Made by a program: the position numbers and the translations under genes | Notes under the pieces: generated by a model | Seen by the model: the letters and a program-made list of their open reading frames with translations, nothing else | Database searches by the model: none | What the model was told of the DNA's origin: nothing | Shown here: positions 1 through 64,000 of the stretch, piece after piece | Layout of the letters: the number at the start of each line of letters is the position of its first letter | Position numbering within the stretch: position 1 is the first letter of the stretch | Virus record (IMG/VR): IMGVR_UViG_3300009868_000003 | Coordinates: 1-64,000 of that record | DNA: 64,000 nt | Origin: a virus | Lineage: Duplodnaviria > Caudoviricetes | Direction: 5' to 3' (one strand)

Positions 1-85
1 CTTCCTCCTCTTTTGAAAGCGGAGTGGAGTCCTTAATGTCCTTGAAGTAAATAGGTAGGTTTTCAGATGTTTCAAATTTTGCCAT
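1..85 (-). CDS. N-terminus (partial, runs off window) of sigma70-family RNA polymerase sigma factor
   Basis: Not in ORF track; reverse strand reads MAKFETSENLPIYFKDIKDSTPLSKEEE, matching sigma70 region 1.2 (Y..eI...PlLs.eEE) at the very N-terminus. Confidence 0.6.
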   Translation of the reverse strand, partial: MAKFETSENLPIYFKDIKDSTPLSKEEE

Positions 86-131
86 TCCTTTATGAGTTGT
101 TTAGTGAGTTACGTTTACTAGGGAGTAATCA

Positions 132-419
132 TTATTGTCCGACAAAGGTCTGCATCCCGACGCCGACACTTCTCCAGCCGTCGACTGTGATGTCCCAGTA
201 AGAGACCTGATCGGGGTTCTGTTTTCTGCCCGTCCCCTTGGGCTTCCCATACCATGGGATTTCGTTTGGGTTTAAGGTTCCAATTGCCAGTCTCAGTCCG
301 CCTCCGACTTTAGCGAAGGCGAACTGAACAGTCCCTCCTTGTAATCTACTCCGTAGCTCTTCGTGGCTGACCTCAGTCAACTGTAGGCTTGCTTTTATTT
401 TTACCGGCCTGTCGTTCAT
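132..419 (-). CDS. DUF2693/WYL_2-like SH3-fold protein
   Basis: Motif string V.F.F.K..G..R.A.GTL...IP...Y.D.....WRS typical of this phage/Bacteroidetes family; preceded by cassette promoter at 439. Confidence 0.6.
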   Translation of the reverse strand: MNDRPVKIKASLQLTEVSHEELRSRLQGGTVQFAFAKVGGGLRLAIGTLNPNEIPWYGKPKGTGRKQNPDQVSYWDITVDGWRSVGVGMQTFVGQ

Positions 420-497
420 GTTGGTCTCGTTTTATAGAGTAAATATAAAGAACGTTTTTGATAGGAAGAAACTCTGGCTGTTAATGTTTGTTAATAC

Positions 498-668
498 CTA
501 ATAACCTTGTTCAAACTTGCAGGTGTTAGAGCAGATTGATGTATTTTCTTTACACTTACTCCCTAGTTCCTGCGCACTTGGCCTTGTGTGGTCGGCCCCA
601 TACCTAGCAATCGCAACTACCGCTGCAACCACTACTACTGTCAGTAGACCTCTAAAATGGTTTATCAT
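498..668 (-). CDS. Small membrane protein, 56 aa
   Basis: Below track cutoff; MINHFRGLLTVVVVAAVVAIARY..., one hydrophobic segment, Cys-rich tail, fills the gap in the minus-strand cluster. Confidence 0.55.
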   Translation of the reverse strand: MINHFRGLLTVVVVAAVVAIARYGADHTRPSAQELGSKCKENTSICSNTCKFEQGY

Positions 669-679
669 ACCTTCATTGT

Positions 680-1051
680 TTACTCTACCTTCCCCATTTG
701 GCTTACTCGTTCAACGAATGGTATTGCACCTATACCGTGGATTGCGTATCCTAAGGTATCTGCACCGTAGTGTAAGAAGAGGTTAGGGCTGTGACCCATT
801 GACTTTGATATCACAACTCCCATCACCATCACCATTACTCCTACGACCATTCGGTGTGTTTCCGAGTGGTGTTCACCCAACAAATGGGTGCAGACAAAGT
901 GCGGGACGTTTAAGAAACCAAAACGGTTTTTGATTGGGGCCTCAGGTTGAGGTGCCTCCTCCTTTTTGGCTTCATTAACCGGAGCCTTCGGTTTCTGGGT
1001 TGGTGTTACCCGGCGCGAGTTTATTCTCAAGCGCACTTCCTGCTTTTTCAT
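680..1051 (-). CDS. Hypothetical protein with C-terminal hydrophobic segment
   Basis: ORF track; directly after promoter at 1084. Confidence 0.7.
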   Translation of the reverse strand: MKKQEVRLRINSRRVTPTQKPKAPVNEAKKEEAPQPEAPIKNRFGFLNVPHFVCTHLLGEHHSETHRMVVGVMVMVMGVVISKSMGHSPNLFLHYGADTLGYAIHGIGAIPFVERVSQMGKVE

Positions 1052-1124
1052 GTTAGGTTATATTGTTTTTGTTTTTACATGAAGTAAATTTAATGAATAT
1101 GCGTTACCGTAATAATTTTAAGTG

Positions 1125-1394
1125 TTAAGAAAGGTTAACAAAGTTACTTTTCCACAGTTCCCATTGGGTCTTGGCAAAGTGATCTCCTTTTTCGAGCTGA
1201 GACTGCCAGTATCCCTTTTCATTAGATACTTCCTCAAGGTGAGAGGTCCTCTCCCAGGCCTTATCGATGTCATTCATGCTAATCTTTCCGCCACTGAAAT
1301 AAGGATCTAAGCCCTGTAGCAGGCCAAACGTCAGCATCGTCATGTAGATGGATGCTGCATTGATTTCTTTTGAGTCAACTTTCTCTTTAGTCAT
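1125..1394 (-). CDS. Hypothetical protein
   Basis: Start moved to ATG 1394, which follows the ATCAAACAAACAAT leader of the 1412 promoter. Confidence 0.75.
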   Translation of the reverse strand: MTKEKVDSKEINAASIYMTMLTFGLLQGLDPYFSGGKISMNDIDKAWERTSHLEEVSNEKGYWQSQLEKGDHFAKTQWELWKSNFVNLS

Positions 1395-1785
1395 ATTGTT
1401 TGTTTGATAGGACAAATATAAACGGGTTTTTGATATCTGAAAAAAAGATTTTGTTAATGGGTGTTAATAAGTGAAAGATTTTCTCTACCAGACAGAGACG
1501 TAGGTCGGAGTCCACTCTCCCATCCGTTGGTTCCAGACGGCCCGTCATTGCGATTGACTCTATGAAAATAATATGCAACCGCTTCCCTTTAAAATTTAGA
1601 GTGTTAACTCATGTTAAGGAAAAAGGGGTCTTACCTCCAGTTCAAGTCAGCGTCCGGCTATCGAACTATTGTCTTTGGTGTACCCTTCAGATTATGCCTG
1701 GCATCATGTGCCATTTGTTGCTATTGGTATCTGACCTTACCTCATCTGATTCCTTAATGTCATCAGCTAAAAGCTTATTGGATAG

Positions 1786-2106
1786 TTATCCTACCAAATC
1801 CCAGAAGTTCGGGCACGGCTTCCAGGATGGACTTCCAAATGGTTCCTTAGACCTATATTCTATTTCATCAACCTGTTCCCCATCGTAGGTCTCAAACCAC
1901 CTGGTGGTGCCAAGTAGGGGTATAGTCTGCTTTACCTTTTCGGCAATATACTCGCTTGCATTGGTGACTGATGTCCCAACCCCAAGGTCAGTAAACAGGA
2001 CCACGTTTTTGGTCCCATCTGTCCAAACCTGAAGCTTACACCTACTATGGGGACCATAGTCTCCCATGCCACGGTAGTCGAGCGTTCCGTTAACTGTTAG
2101 TTTCAT
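1786..2106 (-). CDS. Hypothetical protein
   Basis: ORF track; in minus-strand cluster, overlaps upstream gene end. Confidence 0.7.
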   Translation of the reverse strand: MKLTVNGTLDYRGMGDYGPHSRCKLQVWTDGTKNVVLFTDLGVGTSVTNASEYIAEKVKQTIPLLGTTRWFETYDGEQVDEIEYRSKEPFGSPSWKPCPNFWDLVG

Positions 2107-2398
2107 TTTCTTTTCTGTTTGGGTAAATTAATGTTGCGGTGTATGTCGGACGTTTATCACCAAACAGGAGCCTCCAATAATGAAACGGGTTCAACCATTT
2201 CAGGACGTTACCCACCTTGTTTAGGATGTCGACCGTCTTATAATACTTTAAGCATTTGTCGTATTCCTCCTGAGTCAGAAGGTTTTCCCCGCATTTAGGG
2301 CAAGGCTTGTTCAGCCATTTAGGGTAGTCTGAAAACTGTACAGAGTCGTCCCTGTAGTCACAGTGATCACACTTAATCCCAGAGATTTTTATTTCCAT
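2090..2398 (-). CDS. Zinc-ribbon protein
   Basis: CDHC...CPKCG motif pairs. Confidence 0.7.
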   Translation of the reverse strand: MEIKISGIKCDHCDYRDDSVQFSDYPKWLNKPCPKCGENLLTQEEYDKCLKYYKTVDILNKVGNVLKWLNPFHYWRLLFGDKRPTYTATLIYPNRKENETNS

Positions 2399-2400
2399 TT

Positions 2401-2559
2401 CTAAACTTTTATGTCCTTTAATCTCAGGTTGGACCTATGTCTCCTCCTGAACCGCTCCCTCTTCTTAGGAGGAAGCGGGTGCTGTATAAGTTCCTCAACC
2501 ATGGCCGCATGATACATCCTGTTAGCACGAACGGCATTTGTTACTGTTGCCCTTCCCAT
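2401..2559 (-). CDS. Small Arg-rich protein, 52 aa
   Basis: Below track cutoff; MGRATVTNAVRANRMYH...KKRERFRRRHRSNLRLKDIKV, exactly fills the gap between neighbours. Confidence 0.55.
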   Translation of the reverse strand: MGRATVTNAVRANRMYHAAMVEELIQHPLPPKKRERFRRRHRSNLRLKDIKV

Positions 2560-2560
2560 C

Positions 2561-2782
2561 TTAATTCTTGGTTAAAAGGTGAACTCCAGTCTCACGGTGG
2601 CATGAGCATGAATGCTCAAAGCTAACTGTGCCGGTCGAATCTTGCTTCACTTCGTAAGTGCAGCCATTAACATCAACCGTCTGTGGTCCTGTGCTTGAGC
2701 TCACTGTTACTCCTACTAAGAGGATAAGTAACGTGCATGAAAGCCAGGTAATAACTGTCTTAAAACTAACATCGTCTCTCAT
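2561..2782 (-). CDS. Small exported/membrane protein
   Basis: Hydrophobic N-terminus; ATG 2782 follows promoter at 2803. Confidence 0.65.
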   Translation of the reverse strand: MRDDVSFKTVITWLSCTLLILLVGVTVSSSTGPQTVDVNGCTYEVKQDSTGTVSFEHSCSCHRETGVHLLTKN

Positions 2783-2854
2783 ATAGATTTGATTTTGATA
2801 GGACAAATATAGCCACTTACGACCGAACTAGAAAACCTGGACTGTTAACAAAAG

Positions 2855-3130
2855 TTAAGAACGTCCTTTTACTATTTCGTATCCCACGGTCAGCATATGC
2901 ATGCCCTGAGAAAGGGCTGCATCGTATGCTTCTGTCTCTCCTCCACGGATGTCATAGAAGTGTCCGTATTCCACGTATTCAGGTCCTTCTACACAGGGTA
3001 TAAAACCCTTCTGACCTTTTTTCTGCACATGTATTATCGAAAGGCCTGCATTACCCTTTGAGTCTATCAGGTCTTTCTGCCAGGTGTCACCCTTTGGCTT
3101 CCATAATTTAATGTCTGCATTGTTCTCCAT
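2855..3130 (-). CDS. Hypothetical protein
   Basis: ORF track; operonic packing. Confidence 0.7.
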   Translation of the reverse strand: MENNADIKLWKPKGDTWQKDLIDSKGNAGLSIIHVQKKGQKGFIPCVEGPEYVEYGHFYDIRGGETEAYDAALSQGMHMLTVGYEIVKGRS

Positions 3131-3296
3131 CTGTTAGGCATTTACTGTTAAGTATAACGCCAGCAGAGTCTTCCTGAAGCACCCAGTGTCCTTCCTTGTG
3201 AATTATTGACTGTCTTTCGTCTATTGATGACGTCAACATTACGATGCTCGCAAAGAAAGCAACCATGATGAATATTCCTTTTGCCATGTTTTTCAT
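3108..3296 (-). CDS. Small membrane/exported protein
   Basis: Hydrophobic N-terminus; start overlaps upstream stop. Confidence 0.65.
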   Translation of the reverse strand: MKNMAKGIFIMVAFFASIVMLTSSIDERQSIIHKEGHWVLQEDSAGVILNSKCLTDGEQCRH

Positions 3297-3481
3297 TCCA
3301 GTTCGAATATTAAGGTTAAAAATGAAAATGTAAGTGTTGCAGGCATCGCCGCATAAATCACTGCAGCTATCAAAGGTTTATCCATTCCGGCTATGTCAAA
3401 CACCACGAATAATAGGGTTGTGACTATCGCAAACACCTTTCCGGCTGTCTTCATTGCTCTGTTGGCTGATGTCTGTATCAT
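3293..3481 (-). CDS. Two-TM small membrane protein
   Basis: Two hydrophobic segments; ATG 3481 follows promoter at 3499. Confidence 0.7.
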   Translation of the reverse strand: MIQTSANRAMKTAGKVFAIVTTLLFVVFDIAGMDKPLIAAVIYAAMPATLTFSFLTLIFELE

Positions 3482-3631
3482 ATTGTTTGTTTGATAGTAC
3501 AAATATAGTAATACGAACAGACACCATAAAATTTTAAGTGTTAATTGGTGTTAAGAACTTTAGGTGTCTTTATATACAACAAAAGGTACTCCTTTTTAGG
3601 AATACCTTTCAGTTTTTAGTGTTAATAGGTG

Positions 3632-4024
3632 TTAAGCCTTCTTTTCCTTGTCAAGCAGGACCAAGCCAGCATACAGCTCTTTGTTATCGGCATCAAACTC
3701 CTTTCTCTGTTCGCTTAGCCGAGCGTAAGCGCGTGAGTCTCCGTTGGTTTTAAAGGTTATTTTAGAACCCCAACATGCAGTTCCCCATCCAAGCGGCATG
3801 TTAACCAGGTAACCTTCGCAGGTCTCTCCGCGTGAAGAATCCGACTCATATTTTTTCTTATCTTCCTCGGTTGCAAGACATACCCAGATGCCCTCGTTTC
3901 CTTCACCCTCATGGACAAGGTTTACCTTTTTAATGTAGCCATCGCCTTTACTTTGAATCTCTGTTACCCTAGCTTGGGCGGCGGACTTCAGTTCATCATC
4001 TGATTTTTTCTTTTCTTTATTCAT
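3632..4024 (-). CDS. Hypothetical protein
   Basis: ORF track; operonic packing. Confidence 0.75.
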   Translation of the reverse strand: MNKEKKKSDDELKSAAQARVTEIQSKGDGYIKKVNLVHEGEGNEGIWVCLATEEDKKKYESDSSRGETCEGYLVNMPLGWGTACWGSKITFKTNGDSRAYARLSEQRKEFDADNKELYAGLVLLDKEKKA

Positions 4025-4035
4025 GTTATAATTGT

Positions 4036-4356
4036 TTACAAAAGGTCCTTAATGTATTCTCCTCCAAGTTCAAGCGACACGTTTCGAATACCATCATCAC
4101 AACTCTTTATGATGTTTTCAGCCTCAAACTTCTTTCTCTTAAAGTGCTTTAACAACCATTTAAGGTTATCATGGTCGCTCTTTCTGACGAAATACTGTTC
4201 TATACCGTCCTCGATTATGATCGCATCGGGGACCACCTTAACTATCTCAGCAAGATAAGTCTTAGCTAGGTCAAGGTTCGCCATCCGGTGGGTCATCTTG
4301 TTGCTAAGGTCTTGTATCTTTTCCTGTAAGAGTATGTTACTGATTGGTTCCATCAC
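4036..4356 (-). CDS. Hypothetical protein (helical)
   Basis: ORF track. Confidence 0.7.
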   Translation of the reverse strand: MMEPISNILLQEKIQDLSNKMTHRMANLDLAKTYLAEIVKVVPDAIIIEDGIEQYFVRKSDHDNLKWLLKHFKRKKFEAENIIKSCDDGIRNVSLELGGEYIKDLL

Positions 4357-4370
4357 TTCCGTAAGGAGGT

Positions 4371-4399
4371 CCCAGCAGGAGTTAAGCCTCTCTGCTGGG
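4371..4399. terminator. GC-rich hairpin, possible terminator or processing site
   Basis: CCCAGCAG-N13-CTGCTGGG between two minus-strand genes; no long U-tract. Confidence 0.4.
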
Positions 4400-4416
4400 T
4401 TCCTTAGCTTTGCTGT

Positions 4417-4881
4417 TTAGTTGTTTGTGTCTGCTGTTTCGGTTTCTATCACTTCAGGGGCTAAAGCATTTTGTATGTGTACGAAGGCTTCGAATGGACT
4501 CATACCACCTTCGAAAGGTATTGCTTGTTCCCATTCACGGTTTACTGATGCTTTGTCGCCTTCAGTTACCTTCACTTCCATTATCTTAACAACCAATATT
4601 GCGGCCGCAACTGGTGTCATACCTGTGCTTACTAAGGCATTCACAAAAAGCTGAGTGCGTTGGTCGGAAGTTGTGTGGGCTTTTTTGAACACTTTGGTCC
4701 ATGCCTGTAAAAGCTGGCGGTGCTCAACGTTTGTGGTCAGTTCAAGGCAGGCATGCTCAAGGTCTTCTACACTTGACCAGTATTGGCGAGCAAGCTCTTC
4801 CTTTAATTGTTTGTCTAATTCTGCGTTTCCACTGATGGTTGCATTTTTAAGGTATGCATTTACCTGTTGCCTGTTTAACAT
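4417..4881 (-). CDS. Hypothetical protein
   Basis: ORF track; follows promoter at 4918; TTG start. Confidence 0.75.
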   Translation of the reverse strand: MLNRQQVNAYLKNATISGNAELDKQLKEELARQYWSSVEDLEHACLELTTNVEHRQLLQAWTKVFKKAHTTSDQRTQLFVNALVSTGMTPVAAAILVVKIMEVKVTEGDKASVNREWEQAIPFEGGMSPFEAFVHIQNALAPEVIETETADTNN

Positions 4882-4958
4882 TACTTTTGTTTTATTGGTT
4901 ATTAATTGATTGATGAAGTAAATATAATGACTTATCTGTCTGCTGGAAATTTTAAGTG

Positions 4959-5171
4959 TTAATCGATGTTAATAGTCGATGACTTAAGTCCTGCCCTTTC
5001 CGCTTCGACTACGAACCAGTTAGAGGTTGCACGGTTTGCTGCTTCAATTATAAACACCTCATCATTTACGCGGGTGTCCATGTAATCTAAGCCTTTCTCT
5101 TCGCTTGCGCGGCTAAGGATGTCTCTGCCTTTCTCGGCATCTCCTGCGAGTGTTACGATTGATTTTTTCAT
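4959..5171 (-). CDS. Hypothetical protein
   Basis: ORF track; start overlaps upstream stop. Confidence 0.7.
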   Translation of the reverse strand: MKKSIVTLAGDAEKGRDILSRASEEKGLDYMDTRVNDEVFIIEAANRATSNWFVVEAERAGLKSSTINID

Positions 5172-5413
5172 TTTACTTTTAGTATTGTCGGGTTTCCGTT
5201 AATAAGCTCTTCCTGTTGGTCGGTGTCAAGAGCCCCGAACCCGAACTCGCCGTACTGGTCTTCGGCCATCTTGTCCGCCTCTTTAAGGTCGATTAGCTGG
5301 GCAACTTGGTCATCTTTACAGGTAGAGATGCCGAACTCTCCGAACTTTTCTTTGGCATGACGATTTACCACATCCCATGGTTTCTCGTCTTTATTTTCTT
5401 TTTGCTTTTTCAT
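5168..5413 (-). CDS. Hypothetical acidic protein with internal repeat (KEKFGEFG / EDQYGEFG)
   Basis: ATG 5413 right after promoter at 5417. Confidence 0.7.
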   Translation of the reverse strand: MKKQKENKDEKPWDVVNRHAKEKFGEFGISTCKDDQVAQLIDLKEADKMAEDQYGEFGFGALDTDQQEELINGNPTILKVK

Positions 5414-5468
5414 AGAACAAATATAAGTCGGTCTGCTTCTTCTGGACAATTTTACATGTTAACCAATG

Positions 5469-5840
5469 TTAAGCCGGTGTCTCTTCTTTCTTTCCGCCAC
5501 CAAAGTCCTCCTTAAGCTTCTTGTATTGTTCAAAGTATCCAAACATCTCATCAGTCTCAGCCTTCGTAAGGGTCTTGAACGACATGAAGATGGGATATCC
5601 GTTGATTGAACGGGGACCTGCCTCGCTCAGGTATTCGTATATCATGCCTATGTTGTCACGAACGACGTTTGCCGTCTCTGACAGGGCACCTAAGGCGATT
5701 GGCATAAACACCATGGCCAGCATGCTCCCTATCTCTCTTGGGTTTATCTGACGGTCACAGAATATCTTGCCGTCCTTCTCGGTTTCTGAGTCTTCGATGC
5801 TGATTTTAATCTTTTTCTTGAATGGCCAGTATACTTTCAT
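5469..5840 (-). CDS. Hypothetical protein
   Basis: ORF track; canonical leader after promoter at 5858. Confidence 0.75.
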   Translation of the reverse strand: MKVYWPFKKKIKISIEDSETEKDGKIFCDRQINPREIGSMLAMVFMPIALGALSETANVVRDNIGMIYEYLSEAGPRSINGYPIFMSFKTLTKAETDEMFGYFEQYKKLKEDFGGGKKEETPA

Positions 5841-5917
5841 ATTGTTTGTTTGATAAGGTAAACATAAAAAAAGCTTCCCTTTTGAGGAAGCTTTTAGTGT
5901 TAACTGATGTTAAAGGA

Positions 5918-6265
5918 TTACAGGTTCTTTTCAATCCAGTCAGCAGCCTTACGGAAGCTCCAGACGTTGTTATCGTTTTGACCCATCAGATATTGGTCAA
6001 CCGGGTTCTCGCCTTCACTACGAAGGGTCTTGGGCACCTTGTTGTTTTTACCGTAATCATAACGGGTAAACTCCAGGTCAGAGTTACTGGCCAGCTTCTT
6101 TTTACTTACCTGTGCAACGGCTCCAGCGACGCCTAAGATACAATAAGTATCCTTTTCAGAATTATACAGGTCGCCTGTACATTTGCGGTACTTTCCCGAC
6201 CGAAGGGCTGCCACGAACTTTTCCTTGAATCGTTTGGGCAGTTTGTCGAATTTTTGTTTTGACAT
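5918..6265 (-). CDS. Conserved-type phage hypothetical protein (ALRSGKY...YCILGV)
   Basis: Motif resembles a widespread phage family (ALRSG.Y.Q...L...CCLGV); promoter at 6283. Confidence 0.7.
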   Translation of the reverse strand: MSKQKFDKLPKRFKEKFVAALRSGKYRKCTGDLYNSEKDTYCILGVAGAVAQVSKKKLASNSDLEFTRYDYGKNNKVPKTLRSEGENPVDQYLMGQNDNNVWSFRKAADWIEKNL

Positions 6266-6334
6266 GTTTGATTTTTGATAAAGTTAATATAACAAAGGGC
6301 TCCGTGCTAAGGAAACCCTTTATGTTAACGGTTG

Positions 6335-6766
6335 TTAAGACCGCTTGTCTCTCCAGTAGTTCGATACCCGACCATAGTCAGGATGAGCGCCTCCCTTCAG
6401 CCAGTATTCTATCATCCTCGGCTCTTCACAAGTCGCCTCAAAAACCTCCCTGTCGCTTGGTGCCTTAAAGTCTATTACTTTGTGCTCCTCGACTATCTCT
6501 ATCTCAACGACCTCCCATTCCTCAGGCTTCCAGCTAGATGGGTGTTTAGGAGTAGTTCGGCTTGAGTTGTACCAGTCGGTCGAGTTCATGCGAACCCAAT
6601 CGGCCTTCCATGCCTGGTCTGTCTCCCATCTTTCCATAGGGTCGTCAGTTACGTCCAGTTCGCATGTGGTTGACCCGCAGAACTCTGCTCCATCATTTGA
6701 TGTCTCAAATATGCTGGCCCATGTCCCTTGGATTTTGTTTCGTAAGCAGTATATTGTTCTTTTCAT
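6335..6766 (-). CDS. Hypothetical Trp-rich protein
   Basis: ORF track; promoter at 6770. Confidence 0.75.
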   Translation of the reverse strand: MKRTIYCLRNKIQGTWASIFETSNDGAEFCGSTTCELDVTDDPMERWETDQAWKADWVRMNSTDWYNSSRTTPKHPSSWKPEEWEVVEIEIVEEHKVIDFKAPSDREVFEATCEEPRMIEYWLKGGAHPDYGRVSNYWRDKRS

Positions 6767-6821
6767 ACGGTAAATATAAGTCCAAACTGTTTAAACTGGA
6801 AACTTGGAATGTTAACCAATG

Positions 6822-7076
6822 TTAAGGCTTTACCTTTGTTGGTTGAAACCTGTCCTGTGCTAGACACGTTGCCCCTTCGAAAGGTTCAGGCTTCCTATCG
6901 ATGTAGGATTTCCAGACCTTCTTGCCCTCTTCAGACTGCAACAAGTATTTAAACCGGTTGAAGGGGTCCAGCTTTGATTCCCGGTATCGCGACTGCGCGT
7001 CCTTAAGCTGGGAAAAGTAAGTGTAGAAAAGGTCGCCGGACATATTTTCGGCGACCACTATAAATATCGTTTTCAT
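6822..7076 (-). CDS. Hypothetical protein
   Basis: ORF track frame; start at ATG 7076 abuts upstream stop. Confidence 0.65.
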   Translation of the reverse strand: MKTIFIVVAENMSGDLFYTYFSQLKDAQSRYRESKLDPFNRFKYLLQSEEGKKVWKSYIDRKPEPFEGATCLAQDRFQPTKVKP

Positions 7077-7077
7077 T

Positions 7078-7509
7078 TTAGTTTCCCATGTCTTCAAGCA
7101 GCTGCTCTTCTTCCTCGGTTAGGTCAGCCACCATCTTTACGCATACAATGTCGTTTTCATCGTATTCCTCGAACCATTTGATGAATGACTCAGCGTCCCA
7201 GAAACCATACTGGGTGGCGTCCTCTTCTGTAAGCTGGTCCTTATGTGGGTGCTTGTCAACCAGGCCGCCATGTATCGGCATCAAATTGATTCCGTTTTTG
7301 GTGTAGAAGCATACCTTATCAGGGTTGTCCTGAAAGCCTATGATGATGGAGTTCGGTATGAACTTCTTATGGGTCATCATCTCTTTGATTCCCATAAACT
7401 GATGGCCTGACTCAGTCAGCGCCTGTGCGAAGGGAACGTCCTTGTTCCAGTCGCTTAAGATTTGGTTTAATCCGTTTTGAATTCGGTTGTATTCTGCGTT
7501 TTTGCTCAT
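7078..7509 (-). CDS. Hypothetical protein
   Basis: ORF track; canonical leader after promoter at 7527. Confidence 0.75.
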   Translation of the reverse strand: MSKNAEYNRIQNGLNQILSDWNKDVPFAQALTESGHQFMGIKEMMTHKKFIPNSIIIGFQDNPDKVCFYTKNGINLMPIHGGLVDKHPHKDQLTEEDATQYGFWDAESFIKWFEEYDENDIVCVKMVADLTEEEEQLLEDMGN

Positions 7510-7543
7510 ATTGTTTGATTGATGTAGTAAATATAAACGAGTC

Positions 7544-7690
7544 TTAGAATATTGGCCTGTTTAAAAAGTTAATGAATGTTAATACCGGTTTTTCAATTAG
7601 AGACCGAATTCCAATCAGGATAAAGAGACCTCCGATGATAAATGCGGGACTCATTAAACATAATACTCCCCAATTTATTTTCTTTTTCAT
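7544..7690 (-). CDS. Small membrane protein, 48 aa
   Basis: Below track cutoff; MKKKINWGVLCLMSPAFIIGGLFILIGIRSLIEKP... Confidence 0.55.
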   Translation of the reverse strand: MKKKINWGVLCLMSPAFIIGGLFILIGIRSLIEKPVLTFINFLNRPIF

Positions 7691-7691
7691 G

Positions 7692-8167
7692 TTAACCTTT
7701 GTTAAACTTCTTAATGGTAATTGCCTTACAGAAACATATCCCTATCAGGGGCACATAGCCATCCTTTGGTATGTATACGTTGGATAACGCAATAGTAAAG
7801 TCAAACCCCTTAGGAAGGTGATACATGAGTGTCAGGTCACCTTGAGTCATAAAGTCCTTGGCACCGAACTTGTAGCCCATACCGACCGTCAGTCCCATGC
7901 TCGCATGTTTTCTCTTTAGGAAGACCCAGTCAGTCCGACCCTGTAGGAACATGTGATGGTGCCACAGGTCAAGGGAACCGTATGCGACCCTGCTGATATC
8001 TCGTTGTCATGAAGGTATCCCGCCTCTATTGTGTATCCAATAAACTCCATGGGTTTTTCGACCGACTTGTTAATAATCGGTCCAATGCTGGGCGCTATGT
8101 AAATGGAGTTCTGTGCGAATGTGTTCATGCAGAAGAACACGAAGATTGTGGTAAGTATTGTTCTCAT
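7692..8167 (-). CDS. Outer-membrane beta-barrel-like exported protein, split by a frameshift
   Basis: Signal peptide (..NTFAQ) and alternating beta-strand pattern. One extra base in the CCC run at 7988-7990 joins track ORFs 7916..8167 and 7692..7952 (..EISAGVAYGSLDLWHHHMFLQG..). Confidence 0.6.
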
Positions 8168-8236
8168 GCAGTAAACATAAAAAAAGCTTCCCGTCCTGAG
8201 AAGCTTTTAGTGTTAACTGATGTTAATGAGTTTGTA

Positions 8237-8590
8237 TTATCCCTGGTATTCAGCATCCTCCGGACCCTGATCAGGACCACTGACTCGTTCCGGTTCCTGG
8301 TCGAGCTGATCTTCTGTCCCAAACTCGTCTCCGCCTGGGAAGGGTAGCTGGTCAAAGTCAGTGTCATCTATGTCTGAGTGTTGTTGTGACCATACAGTCA
8401 TCTGACCAGTAGGTTCCTCACGGAACTTAACCAGCTTTACTCCTGCATCAGACAGGTCTTGTAGTTTTGAAATAAGGGCAAGAAGCGACATACCTGCAGG
8501 TATTGATGTCTCCAGTTTCCAGTTAGGAACGTGAGCTTCGTTGACCTGTTTCTTTATCCAGTCGTTCATCCCAAGGACTAGGTTCTTCAT
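8237..8590 (-). CDS. Hypothetical protein with capsid-targeting-like N-terminus
   Basis: MKNLVLGMNDWIKKQVNE; exact TATAAATA at 8612-8619 upstream. Confidence 0.7.
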   Translation of the reverse strand: MKNLVLGMNDWIKKQVNEAHVPNWKLETSIPAGMSLLALISKLQDLSDAGVKLVKFREEPTGQMTVWSQQHSDIDDTDFDQLPFPGGDEFGTEDQLDQEPERVSGPDQGPEDAEYQG

Positions 8591-8614
8591 GTTTAAGATT
8601 GTTCTTTGGGTTAT

Positions 8615-8833
8615 TTATACGGCAGGTTTGTTCAGGTCGAACACGGTCTTCTTCAGGAAGAGAGGAACACTGGTTAGTAGGGTCCCGGTGCCGGGATAGT
8701 TTTCATTAACCTTTCCTTTAAAGGTCACGCCGCCTACTCGGCCGTCTTTGTAATAGAAGGAATACATCCTACCCTCATGGGAGACGAAGGTATAGTCAAC
8801 GTTATTTCTGCTCTTGTATAGTTTAGGTCTCAT
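8615..8833 (-). CDS. Hypothetical protein
   Basis: ORF track. Confidence 0.7.
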   Translation of the reverse strand: MRPKLYKSRNNVDYTFVSHEGRMYSFYYKDGRVGGVTFKGKVNENYPGTGTLLTSVPLFLKKTVFDLNKPAV

Positions 8834-8837
8834 GGTT

Positions 8838-9071
8838 TTATTTATAGCCCATGTAAACCTTCTTGTTCTTTAAGATGTCAGGAAAGAATCCCTTTGCTTC
8901 CTGGTATGAAAGCCTGTTGCCCCATTCCATAACGTACTTGGTGTCAAGATTTTGGTCTTCTCCTGCCACGACTGCAATCGTGGCACGGAGCTTACCTGTT
9001 CCTGATGATTTCCATAGGACAATACCGATAGTTGCCCTTCCGCTTATCCAGCGTGTTGCTATATGTTCCAT
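8838..9071 (-). CDS. Hypothetical protein
   Basis: ORF track. Confidence 0.7.
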   Translation of the reverse strand: MEHIATRWISGRATIGIVLWKSSGTGKLRATIAVVAGEDQNLDTKYVMEWGNRLSYQEAKGFFPDILKNKKVYMGYK

Positions 9072-9107
9072 TATTCTACTTTTAAATGTTAACTGGTGTT
9101 AAGTCTA

Positions 9108-9740
9108 CTAGGGAGTAATGCTTGTGCAAATTACGACCTTAGGTCTGACTTCCCTGATCCATTCGTCTGCATACAAGAAGTCGAACGTGCCGCCGAAGAT
9201 CACATAGTCTATCGAGTCATGCTCGCCTATGCCAGACTGCTTGGATTGTTTTAGCTTTCCGTTTACTCGTCTTATCGTATCTCCAGTCTCTATCGTGTCG
9301 TCCATGAATACAGTTGCTAACCCTCTCTCAAGGTGCCACGCTCCATGGTCTCCTGTGTGGGCAACGTCTCCTTCTTTCCTAAACTGTATCACTTGGGACT
9401 TTGGTCGAAGCATGCAGCCTATTGCCGAAGCGCTTGCTCCGCTTGTTCCCTGTCCCACGAAAGAGAACGGTCCGTTTTCGTTCGTCACTTTAGACAGTAT
9501 GTCAAGGCCAGCCTGCGCTGACTTGATTGCTATCTCGATGTCATCATATATTGGATACTTAAAGTCTATCTTGGGTGAAGCTATCACAAGGGTAGAGTTT
9601 ATCGCCTGTGTTGTTGACGGTGTTGTGATATGAGAACCGCCTGCCATACACCATATGAGTCCCAGCTCGTCTGCACGTTTTCGTGCTCTTTCAAACCATT
9701 CATTGCTCCAAAGCTCCATCTTCTCTTTTTTAGTTAACAA
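9108..9740 (-). CDS. Type I phosphoribosyltransferase-fold protein
   Basis: PRPP-binding-like motif VFMDDTIETGDT; ends TAG TAG. Confidence 0.6.
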   Translation of the reverse strand: MLTKKEKMELWSNEWFERARKRADELGLIWCMAGGSHITTPSTTQAINSTLVIASPKIDFKYPIYDDIEIAIKSAQAGLDILSKVTNENGPFSFVGQGTSGASASAIGCMLRPKSQVIQFRKEGDVAHTGDHGAWHLERGLATVFMDDTIETGDTIRRVNGKLKQSKQSGIGEHDSIDYVIFGGTFDFLYADEWIREVRPKVVICTSITP

Positions 9741-9785
9741 TAACCAATTTCTGCGTCACTTGGAAGCGAAAACAGTTAACCTCTG

Positions 9786-9986
9786 TTAAATGTCATTAGA
9801 AATACCAAGGGCCCATCTCAGTGCCGTCACTTTGGACGCAGCATCAGCAACGATACTGTTTTGGATATTGGCATTGATGGTGTCACCGTTGTGTTCAGCT
9901 AACGCCTTGTTCTTTTGGGTATCAAAAAGGATACCTGACTGTTTCTTTAGCTGGTCCTCCATTTCTTTTTTCTTTCTAAGTTTCAT
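9786..9986 (-). CDS. Hypothetical protein
   Basis: ORF track; promoter at 9990. Confidence 0.7.
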   Translation of the reverse strand: MKLRKKKEMEDQLKKQSGILFDTQKNKALAEHNGDTINANIQNSIVADAASKVTALRWALGISNDI

Positions 9987-10058
9987 GTAGTAAATATAAG
10001 TTTGTATATTGCAAACTGGAAACTTGGAATGTTAACTCATGTTAATAGATAAAATCCT

Positions 10059-10430
10059 ATGGAACTGTTACAGGAATTCGAAAAGTTTGTCTCTACTCAT
10101 CTCATACCGGACGCGAGCCGTCACGCAATCAGTGTAGAAGACGTTGACGATGAAGTCGGCGGCCTGGCGGCTGAGATTGCTGGGTTTTGCGGTATGTCTG
10201 GAGACGTGAAAGGATATAGTCTCCCATTGGACCCCTTGGATGCAGCGACCGCGACGAGATGGTTAGACAACTACTGTACAAGGTATGATGACGACGGGGA
10301 CCCGGAAGCATGGGTAGCATCGGATTTCTCCTTCTTTGCCTTCATGTTTAAGGACTTTAAGGTCTATGTGTTGTTTCCGGTGAACGATACGGTCCCAACG
10401 TTTGAATCTTGGTCCCTTAGAAACTCCTAG
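10059..10430 (+). CDS. Acidic hypothetical protein with capsid-targeting-like N-terminus; amber stop
   Basis: MELLQEFEKFVS; lone plus-strand gene in minus arm; TAGATAAA at 10046-10053 upstream. Confidence 0.7.
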   Translation: MELLQEFEKFVSTHLIPDASRHAISVEDVDDEVGGLAAEIAGFCGMSGDVKGYSLPLDPLDAATATRWLDNYCTRYDDDGDPEAWVASDFSFFAFMFKDFKVYVLFPVNDTVPTFESWSLRNS

Positions 10431-10640
10431 CTGGAGTCAGTGCTTGCTGTAGGCGATCCTCGCGACTCCATGCAGACTCTCGCAGATCTTCCTTTTTCTA
10501 TACGAAATCATGTCAAATCCTCGGTTTTGGTCTGTTTTTCAGAATTCCTGGCCGATTGGAGTCGCTATGATCAAGTTGTCGAAGGTCCGACTCCAACATG
10601 ACAATATAAAACAATATGTCACACTCTGACAAAACAACAA

Positions 10641-10660
10641 GGGGCCCACTATGAGGCCCC
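10641..10660 (-). terminator. Intrinsic terminator
   Basis: GGGGCC-N8-GGCCCC followed by TTGTTGTTTT on the minus strand. Confidence 0.65.
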
Positions 10661-10697
10661 AAGTCATCAATCAAACCCAGATTGTTAACCTTTATCT

Positions 10698-10808
10698 TTA
10701 GCTGGTAATCATGTACCAGATTACTGCAACTACCCAACACCCGAAAAAGAAGAGACCGAATAGGGTCCCAAGACAGCTTCCAGAGCCGTTTCTATCATTG
10801 TCTGCCAT
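10698..10808 (-). CDS. Small membrane protein, 36 aa
   Basis: Below track cutoff; MADNDRNGSGSCLGTLFGLFFFGCWVVAVIWYMITS. Confidence 0.5.
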   Translation of the reverse strand: MADNDRNGSGSCLGTLFGLFFFGCWVVAVIWYMITS

Positions 10809-10900
10809 AAGTTTTACTTTAGCTACATGAGTCAATAAATTCAATGTCTGTTCTTACCTTCATTTCTTTTGTTTAAGTAAACTTAATAATTTGGTTCCTA

Positions 10901-11431
10901 TTAAAGAAGGTCTAAACTGTTAACTAAGGTTAAAGACCAGTCCTTTGTGTGCTTGTCAATAATCTTATGTAGGATTGGGTTACATTTGGTCCTATTATAG
11001 TCCTCATTCCAGTTTCCTGATTTGTCTATCGCGAGCTTAAGTTCCTCAAGCGTGTATGAACCTATGTCTAACAAACCGTCTGGAGGACTTGTCATGATGT
11101 CCGTTCCGTCAATAAAGTATTTCTCCACTTTAACCATGAAGTGTGATGCACCTAAGCGGTATGCGTTCTCCATATTGCCGTTACGGACCTCTTCACAGAC
11201 CTTTTCCTTGTCTTCGATTGTGTCTTCAGGTTCGAATGGGTCTCTTGGGTTTCGCAAGACCTCAATAGTAAACGGAACTCCTGCCAACTGGAGCTTGGAC
11301 CCAAGCTCGTATGCAAAGCACCCGCATCCACCATGATTAATTTCAGCCAGTTGGTCTCTGACTTCTTCGACAAGCTTACGGATGTCTTCCATAACTTGTT
11401 CAACGTTGGGTTTTGTTTCATTGTTTTTCAT
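10901..11431 (-). CDS. Hypothetical protein (HGGCGCFA...ASHF motifs)
   Basis: ORF track frame; ATG 11431 right after promoter at 11434. The C...H pair might be catalytic (speculative). Confidence 0.7.
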   Translation of the reverse strand: MKNNETKPNVEQVMEDIRKLVEEVRDQLAEINHGGCGCFAYELGSKLQLAGVPFTIEVLRNPRDPFEPEDTIEDKEKVCEEVRNGNMENAYRLGASHFMVKVEKYFIDGTDIMTSPPDGLLDIGSYTLEELKLAIDKSGNWNEDYNRTKCNPILHKIIDKHTKDWSLTLVNSLDLL

Positions 11432-11491
11432 ATTCAAATGTAACAACAGTTTGAGTTAGGTAAAAATCTTCAATGTTAAACGGTGTTAATG

Positions 11492-11565
11492 TGGCCCACA
11501 TGGGACTCGAACCCATACCTTCAGTTTTAGAGACTGCTATGCTAACCGTTACAAGACAGAAGGCC
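11492..11565 (-). tRNA. tRNA-like gene with CUA (amber suppressor) anticodon
   Basis: Minus strand: GGCCTTC TGTC TTGTAACGGTTAGCAT A GCAGT CTCTAAA ACTGA AGGT ATGGG TTCGAGT CCCAT GTGGGCC A. T-arm canonical, 7-nt anticodon loop, two extra nt before a weak D-stem, no encoded CCA. Confidence 0.75.
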
Positions 11566-11574
11566 GTTTAGAAA

Positions 11575-11603
11575 AGACGGATCCCTCTTCAGGTAGTCCG
11601 TCT
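11575..11603 (-). terminator. Intrinsic terminator just upstream of the tRNA
   Basis: AGACGGA-N15-TCCGTCT followed by TTT on the minus strand. Confidence 0.55.
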
Positions 11604-11633
11604 CTTTGGTCTCTATTACTAGGGAGTAAGTGC

Positions 11634-11914
11634 TTAGCTTTCCTGGCCTTCACCTTCGGCCTGTAGCTGTGCCATCAGGGCAGCCATTGGGTTTGGTGCG
11701 GTATGTTGGCCCAAAATGTAAATACCTAAGGCATATTCATTTTGATTTTCGGCCACTTCGCCTACAACCTGGAAGGCCTCGATAAGGTCTTTAGGTTTGC
11801 GTTCGTTTAAGGCACCGGTAATTGTGTCTGCACGCTCTTCAGTAATGTTCAATTTGTCTAACAAATTGTCGCTGTCTGTCTTAGCGATTGTAACAGGCTG
11901 GAAGTTTTTTCCAT
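11634..11914 (-). CDS. Hypothetical protein (5' part frameshifted)
   Basis: Track ORF 11634..11864. Two added A's in A-runs restore MEKNFQPVTIAKDSDNLLDKLNITEER from ATG 11914, downstream of promoter 11952. Confidence 0.6.
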
Positions 11915-12003
11915 TTTTGCTTTGATTTTGGTTTTATTAATTAATGACTAAGTAAACATATCCAATTCGATGAAACTCTAACAATTTTACTTGTTAACCA
12001 ATG

Positions 12004-12465
12004 TTAATGAAGTTGCTTCATCGTCTCAACTCCAAAGTAATCGTCCGCTTCCTCGATGATGTCCATTAGGCTAACGCACTTGGCCACCATCTCGTTTCCG
12101 TCACTTCCAATACTCACATAATCCTTCTCACCATGTCTTCCGCAAAGAGCCATCACATATTCAAAGCCACAATATAGACCGTGTTCCAGTATGTATGAGT
12201 GAATCATGGTCAGTATTTCTACGGACCCTTTTTGGGGTCCTCCTCTTCTAAACGTTGCGTAACCCTCAGTCGAGCTTGACTGTTCCATGAACCCATGGGC
12301 ATAAAGGATGTCTTTAATTATCCTCACTTCGTTTACGACTTCATCGTGAAGAATCCCAGCCTTCTTCTTGTCCGTTCGTCTCACTATGCCAAGCTTAGGA
12401 GCAGTCTCCTTATGTTTGTTGTGAGTCTCTAGGGTCAGTCTTGGAAAGGTTCTAAACGGTTTCAT
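12004..12465 (-). CDS. Hypothetical protein
   Basis: ORF track; promoter at 12483. Confidence 0.75.
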   Translation of the reverse strand: MKPFRTFPRLTLETHNKHKETAPKLGIVRRTDKKKAGILHDEVVNEVRIIKDILYAHGFMEQSSSTEGYATFRRGGPQKGSVEILTMIHSYILEHGLYCGFEYVMALCGRHGEKDYVSIGSDGNEMVAKCVSLMDIIEEADDYFGVETMKQLH

Positions 12466-12529
12466 TGTTTAAGCTTGATGAGGTAAATATAACACGTCAC
12501 TTCTACACTTTAAAACTTTGAGTGTTAAC

Positions 12530-12619
12530 TCATGTTAAGTGTCTGCGTTCTCTTTTCGATGCAGCCGCATGCCCGATTGTGGACATTAAACCTGCTGCTA
12601 TTATTGCCATTACTATCAT
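12530..12619 (-). CDS. Small hydrophobic peptide, 29 aa
   Basis: MIVMAIIAAGLMSTIGHAAASKRERRHLT; ATGA overlap with upstream stop. Confidence 0.45.
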   Translation of the reverse strand: MIVMAIIAAGLMSTIGHAAASKRERRHLT

Positions 12620-12729
12620 AACAAACCGAATTTGTGTTCAACATAAATACCAAAGGCAACCAGGGCCAAGGCCAAAATCACCAGCAGCTTTTGTAATGAA
12701 GGGCTGCCATTGTGAAAATAAACATTCAT
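12616..12729 (-). CDS. Small membrane peptide, 37 aa
   Basis: MNVYFHNGSPSLQKLLVILALALVAFGIYVEHKFGLL; start overlaps upstream stop. Confidence 0.55.
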   Translation of the reverse strand: MNVYFHNGSPSLQKLLVILALALVAFGIYVEHKFGLL

Positions 12730-13133
12730 TGGTCGCCTTCCTGAGATTCGTTGATTTGCTTCAATTTTTTTGCATACTGTTCTGCTAAGAAGCTGCTGGG
12801 TGCTATTTTGATGACCCAATCATATATTTCTTTCTTGTTTATTTTGTAGCCTGTAACAACATCAAAACCGTCATACTCAAATGCTTTATAGTTATCGTAG
12901 TCTGTTCGTTTATCCCATGAAGCAACTTTCTTAACTGCATCATCTTCATTTGCAGCCATTATATTTTTGGTCACTATTTGACCAGATTGAATGAAGATGA
13001 CAACATACTGCTTGTCTTCTGCAGACTCATTGACATTAGGCATATACATCTTAAAGAAACGGCCCAACCGTTCGAACCTTTTCATTAATAACATTTCTAA
13101 ATCTATAAGTCCTATGACTGTGATTGTTTTCAT
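12726..13133 (-). CDS. Hypothetical protein
   Basis: ORF track; first gene of minus arm after promoter at 13151. Confidence 0.7.
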   Translation of the reverse strand: MKTITVIGLIDLEMLLMKRFERLGRFFKMYMPNVNESAEDKQYVVIFIQSGQIVTKNIMAANEDDAVKKVASWDKRTDYDNYKAFEYDGFDVVTGYKINKKEIYDWVIKIAPSSFLAEQYAKKLKQINESQEGDQ

Positions 13134-13297
13134 GTTGCTTGATTGATACGGTAAATATAAGAAATAGTATGGAAGTTGGAAATCGGGGATGTTAACAGAT
13201 GTTAAGCATAACTAATTGACTTCCTTAACATTGGTTAACACTCTAGGTTTCCAGTTCACCGGCCTATATATTATATTTGTCCTATCAATCGAACAAT

Positions 13298-13522
13298 ATG
13301 ATAATCAAGCGTGAAGAATACGAACAGAAGAAGCCGGTGATAGACTTAGGTGGGCCGGATGGGAATGCCTTCGCCTTAATGGGACTTGCGCAGTCATGGT
13401 GCAAGCAGCTCGGAAAGGACTTCGGTCCCATCCAGGAAGACATGACAAGCGGTGACTACGACCACCTGCTCAGTGTGATGGAACGTGAGTTCGGAGAGTA
13501 TGTAATCTTTATTAAGTCTTAA
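13298..13522 (+). CDS. Conserved-type phage hypothetical protein (IDLGGPDGNAFALMG)
   Basis: Motif common in large phages; ATG after canonical leader. Confidence 0.75.
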   Translation: MIIKREEYEQKKPVIDLGGPDGNAFALMGLAQSWCKQLGKDFGPIQEDMTSGDYDHLLSVMEREFGEYVIFIKS

Positions 13523-13598
13523 CATTGGTTAACATGAAAACTTTCCATATTATAATTTTCGTTGTTACTTTTAACCTATCAATCAAACTTAAGAAGTT

Positions 13599-13868
13599 AT
13601 GAAATGGTTTGAAATAGTAAACGCAAAATCGGTCCCCGAAAGCTTAGGCATTGGCTTGGCTCGGGCCAATGAGATTAACGACAAGATCGAGACCATGATA
13701 AGGTCTGACCATTGGACACAGAGGAACCAAGCAGAAGACCTTGAAAAGATATCCGAGTGGGTCACAAGCCCTCAGGAGCTCGTGTTTGCCTCTTACATTT
13801 ATGGAGCCATTTTGAGTGTCATAAGAAGTGCAGACATTCATATTCATAAAATGTATAACCCTAACTAA
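13599..13868 (+). CDS. Hypothetical protein
   Basis: ORF track; promoter at 13565. Confidence 0.7.
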   Translation: MKWFEIVNAKSVPESLGIGLARANEINDKIETMIRSDHWTQRNQAEDLEKISEWVTSPQELVFASYIYGAILSVIRSADIHIHKMYNPN

Positions 13869-13951
13869 TGGAAACAGGCGGCATAAAGCAGATTAACATA
13901 GATTAACATAAACTATTTCCATAATGTTCAGAACATACTTATATTTGACGT

Positions 13952-14209
13952 ATGAAAACATGGTTAGGAAACTACGCATACTTTTTTAAGATAGTCGACA
14001 AGGAAGGAACAGTGATGTTCAGCGGGACTGTCGTGGATAAGGGACTTTGTGTGGCCCGAAAGAAGCTTTCTGCCTTTAAGAAAGGTCCGATGTTTCGAAG
14101 GGACGACAGAGTGGAAGTGTGGTGTCCAGTAGAATGGCAGAAGAGCCTAAGGACCAACCATGATAAGGGGATATTTCGTTCACAGGACATTAAAACATTC
14201 GACAGATGA
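13952..14209 (+). CDS. Hypothetical basic protein
   Basis: ORF track; promoter at 13939. Confidence 0.7.
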   Translation: MKTWLGNYAYFFKIVDKEGTVMFSGTVVDKGLCVARKKLSAFKKGPMFRRDDRVEVWCPVEWQKSLRTNHDKGIFRSQDIKTFDR

Positions 14210-14415
14210 GAGAGTCAATCCTTGAGTTCCTAGTGTTAATCCTGTTCCTGGCCTTCCTTGGGTGTCAGTCCTGTGCAAGCTGCCGCCCGTGCGAGAGAAG
14301 CTACCATAAAATGAAGGATGACTTCTTAACAATAGTTAACAACAAGAAGTTTCAAGAGTCGCAGCGAATGGATACTTTTGACCTATCAATCAACCAATAC
14401 AGATATGAAAAGTAA
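14206..14415 (+). CDS. Small lipoprotein-like/membrane protein
   Basis: Hydrophobic N-terminus with LGC; ATGA overlap. Confidence 0.55.
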   Translation: MRESILEFLVLILFLAFLGCQSCASCRPCERSYHKMKDDFLTIVNNKKFQESQRMDTFDLSINQYRYEK

Positions 14416-14572
14416 ATCTTGGTACGAATACAAGTTCAATCCGGCATCCAATGAGATACCTGAATACGAGGTTCAGGAAAACCGGTCAGTTAGGAACATG
14501 ATTATGTTTGCATGCGCCAGCCCTTTCATAATGGTGGGCATCATGACCCTAATCCACTTCCTTTCAAAATGA
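14405..14572 (+). CDS. Small protein with C-terminal TM segment
   Basis: ATG 14405 after promoter at 14372. Confidence 0.6.
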   Translation: MKSKSWYEYKFNPASNEIPEYEVQENRSVRNMIMFACASPFIMVGIMTLIHFLSK

Positions 14573-14903
14573 AAAGGCTGACTAAAAAGGAGTTTGAGCT
14601 CCTGCCTCCCTATGTCTGGCTAAGGGGCACGTGCCTGAGGCTGGTCCGTAACGATGACGGTCACCATACCGACTCCGTTACTTCAGGGACGGCGGCTACT
14701 GGTCGGTCGACTTTGAAGAGAAGGACGGGAAGCTCTTCACGGTTAGCAGGGACCCTGAGACAAATGGGGTCGAGCTTCGAAAGGCTACCAAGCGCGACTG
14801 GAGAAACGACAACAAGGGATACCTTAAGAGAGGGGACGATGCCATCACATGGGACTCGTACAAGACAGGAGGTTCGGCCTTCGGAAGGCCTGCCCTTGCT
14901 TAA
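14569..14903 (+). CDS. Hypothetical protein, frameshifted
   Basis: One extra G at 14659-14660 gives MKRLTKKEF...NDDGSPYRLRYFRDGGYWSVDFEEKDGKLF...PALA*, far more protein-like than the track frame. Confidence 0.55.
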
Positions 14904-14973
14904 CATTCATTAACAGGAAAAGCTTTCTCAAAAGGAAAGCTTTTCTTATTTTTACTGTATCAATCAAGAAGAT

Positions 14974-15051
14974 ATGTTTGACAACTTAAACGAAGACCAA
15001 AAAGCATGGCTACTACTGGCAGCAATACTCTTAATGTGGGCCCTGTTCTAA
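14974..15051 (+). CDS. Small membrane peptide, 25 aa
   Basis: MFDNLNEDQKAWLLLAAILLMWALF; first ATG after promoter 14946. Confidence 0.55.
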   Translation: MFDNLNEDQKAWLLLAAILLMWALF

Positions 15052-15266
15052 AGGACCACGAATGGTGGTTCAAGGACGCACTGGACCGGATGGAATGCAA
15101 GGTGGACATCCAGCCTGAGATGCTCGGCCCAGACGGCGAGCCCCTTCCTGGCCTGGTGGAATTCTATGAGGGACGTCTCTACCGAAAGGAGGGTCGGACT
15201 GACTGTAAGCCCGGCGAGTGGCTCCCGATACCCGACCCTGTCGATGGGTACGAAGAGGACGTTTAA
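15006..15266 (+). CDS. Hypothetical protein (start may be ATG 15090)
   Basis: ORF track. Confidence 0.55.
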   Translation: MATTGSNTLNVGPVLKDHEWWFKDALDRMECKVDIQPEMLGPDGEPLPGLVEFYEGRLYRKEGRTDCKPGEWLPIPDPVDGYEEDV

Positions 15267-15292
15267 CCTTTGTTAACAGAAAAAGCTATAAG

Positions 15293-15454
15293 ATGAAAGT
15301 CGTAATCGTTATATTCCTGTTGGTCTGTATCGCAGCCTTAAGGTTCATGGCCCAAAACGCCAAGGGAAGACTGGAGGCCTTCCTCTATGCCTTCTCCTGT
15401 TTCGGTTTATGTATAGTCTTTCTCTGTGAGCTGTGGGTCTGGGCACATGCCTGA
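15293..15454 (+). CDS. Two-TM small membrane protein
   Basis: MKVVIVIFLLVC...; two hydrophobic segments. Confidence 0.6.
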   Translation: MKVVIVIFLLVCIAALRFMAQNAKGRLEAFLYAFSCFGLCIVFLCELWVWAHA

Positions 15455-15515
15455 TGTTTAACATAGCTTAACACCTAAAAGTTTCAAGAAAACCAGGACT
15501 CATTATATTTACCCT

Positions 15516-15794
15516 ATGAAACGCCCTAAAAAGCAGAGAGAGGAGATGGAACCCAAGGACCTCATGCGTCTTGAAAGCATAAGGGACCGGGCAGACGGGG
15601 ACAGGTGGAAGGCGCAGCAGTATGCCGAGAACATGGCCAACGCCATCACCGACCCAGCCAAGGCATTCGGTCGGTACCTTGCCGCCCTCAAGGTCTTTGG
15701 CGAGGGAAGGGTGTCGAAGGTGTTCCTCAACAGGGCGACTGCCCTTGGTCATGTCGCAGCAGAGGGACACTCAGCGATCGATATGCTTCTTTAA
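15516..15794 (+). CDS. Hypothetical protein
   Basis: ORF track; promoter at 15503. Confidence 0.75.
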   Translation: MKRPKKQREEMEPKDLMRLESIRDRADGDRWKAQQYAENMANAITDPAKAFGRYLAALKVFGEGRVSKVFLNRATALGHVAAEGHSAIDMLL

Positions 15795-15849
15795 CCTTTG
15801 TTAACAACCCATACGACCCCGATTACAAGGGTTAGCTTATATTTGTATC

Positions 15850-16050
15850 ATGAAAACAATAAAGACAGTATCGACTCTCGTAATGATAGCAGCCGCTTCT
15901 GACATGTTCATAGGATGGAGCGGTCTTAAGGACTGGGTTTCAGCCGCCGTGTTCTGCCTATGTATGGTGATCAACGTGGTCATAGAAGACATAGAAGACC
16001 GTAAAGCATTAACAAAGCTTAACAGTCCCGATTGTCAACCAAACGAGTAA
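15850..16050 (+). CDS. Two-TM small membrane protein
   Basis: ORF track; promoter at 15837. Confidence 0.7.
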   Translation: MKTIKTVSTLVMIAAASDMFIGWSGLKDWVSAAVFCLCMVINVVIEDIEDRKALTKLNSPDCQPNE

Positions 16051-16081
16051 CGGTTTATATTTACCCTATCAAACAAGCAAC

Positions 16082-16351
16082 ATGGACCTAGCAAACTCAA
16101 CCCTAATCTACGACTACCTTAAGGCAGAGCTTGAAGGTAAGGGACTCTACCGCCCGACCGTCCGTGACATAGAGGTCGAACGTGAACCTGGTAAGCTGAA
16201 GCTAAAGTGCCAGTACCATGACTACCATAACAGGTCAGGCAGCCACAAGTCAGAGGCGACCGACCTTGACCTAATAGCCTTCAGCTACGGGTCGTTGGCA
16301 AGCCGTGTCAACCAGCTGGAACCGGCAGACGAGTCCTCTAAATTCTATTAG
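16082..16351 (+). CDS. Hypothetical protein
   Basis: ORF track; promoter at 16055. Confidence 0.75.
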   Translation: MDLANSTLIYDYLKAELEGKGLYRPTVRDIEVEREPGKLKLKCQYHDYHNRSGSHKSEATDLDLIAFSYGSLASRVNQLEPADESSKFY

Positions 16352-16451
16352 CCTTTAACCTTTGTTAACAGCTTTAATTAACAACAAGACAACGAACGAA
16401 TTATATTTACTACATCAATCAAATATTAATCAAACCAAAACAAACAAAGCC

Positions 16452-16637
16452 ATGAACAAACTGGTAATCAAAGCGGCAGACGCCCACAAAGCAGCAGGAG
16501 TTTTATTAGCCAACTTAGGTAGCTGCAACATCACACACGGTGATAACGAACAAAGCACAGTAACCCTTAATGATGCTGCACAGCAGGAACGCGCCTTACA
16601 GGCCTTCGCTGAAGCCGGTATAATGGTTCAGGACTAA
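16452..16637 (+). CDS. Hypothetical protein, last gene of plus arm
   Basis: ATG 16452 after long A/C-rich leader from promoter 16401. Confidence 0.7.
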   Translation: MNKLVIKAADAHKAAGVLLANLGSCNITHGDNEQSTVTLNDAAQQERALQAFAEAGIMVQD

Positions 16638-16650
16638 AAAGAAACAAAGA

Positions 16651-16674
16651 GAAGCAGGTCGGAATGCCTGCTTC
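16651..16674 (+). terminator. Intrinsic terminator
   Basis: GAAGCAGG-N8-CCTGCTTC 14 nt after stop, followed by TT. Confidence 0.55.
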
Positions 16675-16699
16675 TTCCTAACGGAAGCTCTTTGACATC

Positions 16700-17030
16700 A
16701 TGTTTAAGACTAATAGCCGCTGGTCTGGACCGGATACGTTGCCCGGGTCCTGCCGGATGGCTGCCAGCCAGGGAAGGTGCACAGAAAAGTGCATCTGGCC
16801 AGCAGGATATGCCCAGAATGCACCCAGGATGACCCTCCAGGTGCACCCGGGGGACACCTTTATAGGCTGAAATAATGATACCAGGGGTGCACGCGCTGGC
16901 ACATCATATTTTTTCCAAAACCCCCCGGCCCGGGAAGTCCAAAATTTAGAATGTGGAAAACCTCCCGGCTCATTTAGGCCGCTTGGGTTACAGGTGACCC
17001 GTCGCTTTTGAGCATTTCCCTCCCCGGGCT
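16700..17030. other. GC-rich intergenic island with clustered palindromes
   Basis: CCCGGG at 16742,16846,16929,17023; GTGCAC at 16777,16841,16887; TGCACCC(A/G)GG at 16819 and 16842 with an inverted copy at 16881. Confidence 0.6.
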
Positions 17031-17496
17031 GGGGACCCTCTTCTACCTTTTCCAGTATGTTGTTCCTATGGACAAAGCCTGCTTCCCTTGTCACCACCCC
17101 GTTCTTGACGACCCTCTTTATTGTTAGGGCTTCTCATATGGGACATGACCTCCTATTATATTATACGGTGGGGACTCGTCCCTTAGACCTGGAGTCCTAC
17201 CTGTTATCTTGTCTCCTTTTGATACTTTGCCATCTGTTTCCTTTTGTTTCTTACCGAGCGACTTTACGACCAGTTCCAACACCTTCTTCTGTTCCTTTTC
17301 CAGGGAGTCTGTCTGCTTTTTTCTGGTGGATTGAAGCCTCCCTCTGTCTCTGCTTTATCTTTAGGCCGCATGATTCCTTGTATTCTGTCGCAAGCCCTTC
17401 TATGAACCCCTTGACCTCCTTCCAGTCCTTCACCAGGTGGTATGCCCTTACCCGACCCCTTGGCATTATTCCGTCCCTCTGTCGGAAGTATAACAC
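17030..17496 (-). pseudogene. One or two small CDS broken by homopolymer indels
   Basis: Protein-like fragments in shifting frames: MPRGRVRAYHLVKDWKEVKGFIEGLATEYKES..., KQTDSLEKEQKKVLELVVKSLGKK, GDKITGRTPG, LTIKRVVKNGVVTREAGFVHRNNILEKVE. Confidence 0.4.
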
Positions 17497-17625
17497 TCAC
17501 CCCAGTAAACCTGTATAAGATGTGGGTCAACTGTCAAGGTCGTGTCAATGTGAGCCAAGAAGAAGCATCTGGTCTTTATTTTTCGGACAGTCTGCTCTAA
17601 GATTTCCGATAAATAAAAAGGTAGC

Positions 17626-19740
17626 ATGCACAGGGTCCTAAACATCGATGAGTTTTACTCCAACAATTCCTTTAAGGTAGACGATTCTTTCCTGGACAGG
17701 GCAGTCGCCTTTTTACGTGCATATGGTTATGAGGTCTCCCGAAGCCAGAGCGAGGGAATGTGGGTCCTTTCTGGCAGGTTTTCCTGGGTCGCGTTCGGTC
17801 CGACTGAGTGTTCGACCGCAAACAAGCTCAGGGTGCTTCGGGACCTTGACCTAAACGAAGACGACCTGTTCAACTATAAATACATTTTCGTCAACACAGA
17901 CGAACACGATTCAGCAAAGGTTGAACTGATAGTTGCTGGTTATACGTTTTCTCCAATGGACGTCCTTTCTCCTGGTCGGTTTAAGATCAAGAGACCTGAA
18001 TCCAACCGAAACAGGCAGGACACAAAGGACTACGGTTCCATAAGCAGAGACTGTCCAAATGCCTTTGTCTTTAAGAAGGAGGGCCTAATCTCGTTTGCAA
18101 TGAGGACTGCTGAGTCCCTAAGTATCGACTTCGGTTCCGATGACTTCACGGGCATCTCTGCACAGGGTTCCCTGTTGGAAGGTTCCTCTCTTGAAAGCTC
18201 TCCAGAAGACGCAGCAATACTCTTACGTGCACATGGTAACCGATTCAGGAGGGACGGTGACCGTCTGTTTGTGCAGTGTCCATACATTGCTTTCTATTCC
18301 GGTAACAAGGAGCAGGTCAAGAAGTTTAAGAAACTTGTCAGGACAAAGATGAAGGAACTTGGGATCCCAGTGTTTGACATGGTCTCACCAAACGGACCAG
18401 GTTCGGTGTTTGCCTTACCTGACTGGGACCAGGCACGTCTCCTCGCGGGGGCATTAATGGATCCAGAGGACCCTGCATTGATTGGCAAGCTGACGGGTCA
18501 CCGGGACTTCAAGTTTTACCGTCAACCTTCAGTCGGTGAAGAACACCAGTTTGTAGGTATCATATGGATAGACTCAAATTCCAAGACGCTTGGCCTCCAG
18601 GTCGAACCCACAGTCCTTCGCAAAATACTGGACCACTTAAGGACCCGTCCGATCGACGGGGACCGTATGGACGTTGCAAGCGGTGAGGAATATACTGACA
18701 TCCTAATGGAAACATCAGGCAGACCTGACTCGGAGTTTCCTAAGATGGCCGGTTTACTCTCTCACTTTGGCATAAAGCTTCGTAAGAGGGACAGGAGCCC
18801 ACGTTACGTCCTCGAAGGAGCAACTTTTATTGCAATGCCACCTAACAATTCAAAAGGCGAAGAGATAGCAAAGGAACTTTCAACAAAATCAGGAGTCCCT
18901 TTCTTAAAGTTTCATGGACTTGAATCAGTATCGGGAATAAGTGCAAACGGTATAGTGTTCTTAACTAAAGAAGACATTGACAGGTTCTTTAATGCAGCCA
19001 AAGAAATTCCTGGTCTTTCAGTTGGGCCTAAGGGAATCAATATGGGTATAGACCTAAGTACCGGTAAAAGATCTTTCACTGGTCTTTTTACCATGTATAC
19101 TCCAGACGAAGGTTTTAAACCAACAATGACTGCTAATTTTCTTAAGAAGCTTTATAAGTATGCTTTAGAAAAAGCAGGAGGTTCAATAGGAGACGACGAA
19201 GTAATCGGCCGTTACCATTCAGACCTCCTAATGGAGGAAGTCAAGAACGTTTCATGGGCAATATCATATGCTAACCTATACGGTTACGATGCATCACTCA
19301 GCCAGAAACACCAGGGATACATCGAATTCACAGGTTCATATTCCTTTATGGTACACAGTGACATTGCTGACCGAGTAGCAGAAACAATTAAGGGAATGTA
19401 TGCAATGAGGTATGGACACAAGGGGTGTGGGTTTGTCTTTGTCTCAAACGATTGGCTGCAGGAATCTCTTGATAGGATAGCAGACGATGATTCAAACTTT
19501 GATATAGACGATGATGGAGACCTGGTCTGGAAGGATGCACCAAACGGTCCACATAAGGTCAGTGTGACAGACCGTCCAACCGACAGGGCTTATTTACCGG
19601 TTGCTAACTTTATCTATGGAATGACTAGGCTGTATAACTTTAATCGACGTCTAAACCGTGACATTGAAACGGGAGTAGGCGTGACGGCTTCGTTGCTTGA
19701 AGGAGTTCCTAGCTTTTCTCAATGGTCTTCACGTGTTTAG
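17626..19740 (+). CDS. Large hypothetical protein (704 aa), probable virion/head protein
   Basis: ORF track; GATAAATA upstream; N-terminus MHRVLNIDEFY; no motif recognised. Confidence 0.75.
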   Translation: MHRVLNIDEFYSNNSFKVDDSFLDRAVAFLRAYGYEVSRSQSEGMWVLSGRFSWVAFGPTECSTANKLRVLRDLDLNEDDLFNYKYIFVNTDEHDSAKVELIVAGYTFSPMDVLSPGRFKIKRPESNRNRQDTKDYGSISRDCPNAFVFKKEGLISFAMRTAESLSIDFGSDDFTGISAQGSLLEGSSLESSPEDAAILLRAHGNRFRRDGDRLFVQCPYIAFYSGNKEQVKKFKKLVRTKMKELGIPVFDMVSPNGPGSVFALPDWDQARLLAGALMDPEDPALIGKLTGHRDFKFYRQPSVGEEHQFVGIIWIDSNSKTLGLQVEPTVLRKILDHLRTRPIDGDRMDVASGEEYTDILMETSGRPDSEFPKMAGLLSHFGIKLRKRDRSPRYVLEGATFIAMPPNNSKGEEIAKELSTKSGVPFLKFHGLESVSGISANGIVFLTKEDIDRFFNAAKEIPGLSVGPKGINMGIDLSTGKRSFTGLFTMYTPDEGFKPTMTANFLKKLYKYALEKAGGSIGDDEVIGRYHSDLLMEEVKNVSWAISYANLYGYDASLSQKHQGYIEFTGSYSFMVHSDIADRVAETIKGMYAMRYGHKGCGFVFVSNDWLQESLDRIADDDSNFDIDDDGDLVWKDAPNGPHKVSVTDRPTDRAYLPVANFIYGMTRLYNFNRRLNRDIETGVGVTASLLEGVPSFSQWSSRV

Positions 19741-19750
19741 CAAGGTTTTG

Positions 19751-19775
19751 GGACGGTGCAGTAAACTCACCGTCC
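19751..19775 (+). terminator. Terminator hairpin between convergent genes
   Basis: GGACGGTG-N9-CACCGTCC then TTGT. Confidence 0.6.
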
Positions 19776-19819
19776 TTGTCTAGGATACGACGCATCTCAC
19801 GCTTTTGTCGAGCATGTTT

Positions 19820-19894
19820 CTATATGGTCTCAATAAGCTTTCTTCTTTCTTCTTCTTTCACAGGGCCTTTTCGTTGGAAAGACATGTCTTTCAT
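19820..19894 (-). CDS. Small charged peptide, 24 aa (amber stop)
   Basis: MKDMSFQRKGPVKEEERRKLIETI; ATGA overlap with upstream stop. Confidence 0.35.
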   Translation of the reverse strand: MKDMSFQRKGPVKEEERRKLIETI

Positions 19895-20316
19895 TTTATT
19901 GAATCTCTTTCAAGCATTGCCTTTCTAATCTCTTCCTTCATCCAGGCTCGGCAAAACTTACAATTTCCCTTATGAGTCAGATAGAGGCCTCCGTTGTAAG
20001 AACCGTTGTCCTGACCGATTATGTATTCACATGAATCGATGACCTGGATCTCGGTTGCATATGGTTTCATATGTTCATATGAGTATGGGACCAATATGGA
20101 TTTAGGGTATTCAGGCCGTATGATATCTCCCTTCATCTTCTGATACTCTTCTTTAGTGATGGTAACGTTTTCTGAATCGTTATTACAGGAGCTCAGTGCA
20201 ACTACTGCCAATGCCACCATTAGGAGAAGTATAAGTATTGCTCTCACCTTTATCAGTCCAAGGTTGATTGTGGCCCTCAGTATGTTCCAAAGGGTCGTGT
20301 TTCGTTTCATTTTCAT
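19891..20316 (-). CDS. Putative lipoprotein
   Basis: Hydrophobic stretch ending in lipobox-like LSSC. Confidence 0.6.
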   Translation of the reverse strand: MKMKRNTTLWNILRATINLGLIKVRAILILLLMVALAVVALSSCNNDSENVTITKEEYQKMKGDIIRPEYPKSILVPYSYEHMKPYATEIQVIDSCEYIIGQDNGSYNGGLYLTHKGNCKFCRAWMKEEIRKAMLERDSIK

Positions 20317-20320
20317 GCTC

Positions 20321-21214
20321 TTACTTTAAAAGAGGTTGGTTTTCTTTCTTAGAATCAAACACTGAGTCTGTCTTGTCAGACAGGAACCCATACTGAAAGT
20401 CTATCTTTTCGCACTCTAAAAACCTGTTATAGAAGTTGTTGGGAAACGTGTCAAGCAGGGTGTTGTTCGCCTGGGCAATCTGCTGGCACTGGATCTCAAT
20501 ACCATAATATTCCTCCCTCTGTTGTTCGATGAAGGTTGAGAGGTCAGCATAGAAGTCTGAGAACTTTTCGTATGGGACGTGTTGGTTTTCACTCACCCAT
20601 TTCCAAGTAAGGTTCTTACCGTCGGCCCTGTTTTCCATGATTATCTTGGTGACCTCAATAAAGGTCTCCTTGTTAAGGCCTGCTATCTCTTCTTTTTGGA
20701 CGTATGTCTTCCAAAGCTTGTCATAGAACCCCCTTTTAGATTGCACTTTCTGTTCGTATTGGTAGTGGTACACCTTAGACGTATTGTAGACGTTTTTACC
20801 ACCTAAGTACACGGTCTTTGTTGTGTCATATATCACGTTAGCTACGTATAATCCAAATAAAAAGAAGGCAATCCATTTTAGCCTATTCTTTAGGTTTTTA
20901 CCGGTCTCTTTTGTCTTTTCCTCATCGCCTTCATTGTATGAATATGAGGATTGAGCTTTTTTGCTTCCCTCAATGAAGGAAGGTCGGATTTCCTTATCTG
21001 ATAGGATGATTATTGAATAACCAATATATGCAAAATACGCAAAAATTAACAGTGAGGCAAAAAGAAAATTAAGAGGCCCGGCTTGGTCTTCCTTACCCTG
21101 TAACAGAGTAAACGGGATGTGATTGTAAACTTGGATCAAACCGATTGGAATGATAAAAAGTCCAATGATAAAAATGGCAGTCGCATGCCACATCTTTAAT
21201 CTAAAATTTTTCAT
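20321..21214 (-). CDS. Membrane protein with LemA-like C-terminal domain
   Basis: Three TM segments, then a helical region ending ANNTLLDTFPNNFY, resembling the LemA N....FP.n motif. Confidence 0.55.
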   Translation of the reverse strand: MKNFRLKMWHATAIFIIGLFIIPIGLIQVYNHIPFTLLQGKEDQAGPLNFLFASLLIFAYFAYIGYSIIILSDKEIRPSFIEGSKKAQSSYSYNEGDEEKTKETGKNLKNRLKWIAFFLFGLYVANVIYDTTKTVYLGGKNVYNTSKVYHYQYEQKVQSKRGFYDKLWKTYVQKEEIAGLNKETFIEVTKIIMENRADGKNLTWKWVSENQHVPYEKFSDFYADLSTFIEQQREEYYGIEIQCQQIAQANNTLLDTFPNNFYNRFLECEKIDFQYGFLSDKTDSVFDSKKENQPLLK

Positions 21215-21319
21215 TCAGTTTTTGTTTAGTTAGGATAATTTACCACTTGGGGTCAAGAAATGGAGTTGGTGGAGTCGAGTTGTCTCCCAGACTCCACCTG
21301 GTCTAATAAATAAAGAGGT

Positions 21320-21800
21320 ATGATGGAGTTCAATTTTAGGTTTGTTCGTGAAGGTCTTAGAGAGGAACTTGAAGCATGGGTTGCAGGGACTCTTAGCACG
21401 CCAAACAAGATAAAAACGGTAAAAAGAGTGCTTTCTTCACTGGACTATCGTACCGGACATCGAGTTCATCAGGTTGGGAATATTGGGACAGGACTCGAAA
21501 TACATCATCGCCGAATTTTCCCCGAATAGCAGCCAAAATTTCCTGGGATTCATCGACAATTCTCTTTGCTTCAATGTCTGTGTAATATATTGGGGCGTTA
21601 AACTTTTCACCTATTATCTTACAAACATGTTACTTACCACTTCCGATCCCACCTGTGATTCCTACCTTTTTCATATGAAATGTTCTGAACACGCAAACTC
21701 CCTGACTGAGATACGTTCGCTTGGGTCTTTTGGTTTTTCGGTATACATTCTCACTCTATCCTTATGTTCGTGCCCACATAAGACACAAAATTCTACGTGA
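21320..21800 (+). CDS. Hypothetical protein, probably frameshifted
   Basis: Removing one A at 21421-21425 joins track ORFs 21320..21529 and 21474..21800. The 3' end is uncertain because it overlaps a minus-strand ORF. Confidence 0.4.
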
Positions 21801-21844
21801 GTAAAGTACCAGTGTTTCTTTTTGGGTTTAGTTTCCTTTTCCAC
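21671..21844 (-). CDS. Small Cys/His protein, 57 aa
   Basis: Below track cutoff; (GTG) MEKETKPKKKHWYFTHVEFCVLCGHEHKDR...CSEHFI. Confidence 0.5.
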   Translation of the reverse strand: MEKETKPKKKHWYFTHVEFCVLCGHEHKDRVRMYTEKPKDPSERISVREFACSEHFI

Positions 21845-21995
21845 TTTGAAAGAGATAAAGCTTATACATTATTTCGTCAGTTGAAGCAACCTGAAGACCT
21901 GAACGAACTTCATACCATCCGCCACTCCAGTCTCGTTTCTTAAATCCATGTGATTGACACCATGGAATAAAATTTGGGTCGTTTGTATGATTCAT
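21828..21995 (-). CDS. Small hypothetical protein, 55 aa
   Basis: Below track cutoff; MNHTNDPNFIPWCQSHGFKKRDWSGGWYEV...; abuts upstream stop. Confidence 0.55.
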   Translation of the reverse strand: MNHTNDPNFIPWCQSHGFKKRDWSGGWYEVRSGLQVASTDEIMYKLYLFQSGKGN

Positions 21996-21996
21996 C

Positions 21997-22194
21997 TTAC
22001 TTGTTTACTGTTACCTGAATTTTTGTCACAGTTTTCACTCCAGGATACCTGTCCATTGGGTCTCCTCCAACCTCCTGGATAACATAGTTAACACTTATTT
22101 TTTCAGGATCCTTTTCAAGGTCTTTTGTAATAAGCTTTTTTATCTCTTCGAGTGAAAATTCGAACGTTTCTTTTGATGATGTTAAAGTAGGCAT
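21997..22194 (-). CDS. Hypothetical protein
   Basis: ORF track. Confidence 0.7.
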   Translation of the reverse strand: MPTLTSSKETFEFSLEEIKKLITKDLEKDPEKISVNYVIQEVGGDPMDRYPGVKTVTKIQVTVNK

Positions 22195-22215
22195 ATCAAT
22201 TATGATACCAAACTC

Positions 22216-22593
22216 TTACTTCTTAGTAAAAACCCAAGTAAAAAATATGTGAAAGATTAAACGATGACCAACATAAGTGATAAAACATACCCACCATGGT
22301 AGAAAGATTCCACCGATTACAAAAGAAGCTGCAAAAGTTACGCTAAACACAGCTTGAAAGAAATGCCAGGCATCAGTTACCCAAACAAGAGGACTTGAAA
22401 GCAACCATCTGAGGACTTTGTTTTTTCTGGACCAGGTGTATTTGTTTTCCCAGCTTCTGTTTGGGCCCCACCAGCTTCCTAACTTACTAAAGTCACTCGC
22501 ATAAAAATGAAAAGCTAAGGTGTCCATTATTGCCTTAGACACCCCACTTGTCATTACAAGCACGAATATTATAATTGATATTAAAACTATCAT
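22216..22593 (-). CDS. Membrane protein
   Basis: Multiple hydrophobic segments; W..KY and TDAWH motifs. Confidence 0.75.
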   Translation of the reverse strand: MIVLISIIIFVLVMTSGVSKAIMDTLAFHFYASDFSKLGSWWGPNRSWENKYTWSRKNKVLRWLLSSPLVWVTDAWHFFQAVFSVTFAASFVIGGIFLPWWVCFITYVGHRLIFHIFFTWVFTKK

Positions 22594-22868
22594 TTTATCT
22601 TACCTGTGTCTCTTAAGTTATTATAAATCATGTAGCCCAATGCACCTAAAAAACCAAGTCCAACTAAACATACCGGCCAAATCCACATAAAGTCTTGGAG
22701 CCAATAGTATTTTTCATCGTATCGCTTATCTGCTGCTATTGAAAACCAAGCGATGGAAGGTGCAGCTGCAATTAGAAATATTGGAATTATTATCGATAGA
22801 CCTACTAACGCAGCTTTAGCTAAAGTAAACTTTCCTTCTCCAATTATCCTATCAAATATGTTTATCAT
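22590..22868 (-). CDS. Two-TM membrane protein
   Basis: Two hydrophobic segments. Confidence 0.7.
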   Translation of the reverse strand: MINIFDRIIGEGKFTLAKAALVGLSIIIPIFLIAAAPSIAWFSIAADKRYDEKYYWLQDFMWIWPVCLVGLGFLGALGYMIYNNLRDTGKIK

Positions 22869-22919
22869 CTCAGATGGGTTCTTTCTTTTATTTATTTTTG
22901 ACCCAAAATAGATAAACTT

Positions 22920-23382
22920 ATGAGTAACGAAGATTTAGTTAAAAATGCAATTAATGCACCTGCTTCACAAAAAAGTCAGGGCGGCTAATGTTACTCCAAC
23001 AACTATTACTACCAATTTCTATTTTGTCAATAAGATTGAAAAAAGCCAAAATAATCTATGGGGTCCTGGTAAATGGACAGAAGATGAAATGATTGTGGCA
23101 TCTGAAAAAGGAGCAGTCGATTTGACCCAAGTTTTTCCAGATCAAGAAAGGTTTTCAAGAGACATGGTCTTTCCTGATTCATGGACAGTTGCGACTTTTC
23201 AAGACAGCGTTAGAAACGCATATGGTACTGACACTGGAAAATCAGGTCAGTCTGTATTCATCAGCTTTGAAAAGTTAGATGCTTTTTTAAAGGTGTTCGG
23301 TCTTTCATTCGAACTGCTAAGAGGAGAGAACCTTACATCTAAACTTATGGAGTCAGTTCCGAGTTTTTTTTGGAATGGCTAA
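22920..23382 (+). CDS. Hypothetical protein (5' frameshift)
   Basis: ATG 22920 (MSNEDLVKNAINAPASQK) joins the track frame if one A is removed from 22969-22974. Confidence 0.6.
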
Positions 23383-23553
23383 GTGTGAAAGGTTAATTGG
23401 TCGCTGAAACTTATGATAAGCCTCATGTCTCTTCATTTCACTAATTAACACGTATTTTTCCAAAGTCTATATAAGTTCAAAGTTATCATACAACGAAATG
23501 ATACCAAAAATGAAGACATTAATGTATTTGGTAAATTTTAAAGAAAAAAAACA

Positions 23554-24453
23554 ATGAGTTTTTTACGATTTTATGAAGAAATCTCTTCAATTCGTGGGTT
23601 TAATCCCGAAAAATACTTAGAAAATAAGGTCTATCTTATTAATGAGTTTTTCAAAAACGAACGGCGTGATTCGGTAGTTGTCGGAATCTCTGGAGGGATT
23701 GATTCTGCATTAGTTGTAAACATTTTTAACAAGGCAGCGCAAGCAAAAGATTCCCCTATCAGAATGATAGTCGGTCTTATTCTACCTGTCTCAGGTTCAG
23801 GAACGACCGGTCAAAATAAAGCAAAAGACAAAGCATTAGAAGTCCTAAACAAAATACCAGTTGCGTGTCAAGTGATGGATCTTTCACCAGCATATGACTC
23901 AATTGTGGCTCAAGGTGGAGGTTCAGCATGGGCACAGGGACAGATGGCCTCTGTATTGAGAACACCGGCTTTGTATTATCAAGCAGCTCTTTTACAAGAT
24001 GCAGGGTACCGTTCAATTGTATCAGGAACAACAAACAGGGACGAAGGGGCATATATTGGGTTTTATGGTAAAGGTTCAGACGGTATGGTTGACATACAAC
24101 CTATTGGAGATTTGCATAAGTCTGAAGTCGTCTTACTTTCTAAAATGCTAAATGTTCCGGTTGAAATTCAAATCGCTCCTCCTGCTGGAGACGTATGGGA
24201 CGGTCGTGTAGACGAACAGATGATAGGGGCACCATATTGGTTTATTGAATCGTATCTAATAATGCTTGAAAAAGGAAGGTTTGACCTGTTAGAAATGTTA
24301 GGCCAAGAAGAAAGAACAAAAGCAGACCGATGGATGGAAAACATTGAAAAGATACACAAAACAAATTTACATAAATATCAAGTCGGCCTTCCTGCAAGGT
24401 TTGTGGACGTAATTCCACGATGTGTCCCTGGCGGTTGGTCATCAAAACTATAA
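23554..24453 (+). CDS. nadE: NH3-dependent NAD+ synthetase
   Basis: PP-loop VVVGISGGIDS; Q..S.LR, GT.NRDE, GFYGKGSDG, PIGDLHKSEV and P.gD motifs; no glutaminase domain. Confidence 0.9.
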   Translation: MSFLRFYEEISSIRGFNPEKYLENKVYLINEFFKNERRDSVVVGISGGIDSALVVNIFNKAAQAKDSPIRMIVGLILPVSGSGTTGQNKAKDKALEVLNKIPVACQVMDLSPAYDSIVAQGGGSAWAQGQMASVLRTPALYYQAALLQDAGYRSIVSGTTNRDEGAYIGFYGKGSDGMVDIQPIGDLHKSEVVLLSKMLNVPVEIQIAPPAGDVWDGRVDEQMIGAPYWFIESYLIMLEKGRFDLLEMLGQEERTKADRWMENIEKIHKTNLHKYQVGLPARFVDVIPRCVPGGWSSKL

Positions 24454-24454
24454 C

Positions 24455-25240
24455 ATGGAACTAATACAGACAAAACCAGACATGAGTAAGGTCCCAGGAG
24501 GATGGGAACCTGAGACCAATTTATTATTAAACGAATCATTCGGTCCTATCCATGAAAGAAAGCTTATAGATGAAACGTCAAAGGCAATAGTGTTTGACAA
24601 TGTCCTGTCACCTGTTGATTCTAAAAAACTTAGAGACCTTTTTCTAAACTCTCACATTACTGCACCTGTCTCTATTCAAGGAAGACAGGATGTTCCTGAT
24701 GATAGAATAGGTTCGGTTAGAGCAACTGCATGGAGTCCATACCTGGCCGACCAGATTTGGTCAAGATTAAAGATGCATCCTCATTTTTCGTTAAAGTGGT
24801 TTATGATGGAAGACTTTGTTGCGACTGATTGGTGGCAAGAGGGTCCATTTAGAAAGTGGGAAGCTTTCGGAGTCTCCCCTATGTTAAGGTTTATGAAATA
24901 CGAAAAAGGAGGCCAACATTATTCTCATTATGATGCAGGTTTCATTTATCCTGACCCTCACTATCGTACTCTTAAGTCGATCGTGATTTATTTAACGACA
25001 AATGAAGGTTCAGGTGCGACTCGATTTGTAGAAGACGGACAGGGAAACCTTCCAGTTTGGGAAAGAGATCATCGTGACTGGACTCGTGAGACTCGAGAAG
25101 AAGAAATAATCACTCGTTCATACCCAATTGAAGGTTCGGTGCTTTCATTCAACCATAGGTTATGCCATGATGTTGAAATATTCAATGGACCTGGAGATAG
25201 GATAATAATTAGAGGAGACATAATATACAAAGCCATATAA
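24455..25240 (+). CDS. 2OG-Fe(II) oxygenase (prolyl-hydroxylase-like)
   Basis: RFMKY..G..YSHYD (HxD), IVIYL, GATRF, distal H (LCHDV) and R (IIRGD). Confidence 0.85.
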   Translation: MELIQTKPDMSKVPGGWEPETNLLLNESFGPIHERKLIDETSKAIVFDNVLSPVDSKKLRDLFLNSHITAPVSIQGRQDVPDDRIGSVRATAWSPYLADQIWSRLKMHPHFSLKWFMMEDFVATDWWQEGPFRKWEAFGVSPMLRFMKYEKGGQHYSHYDAGFIYPDPHYRTLKSIVIYLTTNEGSGATRFVEDGQGNLPVWERDHRDWTRETREEEIITRSYPIEGSVLSFNHRLCHDVEIFNGPGDRIIIRGDIIYKAI

Positions 25241-25241
25241 G

Positions 25242-26588
25242 ATGAATTGGAAAATTAAACGAGACTATTTTTATTCAGAATTATATGAGGAGTTTGGCCT
25301 TGAGTGGATAGAGGACGCAGGTTTTTTCTTTGATTCATACAAAGAAAATTGGAATCTTGAAGACCATACAAAAATACAGTGCACTCCTATTAACTTTATG
25401 AGAGAATCATACTCTCAAGCAAAACGACCAATAGTCCTTGTCACAACAGGTTCTTTTTGTCCAATACATGACGGTCATGTTGAAATGATGGAAGTTGCTA
25501 AAAAGACTCTTACTAAGTATGGATGGGACGTGATAGGCGGTCTAATATGTCCGGACCATTATGAGTATGTTTCATCAAAAGTTAAGGAAGGTTTTATACC
25601 TATTCACCAGAGGCTTGAATTAATAGAAAGAAAAGTTAGGGATAAAGGATGGTTGGCTGCTGACCCATGGGGAGGAGTTTTTGTTCACTGTGATGTTAAT
25701 TTTACAGACGTCGTTAGACGCACTGAGCTCTATTTGAAACATTACTTAGGACCAAATGTTGAGGTTGCATTTGTGTGTGGAGCAGACTGTGCTAGGTTTA
25801 TGAAGGCTTTTTATAAAAAAGGAATATGTGTTGTCGTCGGTCGTGGAGAGCATATGTCCTCTGCTAATTATTACTATCGAGAGTTTGGAGACATAACTAG
25901 GACTTTTTTAGTCGAGCACAATAATCCTTTGTCTTCAACTGAAGTCAGGAAGAACTTTGACATTTCTTTTAAAATAAATCGAGCAATAGTTCGAACAGAC
26001 TATTCAGGGGTAGAAACTGCAATCTTAATTCCGCATGTCCTTGACCGGTTTGAAAACGTAAAAATAAATGATGTCAAAGAACAGAGGCTTAGGTTTATGC
26101 AGACTCTTAACAGCTCAAACGTCATTAGTCTTGACCCTTTAATTCACTTAGGGCATAGCCTTGAGATTTCCAGATTATATGATTGTTTTGGAATGAAAAT
26201 GTTAGGTTACACAAACAGACCAGGAAGTCCAGACCTTGAGACTCAAATAAGGCTTATACCTGACGGAAATTACGTTTTGTTTGATGATGACACTGCAACC
26301 GGCGGGACCTTAAGGTTTGCTCAAAAACTATTGGAAAATACTGGAAAGAAGATTACAGGTTACTTTACTCTTTCGCGTGCCCTTTCTACTGATGAAATAA
26401 TAGACATCAGAGATTTTGTTAAGGGTAAGAAATTTTCAGGTTTAGTCGTCAAAGGAGCAGACAATCAAGTTAAAAGGCTACCCTACCTTGACCCATATGT
26501 AAACATATATTCAAGAGCATCAATAAAGGATCCGGTAGAATTTTCTAAGAAGGTGACAGAAATCAATGAAAGTTTTGGTTACAATTAA
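25242..26588 (+). CDS. NadD-like HxGH nucleotidyltransferase fused to a type I PRTase domain
   Basis: TGSFCPIHDGH, FVCGAD and LSSTEVR (NadD-like) in the N-half; VLFDDDTATGGTL (PRPP loop) in the C-half. Confidence 0.8.
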   Translation: MNWKIKRDYFYSELYEEFGLEWIEDAGFFFDSYKENWNLEDHTKIQCTPINFMRESYSQAKRPIVLVTTGSFCPIHDGHVEMMEVAKKTLTKYGWDVIGGLICPDHYEYVSSKVKEGFIPIHQRLELIERKVRDKGWLAADPWGGVFVHCDVNFTDVVRRTELYLKHYLGPNVEVAFVCGADCARFMKAFYKKGICVVVGRGEHMSSANYYYREFGDITRTFLVEHNNPLSSTEVRKNFDISFKINRAIVRTDYSGVETAILIPHVLDRFENVKINDVKEQRLRFMQTLNSSNVISLDPLIHLGHSLEISRLYDCFGMKMLGYTNRPGSPDLETQIRLIPDGNYVLFDDDTATGGTLRFAQKLLENTGKKITGYFTLSRALSTDEIIDIRDFVKGKKFSGLVVKGADNQVKRLPYLDPYVNIYSRASIKDPVEFSKKVTEINESFGYN

Positions 26589-26597
26589 ATAATCAAT

Positions 26598-27518
26598 ATG
26601 AATTCTGTATTAAATTTTGCACAATGGACACGAGTCTTTGAAAACGAAGAAGAAATTCGACAGATACTTCCAAATGAAATCAAAGAAGCGATTGATGGGT
26701 TAAACCGTACAGGATTCGGACCGGTCAAAATAAAAAGTTCAGTAAAGTTTTCAATACCTCTTTATTGGTTAATGGTTACTGAAACATCAGACCGAACCTT
26801 TGAATGGTTTAAGGAAGCATGTCAGTCGACTGAGTCATACATATATGACCCGATGTATTCCAAGGGAAAGCTTCACTATTTTCTTTTTAAAGAAGATATG
26901 CGGGACGCAATGCTAGCATATTATAAGAGGTGTAACGAAGACTATGTAAATCCCCTTAGTCTTGAAGGAAAAATAAAATCGCCTGATATCTATGTTGGAC
27001 AAGAAGCTCTGCTTAAAACATGGGAAATAGCTAAAACTCGATTTTCAGGTGGTGATGACATTGAGGGACAGTCTCATACTAATCAAATTATGGAAAAGAG
27101 GTCGGACATAAAGGTCTTTTTGGACGATGATCGACAGCCATTAGAGTGTGTTAAGTTAATGAAAAATAGGTTAAACGATACATCATTATATGCTGACCCT
27201 GATTGGCTTGTGATAAGAACATATGGAGATTTTAAAAGATTTTTAGAGAAATATGGTGTTCCAAGACTAATATCATTTGACCATGATATCGCTCCACCTA
27301 TTGAAAAAAGAGCAGAAGTTCCAATTGAGGACTGGTTTGACCTAGGTGAAAACAGAGAATGGAATGGGGTAGATTGTTTAAATTTGCTTAAGGATTATTG
27401 TTTGGGTAATAACGAGAACCTTCCAGAGTTCCTTATTCACACTCAAAATCCTACCGGATATAGAAACTTGTTAAATGACTTAAATAGGTTTAAAAGGTAT
27501 CAGAATGAAAATAAGTAA
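26598..27518 (+). CDS. Protein with C-terminal cyclic-phosphate-processing receiver domain and capsid-targeting-like N-terminus
   Basis: KVFLDDDRQP...W..IRTY..F...ISFDHD...NGVDC...IHTQNPTG; N-terminus MNSVLNFAQWTRVFE. Confidence 0.75.
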   Translation: MNSVLNFAQWTRVFENEEEIRQILPNEIKEAIDGLNRTGFGPVKIKSSVKFSIPLYWLMVTETSDRTFEWFKEACQSTESYIYDPMYSKGKLHYFLFKEDMRDAMLAYYKRCNEDYVNPLSLEGKIKSPDIYVGQEALLKTWEIAKTRFSGGDDIEGQSHTNQIMEKRSDIKVFLDDDRQPLECVKLMKNRLNDTSLYADPDWLVIRTYGDFKRFLEKYGVPRLISFDHDIAPPIEKRAEVPIEDWFDLGENREWNGVDCLNLLKDYCLGNNENLPEFLIHTQNPTGYRNLLNDLNRFKRYQNENK

Positions 27519-28008
27519 AAGTCATATTTTTATGTACGACCAATGGGATGGTTCGTTTGAGGGTGATGAGGTTAGGATAATATGTAATGTTCTAAATAAA
27601 AACGGCATAATTACTTCCCCTATTCCAATTCTTAAAGGGTTTTTTCATGTGTTTGTTCACTCAGTCCAGGCAAACCTTGGAAACTACGTTAAGCCTGAGT
27701 CTCATATTCCAGTCATGTTAAGGCTTAAACAAATGGCTGTTTCTAAGAAATCATATTTAGATAGGGGACAGACAGACTCTTATGTTGATTTTTTAGTCGA
27801 AGATGACTGTTTGAGTCTAACTGAAGAAATAAAGCACGGAATGACAAATGGTCTTCTTCCAGACTTCGAAGGTTGTTCAATAACTCATACTTTAAAAAAA
27901 ATCACGGTAAACACAGAAGAGCTTAAAAAAATATTTAAGATTGCTACTGGCGGATGGGAATCAACCGACGACAGATTAGGCTCTGTTTTTAGCGACAAGA
28001 TCCTCTAA
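27505..28008 (+). CDS. Hypothetical protein
   Basis: ORF track. Confidence 0.7.
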   Translation: MKISKSHIFMYDQWDGSFEGDEVRIICNVLNKNGIITSPIPILKGFFHVFVHSVQANLGNYVKPESHIPVMLRLKQMAVSKKSYLDRGQTDSYVDFLVEDDCLSLTEEIKHGMTNGLLPDFEGCSITHTLKKITVNTEELKKIFKIATGGWESTDDRLGSVFSDKIL

Positions 28009-28236
28009 TTTTGGTTTCTTTATTTCCAATCTCTTGTCTTCTGCTGGTTTCTTTCTTAGTATCAGTTTAAAGTAAACCAATGATATTAGTGCCCAAAGCA
28101 GACCAATGGGACCCCAAATAACAGCAAGCACCAATTCTGCTTCTTTATCTTGATCTGTCCTAGGTAAAAGATAATGGAATATAAGAGCTCCAAGAAGTCC
28201 ACATATAAGATACGGAATTATAAGAATTGCGCTCAT
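27976..28236 (-). CDS. Two-TM membrane protein
   Basis: Two hydrophobic segments. Confidence 0.7.
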   Translation of the reverse strand: MSAILIIPYLICGLLGALIFHYLLPRTDQDKEAELVLAVIWGPIGLLWALISLVYFKLILRKKPAEDKRLEIKKPKLEDLVAKNRA

Positions 28237-28505
28237 TTACTTATCCATTTTTTAATCTTATACGAAATTTCCTTTCTTGGGTTCTTAAGAACATCGTATT
28301 TTTCAGTGACGTTTGCTACTGTGATGTCACGGGGTGAATAATATTCTCCTAATGAATATTCTGAATCCTCCGACACTCTGCCTTTTTTAAGGTGAGATAT
28401 AACAGGAACCGGTTTTTCTTCTTGGAAAAAAGTAGGTGGGGTGAATGATTGTTCTAAGAACAAGTAAGGAATCCCCTCATCCAACATGACAATGTATTTT
28501 TCCAT
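28233..28505 (-). CDS. Hypothetical protein
   Basis: ORF track; operonic overlaps. Confidence 0.7.
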   Translation of the reverse strand: MEKYIVMLDEGIPYLFLEQSFTPPTFFQEEKPVPVISHLKKGRVSEDSEYSLGEYYSPRDITVANVTEKYDVLKNPRKEISYKIKKWISK

Positions 28506-28777
28506 TAGATCTCAATACTTTCGGAGAAAACTATGGAGTCGTCGTTTGCAGCCCTTTTTCCAAGCTCAAAACACTTTTCTCCAAACTTAAGGACTAAATC
28601 AACAGCCTCTTGTGATTTAATCATGTTTTGGTCTAGGCTATGAACCTTTTCAGCTGCATCAATTATTTCAGTAGATTCACCAGCTTCTACTTTTTTAGTA
28701 CGAAACTGTGATAACACGTCCTTATAAGTATCAATTAAGACTGCTATTTCAAGGTTAGGAATTTTAATCTTATCCAT
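28505..28777 (-). CDS. Hypothetical protein
   Basis: ORF track. Confidence 0.7.
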   Translation of the reverse strand: MDKIKIPNLEIAVLIDTYKDVLSQFRTKKVEAGESTEIIDAAEKVHSLDQNMIKSQEAVDLVLKFGEKCFELGKRAANDDSIVFSESIEI

Positions 28778-28794
28778 TTAAATGTGGACTATTT

Positions 28795-29454
28795 TTACAC
28801 CAGTGCGATCTGCCTGACTACAATATCAAATGATACCAATTCTCCCTTATTAATGGTAGGTTGGAATTTAAGTTTGTCAGTTGTGTCCCAAATTTTTCTT
28901 GCAGACTTACCACATGGGGTGTCCAACCATTCTATTTCTATACAAAGAATGTTGTCTTTCTCTGGGTAAAATCCCAATATAAGGTGAGATGCCTTGCTAA
29001 GAGAACGAATCCCAACTGAATCCTCATCAGTTACTATGTAACCTATAACCTGACGTTTTTCCATCCGTTGAAGTAGGTCATTAAGCTTACAAAAATCATT
29101 TGGTCTATTAATTATCATGTCTGTTATCTCGCTCTTATCAAGCTTTATTTTTATGCGGTGCGGGTTTAGCTTAATTTCTGCCTTATATTTTTCAGGAAGA
29201 AAGAGATTTTTATTGGAATCCGAAAAGTTTTTAGCCAATCGGTCAGCCTCGTCTATTGACTCGACACCTAACACAATTGAGTCTATTAAAAGGGTCTTTG
29301 TCTTAGGAAAGTATGCGATTGTTTTTTCCTTTAAAGTCGAAGCTTCTACGAACCTAATCGCAAAGAAAACATCTTCTTCAAAAACCTGAGTCTTTTCCCA
29401 TGAAAAATTATCGCTGGTAATGACTTCAATTGATTTAGTGTTTGGTACTCTCAT
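28795..29454 (-). CDS. Hypothetical protein with degenerate T4 gp21 prohead-protease-like C-terminus
   Basis: SKASHLI...IEIEWLDTPCGK resembles gp21 ASH.I...ILDTP.GK; the catalytic GVSSRG motif is absent. Confidence 0.45.
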   Translation of the reverse strand: MRVPNTKSIEVITSDNFSWEKTQVFEEDVFFAIRFVEASTLKEKTIAYFPKTKTLLIDSIVLGVESIDEADRLAKNFSDSNKNLFLPEKYKAEIKLNPHRIKIKLDKSEITDMIINRPNDFCKLNDLLQRMEKRQVIGYIVTDEDSVGIRSLSKASHLILGFYPEKDNILCIEIEWLDTPCGKSARKIWDTTDKLKFQPTINKGELVSFDIVVRQIALV

Positions 29455-29834
29455 ATTATATTTGATGCTTTAAGAATTTCCTCTACTTTAAACCAGTCAA
29501 CAAATGGACGCCCTTTTACTTTATTATTCTCAACATTTGCGGTCAATGGACAACCAAGTGCTGTATCGTCAATATACACTTGGGCGTATGCTTTGGGACT
29601 TTTGGTCCAATTTTGTTGTGTCGGATTTTCATTTATACCATACAGAGGTATTCCATGACTCTTAAACCAATTGACAGCATCCTGAAGCGTCTTGTCAGAG
29701 CGCATGGTCCATAGAATTATGTGATGATGTTCGCTTATCTGACTTAAAACATTCACAGCATTAGGGACATCCTTTCCAACCTTTGGAAACTCATGTTCAA
29801 CACATGTTCCATCAAAATCAATTCCAAAAATCAT
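29451..29834 (-). CDS. HAD-superfamily phosphatase (BT0820-like)
   Basis: IDFDGT, ILWTMR, K.YA.VYIDD. Confidence 0.8.
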   Translation of the reverse strand: MIFGIDFDGTCVEHEFPKVGKDVPNAVNVLSQISEHHHIILWTMRSDKTLQDAVNWFKSHGIPLYGINENPTQQNWTKSPKAYAQVYIDDTALGCPLTANVENNKVKGRPFVDWFKVEEILKASNII

Positions 29835-30226
29835 TATAGTTTATTACTGTTTTTTAGCTCCCTATACTTTTCATGTTGCACAAATTCATCGTTTACTTTA
29901 TACCCCCATTCCCTTTTAGGTTTAGAAGATATGAATAAAGAATAGACAACTGGTGTTAGAAGTTTCTGAATTTTATGGAATTTTGTACCGTCTCTTTTTG
30001 CATACGAACCAGGAGACATAGTGTTAATTCCATTTTCTGTCTCCTCCAAATAAGTTCCCTTAAGTATTAGTGAAAAGTAATCCCATGGATGGTTATGTAG
30101 ATGTTTGTCTTGATCTGCTGCATATATTCCATGCAACCAAATGGAAAACCATGGTGTTTTTAAGATTTCCCACCTTTTAAAGTGTAGCTCTCCCTTCTTC
30201 GATCGTATTTCCTTTATTAGCTTCAT
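29834..30226 (-). CDS. Cupin-fold protein
   Basis: HLHNHPW..SLILKG.Y.E...FH.I metal-binding cupin pattern. Confidence 0.7.
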   Translation of the reverse strand: MKLIKEIRSKKGELHFKRWEILKTPWFSIWLHGIYAADQDKHLHNHPWDYFSLILKGTYLEETENGINTMSPGSYAKRDGTKFHKIQKLLTPVVYSLFISSKPKREWGYKVNDEFVQHEKYRELKNSNKL

Positions 30227-30602
30227 CCTGTTCTTCTTTTTCTATGATGTTAGCAACCTTTTTACCAAGTTCAGTCCACCAAACGATAAGTTCACCATCT
30301 TCTCTTTCAAACCCTTCCATTAATCCTTTTTCAATGAAGGTATAAATGTTTGAGTCAGCTTCTGCTCTTTTAGCAATCTCATCAATTTGGTCTTCTTCTA
30401 AATCAGGATCCTCATTTTCTTCGTATGCTTTAAGACATGCATCTTCTAAATTTTTTCTTAGGACACACTCAACGAAACACTCTTTTAAGACTGGATCTTC
30501 CATCCACTCCTTAACGGTTTCATCTACATACTCTTTAACTTCAGCCGGAAGAAACGGTCGGTCTTCCCAAAATAAGAGGGCTGGTGATCTTTTTTCGCTC
30601 AT
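30177..30602 (-). CDS. Acidic hypothetical protein
   Basis: ORF track. Confidence 0.7.
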   Translation of the reverse strand: MSEKRSPALLFWEDRPFLPAEVKEYVDETVKEWMEDPVLKECFVECVLRKNLEDACLKAYEENEDPDLEEDQIDEIAKRAEADSNIYTFIEKGLMEGFEREDGELIVWWTELGKKVANIIEKEEQDEANKGNTIEEGRATL

Positions 30603-30675
30603 TTTAGACTATATTTTATTATACCAAACACCCAATGATAAGTTTTAGGTATCTTTACAAGACAAACTATTAGAT

Positions 30676-30843
30676 ATGAATGAAAAGTTAAGTGTGCCGA
30701 TGGCGATTGGGTTTATTGTCCTTCACGCTCTTATAGTCTTTAAATTTGCTACCACCAAAAGGGAACTGTGGACGAAAGTAGACACTGCCCAACTTGTTTC
30801 AGCATTAGCGGTTGACATAATCGCCCTCACCATTAAGAGTTAA
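30676..30843 (+). CDS. Small membrane protein, 55 aa
   Basis: Below track cutoff; MNEKLSVPMAIGFIVLHALIVFKF... Confidence 0.5.
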   Translation: MNEKLSVPMAIGFIVLHALIVFKFATTKRELWTKVDTAQLVSALAVDIIALTIKS

Positions 30844-31840
30844 AGCCTTCTAATAGGCCCGAAACTGCGTCTTCTCCACCCATTACTTCAGTATTGTCTA
30901 TTTCATCACCTAAATGGTGTTGAGCAAGGGATTTTAGGGACATTGGTGAAAGACTCTTGGACAGAATATTTACCGTCCAGTTATCATTATCTCTGGCAAA
31001 CACCTTAATGTTTGTAGAATCGTTGTTTGCCACATAATTTCCTGAAATGTCCTCTGAGATCTTAGGAAATTCTTTAATCTTTTCGTTTAACCATTTCTTA
31101 AACTCATCAGCAGTCCTATTGTTTGCGAAGACAAATGTTTTTGTGATGTTTGTTAGGTTTTGAGTGTACGAATCCTCTCCTGTCTTTTTAACCATTAAGC
31201 CCATTTGATTAAGCATCCTTACGTATGAATCATAAGTCGTGGTTGAACTATCGCCTGCAAAAATATCAGATGGGAAGATTATGTTTTTGTTGATCCAATC
31301 ACAGGTTGTTGCAGGTCTACCTAAGATTATTGAAGCCCAAAGTGTTATTGGTTTTCTGCCCGACCTATATTCCTTTATACCAGGCGAAACAGGATCTCCG
31401 TTTTCTTTATAGACCTGTGCATTTAATGGAAGGATTTTATGTGCTTTATAAACAGATGCATCAAATGTCATGATTTTTTTAGCAAGGTCATCGTTTTTAG
31501 TCATCTGATTTCCTTCAACAAGTAATCTATTGATTTTCCTACCACCATTGCTTCCTGAACCAGGTTTCATTGCAGTTTCTATTAGAATGCCTAAAATTTG
31601 ATTTGCATTACCTGGAACAGATGCATCTCCTACCCAAATGATCTCCCCAATCCACTTATACCCAGATTTTCTATCTACTGCTTGGAGTTTTATTATTGCT
31701 TCTAGCACATCAAACTTTCTTTTAGAAGGTCGATTGCTATCTGTTATAAAATAACATTCTCCTCCTCTAATTGAAACAAGAGCAGTGTCTCCGTTTTTCC
31801 AGGAGACTTGTGATTGAAAATTTTCAAATAGTTGTACCAT
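30833..31840 (-). CDS. Hypothetical protein, capsid-targeting-like N-terminus
   Basis: MVQLFENFQ; ORF track. Confidence 0.75.
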   Translation of the reverse strand: MVQLFENFQSQVSWKNGDTALVSIRGGECYFITDSNRPSKRKFDVLEAIIKLQAVDRKSGYKWIGEIIWVGDASVPGNANQILGILIETAMKPGSGSNGGRKINRLLVEGNQMTKNDDLAKKIMTFDASVYKAHKILPLNAQVYKENGDPVSPGIKEYRSGRKPITLWASIILGRPATTCDWINKNIIFPSDIFAGDSSTTTYDSYVRMLNQMGLMVKKTGEDSYTQNLTNITKTFVFANNRTADEFKKWLNEKIKEFPKISEDISGNYVANNDSTNIKVFARDNDNWTVNILSKSLSPMSLKSLAQHHLGDEIDNTEVMGGEDAVSGLLEGFNS

Positions 31841-31863
31841 TATCTTTTAATTTTTATTATCTA

Positions 31864-32778
31864 TTAGAATGCAGTATGCATGTAAATGTCTCCTGAATAA
31901 TCATCGGCAAATGTCTTGACATCAAATCCTAATGATTCTGCCAACTTAAAGACGTCGGTTACAGTCATCACAGTCTTTTCAATCTTTGGATCTGACGCAA
32001 ATACTAATCTTGCTCCAGCTGTTCTAAATTTTATTTCAATTTCCCTATGGATTGTTCTAACGTCGCTTTCAGATCTTAAATTAAATGTGATCTCATACTT
32101 TCTTTGTCCAGCAACAGTCAATGACACTACACGTTCCTTAGGTTCTGACATTTCTACAACTCCAGTTTCCCTTAAAATGTTTTCTGCTATTCCCCTAGCA
32201 TCAATATTTTCTTTAGGCCCAAAATTTATTTTAAAGATAATTTGATAAGTAGAGACTTTATTGTCGTCATCGATTGTTATGCCGCTTTCCCTTTGAATTT
32301 CGTTTTTAAGAACCTTGAACCAAGGTTCGTTACGAACTTTTAAATTTTCGTAAAGGTCTGAGAATAAAAAAACGTCTGATATTGGAACGTCACTTTTCAC
32401 GGCAAGTTGTCCAACTTCAATAGTCTTCTTAGGGTCTATTTTGATACCTAATAGGACGCTTGTATTTTCAATGGTTTTGTTAGTAAGAGTTTTGGTTCCC
32501 TTTAAAACGGTAAAATGTCCCATTTTTCCTGTCACACGGTCAGCCGTTTTTCCTATTTTATTAGCAAGTTCGTCGTATTGATGCAAAACACTGGAGTCCG
32601 AGATCCAAAGCATATTCGAATCACCTCCGATTCTTTGGACTTTTATTTCACCATCATTTTCATCGTGACCTATTCCAAAACCAATCTCATCATTCTTAGT
32701 AAAAAACATGTATTGGAAGTCCGGTGATTCAAATGATTCATTAATAAATTCATTAAACGTTTGACATCTTAGCTTCAT
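31864..32778 (-). CDS. Hypothetical protein, capsid-targeting-like N-terminus
   Basis: MKLRCQTFNEFINE; AATAAATA upstream. Confidence 0.8.
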   Translation of the reverse strand: MKLRCQTFNEFINESFESPDFQYMFFTKNDEIGFGIGHDENDGEIKVQRIGGDSNMLWISDSSVLHQYDELANKIGKTADRVTGKMGHFTVLKGTKTLTNKTIENTSVLLGIKIDPKKTIEVGQLAVKSDVPISDVFLFSDLYENLKVRNEPWFKVLKNEIQRESGITIDDDNKVSTYQIIFKINFGPKENIDARGIAENILRETGVVEMSEPKERVVSLTVAGQRKYEITFNLRSESDVRTIHREIEIKFRTAGARLVFASDPKIEKTVMTVTDVFKLAESLGFDVKTFADDYSGDIYMHTAF

Positions 32779-32796
32779 ATTTTTTATTTATTTTGA

Positions 32797-33081
32797 ATGG
32801 AACTAGCTACAATTGAACTTTGGAAAGTTATCCCAAAAGAAAGAGATGAGGACCAGGTTTCTCTAAAATCTTTTGAGATGATAATAGACAGATGGATGAG
32901 TCGGGCACTTCCTAACCCGTCTGCTGAAGAATTTGAATGGACTACATACCATGTTTTAAATACACTATATGAGGTCAGAAAGATGATGGAGGAGACTGAA
33001 TCTTACCGTCACTGTGAAATTCTTTTTGTTAAAGAATCAAAATTATTTGATGAAATCAATGAACCAACCGAACAATTTTAA
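32797..33081 (+). CDS. Hypothetical protein
   Basis: ORF track. Confidence 0.65.
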   Translation: MELATIELWKVIPKERDEDQVSLKSFEMIIDRWMSRALPNPSAEEFEWTTYHVLNTLYEVRKMMEETESYRHCEILFVKESKLFDEINEPTEQF

Positions 33082-33388
33082 AGGATCTAAAGAATCTGAA
33101 ATTCTTAAAAACCTTCAATCAGCAAAGGATGAGGTTCCGATATCTCATGCTAGACAACAAGTAAGAAAATTCACAAGGGCCTTTGTTTTACTTTTAGGCG
33201 AGGTTTTATTACTTTTTCTTCTTTGGAACTGGCAGATCTCTCCTCTGCTTAAAACCAAGATAACTTTTTTACAGGCTGCATCAATTATCATCTTAATTAA
33301 AGTCCTATTTCCAATAGGATCGATGACAGCTACTATATTAGAATCAGTTAAGCCAGCAAAGACCGAACCTATAAATAACAAAAAATAG
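33050..33388 (+). CDS. Two-TM membrane protein
   Basis: Two hydrophobic segments; in-frame ATG 33050. Confidence 0.65.
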   Translation: MKSMNQPNNFKGSKESEILKNLQSAKDEVPISHARQQVRKFTRAFVLLLGEVLLLFLLWNWQISPLLKTKITFLQAASIIILIKVLFPIGSMTATILESVKPAKTEPINNKK

Positions 33389-33398
33389 GTCAGTCGTC

Positions 33399-33779
33399 AT
33401 GCGTAAAAGAATATTGGAATTTGAAGAATGGAAAGGTTCAGAAGCTCCGAATAATTCACAATCAGGTCATATTCCAGTAAACCCTGAACCTCTGGTCACC
33501 AGAAAAAGAGTATGGACCAAAGCTCAATTGCCAGACCTATCTGCTGAAATTGCAGGAGACATTGAGGCATCCAACATAGGAAATGTTAAACATGTCTACC
33601 ATATGAATCCTATTGGAATCACAACAGTAGACATAGAAAACATGGAAAAGGCAATTGAATCCTATTTAGGAGATTCAGCTGTCGATGTTTCAGTAAATTG
33701 GGACGAGGGCGAAAATTTGGTAGTATCTGCTAATAAGATTCGTGATCTTAACGACTACGACGAAGAGTTCGATTCATAA
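33399..33779 (+). CDS. Hypothetical protein, capsid-targeting-like N-terminus
   Basis: MRKRILEFEEWK; exact TATAAATA at 33370. Confidence 0.75.
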   Translation: MRKRILEFEEWKGSEAPNNSQSGHIPVNPEPLVTRKRVWTKAQLPDLSAEIAGDIEASNIGNVKHVYHMNPIGITTVDIENMEKAIESYLGDSAVDVSVNWDEGENLVVSANKIRDLNDYDEEFDS

Positions 33780-33792
33780 AACTTTATAGAAA

Positions 33793-34227
33793 ATGTTTAA
33801 GAAAGCCTTAATCCTCTTAAAATGGATGATATTTCCATTTTTATTGGCAGCTCAGACCAATTTCTCAACACAATTAATTCAATGGAGGACTGAAAACGAT
33901 AAGCCCCTTAAATGGGCAAGTTCGTTGGAATGGCAGGCTAAAGAAGACCTTGATAAGATTCTTGAGATTAACACAGAAGACGACCAGAAAATAGACGAAA
34001 TAGTTTTTGCAAACGCAAAGTTCTTCAATGAAATACGATACATTTATTTTGTGTCACATGAAGAAAACGACAGTAAAGCAAACAAATGGGTTATAAATTC
34101 AATAGCTTCGACTGAAGCTGGTCGAAATCTTTTATTAAGCGGACAGTGGATTAGTTCAGCAGAGACTGTTAAAACTGTTAATAATACCACAATAAAGTAC
34201 ACTTTAGTCCTCCTGGTTGACCCCTAA
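33793..34227 (+). CDS. Exported protein, possibly CAP/SCP-like
   Basis: Signal peptide (..LLAAQ); WR.ENDKPLKWASSLEWQAK and NS....RNLLL resemble the CAP domain. Confidence 0.45.
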   Translation: MFKKALILLKWMIFPFLLAAQTNFSTQLIQWRTENDKPLKWASSLEWQAKEDLDKILEINTEDDQKIDEIVFANAKFFNEIRYIYFVSHEENDSKANKWVINSIASTEAGRNLLLSGQWISSAETVKTVNNTTIKYTLVLLVDP

Positions 34228-34251
34228 TGGTATATTGTCTAAAAGACTAAT

Positions 34252-34848
34252 ATGCCAAAATTCATAACAAACATTTTAAGAAGTCTAACAAAGTCTTTGT
34301 TTGAGACTGAAATTACAGAAGCATCAAAGGTAAAGGGACTTGAGACTCGTGTTTCAGACCTTGAAAAGCTAAATGAAGAATGCACTCAAATAATAAACGA
34401 GCAGCAAAGGTCCCTTGTTTTTAAGGGAACTAAGATTGAAGAGCTTGCCAGACAGGCCGCAACTGACCATTCTAAGATTGCAGGACTTACTGAAAGACTA
34501 GAACACCAGCGCCAGCAATTTGAAGAAGAGACAAATGGTTTAAAGGAAACTTTCTTCCTTCGAGAACAGTTTTTGATTGAATCGAACTGGATGATTGCTG
34601 ATGAAAAGGAAAGGTTTCAAAAATTAGCAACAACAAACGGTGCAGAATACATTCATCTTAAAAATGATTCTGAACTATCGATTAAAAAGTTGGAAACTAA
34701 TCTAAGAACTACCATAATCCAACTTGCACATCATAACTCAAAACATAGGATAGTTTCTTCAGACCTGCTTTTAAACAGGTTTAAAGGAATTTATCCGGAT
34801 TGGTTCACTAAAGAAGAAAACGTAACGCAAGATGAAAAGACTCAGTAA
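34252..34848 (+). CDS. Coiled-coil protein
   Basis: Long heptad-rich helical region. Confidence 0.7.
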   Translation: MPKFITNILRSLTKSLFETEITEASKVKGLETRVSDLEKLNEECTQIINEQQRSLVFKGTKIEELARQAATDHSKIAGLTERLEHQRQQFEEETNGLKETFFLREQFLIESNWMIADEKERFQKLATTNGAEYIHLKNDSELSIKKLETNLRTTIIQLAHHNSKHRIVSSDLLLNRFKGIYPDWFTKEENVTQDEKTQ

Positions 34849-35353
34849 ATTTGCCGAATGGGCAATTCAGCAACACAGAAACACTAATCACTACTACGAT
34901 AAGCATTTACCATATGAGTTTCACCTTAACCTGGTTGCTCAACAGGCCAATGAGTATAAGGACTTATGCGACATTGATTTGGATATGGCATACGATGGAG
35001 CATACGGTCATGATTTGATTGAAGACGCTCGTATTAACTATAACCAAATCGTACAGTTTACCGGTTCAGTTGTATTGGCTGAGTTAATATTCGCAGTAAC
35101 AAACATGCGAGGTAGAAATGCTTCGGAAAGAGCAAATGCAGAATATTATGACGGTATTCGTAAGACACCAGGTGCTTTATTTTTAAAGCTTTGTGACCGT
35201 CTTGCAAACTTAAAATACGGAGTCCTTACTAAGTCAAGCATGGTCAAAAAATACGCTAAAGAATATCCTAAGTTTAAAGAAGAACTTTACGACCAAAGGT
35301 TTGATCGTATGTTTAAGGACATGAAAAAGATTTTTGAAGAAAACGCACAGTAA
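34832..35353 (+). CDS. HD-domain hydrolase, SpoT/MESH1-like
   Basis: PYEFHL..V, GHDLIED, LKLCDRLAN. Confidence 0.8.
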   Translation: MKRLSKFAEWAIQQHRNTNHYYDKHLPYEFHLNLVAQQANEYKDLCDIDLDMAYDGAYGHDLIEDARINYNQIVQFTGSVVLAELIFAVTNMRGRNASERANAEYYDGIRKTPGALFLKLCDRLANLKYGVLTKSSMVKKYAKEYPKFKEELYDQRFDRMFKDMKKIFEENAQ

Positions 35354-35355
35354 AA

Positions 35356-35877
35356 ATGAAGGGTCTGAGGTTATTGTTTCTTTTTATGATTATGTCGGTG
35401 TTTGCATTCTCTCAGGATTATGTGGACATTGCCAAGACTAATCTTGAAAAATATAAGGGATTGGTTAAAAACAGAACATATGTAATCGTTATTGATTATT
35501 CTAAGGCAATAACTTCAGATCGTCTTTACATCATAAACGTTAAGACCAATAAGATTGTTTTTGTTTCGACGGTCGCCCATGCATATAACAGCGGTTTATT
35601 TTATGCAACCAAATTCAGTAACACCCCAGGTTCTAATATGTCATGTATAGGTGCATTTGTTACTGAAGGTGAATACAACGGTAGCTTTGGTAGGTCGATG
35701 GTTATAAAGGGCCTGGAAAAGCAAAATTCTAATGCAAAATCTCGTAGCATCATCTTTCATTCAGACACTAAAATGAAAACCAAATGGAGTAAGGGCTGCT
35801 TTGCCACTCCAGAAAAAGCAAACTCCACAATCATTAATCTCACCAAAGGTGGATGTTTGGTCTATGTCTTTAATTAA
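35356..35877 (+). CDS. Exported L,D-transpeptidase-family protein (YkuD_2-like)
   Basis: Signal peptide; IDYSK....RLYI, VAH, S..GAFVT, GLEK.NSNA..R.I.FH...WSKGC. Confidence 0.8.
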   Translation: MKGLRLLFLFMIMSVFAFSQDYVDIAKTNLEKYKGLVKNRTYVIVIDYSKAITSDRLYIINVKTNKIVFVSTVAHAYNSGLFYATKFSNTPGSNMSCIGAFVTEGEYNGSFGRSMVIKGLEKQNSNAKSRSIIFHSDTKMKTKWSKGCFATPEKANSTIINLTKGGCLVYVFN

Positions 35878-37112
35878 GCTTGATTAGGTTGAGGAACCTG
35901 TTGAACTCCTTGTTGAGGTTGAGCCTGTGCAAGATTCGGTCCACCTGACTGCCACACTTTAGACCAAAGGTTTTTGGTCGCTTCAGGTTGGTTGTATTGA
36001 ACAGTTAACCCAATTTTCTTATTTCCAGTCTTTGCTTGCCATGCGATGTAGTGATGAGCAAAATCATCCATATATCCTGTTAAATCGATGCATCCATGTG
36101 AACCTGGTATGCCTCCTCCGTGGATATACATATTATTTCGTCCAAATGTTTCTGTTCCCTTTAATGGATAGAGAAAACCTCTATAATTACCCCAAGCAAT
36201 CTGTTCTTCTGCTCCACCTGATTTCCAATCGGTGTTTATTTTTTGGCCGCTTATTGCTTTATATGCATTTGAAAGTATGTCAAGTTTAGAATACGAAGTC
36301 TGTCCATCTCTTGATTGTAGATCCCTAATTTCATATTCTCCTTCAGGAGTAGGACCTTGGTCCTTTATCTTTTGCCATTCCTTCGGGTCCTTTAGATACC
36401 TATCAAACTTTCCACTGTTCCATGGAGTTATACCAGAAACTGCTTGCCACATCTTCTTTTCAACACCATCGACCATCCAGTATAAATACGTTCCGTCGAA
36501 CTTTAGGTGTGCATTTTTAGAATCAGTAACCTTAGGATCGATTTTTTTAGGATCACCAATGATGTTATCAATTATTGCTTGGACCTTGTCTTTAATTCCA
36601 TCGAAGAAGTTATCAATTTTCTGACCTATTCGGTTTATAGATTCCTTAAACTCATCCTTTAGATTAGAAAGTCTTTGGGCAAACGTTGGATTTTCCTTCG
36701 ATACTGTCTCAATCTTTTGTTGGACCTTAGGCTCAGCCGCCTTAGACTTGTCTAAAAGCACTGTGACAGTCTTTTTTCCAACTATTCCGTCGGTGACCAA
36801 TCCGTTTTTTTGTTGAAACGAAACAACCGATGCTCTTGTTCTAGGCCCAAACTTACCGTCATTCATTGGGACTATCTGTCCTTTTGCGTTTTTGTAGCTT
36901 GTTGCCATGTAACCTAAACCTATTAATAAGCTCTGAAGTTCTTTGACTTCAGCTCCTTCTGATAAAGGTTGGGCTTCATTTACCTTGCTAAAGTCTTCAG
37001 GTGTACAAAGGACGATTTTAGCCTTTTTAATTACCTCAATTGCTTCAGTCACTTCTGGTGACTTCTTTAGCGTTTTTTGATAGTCTTCGAATCGGTGAAT
37101 TGTTCTGGTCAT
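35874..37112 (-). CDS. Peptidoglycan-binding protein with C-terminal DUF2778/Tlde1-like L,D-transpeptidase-fold domain
   Basis: LQSLL..LGY...DGKFGPRTRASV..FQQKNGLVTDGIVGKKT; GPTPEGEY...R..MYIHGG...SHGCI; N-terminus MTRTIHRFEDY. Confidence 0.75.
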   Translation of the reverse strand: MTRTIHRFEDYQKTLKKSPEVTEAIEVIKKAKIVLCTPEDFSKVNEAQPLSEGAEVKELQSLLIGLGYMATSYKNAKGQIVPMNDGKFGPRTRASVVSFQQKNGLVTDGIVGKKTVTVLLDKSKAAEPKVQQKIETVSKENPTFAQRLSNLKDEFKESINRIGQKIDNFFDGIKDKVQAIIDNIIGDPKKIDPKVTDSKNAHLKFDGTYLYWMVDGVEKKMWQAVSGITPWNSGKFDRYLKDPKEWQKIKDQGPTPEGEYEIRDLQSRDGQTSYSKLDILSNAYKAISGQKINTDWKSGGAEEQIAWGNYRGFLYPLKGTETFGRNNMYIHGGGIPGSHGCIDLTGYMDDFAHHYIAWQAKTGNKKIGLTVQYNQPEATKNLWSKVWQSGGPNLAQAQPQQGVQQVPQPNQA

Positions 37113-37173
37113 AATTTTATTTATTTTAAAGTTCTCTTGAAACCAGCGATAACATCTACTGTATAAAATTTAT

Positions 37174-37461
37174 ATGACAGACCTAGAAAAATACGAGTTA
37201 ATAAACTCGACTAAAAGCGTTGAACAGTTAATGGAGGCCGTTTCGAAAATCGGCCCTATTCAGGGCTCCAAAGAAGAATTTTCAGTGGAAAATATTCATG
37301 GTTCAATTCGTTTGATAATGTTACGCCCATACTATCCGTATTACAATCAACTCACAAGGAAGTTTGGACTTCGTCAACAGATGATCTATCTGATGACCTA
37401 TAAAAAATACGATAGGTTGGGCCTCGAATCAGGTGCTTCCTTCGAAACAAAAAATAACTAA
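37174..37461 (+). CDS. Hypothetical protein
   Basis: ORF track. Confidence 0.7.
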   Translation: MTDLEKYELINSTKSVEQLMEAVSKIGPIQGSKEEFSVENIHGSIRLIMLRPYYPYYNQLTRKFGLRQQMIYLMTYKKYDRLGLESGASFETKNN

Positions 37462-37469
37462 AACTTTTA

Positions 37470-38549
37470 ATGATTAAAGCAGAAATTGTAGCTGATTCTA
37501 TTAGCACGTTTAATAGAAGGATCACTACTATGGTCTTAACTTTTCCCAGGTATATCCTAGCGGAATTTAACACGCACCGAGCATTATCAAAAAATTCGGC
37601 ATCGTCTAGGGCAATTCCATTCAATAAACCCAAACGACCGATTGATATGATGAGAATGGTCCAAAATAATCCATTTGTTCCATTGGCCTGGATGATAGAC
37701 CATGAAGGAATGCAAGGAACAGAATACTTTACAGCTGAACAAGTAAATGGCCTATTATTGGTAGAAGATTGGCTCAAAGCTAGAACCTTGTTTTTAGAGA
37801 CAGCAAAGAGCTTTCACGACAGAAAGTTAACCAAGCAAATAGTAAACAGGTTAATTGAACCGTTCTTATGGCATACTGTTATAGTGACTGGAACCGAATG
37901 GGAAAACTTCTTTGCATTAAGAAATCACCAAGCGGCAGACATTCATATTCAGGAACTGGCAAAAAAGATGTTAGCTGCATATAATGATTCTACTCCTAAA
38001 AACCTTAAACCTGGGGAATGGCATATACCGTTTGGAGACAGGATAGATGAAGATAGACTCGTCAGAGAACTTGAACTTGACTATCAGCCATATGAAGATG
38101 GAACGACAGACGTTGACCACGCTAAAATTCAGATAGCGACAGCAAGGTGTGCTAGGGTATCCTATGTGAACTTTGAAGGTAAGGATGATTATTTAGCAGA
38201 CGTTAAATTATATAGGGATCTCTTAATCGGAGGTCACATGAGTCCATTTGAACACTGTGCTAAAGCTATGACTAGAGACGAATGGTTAAGATGGACAATT
38301 TCATATCCATACTCAGAAGACAAGTTTGATTTATTGAAAGAAGAAATAGGGGACCAAATTTTAATTCACGAAACAAGCAAACCTGATTCTAAACCTATTA
38401 AGATAATTGAACCAGGATGGTGTGGAAACTTTAGAGGTTTTGTTCAACTAAGAAAGACCTTTAATAATGAAAATAGAAAAGATCCTCGTGTGGTTCAAAA
38501 GAAGTATAATTGGAATACAAATGAAACGGTCGATCCAAAGTCTAATTAA
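37470..38549 (+). CDS. thyX: FAD-dependent thymidylate synthase (ThyX-like)
   Basis: AEFNTHRALSKNSASSR = HR-x7-S-x-R; KQ.VNRL.EP, CARVSY, HMSPFEH. Confidence 0.8.
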   Translation: MIKAEIVADSISTFNRRITTMVLTFPRYILAEFNTHRALSKNSASSRAIPFNKPKRPIDMMRMVQNNPFVPLAWMIDHEGMQGTEYFTAEQVNGLLLVEDWLKARTLFLETAKSFHDRKLTKQIVNRLIEPFLWHTVIVTGTEWENFFALRNHQAADIHIQELAKKMLAAYNDSTPKNLKPGEWHIPFGDRIDEDRLVRELELDYQPYEDGTTDVDHAKIQIATARCARVSYVNFEGKDDYLADVKLYRDLLIGGHMSPFEHCAKAMTRDEWLRWTISYPYSEDKFDLLKEEIGDQILIHETSKPDSKPIKIIEPGWCGNFRGFVQLRKTFNNENRKDPRVVQKKYNWNTNETVDPKSN

Positions 38550-38629
38550 AAGACTAAAACTAAAATGGAACGAAGAACATAAATTTTCATATGCTCCGTT
38601 CCATCCTATGATTTATGTATTAAAAACGA

Positions 38630-38650
38630 AGAGGGACATTTAGCCCCTCT
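38630..38650. terminator. Terminator between convergent genes
   Basis: AGAGGG-N9-CCCTCT followed by TTTT; a second hairpin lies at ~38564-38603. Confidence 0.5.
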
Positions 38651-38652
38651 TT

Positions 38653-39522
38653 TTATTTCTTCTTTGGTTTGTCTTCTTTCTTGGATTTCTTTGAACCTGC
38701 CCAATCATGGTATTTTTTAACTTCAATACCTGCTTTTTTTCCTTCAAACAATCCTCCAGTTTCTCCACCAAAGTCATCTTCTTCGTCTCCAAGGTCTATG
38801 TGAGCGTTTAGCTTTTTATTGAGCTTCTTTTCAAGTTCCATGATTTCACGATTAAGTTCAATCATTTCCTTGGATAGGGCTTCTCTTTCGGAACTTCCTT
38901 TCTTAAGTGATAAGTATTGTTGTTTCTTTTGGGCTGCTTCTTCTTTTTTAGCATCAAGTTGAGCCTTAAGGTCTCCTTCGTCTTCGAATCCGCTTGCTGT
39001 TACTGTTTGTGGTTCTGTATCTGGTGAAAGACCAAATTCTTCACCTCCCTCTTCTTCAGATTCTTTATTGATAAATTCTACCATTGCATCAAGACATTCA
39101 TCAAGAGAACCAAAGGTAGTTTCATATTCTTCATGTTGAGTAACTCCGCTTTCATCTTCAACTAAATATGTAAATCCATATTCTTCAGCTTGAGGTTCAG
39201 CTGAACCGAATTCTTCAGAACCGTCTCCGTCTTGTAAATCAAGCTCAGAATTTCCTGAAGGTTTAAATATAATGAACTCAGCAACCTCTGGGTCTTGACT
39301 AGTTTCATATTGAGATTTTTGTTCGTCATCTGCAAACACTGCAAATAAGTCGTCGCTTTCATCTTCTTCTAATGATACGACTTGGAAAGTCTGTTTAGTT
39401 CCCTCATTAAGACGAGTTTCAATGTAGCTAGTTGATTCTTCAGATGATACAGGTACTTCAGGTAACGTCAGGTCTTCCGATTCGGTAAGCAACCAGTAGC
39501 GATAGTTTTTAATATAGCTCAT
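38653..39522 (-). CDS. Highly acidic protein with coiled-coil C-terminus, probable head/core protein
   Basis: MSYIKNYRYWLLTE; internal LNE/LFE sites; TATAAATA at 39546. Confidence 0.75.
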   Translation of the reverse strand: MSYIKNYRYWLLTESEDLTLPEVPVSSEESTSYIETRLNEGTKQTFQVVSLEEDESDDLFAVFADDEQKSQYETSQDPEVAEFIIFKPSGNSELDLQDGDGSEEFGSAEPQAEEYGFTYLVEDESGVTQHEEYETTFGSLDECLDAMVEFINKESEEEGGEEFGLSPDTEPQTVTASGFEDEGDLKAQLDAKKEEAAQKKQQYLSLKKGSSEREALSKEMIELNREIMELEKKLNKKLNAHIDLGDEEDDFGGETGGLFEGKKAGIEVKKYHDWAGSKKSKKEDKPKKK

Positions 39523-39575
39523 GTAGCGATTAAGTGATTTTGATTTATTTATACACCATGATAAATAGAAATTAT

Positions 39576-39899
39576 ATGGTATTAAGTTTTAGAGAATGGC
39601 GTATTAATGAAAATCAGGTCAAATATATTAAGCCTCTCACTATGTTATCTAAACTGAGAAAGTATCCAGGTGATCAATATCACACGGACCTACTTCCGAG
39701 GCTTCAGAGACTAAACAATAAGTGGGGACAGATTAATATAGATGACTGGTATCTAAGGGCCCAGCAAGAGGATGGGGAATTCTATGCACTTGTTCAAGGA
39801 GATTTAATTGGACAACCTGATGTAAGAGAATTGTGGAGAGACTTGACCGGAAGATCTAGTACAAAAATGACTCCTGGAATACACCAGGAAAATGTATAA
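39576..39899 (+). CDS. Hypothetical protein, capsid-targeting-like N-terminus
   Basis: MVLSFREWRINE; GATAAATA at 39560. Confidence 0.7.
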   Translation: MVLSFREWRINENQVKYIKPLTMLSKLRKYPGDQYHTDLLPRLQRLNNKWGQINIDDWYLRAQQEDGEFYALVQGDLIGQPDVRELWRDLTGRSSTKMTPGIHQENV

Positions 39900-40197
39900 T
39901 ATGAAGGATTTTTTCATGAAGATGCTTAGAGACTCCAGGGGAGGTGCATCACACAAAAGACTAATAACAGTTGTTGCAGCTGGTCTTTTATTCATTGCTT
40001 TTGCAATCAGTATCTTTAAAAAGACCATGTTGGAACCATATATGTGGGAAACTATTGCATGGATAGCGTTAGGTGGTATGGGTATCTCAACTACTGAGTA
40101 TTTCAGTAAGGCAAGTTCAAAGCCAGCATATACTGAAAAGGCAGCAGACCCTCTTCCGACTAAATTTGTTCCAGATTCAGAGACTCCGACTAAGTAA
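39892..40197 (+). CDS. Two-TM holin-like membrane protein
   Basis: SHKRLI + TM1, TM2 ending GGMGIS.TEYFSK, charged C-tail. Confidence 0.5.
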   Translation: MYNMKDFFMKMLRDSRGGASHKRLITVVAAGLLFIAFAISIFKKTMLEPYMWETIAWIALGGMGISTTEYFSKASSKPAYTEKAADPLPTKFVPDSETPTK

Positions 40198-40399
40198 GAT
40201 CAGTTATTTTACAGTTTGTGGAAAGAAGAATAAAATCATCGTATTGAGAGGACGAAAGTTCAATCATTAAAAGACTATAGACGTCATCTCGAGTGATTGC
40301 TTCTGATAGAACCGTCACCTCGTTTTCTTGGATAAATGTTTTTACTCTTTCGTGTTCCGATTTAGTTGGAGTTAAAATATGTAGTATGTGATTATTCAT
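40190..40399 (-). CDS. Hypothetical protein
   Basis: ORF track. Confidence 0.55.
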   Translation of the reverse strand: MNNHILHILTPTKSEHERVKTFIQENEVTVLSEAITRDDVYSLLMIELSSSQYDDFILLSTNCKITDLT

Positions 40400-40401
40400 A
40401 A

Positions 40402-40429
40402 AAAAGGGAGACCTAATGGTCTCCCTTTT
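40402..40429 (-). terminator. Intrinsic terminator (bidirectional form)
   Basis: AAAAGGGAGACC-TAAT-GGTCTCCCTTTT. Confidence 0.75.
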
Positions 40430-40461
40430 ACTTTACCAAAAATCAAAGCTATGTTGTTTGC

Positions 40462-40830
40462 TTAGTTGATTTTTATTCCGCCTCGTTTTTGGTTTGAATC
40501 AGGTATTGATACGAATAAGAATCCGTTTTCATACCTTGCATTAACCTCATCTTCGGCAATTTCTTCGCCAACCTGGATTTGCAGGTTCAGCTGTTTAGAG
40601 CTTATTGAGCCCTCTTCATTTACTTCGCTTGTTCCGGTTACAACCAGGTTTCCGTTTTTCAGTTCAACTTTAAGGTCTTCTTTTTGAAAACCGGCAACGT
40701 TAACCTTAAAGGTTGTCTTACCGTCAGCTTTCAAAACATCGACCGGATTAAAGTCAAATCCACCGAATCTGAAAGGTAGACCTGAATTTTCACGCTCTAA
40801 CATAGCGATTAATGTTCCGATGTTTTTCAT
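40462..40830 (-). CDS. Small heat shock protein (Hsp20/IbpA family)
   Basis: VAGF.KEDLKVE..NG.L.V.G...V.ARYENG.L.V.IP. Confidence 0.85.
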   Translation of the reverse strand: MKNIGTLIAMLERENSGLPFRFGGFDFNPVDVLKADGKTTFKVNVAGFQKEDLKVELKNGNLVVTGTSEVNEEGSISSKQLNLQIQVGEEIAEDEVNARYENGFLFVSIPDSNQKRGGIKIN

Positions 40831-40882
40831 AAAATATTTTGTTTAGTTAGGTTAACTTACCTATAAAATATGCACCTAGGAC

Positions 40883-41596
40883 TCATGGTTTTTCCATTTC
40901 ATCTAAAACTTCTAATAACTGAGTGCCGGTTATTATATCTGATATAGTAAGAGTTTCTGTTTCTTCTGTTTCTTCTGCTTCATTTTCAGACTCTTCAGGT
41001 GCATCTACTATTGGGGCAGTAAGATGAATTATTGCCAAAATTAAGTCATTAAGGGTCCACCTTCTGTAGCCTGACAGTGCAGTAAAATACCTTCCTCGAT
41101 TATCTTTGTCTCCAAACTCTATATATGAATCTAAATAGACCGGTTTATCTAATAAATGATAGATTTCAGTCACGGTGAAGTCAATATATTTTACTTCAAC
41201 AAAGGATGCCATTTGAATTTTACTTAGACCTACACAACCCGGCCAAACGTCTATTTCCATCATATGCTCAGTCTTTCGTCTAATGGTCTCAGTTTCCCAT
41301 ATAAAACTGACATCATTTATTTCCTGTGCAATTTGGTCGTCTCCTCCCTGAACAGGTTCAAATATGTCTTTAAAGTCATCATGTTTTAGGTAACCCATAT
41401 AGATGAAAATAAACTGTTCCCTGTATTTTTCTAGGGCAGTCAATATGTCCCTAAATTTTAGGTTTTGGTCAAATTCAATGTTATAACCGAGATAATATGA
41501 TATTGGCAGCTCGAATTTTTCAATAGGCTGCCATGTTGTTCCACTTTCGTCAGTAATCTCGACGAACATTCCTTCCTTCTTAAACGACAGATACAT
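40883..41596 (-). CDS. Hypothetical protein
   Basis: ORF track; AATAAATA upstream. Confidence 0.75.
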   Translation of the reverse strand: MYLSFKKEGMFVEITDESGTTWQPIEKFELPISYYLGYNIEFDQNLKFRDILTALEKYREQFIFIYMGYLKHDDFKDIFEPVQGGDDQIAQEINDVSFIWETETIRRKTEHMMEIDVWPGCVGLSKIQMASFVEVKYIDFTVTEIYHLLDKPVYLDSYIEFGDKDNRGRYFTALSGYRRWTLNDLILAIIHLTAPIVDAPEESENEAEETEETETLTISDIITGTQLLEVLDEMEKP

Positions 41597-41616
41597 ATGA
41601 CTTATTTATTGGTTTA

Positions 41617-42363
41617 TTATTGAGGATACTTTTCATAAAATTGTTGTAACCTCTGTTGAAATTTTTGGTGGTATTCTTTAAGATCTGACGGTCCCATAAT
41701 GAATTCCTGTGGTTCAAATGTCTGTTCGTTTGATATCCAAATTCGTGCTTGATTTACCCTAATACCTGTTCTATCAAACACAGCGACAGCATATGCTGCT
41801 ACTTGATGTTTATAATCATCAATAAACTTTTCAATCTTAGGTTTTTTAGCAGTCTTAAAGTCTATGACGGATATTCCAAGATCATCTATTAACTCCGAAA
41901 CATTATCAACAGTTCCGGCATATCCTCCACCTCTAGTAGACCATAGGAATCTTTCCTGCATGAGGACTTTTTTGATGCTGTTGAAAAAGCCAGACCTAAT
42001 GTAATTGAAGAACATCATTCCTCCAACTATCTTAGCTCGATTATCAAACTTTTCAATTTCATCATCAAGCTTTGAAAGGGAAAGAGTCTCATTTAACCTG
42101 TCCTGCTTGCTCATATCTTCCGGTAGATTTAAGTAAAGCTCACATAATCTGTGCATGACAGTTCCACGTTCGACTGCGTTTTGACTAATTTCCTTAGCAT
42201 TATCAGTTCCTATTCTTTTCTCCCATCTTTCCAACCAAGCCTTATCCGCGGTTTCACCTAGGATACTCGTTACGCTTGGATAGACTCCGACTATTTCATT
42301 GTCTACTTTAACTTCATAATATCTGAGTCCATTCTTTATGACTCTTTGAATTTGCTCTGCCAT
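41617..42363 (-). CDS. PD-(D/E)XK exonuclease (Cas4/MGME1-like phage nuclease)
   Basis: YPSVTSILG, RGT.MH..CE, YAGTVD, IDFKT, Q.AAYA; ATG 42363. Confidence 0.85.
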   Translation of the reverse strand: MAEQIQRVIKNGLRYYEVKVDNEIVGVYPSVTSILGETADKAWLERWEKRIGTDNAKEISQNAVERGTVMHRLCELYLNLPEDMSKQDRLNETLSLSKLDDEIEKFDNRAKIVGGMMFFNYIRSGFFNSIKKVLMQERFLWSTRGGGYAGTVDNVSELIDDLGISVIDFKTAKKPKIEKFIDDYKHQVAAYAVAVFDRTGIRVNQARIWISNEQTFEPQEFIMGPSDLKEYHQKFQQRLQQFYEKYPQ

Positions 42364-42385
42364 ATAAATAAATTTATACTTAAAG

Positions 42386-43345
42386 ATGAAACCAAGATTT
42401 TTCTTAACTGAAAAGCAAATCATTAAATCGTTTTACGGTTACTTAAATGAAGACTCAGCAAATGCCCAACGTAAGCCCGAGATTCAGACAGACACCGTGG
42501 ACGCATTCTTTAGGTCACTTACTGATTTTGCATCTTCTGGGAAAGAGCTTAAGAGAGTGTCCCAAAACATTCCATACTCAAAGGAAGTTGAGTTAATTCA
42601 AGCCGGATTAAATTATTTAGGATACCCTTTGCCTAAATTTGGAGTAGATGGTCTTTTTGGTCCTGAGACCGAAGCTGCCGTTAAGTCCTTTCAAGATGCT
42701 CATAAGATGGAACCGACTGGTATAATGAATGGTGAAATGGTTAAGACTCTCATTGATGATTTACATGGAGACAATTTTGACCAAAATAAGCTTAAAGAAT
42801 ACTTAGGAGATCAGGTTAATTATATGAAGGGAGACGCTCTTTTAAAAGACCCTGCATTTTTAACAAGACTGAGTGAGATTAGTTCTTCAATTGGTGTCAA
42901 ACCAGAAGACCTTGCACGAGTAATGAAGGCTGAGTCTGGTCTTAATCCTAAGGCGACAAATCCTTACAGTGGAGCATGTGGACTTATCGGTTTCATGCCT
43001 TCTATCGCAACCACATTAGGAACGTCAGCTTTTGAACTTAAGAAAATGAATGCAATTCAACAGCTTGATTTTGTTGAAAAGTATTATAAACCATATGCTG
43101 GAAGACTTCATGGATTAGAAGACATTTATTCTGTAACTTTTTATCCCCCGCTATTAGGAAAGGACATGAATTATGTAATAGGTTCAGAAAAGGGCGAAAA
43201 TTATGCAAGATTAGTCGCCACTCAAAATCCAGGAATTGCAAAAGGAAAGGAATTTGCGACCAAACAAGATTTCTTTGATTATTTAGGAAAAGTTAGGGCG
43301 CTTGCTTTACCTATCTCCCAGCTTCCCGGCCCAAGGCTTAGTTAA
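42386..43345 (+). CDS. PG-binding + lytic transglycosylase (SLT) protein
   Basis: IQAGL..LGY.LPKFGVDGLFGPETEAAV..FQ; MKAESGLNP.A.N..SGACGLIGFMP; TATAAATA upstream. Confidence 0.85.
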   Translation: MKPRFFLTEKQIIKSFYGYLNEDSANAQRKPEIQTDTVDAFFRSLTDFASSGKELKRVSQNIPYSKEVELIQAGLNYLGYPLPKFGVDGLFGPETEAAVKSFQDAHKMEPTGIMNGEMVKTLIDDLHGDNFDQNKLKEYLGDQVNYMKGDALLKDPAFLTRLSEISSSIGVKPEDLARVMKAESGLNPKATNPYSGACGLIGFMPSIATTLGTSAFELKKMNAIQQLDFVEKYYKPYAGRLHGLEDIYSVTFYPPLLGKDMNYVIGSEKGENYARLVATQNPGIAKGKEFATKQDFFDYLGKVRALALPISQLPGPRLS

Positions 43346-43976
43346 CGAACCGTCTGGGTTTAGTCCAATGAACCCTGGGTTCTTATGATATTGTGCGATT
43401 GGGTCAATTGGTGTTATGTCTCTCCATTCAGACTTTTGGGTTCCAAATTCAAACATGTCTCCGTTTTTAAACTCTCGATTAGGACCTCGCATCTTCTGTT
43501 CCATCTGCTCAACCCATCTAGCTTCAGCGTTTTCTTTCTTTTTTCGGGCTTGATCTAATAATCTATTTAGATTTGCCTGATGGTGTTGTACCTCATCTAC
43601 CTTAAAAAATTCATAGGTCATTGTGTTAGGACTTATCCTAAGATAACCTAACGGACCTCTAGTCCTTGAAATAATCTGCCACGGTGAACTCCCACCTTGT
43701 GTAAAGTTCTGTATAAAAAGAGGTAGGGTTGACGGGTCTTCTTCGAACTCTTTAATAAGATAGTCGAAAATATTAGACAGAAGTACTATTGGATCCATAT
43801 ATTCCAATTCTTTTTAGGAACTCAAAAACGACCTTCACATTTGTTTTAATCGGTTCTTCAGTCAAGGGTTTGTATCGAGTTCCAGATTTTGAGACCCATG
43901 GATTTATGCCATGTCGTTTGCAATATTCCATATCAATATCTGTTTTAAACGTTACTCCCTTAAGAGACCTTCTCAT
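43307..43976 (-). CDS. Hypothetical protein, frameshifted
   Basis: Removing one base from the T-run 43811-43815 joins track ORFs 43773..43976 and 43307..43807 (..FEFLKELEYMDP..). Confidence 0.55.
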
Positions 43977-44861
43977 ACCTTTTATCTATTTTGAATGGAA
44001 TCCCAATGGATCCTTGAACACGAGGGACCATGTGTGTGGTCCTTCCGTCTGAAGTCTTTATTCTAATAACATCATTTAGTTCTGGATCCTTTGTTTGTCC
44101 ATAAACTTGAAGCATTTTAGCGAAAGTTCCCCGATTTCCATCGAGGTCGACGTAATCACGGATAGTGTTTCCACCGTACTTAAGACTCAGCTTGGCCACT
44201 TTTTGGGCCTGCATAATCGTTTCTGCAATTTTTTCGGCAGATAGATCTTTTAATTGAGACTCAGGGTGAACCTTTGCGTAATATAAAGCCTCACACTTTA
44301 TATAATTGCCGATACCTGCAACGAAATGTTGGTCCATAAGAGTTTTACAGATACTTTGATTAGGTTTTTAGTCTTAATTTCGTTTGAAATTGATAGGGCC
44401 TCATCTTCGGTTATTTCAAACAGGTCCGGACCAAACTGTCTTAATTTTTTATTGAAGTCTTCGGCCGTCATAAAGTGAATGTAACCGAACTTTCGTGGGT
44501 CGTTATAGACCAGAAAATCTTCATTTCCATCTCCGTCTGATAGACAAAATGCAAACCTGTCGTGTTTCTTAACCTTTCGTGAATTAAGGACTGGGTCGTT
44601 GTTTGAGTTTACAAGTCTAAACGACCCAGTCATACCGAGACTACAGACTATGAAATAGTCTTCAAAATCAAACCAAATCATCTTACCTCTCCTTGAAACT
44701 TCCATAAGCTTTAATTGCTTGATGTCTTTCCAGAAGTCGGTTCCCTTTACTCTTTTAATAAATGAGGAATCACCTAAATACTCTACTGATATTAAATTCC
44801 TGTGTATAAGGACGTCATGTAACTGTCCGACTATTCTTTCTACTTCTGCCGCTTCTGGCAT
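43960..44861 (-). CDS. mutM: Formamidopyrimidine-DNA glycosylase (Fpg/Nei), split by a frameshift
   Basis: N-terminal PEAAEV, RRGK, LGMTG, NDPRKFG; H2TH motif DQ..VAGIGNY..EAL. One added base in T-run 44365-44369 restores KTKKPNQSICKTLMDQ. Confidence 0.85.
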
Positions 44862-45691
44862 CTTTGCGTGTTTGTGGTTATTAAAACTTCTTCCACGGGT
44901 TTTCTATTGTCACCCTTAGCATTAATATACCTAGGGGCTAACACCGTTTCCACATTAAATATTGTGTCAGAATAAAGGTTTTGAATAAACTCACAGTTTG
45001 AATTAGAAAGTATCACATGGACACCATGAGATGCTAGAGACTTAGCAAAATCTCGAAGGGTTGTCTGTTGTTCAATCTCAAACCTATTTCCATTATAAGT
45101 TTTGTATGATCTTTCGGTTATTGGAAAATATGGAGGGTCAAAATAAACTAAGTCTCCTTCAATTGGCTCAATTTCATCAAAGCTTCCTGTAAATATTCTG
45201 GCAGACTGTAATGCCTGGCTTGAAGCAGATATTCCTTCAGGTGTACATAAAGTCGGATTTTTAGCTTTACCGAATGGGACATTATTTTTTCCTGTCTTAG
45301 AGCTTATTCGCCACATTCCATTAAATCCAGTCTTGTTTAAATATATGAACCATGCTGCTCTTGAAATAGCATCAACAGGTTCATTTGCTCTCTGAGCATA
45401 ATAGAACTCTTCAGAGTGATTCTCCTTATACCATTTTAGTTTATTAATCAATTCGTCTGGATGATTCCTAACAACCTCGTATGCGTTTATAAGAGTTCCG
45501 TTGATGTCAGATATGATTGCATTTTTTTCTTCTGTGCAGAAGCGTCCCTGGTTCCACAGTTCATAGAAAAGAGCTCCACCTCCAATAAATGGTTCCCAAT
45601 ATCTGTTAAATTTTTCGGGAACCCTTTTTAAGATTTCAGGTAAAAGAGATCGCTTGCCGCCGATCCATTTAATAAATGGTTTTGCTTGCAT
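44840..45691 (-). CDS. dam: Dam-family N6-adenine DNA methyltransferase
   Basis: KWIGGK, EPFIGGG, D.N..L.N.Y, YLNK.GFNG, DPPY, SNS. GATC specificity is not proven. Confidence 0.85.
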   Translation of the reverse strand: MQAKPFIKWIGGKRSLLPEILKRVPEKFNRYWEPFIGGGALFYELWNQGRFCTEEKNAIISDINGTLINAYEVVRNHPDELINKLKWYKENHSEEFYYAQRANEPVDAISRAAWFIYLNKTGFNGMWRISSKTGKNNVPFGKAKNPTLCTPEGISASSQALQSARIFTGSFDEIEPIEGDLVYFDPPYFPITERSYKTYNGNRFEIEQQTTLRDFAKSLASHGVHVILSNSNCEFIQNLYSDTIFNVETVLAPRYINAKGDNRKPVEEVLITTNTQRCQKRQK

Positions 45692-45725
45692 AGATAATAT
45701 TTTATTAAAAAATCGCTAGAAGTTT

Positions 45726-45926
45726 ATGTATTATTTAGTAAACGTTAAGTTTGAAGTCCCAACTGAAAAAGAGGGCAAAACAAAAACAATCAAGGAACTT
45801 TATGTCGTTTCAGCAGACTCAGTGTCAGCTGCCGAGAAAAAAGCTCTTGATGCAACAGGTGAAGGAACAAGCGAAAGGGTAGTAGAGTCCGTAAGGGAAT
45901 CTAAGATTCTTGGAGTCCTAAGGTAA
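45726..45926 (+). CDS. DUF4494-like protein
   Basis: V.VKFE...EGK.K..KE.YVV.ADS.SAAE resembles Bacteroidetes DUF4494. Confidence 0.6.
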   Translation: MYYLVNVKFEVPTEKEGKTKTIKELYVVSADSVSAAEKKALDATGEGTSERVVESVRESKILGVLR

Positions 45927-46205
45927 AACCTGTTTAAAAGAAATGGCGACAGCTGCATCTACTGTCTTACAACGTTTGAGGTTCTTAGAAAGAACCTCAA
46001 CCATTTCTTTTTCATGACCCTTTAAAATTTTAAAGCAATCTGTTCTGTCAGTATGTACTATACTACTGATAAACTCTATGGCTTTAGCATCACCGACTAG
46101 GATGTCATATTTGATGTATCTTTCCCTAAAGCCTTTATATCCAAGTTCTAGAATTTCGTCTAAAAGACTATTGATGTCTCGTAAGTAAAGCTTGTGTAAA
46201 CCCAT
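45918..46205 (-). CDS. Hypothetical protein
   Basis: ORF track. Confidence 0.65.
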   Translation of the reverse strand: MGLHKLYLRDINSLLDEILELGYKGFRERYIKYDILVGDAKAIEFISSIVHTDRTDCFKILKGHEKEMVEVLSKNLKRCKTVDAAVAISFKQVLP

Positions 46206-46220
46206 TATTTAAGAAGTTTT

Positions 46221-46439
46221 TTAAGAGCCACAGGTACACACTACTGTCTTATTTTTCTTACCTCGCAATAAGAAAAATAAACCAAAGAAGAGTGCCGAAA
46301 GGCAATAGAAAATACCGTCCGTAATCCAATATGACCCTGTCAACTTCATGATGTAAGCAAAAAGGGCATCGAATCCAAATGGGTTGAAGAAAGTTGCAAG
46401 CACTAAGAAGCCTGAAGCTATTGTTTTTCGGTTCAACAT
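46221..46439 (-). CDS. Two-TM membrane protein
   Basis: ATFFNPFGFD..F...TGSYW..D motif. Confidence 0.7.
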   Translation of the reverse strand: MLNRKTIASGFLVLATFFNPFGFDALFAYIMKLTGSYWITDGIFYCLSALFFGLFFLLRGKKNKTVVCTCGS

Positions 46440-46540
46440 TACACGTGGAAGGATCTGAGTCCATAAAAAGGTTATATTTCAGCTGAGGGAGACGCTAAGT
46501 CATCTCAAAAGGAACAGTAAAGTCTGTTCTATTTTATCTA

Positions 46541-46786
46541 TTACCATTTGGGCGGTTTTAGGGGACAATGGAACATCTTAAGACGAGTCTTTACCTCTAA
46601 AAAACAACCACATTCCATACACCTTGAAAGTATAGGATCATAATAATCACAACCTTGACATATCTCCATCCTGGCATCTTTTTCTTCGTCTGTTGTAAAT
46701 ATGTTTTCTGTTATTCGGGTAAGGGCGTTCTTTTTCTTCGGTTGACTGCTACCTTCACACCCACAGTCCTCTTCGTTTTCTGTCAT
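46541..46786 (-). CDS. Cys-rich DUF6171-like protein
   Basis: R..IC..C.......C..CGCF...KT....HCP...KW. Confidence 0.7.
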   Translation of the reverse strand: MTENEEDCGCEGSSQPKKKNALTRITENIFTTDEEKDARMEICQGCDYYDPILSRCMECGCFLEVKTRLKMFHCPLKPPKW

Positions 46787-46803
46787 ACAACACAGTCTTT
46801 TTA

Positions 46804-47706
46804 TTATTTAAAGTCCTCACGGTACTTTAAGACGGCCAGGTCCTTTGACTTCGCTTCACATTCAATGTCAAGGACAAGATCATACTGATTGACCCTCTGA
46901 TATAGGTAATCAGCATGAGCCCTTTCCATTATTTTATCGTTTTCAAACTTACGTTTAGAATCAGAATAATGAACAAGCGGAGTTAGACCTTTCCATGTGC
47001 TTGCACTAAGTCGAAGAGCATCCTCTTCACTAAGTCCATCGGGGTGTATAGAATGATGAAGATAATCAAAGGTTATTGGAATTCCAATTTTAAGAAAGAC
47101 ATGGTCAAATAAATCCTTTACAGAATACTGAGAAGTCTTATCGTCGTTTTCAACGACCAATCTATTTTTAGCATCCTGTGAAAGTTTATTAAAGTTTTGA
47201 CAGAATTTTTCTAAGCACTGGTACTTGTCATCATATGTTGCCCCCACGTGAATGTTTATTGGAAACCGGTTGGTTGAAGGAAGCCCCATTAGTGTAAATA
47301 TTCTGGCATGTTGATTGAGATCGATTATTGAAGAGGTTACGACCTCGTCACGTTTAGAACAAAGGACGTTAAAGTGTCCAGGATGAAAGGAAACCCTCAA
47401 GTTATTGTCAAGGACAAATCGACCGATTTCCAACAATTTTTCCTGAATTTGATTAAAGTTTGGAAGGTCCTCAAATTCATATTCAGACATCCATGGAAAT
47501 AAGTTACTAGAAAACCTATAGACTAAAATCTGATTTTCTAAGTTCCATCTAAGAACAGTTAAGAGATCCTGAATGTTTTCGTATGCAAGTTGACCAACGT
47601 ATTTGAGACCCCTTTTGTTAAAGGTTCGTCTAATCATCTTACGGTTTGTGGAAACTCCCTGTTTTTCAAGGGTCAGACTTATACAGCAGTAACCGATGTT
47701 TTTCAT
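46804..47706 (-). CDS. uvsE: UV damage endonuclease
   Basis: IGYCCIS, YRFSS.LFP, R.SFHPGHF.VL.S, INIHVGA, LVVENDD, FDYLHH, HYS, HADY, EAK.KD.A. Confidence 0.92.
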   Translation of the reverse strand: MKNIGYCCISLTLEKQGVSTNRKMIRRTFNKRGLKYVGQLAYENIQDLLTVLRWNLENQILVYRFSSNLFPWMSEYEFEDLPNFNQIQEKLLEIGRFVLDNNLRVSFHPGHFNVLCSKRDEVVTSSIIDLNQHARIFTLMGLPSTNRFPINIHVGATYDDKYQCLEKFCQNFNKLSQDAKNRLVVENDDKTSQYSVKDLFDHVFLKIGIPITFDYLHHSIHPDGLSEEDALRLSASTWKGLTPLVHYSDSKRKFENDKIMERAHADYLYQRVNQYDLVLDIECEAKSKDLAVLKYREDFK

Positions 47707-47715
47707 TTAGTTAAT

Positions 47716-48270
47716 CTACCTAAACGTCACTCCATAAACTTCATAAATTGCATCTAGACCCTTGTTTGATATTTCTCTGGTTCCTATACCTGCAAAGTCA
47801 TTAGAAAGAATTGGAGCGTCACAGTTTAAAAATAAGCCGTTTTCAAACCCTTTCCATCTCTCACTTTTCTGGTCAAATAACCATACAGGTTTACCATCAT
47901 CTATTGCCATCTGAACTGCCCAAGCTGTTCCTCCGCTTACTATTGAGTCTGTTAAAAGAGTCCCGACCGCGAAAATCTCTTCACTGTTTTTGACTTGGTA
48001 CCAGTTTCTATAAAGTAAGGAATTAACAAAAACATTTGAAGAAGGAAATCGTCTCTTTAGGGTCTCATTTGCCTTAATTAGTTTAGGTGTTGCCTCGAGT
48101 TTTGCTTCTTCGAATGGAATTGGAGTGTTTCCCTTTTGAGTCACATAAGGTTCAGTGTAATAATGTCTAAATTTAGTTACACCAAACTGTCTACCGATCA
48201 TGTCCCAAGCAGTGTCAGAACCTATTGCTCCTCCTGAATGTCCTGTAAAATCTGATGGGTTTCTTTTCAT
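47716..48270 (-). CDS. SLOG-superfamily (cpYpsA-like) nucleotide-binding protein
   Basis: HSGGAIGSD...GGTAWAVQMA...KPV.LFD...FAGIGTR. Confidence 0.6.
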   Translation of the reverse strand: MKRNPSDFTGHSGGAIGSDTAWDMIGRQFGVTKFRHYYTEPYVTQKGNTPIPFEEAKLEATPKLIKANETLKRRFPSSNVFVNSLLYRNWYQVKNSEEIFAVGTLLTDSIVSGGTAWAVQMAIDDGKPVWLFDQKSERWKGFENGLFLNCDAPILSNDFAGIGTREISNKGLDAIYEVYGVTFR

Positions 48271-48623
48271 AAGCTTTTTAAAAATTCTATGCAGTCATGG
48301 AGAGTCCTTGCATTTGAGTTACATAAAGCTGCAATCACTTCTCCATGACAATGCATATGTCTTATTGATGACTTACCTGTGGAAGGCTTCACACAACACC
48401 AACACCCCAAAGTCTTTCCCTTTAAATCAAGGACTTCGTCTATCTTTTCAGGATTTTCTAAAAGATAATCACGGTACTTTTTAACGGCCTCATATCTGCT
48501 AGTGACAACTTGATATGCAAGGGTCCTTTGGTCTTTTTTATGAGTGAATGGGTTTCCATATTCAGACGGCCTACCTATGTAAACATCATATGGTGCTTTT
48601 TTGCAATGTACTACTGTTGTCAT
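48267..48623 (-). CDS. DUF4326 protein
   Basis: VVHCKK.PYDVYIGRPS.YGNPF...L.GKTLGCWC....CHGEV. Confidence 0.85.
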   Translation of the reverse strand: MTTVVHCKKAPYDVYIGRPSEYGNPFTHKKDQRTLAYQVVTSRYEAVKKYRDYLLENPEKIDEVLDLKGKTLGCWCCVKPSTGKSSIRHMHCHGEVIAALCNSNARTLHDCIEFLKSL

Positions 48624-48973
48624 TCTAATGTATTTAACCAATCGTCTTCTCCTGCTTTCCGTTCAGCTTCATCGAAGAAGTCGACATTTTTTGTCTTATT
48701 GCTTGAAAGTATATGAATTGCTTCAAGCGTCGTGTAATAACGAGCTTCACCGTTGTCCGGTTTCCACTTACGTCCTTTTGCTAAAAATTGAACTGTGATC
48801 TGATCCCCGACTGAGAGCTCTTTTACGAGGTCGCATTTAGCTTGGACCACTTGAAAAGTGACATATTGTTTTCCGTCATTACCTCCTAGGACAACAAACT
48901 CTCTCTTTCTAAACTTATCACTTACTTGATTCTCGCTAAAGATCTTCTCGACCTTTCCTTTAAACTCTAACAT
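48620..48973 (-). CDS. DUF3127 OB-fold (SSB-like) protein
   Basis: F.KREFV...QYV.F...Q.K...L..GD.I.V.F..KGR.W....YYTTLEA; acidic tail. Confidence 0.8.
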   Translation of the reverse strand: MLEFKGKVEKIFSENQVSDKFRKREFVVLGGNDGKQYVTFQVVQAKCDLVKELSVGDQITVQFLAKGRKWKPDNGEARYYTTLEAIHILSSNKTKNVDFFDEAERKAGEDDWLNTLE

Positions 48974-49428
48974 TAAAGATTCATGTATTTTCTCGTGTTC
49001 TCAAATATTTCAGTAAGTTGAGGAGACATATCAAACCTCTCTGAGTTTACTTTAATGCTTTCTTCGAGGCTTCCGTTTGCTGTCCTTTCAGACGCAGCCT
49101 TCCAATCAAAAAACATTTCAATAATATCAAATAGATTCATCCCGTTTATACCGTTGGCATAGTGTTGAGGGTGGTGAGAATTATTAGCATAGTGATGATG
49201 AAGAGCAACATTGAGCTCCTTAAGAGACTCGTGATATTCAGGAGAACCATATTTTAGGTTTTTAAGAATCGGAGTCATCTTGTCAAAAAGAGGCTTTTCA
49301 GGATCCTTTAGTTTGGAGTCGTCATGCTGACTTCCTCTTTTTAATAGTTCAGTTGCACTTATGCTTAATAATTCAGAGACCCTTTTAATGTGCAATAGGG
49401 TGTCTGCTGCACTATCATAATTTTCCAT
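48973..49428 (-). CDS. DUF5662 (HD-like) protein
   Basis: HI.RV, HDDSK, HHY.NN.HHP.HY, M.L.D..EM..DW.AAS. Confidence 0.75.
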   Translation of the reverse strand: MENYDSAADTLLHIKRVSELLSISATELLKRGSQHDDSKLKDPEKPLFDKMTPILKNLKYGSPEYHESLKELNVALHHHYANNSHHPQHYANGINGMNLFDIIEMFFDWKAASERTANGSLEESIKVNSERFDMSPQLTEIFENTRKYMNL

Positions 49429-49429
49429 C

Positions 49430-49906
49430 TTAAAAGTTTTCGTTTGTAAACCTTGCATCATAGTCTGTAAATGAACTAAAATCCAAGTTATCTGCTTCAA
49501 TTCTACGATCAACTGAATCACCTGGCATGATCCTTTCGTTTAACCTAAACCTTCTCAATTCGTCTGAGATGTCGAGATACATTATAAAGGATCTCTTCCT
49601 ATCATCTTCTGTCAGTTGGGCTATTCCGGCAGGTGTCATCAAAAAGACATCTTTTTGGTCAAATTCTTTTTTAGACGTGCCGTACCACCAAGTGTTGAAA
49701 TTTGCAGTCTCATAAAACTCTCCGTCTTGTTTCATTCTAAGAAACTCCTCTTCTGAAACATAATAATACGTTTCGCCCTCGACTTCACCAGGTCTCATTG
49801 GCCTTGTTGTGTGACTTATTCCACACCTCAAACCACGGTTTCGTAATCTATTTTTTAGGAAGTCCTTTCCGGATGCAGCTTTTCCTGCAATGATAATCTT
49901 TGCCAT
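49430..49906 (-). CDS. gmk: Guanylate kinase-like protein
   Basis: GKAASGK, ISHTTRPMRPGEVEG..Y.YV, Y..WYGT. Confidence 0.8.
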   Translation of the reverse strand: MAKIIIAGKAASGKDFLKNRLRNRGLRCGISHTTRPMRPGEVEGETYYYVSEEEFLRMKQDGEFYETANFNTWWYGTSKKEFDQKDVFLMTPAGIAQLTEDDRKRSFIMYLDISDELRRFRLNERIMPGDSVDRRIEADNLDFSSFTDYDARFTNENF

Positions 49907-49945
49907 ATGCTTTACTAAATTTTACTCAGTAAAGCTGTATGGTTT

Positions 49946-50176
49946 TTAATGACTACGTCTAAATTCGTTCCATTCTTTGGTAAGCCTGGCAGTCAAACGA
50001 CGGTCTGCTTCTTCTGCTTCTTCTTGTCGGTTTAAACCATTATGGTTTCGACCACATTTTTCACAAAACGAAGTTGAATAATCTTTATTTCGGTGATCAC
50101 ACCATTTGCATATCCAACGCGACTCGCTTGCGTCAATACACATCTCAAGGATCATTATTGGTGCTAATTTTTTCAT
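49946..50176 (-). CDS. Zinc-ribbon protein
   Basis: W.CKWC..N......CEKCG. Confidence 0.7.
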   Translation of the reverse strand: MKKLAPIMILEMCIDASESRWICKWCDHRNKDYSTSFCEKCGRNHNGLNRQEEAEEADRRLTARLTKEWNEFRRSH

Positions 50177-50177
50177 G

Positions 50178-50465
50178 TTAAACTTTGTTTGGACTCATAG
50201 AATTATATAAGGCTCTGAGCAGCTCTAATGGATTTCTCTGGTAGTAAGCATCAATGACCACTCGTGCCTCCTTTGATGAATCATATTCTCCGACAAGTTC
50301 ATACCAATCGGAACGAAAGAACCCACCAGACGTCATAAAAATGTTTCCATGTTCCTTTCCTTTAAGGACCATTGTATCTTTGTTTTGAGTATAGATGACG
50401 TCTACTTCTTGCTCTCCAAATGGAGTCATCACCATTTCCTTACCATGTGTTCCTGGTTCTTTCAT
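50178..50465 (-). CDS. Hypothetical protein
   Basis: ATG 50465 abuts upstream stop. Confidence 0.65.
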   Translation of the reverse strand: MKEPGTHGKEMVMTPFGEQEVDVIYTQNKDTMVLKGKEHGNIFMTSGGFFRSDWYELVGEYDSSKEARVVIDAYYQRNPLELLRALYNSMSPNKV

Positions 50466-50466
50466 T

Positions 50467-51348
50467 TTAATATCCCGGTTCATGTGACCATGTGCATTTA
50501 TGACAATATGAACCGTTCCAAGTTGGCACATGACAGTCTGGACAGGTTTTGCTAATTATTTCGACTTTTTTGGCATTTAAAACTGATACATTAAGATCCC
50601 ATTCTTCAGGATCCTGTGGATGATTTGATTTGAATGAGTGCAACTCAATCGTACAACTATATGCACCAGGTTTAAGTATTCCGAACTTTTCTCTTTCAGA
50701 TTTGGAAAAGTGAAAATTGTCGTCGTCTATTATATCGCTCAACTCTGGAATTTCTGGTGAATCTGGAAATGGTTCCTCAATTAAAAAAACGTTTCCAAAC
50801 TTAGATACTCCAATCACAATGTTATGAATATGAGTCTTGCTTGAAGTTCTAAATAGGGAACTTGTTTCTCTTTCCTTTTCTAAGAAAGCTTCCCTAAGTT
50901 GGGTCAAAATTTCTCCCAAATAATTCTTACCTTCCCATGTTTCTCTGCTTTTTGCACGATGATCAGACTCACGAAGTCCTATTCCCCAGATTTTGTCAAA
51001 AGGACTTGCTTCTACTAATGTAGTTCCATGAGTTGAAAGAAGGCTTTCATATAGTTTCTTGTTTTGTTTAAACTTGGCATAATTACCACGATAGACAACC
51101 TTTTTACAGATCTTGTCCCACTGTTCTGCCTTAAAGTTTTTAACTTCCCTTCCTAGTGCTTTTTGTTCCTTAGGGTCTGATGTTAACATTATTTTAGCTG
51201 CAGTGTCTTCGTCTCCGAAATATAATGCCTTTTGGTACATCATATATTGCTCAGCACAGTTATACTCTATACCGTTTATCCAAAAAACAGAAGGATGCCA
51301 CTGTGAATAAATGTCCTCTGTTTTCCAAAAGAATGTAAATTTTTCCAT
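50467..51348 (-). CDS. NADAR (YbiA) family hydrolase with C-terminal extension and zinc ribbon
   Basis: SQWHPS, EQYMM.QKA..FGD, K.LGR.V.NF, AKF.QN, LVEASPFDKIWGIG, G.N.LG..L; CPDC..CHKC at the end. Confidence 0.9.
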   Translation of the reverse strand: MEKFTFFWKTEDIYSQWHPSVFWINGIEYNCAEQYMMYQKALYFGDEDTAAKIMLTSDPKEQKALGREVKNFKAEQWDKICKKVVYRGNYAKFKQNKKLYESLLSTHGTTLVEASPFDKIWGIGLRESDHRAKSRETWEGKNYLGEILTQLREAFLEKERETSSLFRTSSKTHIHNIVIGVSKFGNVFLIEEPFPDSPEIPELSDIIDDDNFHFSKSEREKFGILKPGAYSCTIELHSFKSNHPQDPEEWDLNVSVLNAKKVEIISKTCPDCHVPTWNGSYCHKCTWSHEPGY

Positions 51349-51641
51349 TAGACTGTTTCTAAATGTTGTTCTGGGGTTAAGAAATGAAACTGTGACTGTG
51401 AATTACTATGACCGTCTACCTTTGTGGATGCTTCAAATGATTTTATGGAATCAAGTAATGATATGTCTTCATGACATTGTAAAGTATTCCATAAATGAGT
51501 TTCTCCATTTCCTATAAACCAGTTTGACAAGAGCATTTTATCTTCTTCAAACACTAAAAGATGGTAACCGAATGGTTTTCCCCAAACTCCAGGTTTCATT
51601 AGTCTATATCCCATTGATAATAGGTCTCTTTTGATTTCCAT
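51348..51641 (-). CDS. Hypothetical protein
   Basis: ORF track. Confidence 0.7.
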   Translation of the reverse strand: MEIKRDLLSMGYRLMKPGVWGKPFGYHLLVFEEDKMLLSNWFIGNGETHLWNTLQCHEDISLLDSIKSFEASTKVDGHSNSQSQFHFLTPEQHLETV

Positions 51642-51646
51642 GATTC

Positions 51647-53035
51647 TTATTTTAAGCCTTTAGCCATAGCTTCAATGTCTAATATGTGTTGTAAAGTATC
51701 TGCTGTCGTTTTATCCGTCCGTATTTCTTTATAGACCGGGTGAAGCAATGAATAATTACCCTCAGAGTCTTGAGAGACACCTGAACATTTTGTCTCGAGG
51801 ATTGCTCCTTTAAGACTTTCTTGATTTTCAGTAATGTATTTCATTTCCTTCTCCTTTATTCCAGTCGGAGCTGTAAAAAGAAGTCCGTCTTCAGATACTG
51901 CTTCAACTGATGAAATGAGGTGTTCATTTTTCCCAGTTCCATACCTAAATCCGGTTATTCGTAAGTCGATTGTAATTTCAAGCTTAAGTTTTATTTGCCA
52001 TTTAGGTTTACCATCCTTCCAGACCCCGTCTATTGACTTAAGAATGTTTCCTTCATACCCTAAATTTATGGTCTGTTGAAACAGTTTCATTGCTTCAGCA
52101 TAGCTATTGACATGAGTCGTCTCTATTAGGGAAACCATAGTGGTCTGAGCATCACTTATGTATTTGGCAATGTTGTCTAACCGTTGACTGTATGGTGTGT
52201 CTGAATGTGCCCTGGTATATTCATCAAGTGTAATGGTGTCCCATGTCGTATAACGAATCTTACCTAAGGCTTCTTTCATTGACATACCATGTTCTTTTTC
52301 AAACTCAGCAAGCTCCTTAGTTACCTTCTTACCTTCTATGATTTTGGCATTTATTGTAATAAGTGATGCAATTATTCCATTAGACTCATATCGGTTATAC
52401 CCGTCCATTGTCAGTTCACCGTTAAGAACGCAGTCAGGAAACCGTTTAAGTTCCTCAACAAACGTTGCTCCTTCTAAGTATGAAGGTTCACCTCCACGAC
52501 TTTCCATATTAACTATGCCACCCTCAATTATAACGTTTGCATACCGACCGTCCATCTTAATCTGGGAATATGCACCATTTCCTTGAGCTAAGAGTTCATC
52601 AACCAACTTCTTAGAAAAGGCTTTTGCTCCCATATATGGAGTTTCCTCTATTAAACCTGGAAATATCTTATTGATGTTGGTGACCCCCATACCGATTTTA
52701 CAGTCACGGTCGATTATCCTTTCAATAATATATGCATCATCAGGTGATAATGAAGACAATACAGTATGTAGGTGATTTAGTGCATCGTGACCCGTCTTTT
52801 CCCTTGAACTTAAAGGAGAAAGTAGATCCATTGCTTCATTTAGAGTCAGAGTAGGACTACCTGAATTTTTAGGGTATTCTCCCATGTGTTTGATGTAAAA
52901 TTTCACTCTAGGTGAATTAGCAAGGTATAATGCTCTTTTTAAGGTTTCATTTTCGGAATAAGACCGAAGGATGTCCATCTTTGCATTAGAACCGTTGTCT
53001 GATGATATATGGTCGAATATTTCTTTAACTGTCAT
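51647..53035 (-). CDS. lig: ATP-dependent DNA ligase (T4 gp30-like)
   Basis: QIKMDGRY (KxDG), VLNGEL, WD, EGNILK, W.K.K; OB-fold C-terminus. Confidence 0.92.
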   Translation of the reverse strand: MTVKEIFDHISSDNGSNAKMDILRSYSENETLKRALYLANSPRVKFYIKHMGEYPKNSGSPTLTLNEAMDLLSPLSSREKTGHDALNHLHTVLSSLSPDDAYIIERIIDRDCKIGMGVTNINKIFPGLIEETPYMGAKAFSKKLVDELLAQGNGAYSQIKMDGRYANVIIEGGIVNMESRGGEPSYLEGATFVEELKRFPDCVLNGELTMDGYNRYESNGIIASLITINAKIIEGKKVTKELAEFEKEHGMSMKEALGKIRYTTWDTITLDEYTRAHSDTPYSQRLDNIAKYISDAQTTMVSLIETTHVNSYAEAMKLFQQTINLGYEGNILKSIDGVWKDGKPKWQIKLKLEITIDLRITGFRYGTGKNEHLISSVEAVSEDGLLFTAPTGIKEKEMKYITENQESLKGAILETKCSGVSQDSEGNYSLLHPVYKEIRTDKTTADTLQHILDIEAMAKGLK

Positions 53036-53051
53036 AGACTAAATATACTAA

Positions 53052-53076
53052 AAAGGCACCAAAATTTGGTGCCTTT
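53052..53076 (-). terminator. Intrinsic terminator
   Basis: AAAGGCACC-N7-GGTGCCTTT with a U-run on the minus strand. Confidence 0.65.
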
Positions 53077-53098
53077 AGAATTAAATATGTAACCTGGA

Positions 53099-53686
53099 TT
53101 AAGACTCAGTTGTTATTGGGTTTTGGTCATCAGCTGGGGTTGAATCAGCTGGAGTCTCTTCTGCCTTTAACTTTTCACGATATTCTTTAACAAGTTCGTC
53201 AATTTCCCTCATCTTCTTAGCTGCCCCGTTTAGTGCCATGGCAATCCTAAAAGTCCTCTGTGCCTGTTCAATACCCTTACCCTTAACCCGGCCGGTGTAA
53301 TAAATTGCTCCTTCAATTGCTGCGGCTGAGAGTGCAATTACCGGGGCTTCAGCCTTGTTTTTCTGAGCTTCTTTTAAAACTTTAGAGTAGGTTGCATATG
53401 CTGATTCGATACCCATAAAGGCGTTCATCAACATAAATGCTTCCTGAGGACCGGTAAACTCATATTCACCTTGCATCTTACCCCTTAGGTATTTAAGGTC
53501 ATCTAAGTGCAATAATGGAACCGCAAAAGTTCCTACTCGTTGGTCTTGTAAAAATTCAATCTTTTCTTGTGTTGATAAAGATTCAAAATCAACCGGAGCA
53601 GGTGCTTCAGATGTTTCTTGTTCAACTTCAGGTGCTACTGGGCCCACTGTTGTTTCTTCGTTTAGTTGTTCTTGTGTTTGTGACAT
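53099..53686 (-). CDS. Hypothetical protein
   Basis: ORF track. Confidence 0.75.
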   Translation of the reverse strand: MSQTQEQLNEETTVGPVAPEVEQETSEAPAPVDFESLSTQEKIEFLQDQRVGTFAVPLLHLDDLKYLRGKMQGEYEFTGPQEAFMLMNAFMGIESAYATYSKVLKEAQKNKAEAPVIALSAAAIEGAIYYTGRVKGKGIEQAQRTFRIAMALNGAAKKMREIDELVKEYREKLKAEETPADSTPADDQNPITTES

Positions 53687-53701
53687 TTGTCTATCTTGTT
53701 T

Positions 53702-53989
53702 TTAGATTAATTCTCTTAATTTTTGGTTTGAGCAGTGTAACTTAATGTTATTACACCTCATTCTTTCAAGAATAACGTTTAGTTTGTCGGTTAAAGTATA
53801 AGGTTCCGATTCCTTTAGTCCACCTGATGGTGTTTCAGTCATTTCATCTTCGATGTGAATTTGACGAACCTTTGCAGATAGGTCATAAGCTTCATCTGCA
53901 GTTGCAGACACTTCGGAAAAAATTTCATTAATTAATTGACAGACTATTGTTGGAGCCTGAACTGATGGATCATTTGTCGGATATGGCAT
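53702..53989 (-). CDS. Hypothetical protein
   Basis: ORF track. Confidence 0.7.
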   Translation of the reverse strand: MPYPTNDPSVQAPTIVCQLINEIFSEVSATADEAYDLSAKVRQIHIEDEMTETPSGGLKESEPYTLTDKLNVILERMRCNNIKLHCSNQKLRELI

Positions 53990-54027
53990 AACTTGTGTTC
54001 TTTAGCTAAGTTATACGTCTACTGAAG

Positions 54028-54513
54028 TTAAGGTTTTAGTCGGTCTAAAATAATTTTTTGAGCAGGAACTATTTTTGAGTATGCCTCTTCATATTTGATA
54101 AAACCAGCCCAGTCCACTTCTTCTGTCTGAAGCATGGTCTTAGGAAGTGTTGGTCCAGTTAGACCTAAAGATTCTAACTTTGGAACTGAAACTTCATAAT
54201 AAGTTACGGTCTTCTTAGGTTTGTTTCCTGAGAAAAAAACAAAAGTCTTGGGTTCCCTATTTATAAACTCTTCAGGGACCTCAAGACCTATTTCTTCCTT
54301 GACCTCCCTAAGGGCAGCTTGCCATTCGGATTCTCCAATTTCAATCTTTCCTTTTGGAATACCTAGTGTCGGTTTTTGCCAACTTGAATTTGTGGGGTGA
54401 ATTAAAAGTATTTTACCTTCACATGTGATTGCTAATCCTGCTGCATCTTTCATCTCAGACATATTATCATATGCTTCTATTATAAAATCGTTGAAAGATT
54501 TAACTCTTATCAT
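54028..54513 (-). CDS. NUDIX hydrolase with capsid-targeting-like N-terminus
   Basis: Nudix box PKGKIEIGESEWQAALREVKEEIG; N-terminus MIRVKSFNDFIIE. Confidence 0.9.
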   Translation of the reverse strand: MIRVKSFNDFIIEAYDNMSEMKDAAGLAITCEGKILLIHPTNSSWQKPTLGIPKGKIEIGESEWQAALREVKEEIGLEVPEEFINREPKTFVFFSGNKPKKTVTYYEVSVPKLESLGLTGPTLPKTMLQTEEVDWAGFIKYEEAYSKIVPAQKIILDRLKP

Positions 54514-55679
54514 TTTTTCGCAGTAGGTGAAGTTGTATTAGGTTGTGAATAGTATCTGCTATATGAACGGTTTCCCTTAGCATCCTTAAGAAGAAGTCCT
54601 TTTCCTTGTAGGAACTTTTGAACACTGGATGGGTCGATTGAGTATTCACCGTCTAAATCATCGATTAAGTTGTTTCCGGTGATCTTTTCGTACGTATCGC
54701 GAACTGCATCTAAATCGGCTTGAGACTTAATAGGTTCAAGTATTTTCTTAATCTTATCGGTTTCATCCCAAGCAACTCCTGATATTTGGTTTTTAAGCTG
54801 TGTTGCTATGTCCAAAACTTGAGAATCATTTAAGGTCTTTCCTGCAACAGGTGCTCCTCCTAATTTAGTTCCAGTAGAGGCTGCTTGTCCTGCTCCTCCG
54901 GCTCCAGGTTGTCCTGTCTTAGGGGAGTTCTGAGAGCCTGAATTTAAGTAAGTTTGAAGTTGGTTCATATCCACGTTTCCGCCAGCTTTCATTACTGCAG
55001 CAAGTAATGTGTCTAATACCTGTTGAGTTACCTCATTTATAGGTTGACCTTGGTTTCCGTTTACCACAAGGCCTAATGCAGATGCTGTTACGTCTCCATA
55101 ACGACCATCAATACCTCCCTTACCTTTTATAAGAGCTGCTGCTTGTGGATTTGCTGCACTTATAAGAGTCTGAAGGACCTTGGCTCGACCGTCAATTATT
55201 CCAGGATTCTTTTTAAGTCCAACCAATTTACCTGATATTCCCTTTAAGTCTGCATCAGTTGCTTTGTGTGTCTGACCAAACATATGTTCAACTGATTTTA
55301 CTTCAAGTTTAACCTTATTAGTTCCAGCAATAGGAGAAACTTTAAGTTTTGCAACCAAATTTCTATCACCCTTAGAATCTGTGAATTCCACATTATCTAT
55401 GTCAACTGGCTGAGAAATGTTTGCAAGATCTATTTTAGTTCCAATTGCGGTCTGAAGTGATTGTTGTTCAGCTGAACCACGAATACCTCCCATGACCTCG
55501 TCAAAAACCTTCTTTAATTCTTCTGAACCCGCTGGAGCAGAAGAATTTGGATTTTGGGTCTGTTGGTTAGCAGCATTTGCAGGATCCTTAGTAGGATCGT
55601 AATACTGGTTATCTGGTGTGTCCTCGTTTATTGTCTTAAACTTTTTTTGCTCTAAAAACAATGCATAGTTTTGAATCAT
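54510..55679 (-). CDS. Probable virion protein with PG-binding-like and annexin-repeat-like domains
   Basis: LQTL...IDGRYGDVT; C-terminal A..L...ISG..WDE...I.KIL...Y....G.NL.DDL.GEYS. Confidence 0.65.
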   Translation of the reverse strand: MIQNYALFLEQKKFKTINEDTPDNQYYDPTKDPANAANQQTQNPNSSAPAGSEELKKVFDEVMGGIRGSAEQQSLQTAIGTKIDLANISQPVDIDNVEFTDSKGDRNLVAKLKVSPIAGTNKVKLEVKSVEHMFGQTHKATDADLKGISGKLVGLKKNPGIIDGRAKVLQTLISAANPQAAALIKGKGGIDGRYGDVTASALGLVVNGNQGQPINEVTQQVLDTLLAAVMKAGGNVDMNQLQTYLNSGSQNSPKTGQPGAGGAGQAASTGTKLGGAPVAGKTLNDSQVLDIATQLKNQISGVAWDETDKIKKILEPIKSQADLDAVRDTYEKITGNNLIDDLDGEYSIDPSSVQKFLQGKGLLLKDAKGNRSYSRYYSQPNTTSPTAKK

Positions 55680-55697
55680 CTTATGTTAGTTTGATTT

Positions 55698-56351
55698 TTA
55701 AACAGCTGAATAGATTACTGGAGTTCCTTTAGGTGTAGTAAAAGTCACGTCGCTTCCTACCGCTCCGGCTGCACCTGATGCTGTATTATCCTGTGCTCCT
55801 GTTTTTTTACTTATTGCGTTGTTCAGCTGAGCAAGAGTCTTCTGTTTTTCCTTGTCAACTTCACTGACAATACGATTGTCTGCTCCTGGTTTAGCATACT
55901 TAGGAAGTTCTGCTATTGGAACTAACCATACATGCCATTCGTTTGGTTTCTCGTAATAGTATTCCTTAGGAAAATCGTTATATTTGGTTTTATCCATTAG
56001 TGAGATGATAAACACATTCACAAACCTTCCAGTAAAACCTGCAGCCTCAGGAACGTCTTTCTTTAACTGGTCATATGCTAGGAAAAAATTAGCAGAATCG
56101 TCAAATGCTTTTTTAAATTCATCAAAGGTCCTTGCACTTTGCATCTGTTCCCTCCAGATACCCATAAGTTCGATTTGGTTAGGGTCATGCTCAATAAATT
56201 TAGCCTTCATTGTTGCAAGAGCACCATCAAGTGTCTTGATGACTATGAATTTGTATTTGTTTCCTTGAGTCTTAATTTTAGTCATCTCCTTTTCGGTGAG
56301 ATTTTCCTTAACGAAGTCATCAAATGATGGAAGTCTTTTAAATTCTTTCAT
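55698..56351 (-). CDS. Hypothetical protein, capsid-targeting-like N-terminus
   Basis: MKEFKRLPSFDDFVKENLTE. Confidence 0.75.
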   Translation of the reverse strand: MKEFKRLPSFDDFVKENLTEKEMTKIKTQGNKYKFIVIKTLDGALATMKAKFIEHDPNQIELMGIWREQMQSARTFDEFKKAFDDSANFFLAYDQLKKDVPEAAGFTGRFVNVFIISLMDKTKYNDFPKEYYYEKPNEWHVWLVPIAELPKYAKPGADNRIVSEVDKEKQKTLAQLNNAISKKTGAQDNTASGAAGAVGSDVTFTTPKGTPVIYSAV

Positions 56352-56356
56352 GTTGT

Positions 56357-58492
56357 TTAGTTTGTTCCAGAAGTCTGCTTTTGTTGGATTCTTAAGTCAA
56401 CTAATCTCTTAGTTTCCTCAAGAAGCATATCAGCATCTTCTTTGGTTATCTTTTTATTATTTAAAAGCCAATCGATGTTTTGTTTTGCAACGGTCATGGC
56501 CTGAGAATCATCAAGGTAAGCTGTTCCATTCTGGATGCTTATTATAGTTAGGAAGTGTAACTGTTTATTGCTGTCTGGAATTGAATCATATGTATCAAAC
56601 ATGACATCCTCAACTGGAGCCATTCCTAAATTCTTCAGCATCTCGTTTTGGTTTCTAGCAATGGCTTCAGCATCTTCCTTTTTATAGATAGGTTTTTGAC
56701 CTAAGTCATTGTCTTTATAACGAACGTCTTTAATGTCTTTATATGCTGGATCGTGAACCGGCATATAAGTAGAAGCTGCAGCTATTAGTGGTTCGCAATT
56801 TTCGTTGCAATTAGGTTTTGCTGTGTATTTTGAAAGGCTCGAATGAATTTCCATGGCAGCTTGAGTAAACGATGCTTGAACCGTTGGGTCGTTTACGTCT
56901 CCTGCATAATTTTTCATAAGGTCAGCCTTAATTTGTTCTACTGTTTGGACCTCAACCTCGTGTCCGTCTGCGTCGTTAATAGATTCCGACCAGCACCTAA
57001 ATTGACATAAAAGTGAATTAGATCTTGTTGCAACGTTTCTTAAAACAAGTCTAAAGAAATATTTGAAATATGGAAAGGTAGTAGAAGCAACCCCATTTTT
57101 TATTAAACCTGAAATAAGAGCCTTATTTTTATCGACTGTTTTGAGCATGTTCATATACATGTTCGGTTTTGCCGCAATAGTCTTTAAAAACACCAGGTCA
57201 CCTTTAGACAGCCCTTTAACAAAAGCTGGATTATCTAGCATCTTAAGGGTTGCGTTTCTTAATTCAAGTGCGGAAGCATCCTTCATTAATAGCTTAAATG
57301 AAGGCTTAAAGTTTGTGTATTTAGAAAGAGCAGTAGCAAAGACTTCCGCTTCTTTTGTTCCATGAATTGCTGATTTTTCGACAAGTTCTCCTGCTCTTTT
57401 GAAAGATTGAAGAACTCCATGAGAATACTTATATGCTTCTTTCGCTCTTTGTGGAAGCTTTGCATATTCAGCAGTCTTCATAAAATCGTCAAGATGAGTC
57501 GTTATCATTAAGTCTTGGCTATGAGGAACTAGTTTTTGAGTTCCTGACATTCCAGGTTTAGGGACGGTTACTGTTTTAGAACCGGCTGCTCCTCTTTCTA
57601 CTGCCTCAATCTCGCGTACAAAATCATCTCCACTTGCCGATAAAGCCTTCATTTTTTGAAGTGTTGGAGTATTCTTTAAACCTAATATTTTAGTTTCAGC
57701 TTTAGTTGAGATCCAACCTACAACCTTTGCAATGCCTGATATTACACCGTCAAACATCTTATAGATTATTTCTACTCCACCTCTAAGGAACTCCTTAATG
57801 ATGTTTATGAATTTACCTCCTCCTACTTTTAGGAATTCGGGATTTTTATATAAGTCTGCTACTGCATGAGCTGCTGCTCCTTTATCGGTCTTAAATATGG
57901 CCTCAGAGAGAGCCTTTATCCCTGTAAATCTTGCCAATGGCCTGAAAGCTTCAGCCATGACTCCGAATGGAAGAAGAGCAATAAAAGATATCGCTGCATC
58001 AAAAAATCTACCTTGAATTAAATAGATGATACCGTTAACTAATGCGGCTGCCCTATCAATTGGGATTCCAATATATGTTGCTGGGATAAGAGAAACAATA
58101 TCTAGAATTAGGTGTAAAGCACCCAACATCCAGTTTTGGTCTTCAAAATATGCGCCTTTAACGAATCCCCAAACTGCACTTGCAACCTTTCCAATTCCAC
58201 TAAAAAGGTCCTCATTAATCTTTTGAGCAATGATTTCAAAGTCTTTAAAACGATTTTCAAAGACAAAGACAGGGTCGGCCCCATTAGAATAAAACTCATG
58301 TTCTATTCTAAGCGCTTGTCCCGCACTTATTCCTTTGTTTTCAAAAAAGTTTAAATAGTTTTCTGTTACCGGTAGGTAATAGAGAGTATCGTCGTACAAA
58401 TAAGATTTAGACTCAAGGATTTCCTTAAGCTTCTGTCCCTCTGGGGTTCTAAGATATAAAAATTGATTTATGTCTGGGGATACGAATGACAC
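56357..58492 (-). CDS. Large protein with pre-toxin-like hydrophobic hairpin (polymorphic-toxin type motif)
   Basis: LHLILDIVSLIP...D.AAALVNG.IY..QGRFFDAAISFIALLPFG; GATAAATA upstream. Confidence 0.6.
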   Translation of the reverse strand: MSFVSPDINQFLYLRTPEGQKLKEILESKSYLYDDTLYYLPVTENYLNFFENKGISAGQALRIEHEFYSNGADPVFVFENRFKDFEIIAQKINEDLFSGIGKVASAVWGFVKGAYFEDQNWMLGALHLILDIVSLIPATYIGIPIDRAAALVNGIIYLIQGRFFDAAISFIALLPFGVMAEAFRPLARFTGIKALSEAIFKTDKGAAAHAVADLYKNPEFLKVGGGKFINIIKEFLRGGVEIIYKMFDGVISGIAKVVGWISTKAETKILGLKNTPTLQKMKALSASGDDFVREIEAVERGAAGSKTVTVPKPGMSGTQKLVPHSQDLMITTHLDDFMKTAEYAKLPQRAKEAYKYSHGVLQSFKRAGELVEKSAIHGTKEAEVFATALSKYTNFKPSFKLLMKDASALELRNATLKMLDNPAFVKGLSKGDLVFLKTIAAKPNMYMNMLKTVDKNKALISGLIKNGVASTTFPYFKYFFRLVLRNVATRSNSLLCQFRCWSESINDADGHEVEVQTVEQIKADLMKNYAGDVNDPTVQASFTQAAMEIHSSLSKYTAKPNCNENCEPLIAAASTYMPVHDPAYKDIKDVRYKDNDLGQKPIYKKEDAEAIARNQNEMLKNLGMAPVEDVMFDTYDSIPDSNKQLHFLTIISIQNGTAYLDDSQAMTVAKQNIDWLLNNKKITKEDADMLLEETKRLVDLRIQQKQTSGTN

Positions 58493-58516
58493 AGGCTTCT
58501 TCCTGTTTCTTTTTAT

Positions 58517-59590
58517 TTATCCCTCTTTAAACCTAGCTACTTTAAGTGCAATCTTTTTGTAAAGGTCTCCTTGTTCCTCGGTCGAAAGATCCATTAGAAA
58601 CTTAAGAACTTCGCTATATTGAAATTCACTTTCAAAGCTTAGACCAGGCTCTAACCATGAAAAATTATACGATACTGGAATTGCTCCAAATATTACAGCT
58701 TCATAGATTCTTGCAGGTATGAATCTGTATTGGTTGTATTTGTTTTTTGTTACGTTTAAACAGACATTACTGTTTTTAAAAGTGTCCCATGCAACTAAGC
58801 GGTTACCTCTTTCAATCAAATGAGTATTACTTTCCTCAAAGTCTTCCCGAAGTTCCGGAGTTATTTTTGCAACTATTGATAACTTTGGTGATTTACCGGT
58901 GAATGTTTTAACTCGTTCTGTTTCAAAAAGAACGTCCTTAAGAATTTGAGATTTTTCATGACCTGCTTTATAATTGTTGGCATCGACGTTTCCGTAAAAT
59001 ATTACATTTGAACTAAGACCTCCCTTAAACTTTTCTTTTAAATTTAGTTCTATAAAGGAAGAGGCAAATTCTTCAGATATTCCTGGAAAATCAATTGATG
59101 GGACTATGATTTTTATTCCATGATCTTCCGCAAACGACTTAAATGACGCAGGTAATGAAAGGTCAGTGTCTACTATATAGGCGTTTTGTGTTGGAAACTT
59201 CGAATCTATTATAGTTTTAATAATTTCTTCAAACTTCCAAGTATCTGTTAATCCTTTTGAGAGGCTTGAAAGGTTTCTAAATCTTGCCTTTAGGAAGATT
59301 TTATTGTATTTCTTAGCTTTTATGTAATCGAGAACTTGATTTAGGTCTTGAACGAGTGCATCAATATTTTGCTCCGCGAATTCAAACATCAATTTACCAT
59401 GATTGTCTGTTGGAAAATCACAAGTTAATGGTTCAACATCAGATATGTATGAGAAGACTTCAAATTTTTGTCCGTCACCATACATTCGTCGTATTGAATC
59501 TAAAAGTCCGATTTGATAAAAGGTGTGACCTGGAACGTCCAGTTTAAAATTGGTTCCAAATGAACCGAAGTATGCATATAAGTTATTCAT
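58517..59590 (-). CDS. GT-B glycosyltransferase resembling T4 DNA beta-glucosyltransferase
   Basis: By-eye matches to recalled T4 BGT motifs: NFKLDVP..T.Y, DTDLSLP, VIFYGN, KYNQYRFIPARIYEA...GAI. Confidence 0.55.
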   Translation of the reverse strand: MNNLYAYFGSFGTNFKLDVPGHTFYQIGLLDSIRRMYGDGQKFEVFSYISDVEPLTCDFPTDNHGKLMFEFAEQNIDALVQDLNQVLDYIKAKKYNKIFLKARFRNLSSLSKGLTDTWKFEEIIKTIIDSKFPTQNAYIVDTDLSLPASFKSFAEDHGIKIIVPSIDFPGISEEFASSFIELNLKEKFKGGLSSNVIFYGNVDANNYKAGHEKSQILKDVLFETERVKTFTGKSPKLSIVAKITPELREDFEESNTHLIERGNRLVAWDTFKNSNVCLNVTKNKYNQYRFIPARIYEAVIFGAIPVSYNFSWLEPGLSFESEFQYSEVLKFLMDLSTEEQGDLYKKIALKVARFKEG

Positions 59591-59993
59591 CTATCTTTTC
59601 CTGGTTTCTTCGCCAGTCAAGATATTTTATTAGGACTCCATCCTTTGGTTCTACGTTAATATTTCCTTTTTGAAAGATTTCCCAAGAATCCTGACCATAC
59701 TTACCAATTCCATGCAGCTCTATGGGCTCTTTCCAATCCTTTTCGAGCCATTCCTTAGAAAATCTGACTATTGTCTTTGCTCTTTTTTCAGAAAGTCCTA
59801 ATGGCGTTAAAAATGATTTTAGAAACTCATGGTTCGCTTTAGTTGCACGTTCAGAAGTAGGATACATCTCGAAGAAAAGGTCTCTAATTCCGTCAACCTG
59901 TTTTCTTTGTGTTAGATTTAAAAAGATGCAACATATAAGCATCTTCCAAGGGTCCTTTTGATAAATTTCCTGTAAGAGAACAAATGGGCTCAT
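59583..59993 (-). CDS. HhH-GPD DNA glycosylase, MBD4-like
   Basis: LLQE.Y..DPW..LI.C.FLN.T, L.PLGL...RAK, L.GIGKYG.DSW.IF, V.PKD..L.KY..W. Confidence 0.85.
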   Translation of the reverse strand: MSPFVLLQEIYQKDPWKMLICCIFLNLTQRKQVDGIRDLFFEMYPTSERATKANHEFLKSFLTPLGLSEKRAKTIVRFSKEWLEKDWKEPIELHGIGKYGQDSWEIFQKGNINVEPKDGVLIKYLDWRRNQEKIDE

Positions 59994-60010
59994 TACAGTA
60001 TTATACCAAA

Positions 60011-60355
60011 TTAGGATTCTCTTTCTGGTTGTTCAGGTTGAGTAGGGGCAGGCACCTCGGCTGTTTGTTCGCTTCCAAGTGGAGCATTAGACAATGACAT
60101 ATCCTCTTCTCTCTTCTTATCAAGGTTTTCAAGCTCTTCTGGAGTCTTTTCCCTTTCTAAGTTAATTTTATGTTGAATATCATCATTCTTAAGCGGAAAA
60201 GATTTTCCACTTGGGTCTATTGCAAGGTATGATTGTGAAGTCGATTCGACTCCAATAATGTTAACTAATCTTCCATCCTTGAGGCGTACTCTATCCCCTC
60301 CCTTATATTTACTAGGACGTAGGTCTAAGAATGCGGACTCATAGTCCTCAAACAT
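60011..60355 (-). CDS. Hypothetical protein with SH3/KOW-like core
   Basis: KYKGGDRVRLKDGRLV.IIGV. Confidence 0.7.
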   Translation of the reverse strand: MFEDYESAFLDLRPSKYKGGDRVRLKDGRLVNIIGVESTSQSYLAIDPSGKSFPLKNDDIQHKINLEREKTPEELENLDKKREEDMSLSNAPLGSEQTAEVPAPTQPEQPERES

Positions 60356-61935
60356 TAGTTTTTTTTAGACAGATCTAATGCAACGTATTTATTCTTAAGG
60401 GAAACTAAGCTTTTTTGGATGCTTTCCTTAAGAGTAGTAAGATGATCTAGAACATCAGGAGTTATATCTGGGTTCTTGAGAGCCTCGGAGATTTTAACCT
60501 CAGACTGTTCAAGTTTTGCAATATCGGTTTCAATTGCTCTCTTCTCTTCATCAATAATAAATGCGGTCTCTTCTGCTTCACTTAGTTGTATTGAATACAG
60601 ATCCCTAACATCGTATTGGAATTTTTCAAGAACATATATATGGAAACCTACTGGACTAACCTTTACGAACTTATCGCTAGTTGTTGTTCCTTTTTCCATC
60701 ACAAAAACCTTATCCTTAAACCCGATTGCATATGATTCATTTGCAAACTGAGTGTTTCTAATCCTTTTTACGTTTTGAAGGTTTACAATTTGAGAAAGAC
60801 CTTCAAAGAAATCAGCAAGATTTTGACGAACGTTTGTTGACTCCATCATTCCAATCTCAGTAACATTAACGTTTTCAGGTTCAACCTTAGACCCTGCTAT
60901 AAATACTTCAACGTTTCCTGATTCATTTGTCTTAAGGCTTACCTTAACATGACGTGTTCCGGTTGAAACGAATTTTCCTTCTATTTCTTTAAATCCTAAA
61001 TAATAAAAAGCTTCACATACTTTTCTAAAAGATTCTGGAAGACCTTCGTATTCTTCCTGCGAAATTAAATCAGGGTCGGTCTCTTCCTCTTCTCCTTCAA
61101 TTTCTTCGTCTTCTTTGATAACATACATCTTACTGTCGACAAAGAAATAGGATTTATTTTCATTTTTCATGAATGGGCTAATAACGTCGGAAACGGTGGT
61201 TGCACCAGAACCTATACCCATATCAAATCCACCTTCGCCTTGAGCTTCATACATTTTAAGAGCATTAACAAGACGATTCACAACTGCAACATTCTTAAAA
61301 TCACGGAGTCTCATAGAGATAGCAGAAGACGTTGTTTCGTCCTTTTCAAGACACTCTTCTAACACTAAGCACAGATTCTTATAAATTAAGTTGTTAACTC
61401 TTTCAAGCTCAAAAATAGTGTCAGCTATCATAAGCTTTGGTTTATTCTCTTCAAGGAATACCTTGGCTTCTGTTACGACCTCTTTAATGTCTGCGTCATA
61501 GACATAGTTTTCGAAAATCCTAATAAATGGAACCAGAGATTTGAATTCTGGTAAAACCGCGATAGCCTCTTCTATTTTATCACAGCTTCCCTTTACAATT
61601 GGATCCTTAGATGCCTTAGACCCTTTAACCTTCTTAACTTTATCCTTAAGACCAATTGAACCTAACAGTTTCTTGGTCTTTTTCTTAGGGGTATTAAACA
61701 GTTTTTCTTTTTTGTCTTTAACTAGGTTCTTTATAAAGTTTTTCTTTTCACCAACGAAGTCGCTTAATGCTTCTAGGTTATTTAGAAGGCTCTCGTACAC
61801 TTCATCTGAGTCGCTGTTAGTGTTAACAACGTTCTTAGCACCATCCAAATACATTTTTACTACTGGGTGGTTAGCCAACGTTTCATCAGATTGAAGTTCT
61901 AATATTAATTCTTGAGTCATTCCTGCCATTGCCAT
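60355..61935 (-). CDS. Large helical protein, probable late/structural
   Basis: ORF track; GATAAATA upstream; coiled-coil C-terminus. Confidence 0.7.
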   Translation of the reverse strand: MAMAGMTQELILELQSDETLANHPVVKMYLDGAKNVVNTNSDSDEVYESLLNNLEALSDFVGEKKNFIKNLVKDKKEKLFNTPKKKTKKLLGSIGLKDKVKKVKGSKASKDPIVKGSCDKIEEAIAVLPEFKSLVPFIRIFENYVYDADIKEVVTEAKVFLEENKPKLMIADTIFELERVNNLIYKNLCLVLEECLEKDETTSSAISMRLRDFKNVAVVNRLVNALKMYEAQGEGGFDMGIGSGATTVSDVISPFMKNENKSYFFVDSKMYVIKEDEEIEGEEEETDPDLISQEEYEGLPESFRKVCEAFYYLGFKEIEGKFVSTGTRHVKVSLKTNESGNVEVFIAGSKVEPENVNVTEIGMMESTNVRQNLADFFEGLSQIVNLQNVKRIRNTQFANESYAIGFKDKVFVMEKGTTTSDKFVKVSPVGFHIYVLEKFQYDVRDLYSIQLSEAEETAFIIDEEKRAIETDIAKLEQSEVKISEALKNPDITPDVLDHLTTLKESIQKSLVSLKNKYVALDLSKKN

Positions 61936-61964
61936 GAGGCTTATTTTGATTTATTTATCCAATT

Positions 61965-63935
61965 TTAACCAGTTTGAATGTTAGTTATCTTAGATAGTTT
62001 AGCATTCAATGTGTTTTGGAACCTTGCCTTGTTTGTTGGGTCAAACTTTAACAATATTGCATTGTCTGGGCTAGCCTTAATACTTATGTTTTCGTTATCC
62101 TTAGCTTGTTGAAGCTGGGCTTCCAACTCAGCAACCTTATTTCTTAAGTCTGCTATTGTTTCTAAATTATCCTTTTCTGTCTGATATATCGAATTTACTT
62201 CATCTCTATCATCTACACTATACCATTTACCTGAATAAAATGATGTTTGGGTTCCGTCTGTTGCTATTGATATTAAGTGAAAGTTATTATCATTGGACTG
62301 AAGGATTTTCTTAGAATCATCTTTAGTGACTTTGAATAGGATTTCGCCTAGACTAGGATTAGCCTTAGTCTGATCATTAATACTTTCAACAGTGACCTGG
62401 CCATCACTTGTATTAAAGACAAGGCTTAATGAAGAATTAAGGTTTAGATCCATCGGTTGAATAACATCAGCCACACCTGGTTTTGTTATTTTGGTGTAAA
62501 CCTTAAACTTAAATATGTTGTCAAAAGGTTTAACAACTATGGGCAGTTTTCCTTGACCGAATGCGATGACATCATTGGTGTCCTTAACTGTCACCATATG
62601 ACTTTCTTCAGACACCGCTATATTCTGAGATTCATAAAACATTGGAACAAATTGAGTAATGGTTGTGCCAACACTTGCAGTAGTGGTATTCGGAAGTATT
62701 GTGCTCGTAGTATTGCTAGGTCCTATAAAAAGAAGGGTAGAATCAAAGTTCTTTTTGATTAACTTATTGTATATCTTTTGAGACTCAGGGAGATCTTTAA
62801 GCTTAATAGAAACTAAGTGAGCCCCATACTTATTAGGATTTAAAACAACAAGTGAACCTGACCTTATTATTTGGTCTCCATTATTTTGATTAAGAAGTCT
62901 TACTGTATAATCAATTGTCATTGAGATTGCTTCTTCTGCGTGTTCCAATATTGGTCTAAATTTCTGCGGAGCATCAAAATTATCAGTTTGATATTGCACC
63001 AAATTAGCCGTCTTTATGAATGATGTTCCTACCTGTTCATATACTGTCAGTTGATGAATTAGAATCCAATTTTCGCCAGTCCTTGTATTTAAGACTGAAA
63101 TTAGTTCCTCTGGGAATCCGCTGTTCCATGTGGCAAAAAATTCAATATAATCACCGACTGTCGATTCCTGAATATGAACTCCTAAATTATCAAATTCGTT
63201 TACCTGAACAACATCTGTTTCAAAATGTCGAACTGTGTTAAAGATTTCATACTTAGTATTATTTGTTACCAAGTCAGGTGCAGGAGTACACTCATCTAGA
63301 GATATTGAAATTGGGCTGTTTTGGATAAACCCTATTCCATCAGTTATTTGATAAGCAAAAGTTGAGGGCCTGTTTGATGAAGTGTAAAATTCTTCGTCTA
63401 TGCTTTTAAGGGAAGGTATTGTGATCTCAATATACCTGTCATAAGAAGAGTCCCTTAGAAAAATAGGTTTAGGGTTAAACGTTAAAAGATATTGCGAAGT
63501 CAGTTGATCTAACAAAAGACATGCTAATAAACCAGTCCTCTCATCGGTTAGGTTTTGTTTTATTGAGAAAACAAGCTTTTGAACTTCGCTAAAATTAAAA
63601 CCTGTTGCAAAGTGAATTCTTACCTTATCGACTACTGGATTATACCCCGCTATTAGTGATTCAGAAACGGTCGTGTCATATAATGTATAGTTAGGAATCT
63701 TCTCTTGGTCAAGGTAAACGTATTTTCCTCCATCAAGTGGCATAACCGTTAAATCCTTAACGTTTTTAGTTGTGTATAAATATGCGTCCTCATTATAAAT
63801 TTGGACGGTAGAATCACCACGTTTGGTTGCAAAAAAAGGAATATTTATAATTTGAGTAGAACCTAGCGGCTCCATCCTGTATTCAACAAGACAGTAATCA
63901 GTAAGGCTTACAAATTTAATTATACCAGTTGCCAT
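61965..63935 (-). CDS. Large beta-rich protein, probable structural
   Basis: ORF track; beta-rich composition, coiled-coil C-terminus. Confidence 0.7.
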   Translation of the reverse strand: MATGIIKFVSLTDYCLVEYRMEPLGSTQIINIPFFATKRGDSTVQIYNEDAYLYTTKNVKDLTVMPLDGGKYVYLDQEKIPNYTLYDTTVSESLIAGYNPVVDKVRIHFATGFNFSEVQKLVFSIKQNLTDERTGLLACLLLDQLTSQYLLTFNPKPIFLRDSSYDRYIEITIPSLKSIDEEFYTSSNRPSTFAYQITDGIGFIQNSPISISLDECTPAPDLVTNNTKYEIFNTVRHFETDVVQVNEFDNLGVHIQESTVGDYIEFFATWNSGFPEELISVLNTRTGENWILIHQLTVYEQVGTSFIKTANLVQYQTDNFDAPQKFRPILEHAEEAISMTIDYTVRLLNQNNGDQIIRSGSLVVLNPNKYGAHLVSIKLKDLPESQKIYNKLIKKNFDSTLLFIGPSNTTSTILPNTTTASVGTTITQFVPMFYESQNIAVSEESHMVTVKDTNDVIAFGQGKLPIVVKPFDNIFKFKVYTKITKPGVADVIQPMDLNLNSSLSLVFNTSDGQVTVESINDQTKANPSLGEILFKVTKDDSKKILQSNDNNFHLISIATDGTQTSFYSGKWYSVDDRDEVNSIYQTEKDNLETIADLRNKVAELEAQLQQAKDNENISIKASPDNAILLKFDPTNKARFQNTLNAKLSKITNIQTG

Positions 63936-64000
63936 TAACCGTTAATAATTTTAAGAAAGTCATCGGCAGTTGGACGCTTTCCAGTCTCTAACTCTATCTT
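63935..64000 (-). CDS. C-terminal end of a CDS entering from outside the window
   Basis: Open frame KIELETGKRPTADDFLKIING*; TAATG overlap with next start. Confidence 0.55.
   Translation of the reverse strand, partial: KIELETGKRPTADDFLKIING

Follow-up and report, generated by a model that had tools for sequence, protein, structure and literature searches.

Three tightly packed plus-strand genes occupy positions 23554-26588 of the window, the 64,000-nt stretch of a large uncultured phage that was analysed. According to the ORF list, they encode a NadE-like amidase (23554-24453), an oxygenase (24455-25240), and a fusion of an NMN adenylyltransferase (NMNAT) with a phosphoribosyltransferase (PRT)-like domain (25242-26588). 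Direct reading of the junctions agrees with the 1-nt gene spacing claimed in an earlier, sequence-only reading of this DNA: the TAA stop at 24451-24453 is followed by a single C and the ATG at 24455, and the TAA at 25238-25240 by a single G and the ATG at 25242. The 171-nt intergenic leader read upstream of the NadE-like gene (23383..23553, plus strand) is a probable promoter region of the cluster. Neither sigma-70-type promoter signals nor terminator signals exceeded shuffled expectation in a scan, as would be expected if the phage infects a host of a non-sigma-70 type.

Two further co-directional genes complete the cluster. A 306-aa gene (26598..27518, plus strand; Pfam PF20274, 2.1e-15; phrog_1479, 2e-19) encodes a protein whose residues 171-296 form a cREC (cyclic-phosphate-processing receiver-like) domain, preceded by an N-terminal half without a recognised family. 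The cREC family has been tied to NAD/ADPr systems (PMC7824862). The gene was not found adjoining the module at the other loci examined; it is local to the present phage and lies outside the conserved module. The final, 167-aa gene (27505..28008, plus strand, ORF list) overlaps it by 14 nt and has no recognisable family in Pfam and PHROG-type searches. Because the only DNA ligase found in the 87-kb phage record (34% complete) is ATP-dependent, no NAD-consuming phage function is documented in that record.

Domains and catalytic motifs

The NadE-like protein (299 aa) is an NH3-type PP-loop amidase without a glutaminase domain. It matches the Pfam family NAD_synthase (PF02540) over residues 25-276 (3.3e-31; 108.7 bits vs. 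a cut-off of 21) and TIGR00552 nadE (106.1 bits, above the cut-off of 63.65), and its PP-loop SGGxDS, here SGGIDS, is located at residues 46-51 (23689-23706). Its scores fall under the whole-protein equivalog cut-offs of NF010587 (120.5 bits vs. 255) and NF001979 (52.6 vs. 250), and a 41-sequence alignment reveals a subfamily-specific C-terminal tail, R-x-V-P-G-G-W, at residues 288-295. Judged by sequence, the protein is assigned to a separate subfamily and is not an orthologue of housekeeping NadE. Its closest PDB matches are 2e18 (3e-21) and, second-best, the Francisella NMN synthetase 3fiu (7e-21).

The oxygenase (261 aa) is of the P4H-like Fe(II)/2-oxoglutarate (2OG) type, with the HxD...H/Arg site intact. 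Searches yielded 237 homologues; among the 32 that were aligned, the HxD pair H158/D160 (24926-24934), the distal H238 (25166-25168), and the 2OG-binding R249 (25199-25201), all on the plus strand, are invariant. An N-terminal motif, P-G-G-W-E-P, is likewise invariant. The protein matches Pfam 2OG-FeII_Oxy_3 (PF13640) weakly (3.8e-4; 21.8 bits, under the gathering score of 27), and this match is precomputed for many homologues. The AF2 model of the protein (pLDDT 93) shows a double-stranded beta-helix of the P4H-like kind, with structural matches to 2jij (Z 15.9), 5c5t (Z 15.2; Foldseek 1.8e-7), and 4nhx (Z 15.1). The nearest structural relatives are protein prolyl and lysyl hydroxylases, and the neighbours include the nucleoside-tailoring enzymes PolD (Z 14.1) and PasI (Z 12.8); look-alikes in the protein atlas comprise generic P4H-like clusters only. 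In the database, the gene is called from M10 (24482), yet homologues span residues 1-261.

The fusion protein opens with a helical lead (residues 1-60; 25242..25421, plus strand) that was delimited by family alignment and AF2 helices 2-59 and is conserved family-wide at Y11, L14, and G27. An NMN/NaMN adenylyltransferase domain follows (residues 61-245; 25422..25976, plus strand), as identified by alignment, Foldseek, profile, and fold comparison. Its HxGH motif is H76-H79 (25467-25478), with H76 and H79 invariant in the family alignment, the D-P-W motif is at residues 141-143, and the SSTxxR motif, S231-S232-T233-x-x-R236 (25932-25949), is conserved. The domain superimposes on 9iw1 (Z 19.1) and 5z9r (Z 17.9), Foldseek retrieves 9iw1 (4e-10), 9rpk, and 1nup, and the fusion-family profile matches 9rpk at 3e-22. 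The sequence-only reading had called this domain NadD-like: the NMNAT fold and motifs stand, but the domain scores only 37.3 bits against bacterial NadD (TIGR00482; cut-off 112.45) and is closer to eukaryotic NMNATs.

The remainder of the fusion is a type I PRTase-like domain (residues 246-448; 25977..26588, plus strand) recognised by alignment, loop matches, and fold comparison. The PRPP/ribose-5-phosphate loop D348-D349-D350-x-x-T-G-x-T356 (26283-26309; in full L-F-D-D-D-x-x-T-G-x-T) had been read as type I, and this is upheld by the invariance of DDDxxTGxT in 28 sequences (D348, D349, D350, G354, and T356). Further invariant residues are R251, D298, S310-R311, D388, D391, and Y415; altogether, the loop and about 20 other residues are invariant across sequences that are 25-73% identical. 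Fold matches are moderate, namely to HGXPRT 4z1o (Z 7.7 over 139 residues, rmsd 4.7), OPRT 2yzk (Z 7.5), and 1vdm (Z 7.0). A sequence search matched the APRT loop (1e-4), and the profile matches the loops of Prs, APRT, and HPRT (E 0.01-0.1) as well as that of PurR. No Pfam PRTase model matches this domain at E <= 0.1. Pfam and TIGR models, alignments, AF2 models, and fold matches support the earlier domain assignments (NadE, 2OG-Fe(II) oxygenase, adenylyltransferase fused to a PRTase-like domain), the whole-domain match to the PRT fold being only moderate (Z 7-8).

Conservation, fusion and distribution of the module

The three families travel together. In eight of ten IMG/VR jumbo-phage loci, NadE-like and oxygenase genes lie no more than 8 kb from the fusion gene, and at locus L003 the NadE gene falls just beyond the flank that was analysed; the families co-occur in nine of the ten jumbo-phage contigs and in at least 31 of 39 bacterial loci. 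NadE and oxygenase form a single ORF in about 13 bacterial loci, and all four domains are contained in one ORF of 1,114-1,193 aa in nine. Loci L040 and L041 hold the four domains in open frames of 1,483 and 1,591 aa, which are probably over-extended, and L042 is cut at a contig end. The order is constant: NadE, oxygenase, NMNAT, PRT. A search begun from the oxygenase side arrives back at the same module. Unrelated loci share no other families near the fusion gene, so that chance is far from explaining the grouping, and the gene fusions strongly back the view that the three genes are one functional NAD-type unit. A search for additional conserved neighbours yielded only a Ser/Thr kinase (four loci), a Pol-beta-type NTase (four phage loci), and, where GC content is high, antisense artefacts; none of these was accepted as a member. 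The long N-terminal extensions of some bacterial ORFs contain no Pfam domain and are probably over-extended reading frames.

The family comprises at least 700 sequence clusters at 50% identity, distributed across several bacterial phyla and jumbo phages. Bacterial carriers include Myxococcota, Obscuribacter, Legionella shakespearei, Cellvibrio, Actinomycetes, Elusimicrobia, and Firmicutes. All five bacterial carriers checked also encode canonical NadD and NadE, so the module is accessory. Seen against this distribution, the earlier idea of a phage device directed at the products of defence systems gives way to that of a widespread bacterial accessory set that jumbo phages also carry. The module is testable because cultured carriers exist, namely Legionella shakespearei DSM 23087, Paraliomyxa miuraensis SMH-27-4, Xanthomonas phage X1, and Acinetobacter phage ME3. 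Among 50,697 deposited phages, neither the region (megablast) nor the fusion protein (tblastn) had a match; only more sensitive oxygenase, NadE, and profile searches detected divergent copies in phages X1, BUDD, and ME3. Phage ME3 encodes the PRT-like domain in a gene of its own, coupled to NadE. On comparison, ME3_307, ME3_294, and a 380-aa neighbour in phage X1 were ruled out as NMNAT-PRT homologues.

In four anaerobe-type loci (L038, L056, L057, L058), the place of the oxygenase is taken by a radical-SAM enzyme (291 aa; 1,280 matches) encoded directly upstream of NadE-like and NMNAT-PRT partners that are full-length homologues of those described here (hhalign 3e-91 and 1e-44). The oxidase is fused to or beside NadE in every case and never to the PRT domain. 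In view of this exchange, the module seems unable to do without oxidative or radical chemistry, which appears to belong to the NadE reaction. The nearest named families of the radical-SAM partner, MoaA (8e-10) and viperin (6e-8), act on nucleotides. In L056 and L058, two of the four radical-SAM loci, a PLP enzyme resembling Lys/Orn/DAP decarboxylases immediately precedes the radical-SAM gene, a hint of an amine donor. None of the radical-SAM partner, the PLP enzyme, and the NMNAT-PRT fusion has a named family in NCBIfam.

NAD genes also occur near some copies of the module. NAMPT, a second NMNAT, and a Nudix gene adjoin it in L011, PncB and a Gln-dependent NadE in L056, and NMNAT and NAMPT in Xanthomonas phage X1. 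Together with the cREC gene downstream in the present phage, these neighbours place the module in an NAD context.

Comparison with known NAD systems

In its own architecture, the module matches neither NARP1, NARP2, nor NARP3, nor the published pncB-nadD-nadE phage clusters; a mismatch with the first two had been claimed before, and it now extends to the third. It shares with the Preiss-Handler pathway (PncB, NadD, NadE) the logic of phosphoribosyl transfer, adenylyl transfer, and ATP-dependent amidation, and both sets are clustered in jumbo phages, the pncB-nadD-nadE genes in those of the gut (PMC11662467). In contrast to that pathway, the module has no type II NAPRTase and instead fuses a type I PRT-like domain to the adenylyltransferase. 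This adenylyltransferase is eukaryote-type rather than NadD, the NadE belongs to a distinct subfamily with a P-G-G-W tail, and the obligate fourth member is an oxygenase or a radical-SAM enzyme. PncB is never a module member across 55 loci, though it adjoins the module in L056, and PF04095 (NAPRTase/Nampt family) has no match in the 87-kb record, which is 34% complete.

NARP1 consists of Adps, a PRPS-like ADPR pyrophosphokinase, and the Nampt-like Namat. Both systems employ, in a phage NAD setting, a PRT/PRPS-superfamily protein with a ribose-5-phosphate loop. However, the C-terminal domain of the module is a single unit of about 200 residues nearest HGXPRT/OPRT/APRT rather than a two-lobed PRPS, the module bears no sign of ADPR use, and Namat was not found in the 87-kb record. 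NARP2 consists of Nampt and NMNAT (the NMNAT/Nudix NatV; KVP40 type). An NMNAT domain is present here, and a Nampt-family gene was not found in the 87-kb record, which lacks about two-thirds of the genome. The module stands beside a Nampt+NMNAT set, not instead of it, in L011 and phage X1; the possession of both by some phages speaks against simple redundancy. NARP3 combines the PnuC transporter with NadR, which comprises NMNAT and ribosylnicotinamide kinase (PMC13464706); the NMNAT protein of the module has no kinase domain. Like the module, NARP2 and NARP3 are phage-borne sets that end in an NMN adenylyltransferase and raise NAD, but they begin from nicotinamide or nicotinamide riboside and involve neither amidation nor an oxidase.

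Two other systems offer partial parallels. The Francisella route converts NaMN to NMN by a NadE-type NMN synthetase, followed by NadM, and likewise employs a stand-alone NH3-type NadE. Because the Francisella enzyme is the second-best solved relative, amidation could precede adenylylation in the module. The Francisella route differs in that identity is only about 25-30% and that it has neither an oxidase partner nor a PRT fusion. Precedents for laying bare the nitrogen of an amide or amidine by oxidation are peptide amidation by PHM/PAL and archaeosine synthesis by ArcS and the radical-SAM enzyme RaSEA. In these, an amine donor is ligated and its C-N bond is then cleaved by an O2-dependent or radical-SAM enzyme to leave NH2. 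The module enzymes have no homology to them and the analogy is mechanistic only, yet it would account for three features: that NadE is paired with an oxidase, that oxygenase and radical-SAM enzyme are interchanged, and that a Lys/Orn-decarboxylase-like gene lies nearby.

Proposed function and alternatives

We consider it evenly balanced that a conserved, self-contained accessory module of four activities, here split over three genes, assembles an NAD-type dinucleotide from a base, PRPP, and ATP by the following route, whose substrates and sequence of reactions we infer. The type I PRTase-like domain would couple PRPP to a free pyridine-type base that bears a carboxylate, nicotinate being the simplest candidate. 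The fused eukaryote-type NMNAT would adenylylate the mononucleotide at once, pulling the first reaction forward, and the NadE-like enzyme would then adenylate the base carboxylate and convert it to a carboxamide. The oxygenase, or the radical-SAM enzyme in anaerobe-type versions, would contribute an obligatory oxidative step physically coupled to NadE, most likely in the service of amidation. Our preferred, tentative reading of this step is oxidative nitrogen delivery: an amine or amino acid would supply the nitrogen for this NadE, which has no glutaminase domain, and the oxidase would either dealkylate an N-alkyl amide made by NadE, leaving the primary amide, or free NH3 beside NadE. The full sequence as an unrecognised, widespread variant of NAD biosynthesis (mononucleotide formation by a type I PRT, ligation of an amine or amino acid in place of free ammonia or glutamine, and oxidative C-N cleavage by a 2OG oxygenase in aerobes or a radical-SAM enzyme in anaerobes) is possible but doubtful. 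In phages, the module may maintain or restore the NAD pool in infection independently of host NadD and NadE, including under NADase defences.

Some observations sit uneasily with NAD assembly. To our knowledge, no type I PRTase uses nicotinate or nicotinamide, all known PRTases for these bases being of type II, and the PRT fold match is only moderate. In addition, dedicated NadE and NadD paralogues could mean that the intermediates are other than ordinary NaMN and NaAD, and the 87-kb record documents no phage function that consumes NAD. With regard to nitrogen delivery, ammonia is seldom limiting, so a rationale is needed, and the decarboxylase-like partner accompanies only two of four radical-SAM loci.

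It is also conceivable, though unlikely, that the product is an NAD analogue rather than NAD. By acting on the ribose or ring, the oxidase would yield, for example, a pyridone or sugar-modified dinucleotide serving as a special cofactor, signal, or antimetabolite, and dedicated paralogues would be needed because housekeeping enzymes reject the intermediates. The canonical NadD and NadE of all five tested carriers, the complete Nampt+NMNAT sets beside the module in some phages, the nucleotide-acting relatives of the radical-SAM partner, and the resemblance of the oxygenase to PolD and PasI are consistent with this, although the latter two similarities are at superfamily level only. Known type I PRTases act on N-H bases such as lactams, and a pyridone may suit such an enzyme better than a pyridine. 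However, the NMNAT domain retains the HxGH, D-P-W, and SSTxxR motifs typical of NMN/NaMN enzymes, the oxidase is linked with NadE rather than with PRT or NMNAT, and the neighbour search found no export, immunity, or receptor gene conserved beside the module. This linkage, including fusion to NadE and never to the PRT domain, also weighs on the quite unlikely reading that the oxidase forms the base or renders it aromatic, or creates the carboxylate by oxidation of a side chain, before PRT and NadE yield ordinary NAD. Such an unrecognised entry to the pyridine-nucleotide pool from a non-standard precursor would fit the exchange of an O2-dependent for a radical-SAM enzyme, a classic sign of a true biosynthetic oxidation; the PLP decarboxylase-like gene at two loci could supply the precursor, and the type I class of the PRT hints that nicotinate is not the base. 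Nevertheless, a pyridine ring is beyond one oxidase, no plausible abundant precursor can be named, and no additional biosynthetic gene is conserved nearby.

Finally, only NMNAT and NadE may act, in ordinary NAD synthesis via NaAD or NMN (NaMN to NaAD to NAD, or NaMN to NMN to NAD), with the PRT-like domain sensing PRPP, ribose-5-phosphate, or ADPR and the oxygenase serving as a regulatory protein hydroxylase that reports O2/2OG. PRT-fold domains act as sensors in PurR and PyrR, the PurR loop is matched by the PRT profile, the oxygenase is structurally nearest protein hydroxylases, and 3fiu is the second-best PDB match of the NadE-like protein. We nevertheless regard this as very unlikely: a radical-SAM enzyme in the oxygenase slot is hard to reconcile with O2/2OG sensing, the PRPP loop and some 20 PRT residues stay invariant at 25-73% identity, the PRT-like domain of ME3 is its own gene coupled to NadE, and carriers already possess NadD and NadE. 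Two further candidates were rejected, namely NARP1-like ADPR recycling (no PRPS-type architecture, no Namat in the 87-kb record) and DNA or tRNA base modification (specific NMNAT and NadE signatures, no glycosylase/TGT-type partner travelling along). Nothing was found to point to the ADPR or cADPR substrates, or the purine nucleotide product, that the sequence-only reading had entertained. The literature on phage NAD modules, on NadE with oxygenase or radical SAM, and on phages X1 and ME3 yielded no description of the module.

NAD synthesis is regarded as fully mapped, and this family couples NAD-type enzymes to an obligatory-looking oxidase and a PRT of the wrong fold class. Solving the module would bring to light a new enzymatic route to NAD, a natural NAD analogue not yet described, or nitrogen-delivery chemistry of a new kind. 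The module would be a fourth kind of phage-borne NAD set in the NAD-depletion arms race and, if the proposed route is true, jumbo phages would have captured an autonomous line to rebuild NAD in infected cells.

Gene layout and domain content of the module

The module occupies three genes on the forward strand of the window, identified as open reading frames: a NadE-like amidase gene (gene 1, 23554-24453), a 2OG/Fe(II) oxygenase gene (gene 2, 24455-25240) and a gene encoding a fusion of an NMN/NaMN adenylyltransferase (NMNAT) with a type I phosphoribosyltransferase-like (PRT) domain (gene 3, 25242-26588). The junctions read TAA-C-ATG and TAA-G-ATG, which confirms that both spacers are 1 nt, as initially described from the sequence alone. 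A leader of 171 nt lies 5' of gene 1. Two further co-directional genes follow gene 3, the first beginning at 26598 after a gap of 9 nt and the second (27505-28008) overlapping it by 14 nt. Together with the module, they form a 5-kb island bordered on both sides by genes on the opposite strand; no Pfam family was found in the immediate neighbor genes of this island. The gene directly after the module (26598-27518, forward strand) encodes a 306 aa protein with an N-terminal half of no assigned family and a C-terminal cREC (cyclic-phosphate-processing receiver-like) domain. The cREC family has been tied to NAD/ADPr-processing systems by Iyer et al. (PMC7824862). A cREC gene was not seen beside the module in other loci, and the link is local to this phage.

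The virus record comprises 87,260 bases and is estimated to be 34% complete, and the phage genome is therefore roughly 250 kb. Phage hallmarks in the window are a thymidylate synthase, an endolysin, an endonuclease, and an ATP-dependent DNA ligase (51647-53035, reverse strand; phrog_114, 1e-101). No NAD-dependent ligase domain was found in the 87-kb record (34% complete); an obvious NAD-consuming phage enzyme is therefore missing from this part of the genome. The sole other candidate nucleotide- or NAD-related hydrolase found in the same record is a Nudix hydrolase (54028-54513, reverse strand; PF00293, 3.8e-13).

The domain calls made from sequence alone for the three genes are supported by Pfam and TIGR matches, invariant motifs, AF2 models, and structure comparison. 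The gene 1 product is a NadE-type PP-loop enzyme lacking a glutaminase domain; it matches PF02540 (3.3e-31) and exceeds the cut-off of TIGR00552, with scores far under the cut-offs of whole-protein NadE equivalogs. Among solved structures, Pyrococcus NadE (2e18) and the Francisella enzyme (3fiu) come closest to it. Module-linked NadE-like copies constitute a separate subfamily with a conserved C-terminal tail, R-x-V-P-G-G-W (24415-24438, forward strand).

Gene 2 matches the Pfam 2OG-oxygenase models only marginally and has 237 close homologues. Residues invariant across 32 aligned sequences include H158-x-D160, H238, and R249, along with many arginines and aromatic residues and the N-terminal motif P-G-G-W-E-P (24491-24508, forward strand). 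AF2 predicts a double-stranded beta-helix of P4H type (pLDDT 93), which matches the PBCV-1 prolyl hydroxylase by Foldseek (1.8e-7) and algal and viral P4H, OGFOD1, and PiuC with Z scores of 15-16. These matches do not reveal the substrate of the oxygenase.

The gene 3 model is likewise confident (pLDDT 92). Residues 61-245 form an NMN/NaMN adenylyltransferase with conserved HxGH, D-P-W, and SSTxxR motifs, to which the fungal, plant, and human enzymes are closest (Z 19.1); the sequence-only reading was thus right in calling an adenylyltransferase fused to a PRT domain, but the adenylyltransferase is of the eukaryotic type, not NadD-like. Over residues 246-448, the protein aligns with type I phosphoribosyltransferases (HGXPRT, Z 7.7; OPRT, 7.5; purine PRT, 7.0), and sequence and profile searches matched the invariant loop D-D-D-x-x-T-G-x-T to those of APRT, PRPS, and HPRT. 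The fusion protein has approximately 70 full-length homologues at 25-73% identity, and its family comprises 701 clusters at E <= 1e-30 in a library of 1.84 billion proteins. In a midpoint-rooted tree, the window's protein falls among phage contigs, and a split-gene clade of phages and some bacteria separates from a clade holding nearly all four-domain bacterial forms. No donor of the phage module can be named from this tree.

Recurrence and fusion of the module

The four enzyme types keep their catalytic signatures intact and behave as a single unit in inheritance, fusion, and exchange. Around the fusion gene, only the NadE-like and oxygenase families recur in ten IMG/VR contigs (75-482 kb), and eight of these have both within 8 kb of it. 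In the remaining two, NadE is just beyond the fetched flank (L003) or the oxygenase is absent from a record that is 76% complete (L005). Scanning prokaryotic genomes, one for each species, yielded 39 bacterial loci, distributed among Myxococcota, Candidatus Obscuribacter, Legionella shakespearei, Paraliomyxa miuraensis, Cellvibrio, Saprospiraceae, Actinomycetes, Leptospiraceae, and Burkholderiales, among others. At least 31 of these carry the complete set in the order NadE, oxygenase, NMNAT-PRT. NadE and oxygenase are fused in one ORF at approximately 13 bacterial loci, and all four domains are joined in a single ORF of 1,114-1,193 aa at nine. The ORF at L048:6135-9491, from Legionella shakespearei, is a four-domain form. 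Two more bacterial loci (L040, L041) also have four domains in open frames of 1,483 and 1,591 aa, which are probably over-extended, and the ORF of a third (L042) is truncated where the contig stops. In fused proteins (L013, L018, and others), the P-G-G-W motifs of the NadE tail and the oxygenase start stand in tandem. Two randomly chosen oxygenase homologues, used as starting points, both led back to the module, and a neighbor search across loci found no other conserved neighbors. Recurrence in phages and bacteria, together with fixed order and fusions in the bacterial loci, bears out the proposal that the triad is one unit.

In a Polyangiales MAG (L013 / L017 344-3238), T6SS PAAR and VgrG genes lie on one side of the module and genes for an AsnC regulator and glutamate synthase on the other; these associations may be coincidental.

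The module is accessory in its bacterial carriers. All five carrier genomes tested encode a high-scoring canonical NadE, and four encode a NadD above the cut-off, the fifth having a NadD-like match just under it. NAD-related genes also surround the module: a phage contig (L011) has genes for Nampt and a further NMNAT plus two Nudix genes directly 5' of it, and a radical-SAM-type locus (L056) has genes for PncB and a glutamine-dependent NadE directly 3' of it. Cultured phages are represented as well. In Xanthomonas phage X1 (OQ427096.1, 4710-5825), WEM34357.1, annotated as a 'hypothetical protein', was identified by hhalign (probability 99%, 4.6e-19) as a divergent NMNAT-PRT homologue; its gene adjoins an annotated '2OG-Fe(II) oxygenase' and 'NAD(+) synthase', and NMNAT and Nampt genes follow. 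This phage therefore has a module variant beside NMNAT and Nampt genes. Acinetobacter phage vB_AbaM_ME3 (KU935715.1, 7918-8556) encodes a 212 aa 'hypothetical protein', ME3_299, which matches the PRT-like half alone of the family profile (4e-18) and is thus a stand-alone version of this domain. Its gene runs into the 5' end of the NAD synthetase gene, to which it is coupled.

Exchange of the oxygenase for a radical-SAM enzyme

The oxidase is exchangeable but appears indispensable to the module. An Elusimicrobiaceae locus lacks the oxygenase and has instead a radical-SAM gene, from a family of 1,280 members, preceding the NadE-like gene. Three more independently chosen members of this family lie directly 5' of NadE-like and NMNAT-PRT genes, with a 4-nt overlap between radical-SAM and NadE-like genes in two of them. 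By hhalign, both partners are homologous over their full length, including the PRPP loop. Given this placement, the oxidase is in every case tied to NadE, either fused or coupled to it, and in none to the PRT domain. The NadE-like tail, as K-G-G-W, is retained in three of the four radical-SAM-type loci and is therefore more than an oxygenase docking site.

Two Firmicutes-type loci encode a PLP enzyme most similar to Lys/Orn and DAP decarboxylases, translationally coupled 5' of the radical-SAM gene (L056:3893-5011; L058:3923-5011). This enzyme may be a fifth, optional module member. The Bacilli-type locus L058 also encodes an NMNAT-PRT protein with an extra C-terminal GNAT acetyltransferase domain (6889-8991), and a SPASM-like radical-SAM gene follows.

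Proposed chemistry and physiological role

In the step sequence we infer, the PRT domain would convert a base and PRPP to a mononucleotide and the NMNAT domain would convert this to a dinucleotide, the fusion of the two serving to pull the unfavorable first step. The NadE-like enzyme would then convert the dinucleotide to a carboxamide, with an oxidative step tied to amidation. By analogy with peptide amidation and ArcS/RaSEA, the oxidase may perform oxidative nitrogen delivery or unmasking. We tentatively favor this reading, because no glutaminase is present in the NadE-like enzyme, which is partnered by either an O2/2OG or a radical-SAM enzyme. It is rather unlikely that the module instead makes an NAD analogue, and doubtful that the oxidase acts on the precursor base; across the loci, the oxidase is joined to NadE. 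A PRT domain of sensor type paired with the oxygenase as a regulatory hydroxylase is improbable, given that a radical-SAM enzyme can take the oxygenase's place.

The module differs in composition from the described phage NAD-reconstitution routes. It shares the gene set of neither NARP1 (Adps and Namat) nor NARP2 (Nampt and NMNAT), in agreement with the sequence-only reading, and is also unlike NARP3 (PnuC and NadR). The surveys of Iyer et al. mention neither NadE nor an oxygenase in such a role, and we found no description of the module in the literature. Among published systems, the canonical pncB-nadD-nadE cluster found in some gut jumbo phages (PMC11662467) comes closest. On the basis of its context, it is plausible that the phage module sustains NAD while the phage infects its host or counters NADase defences.
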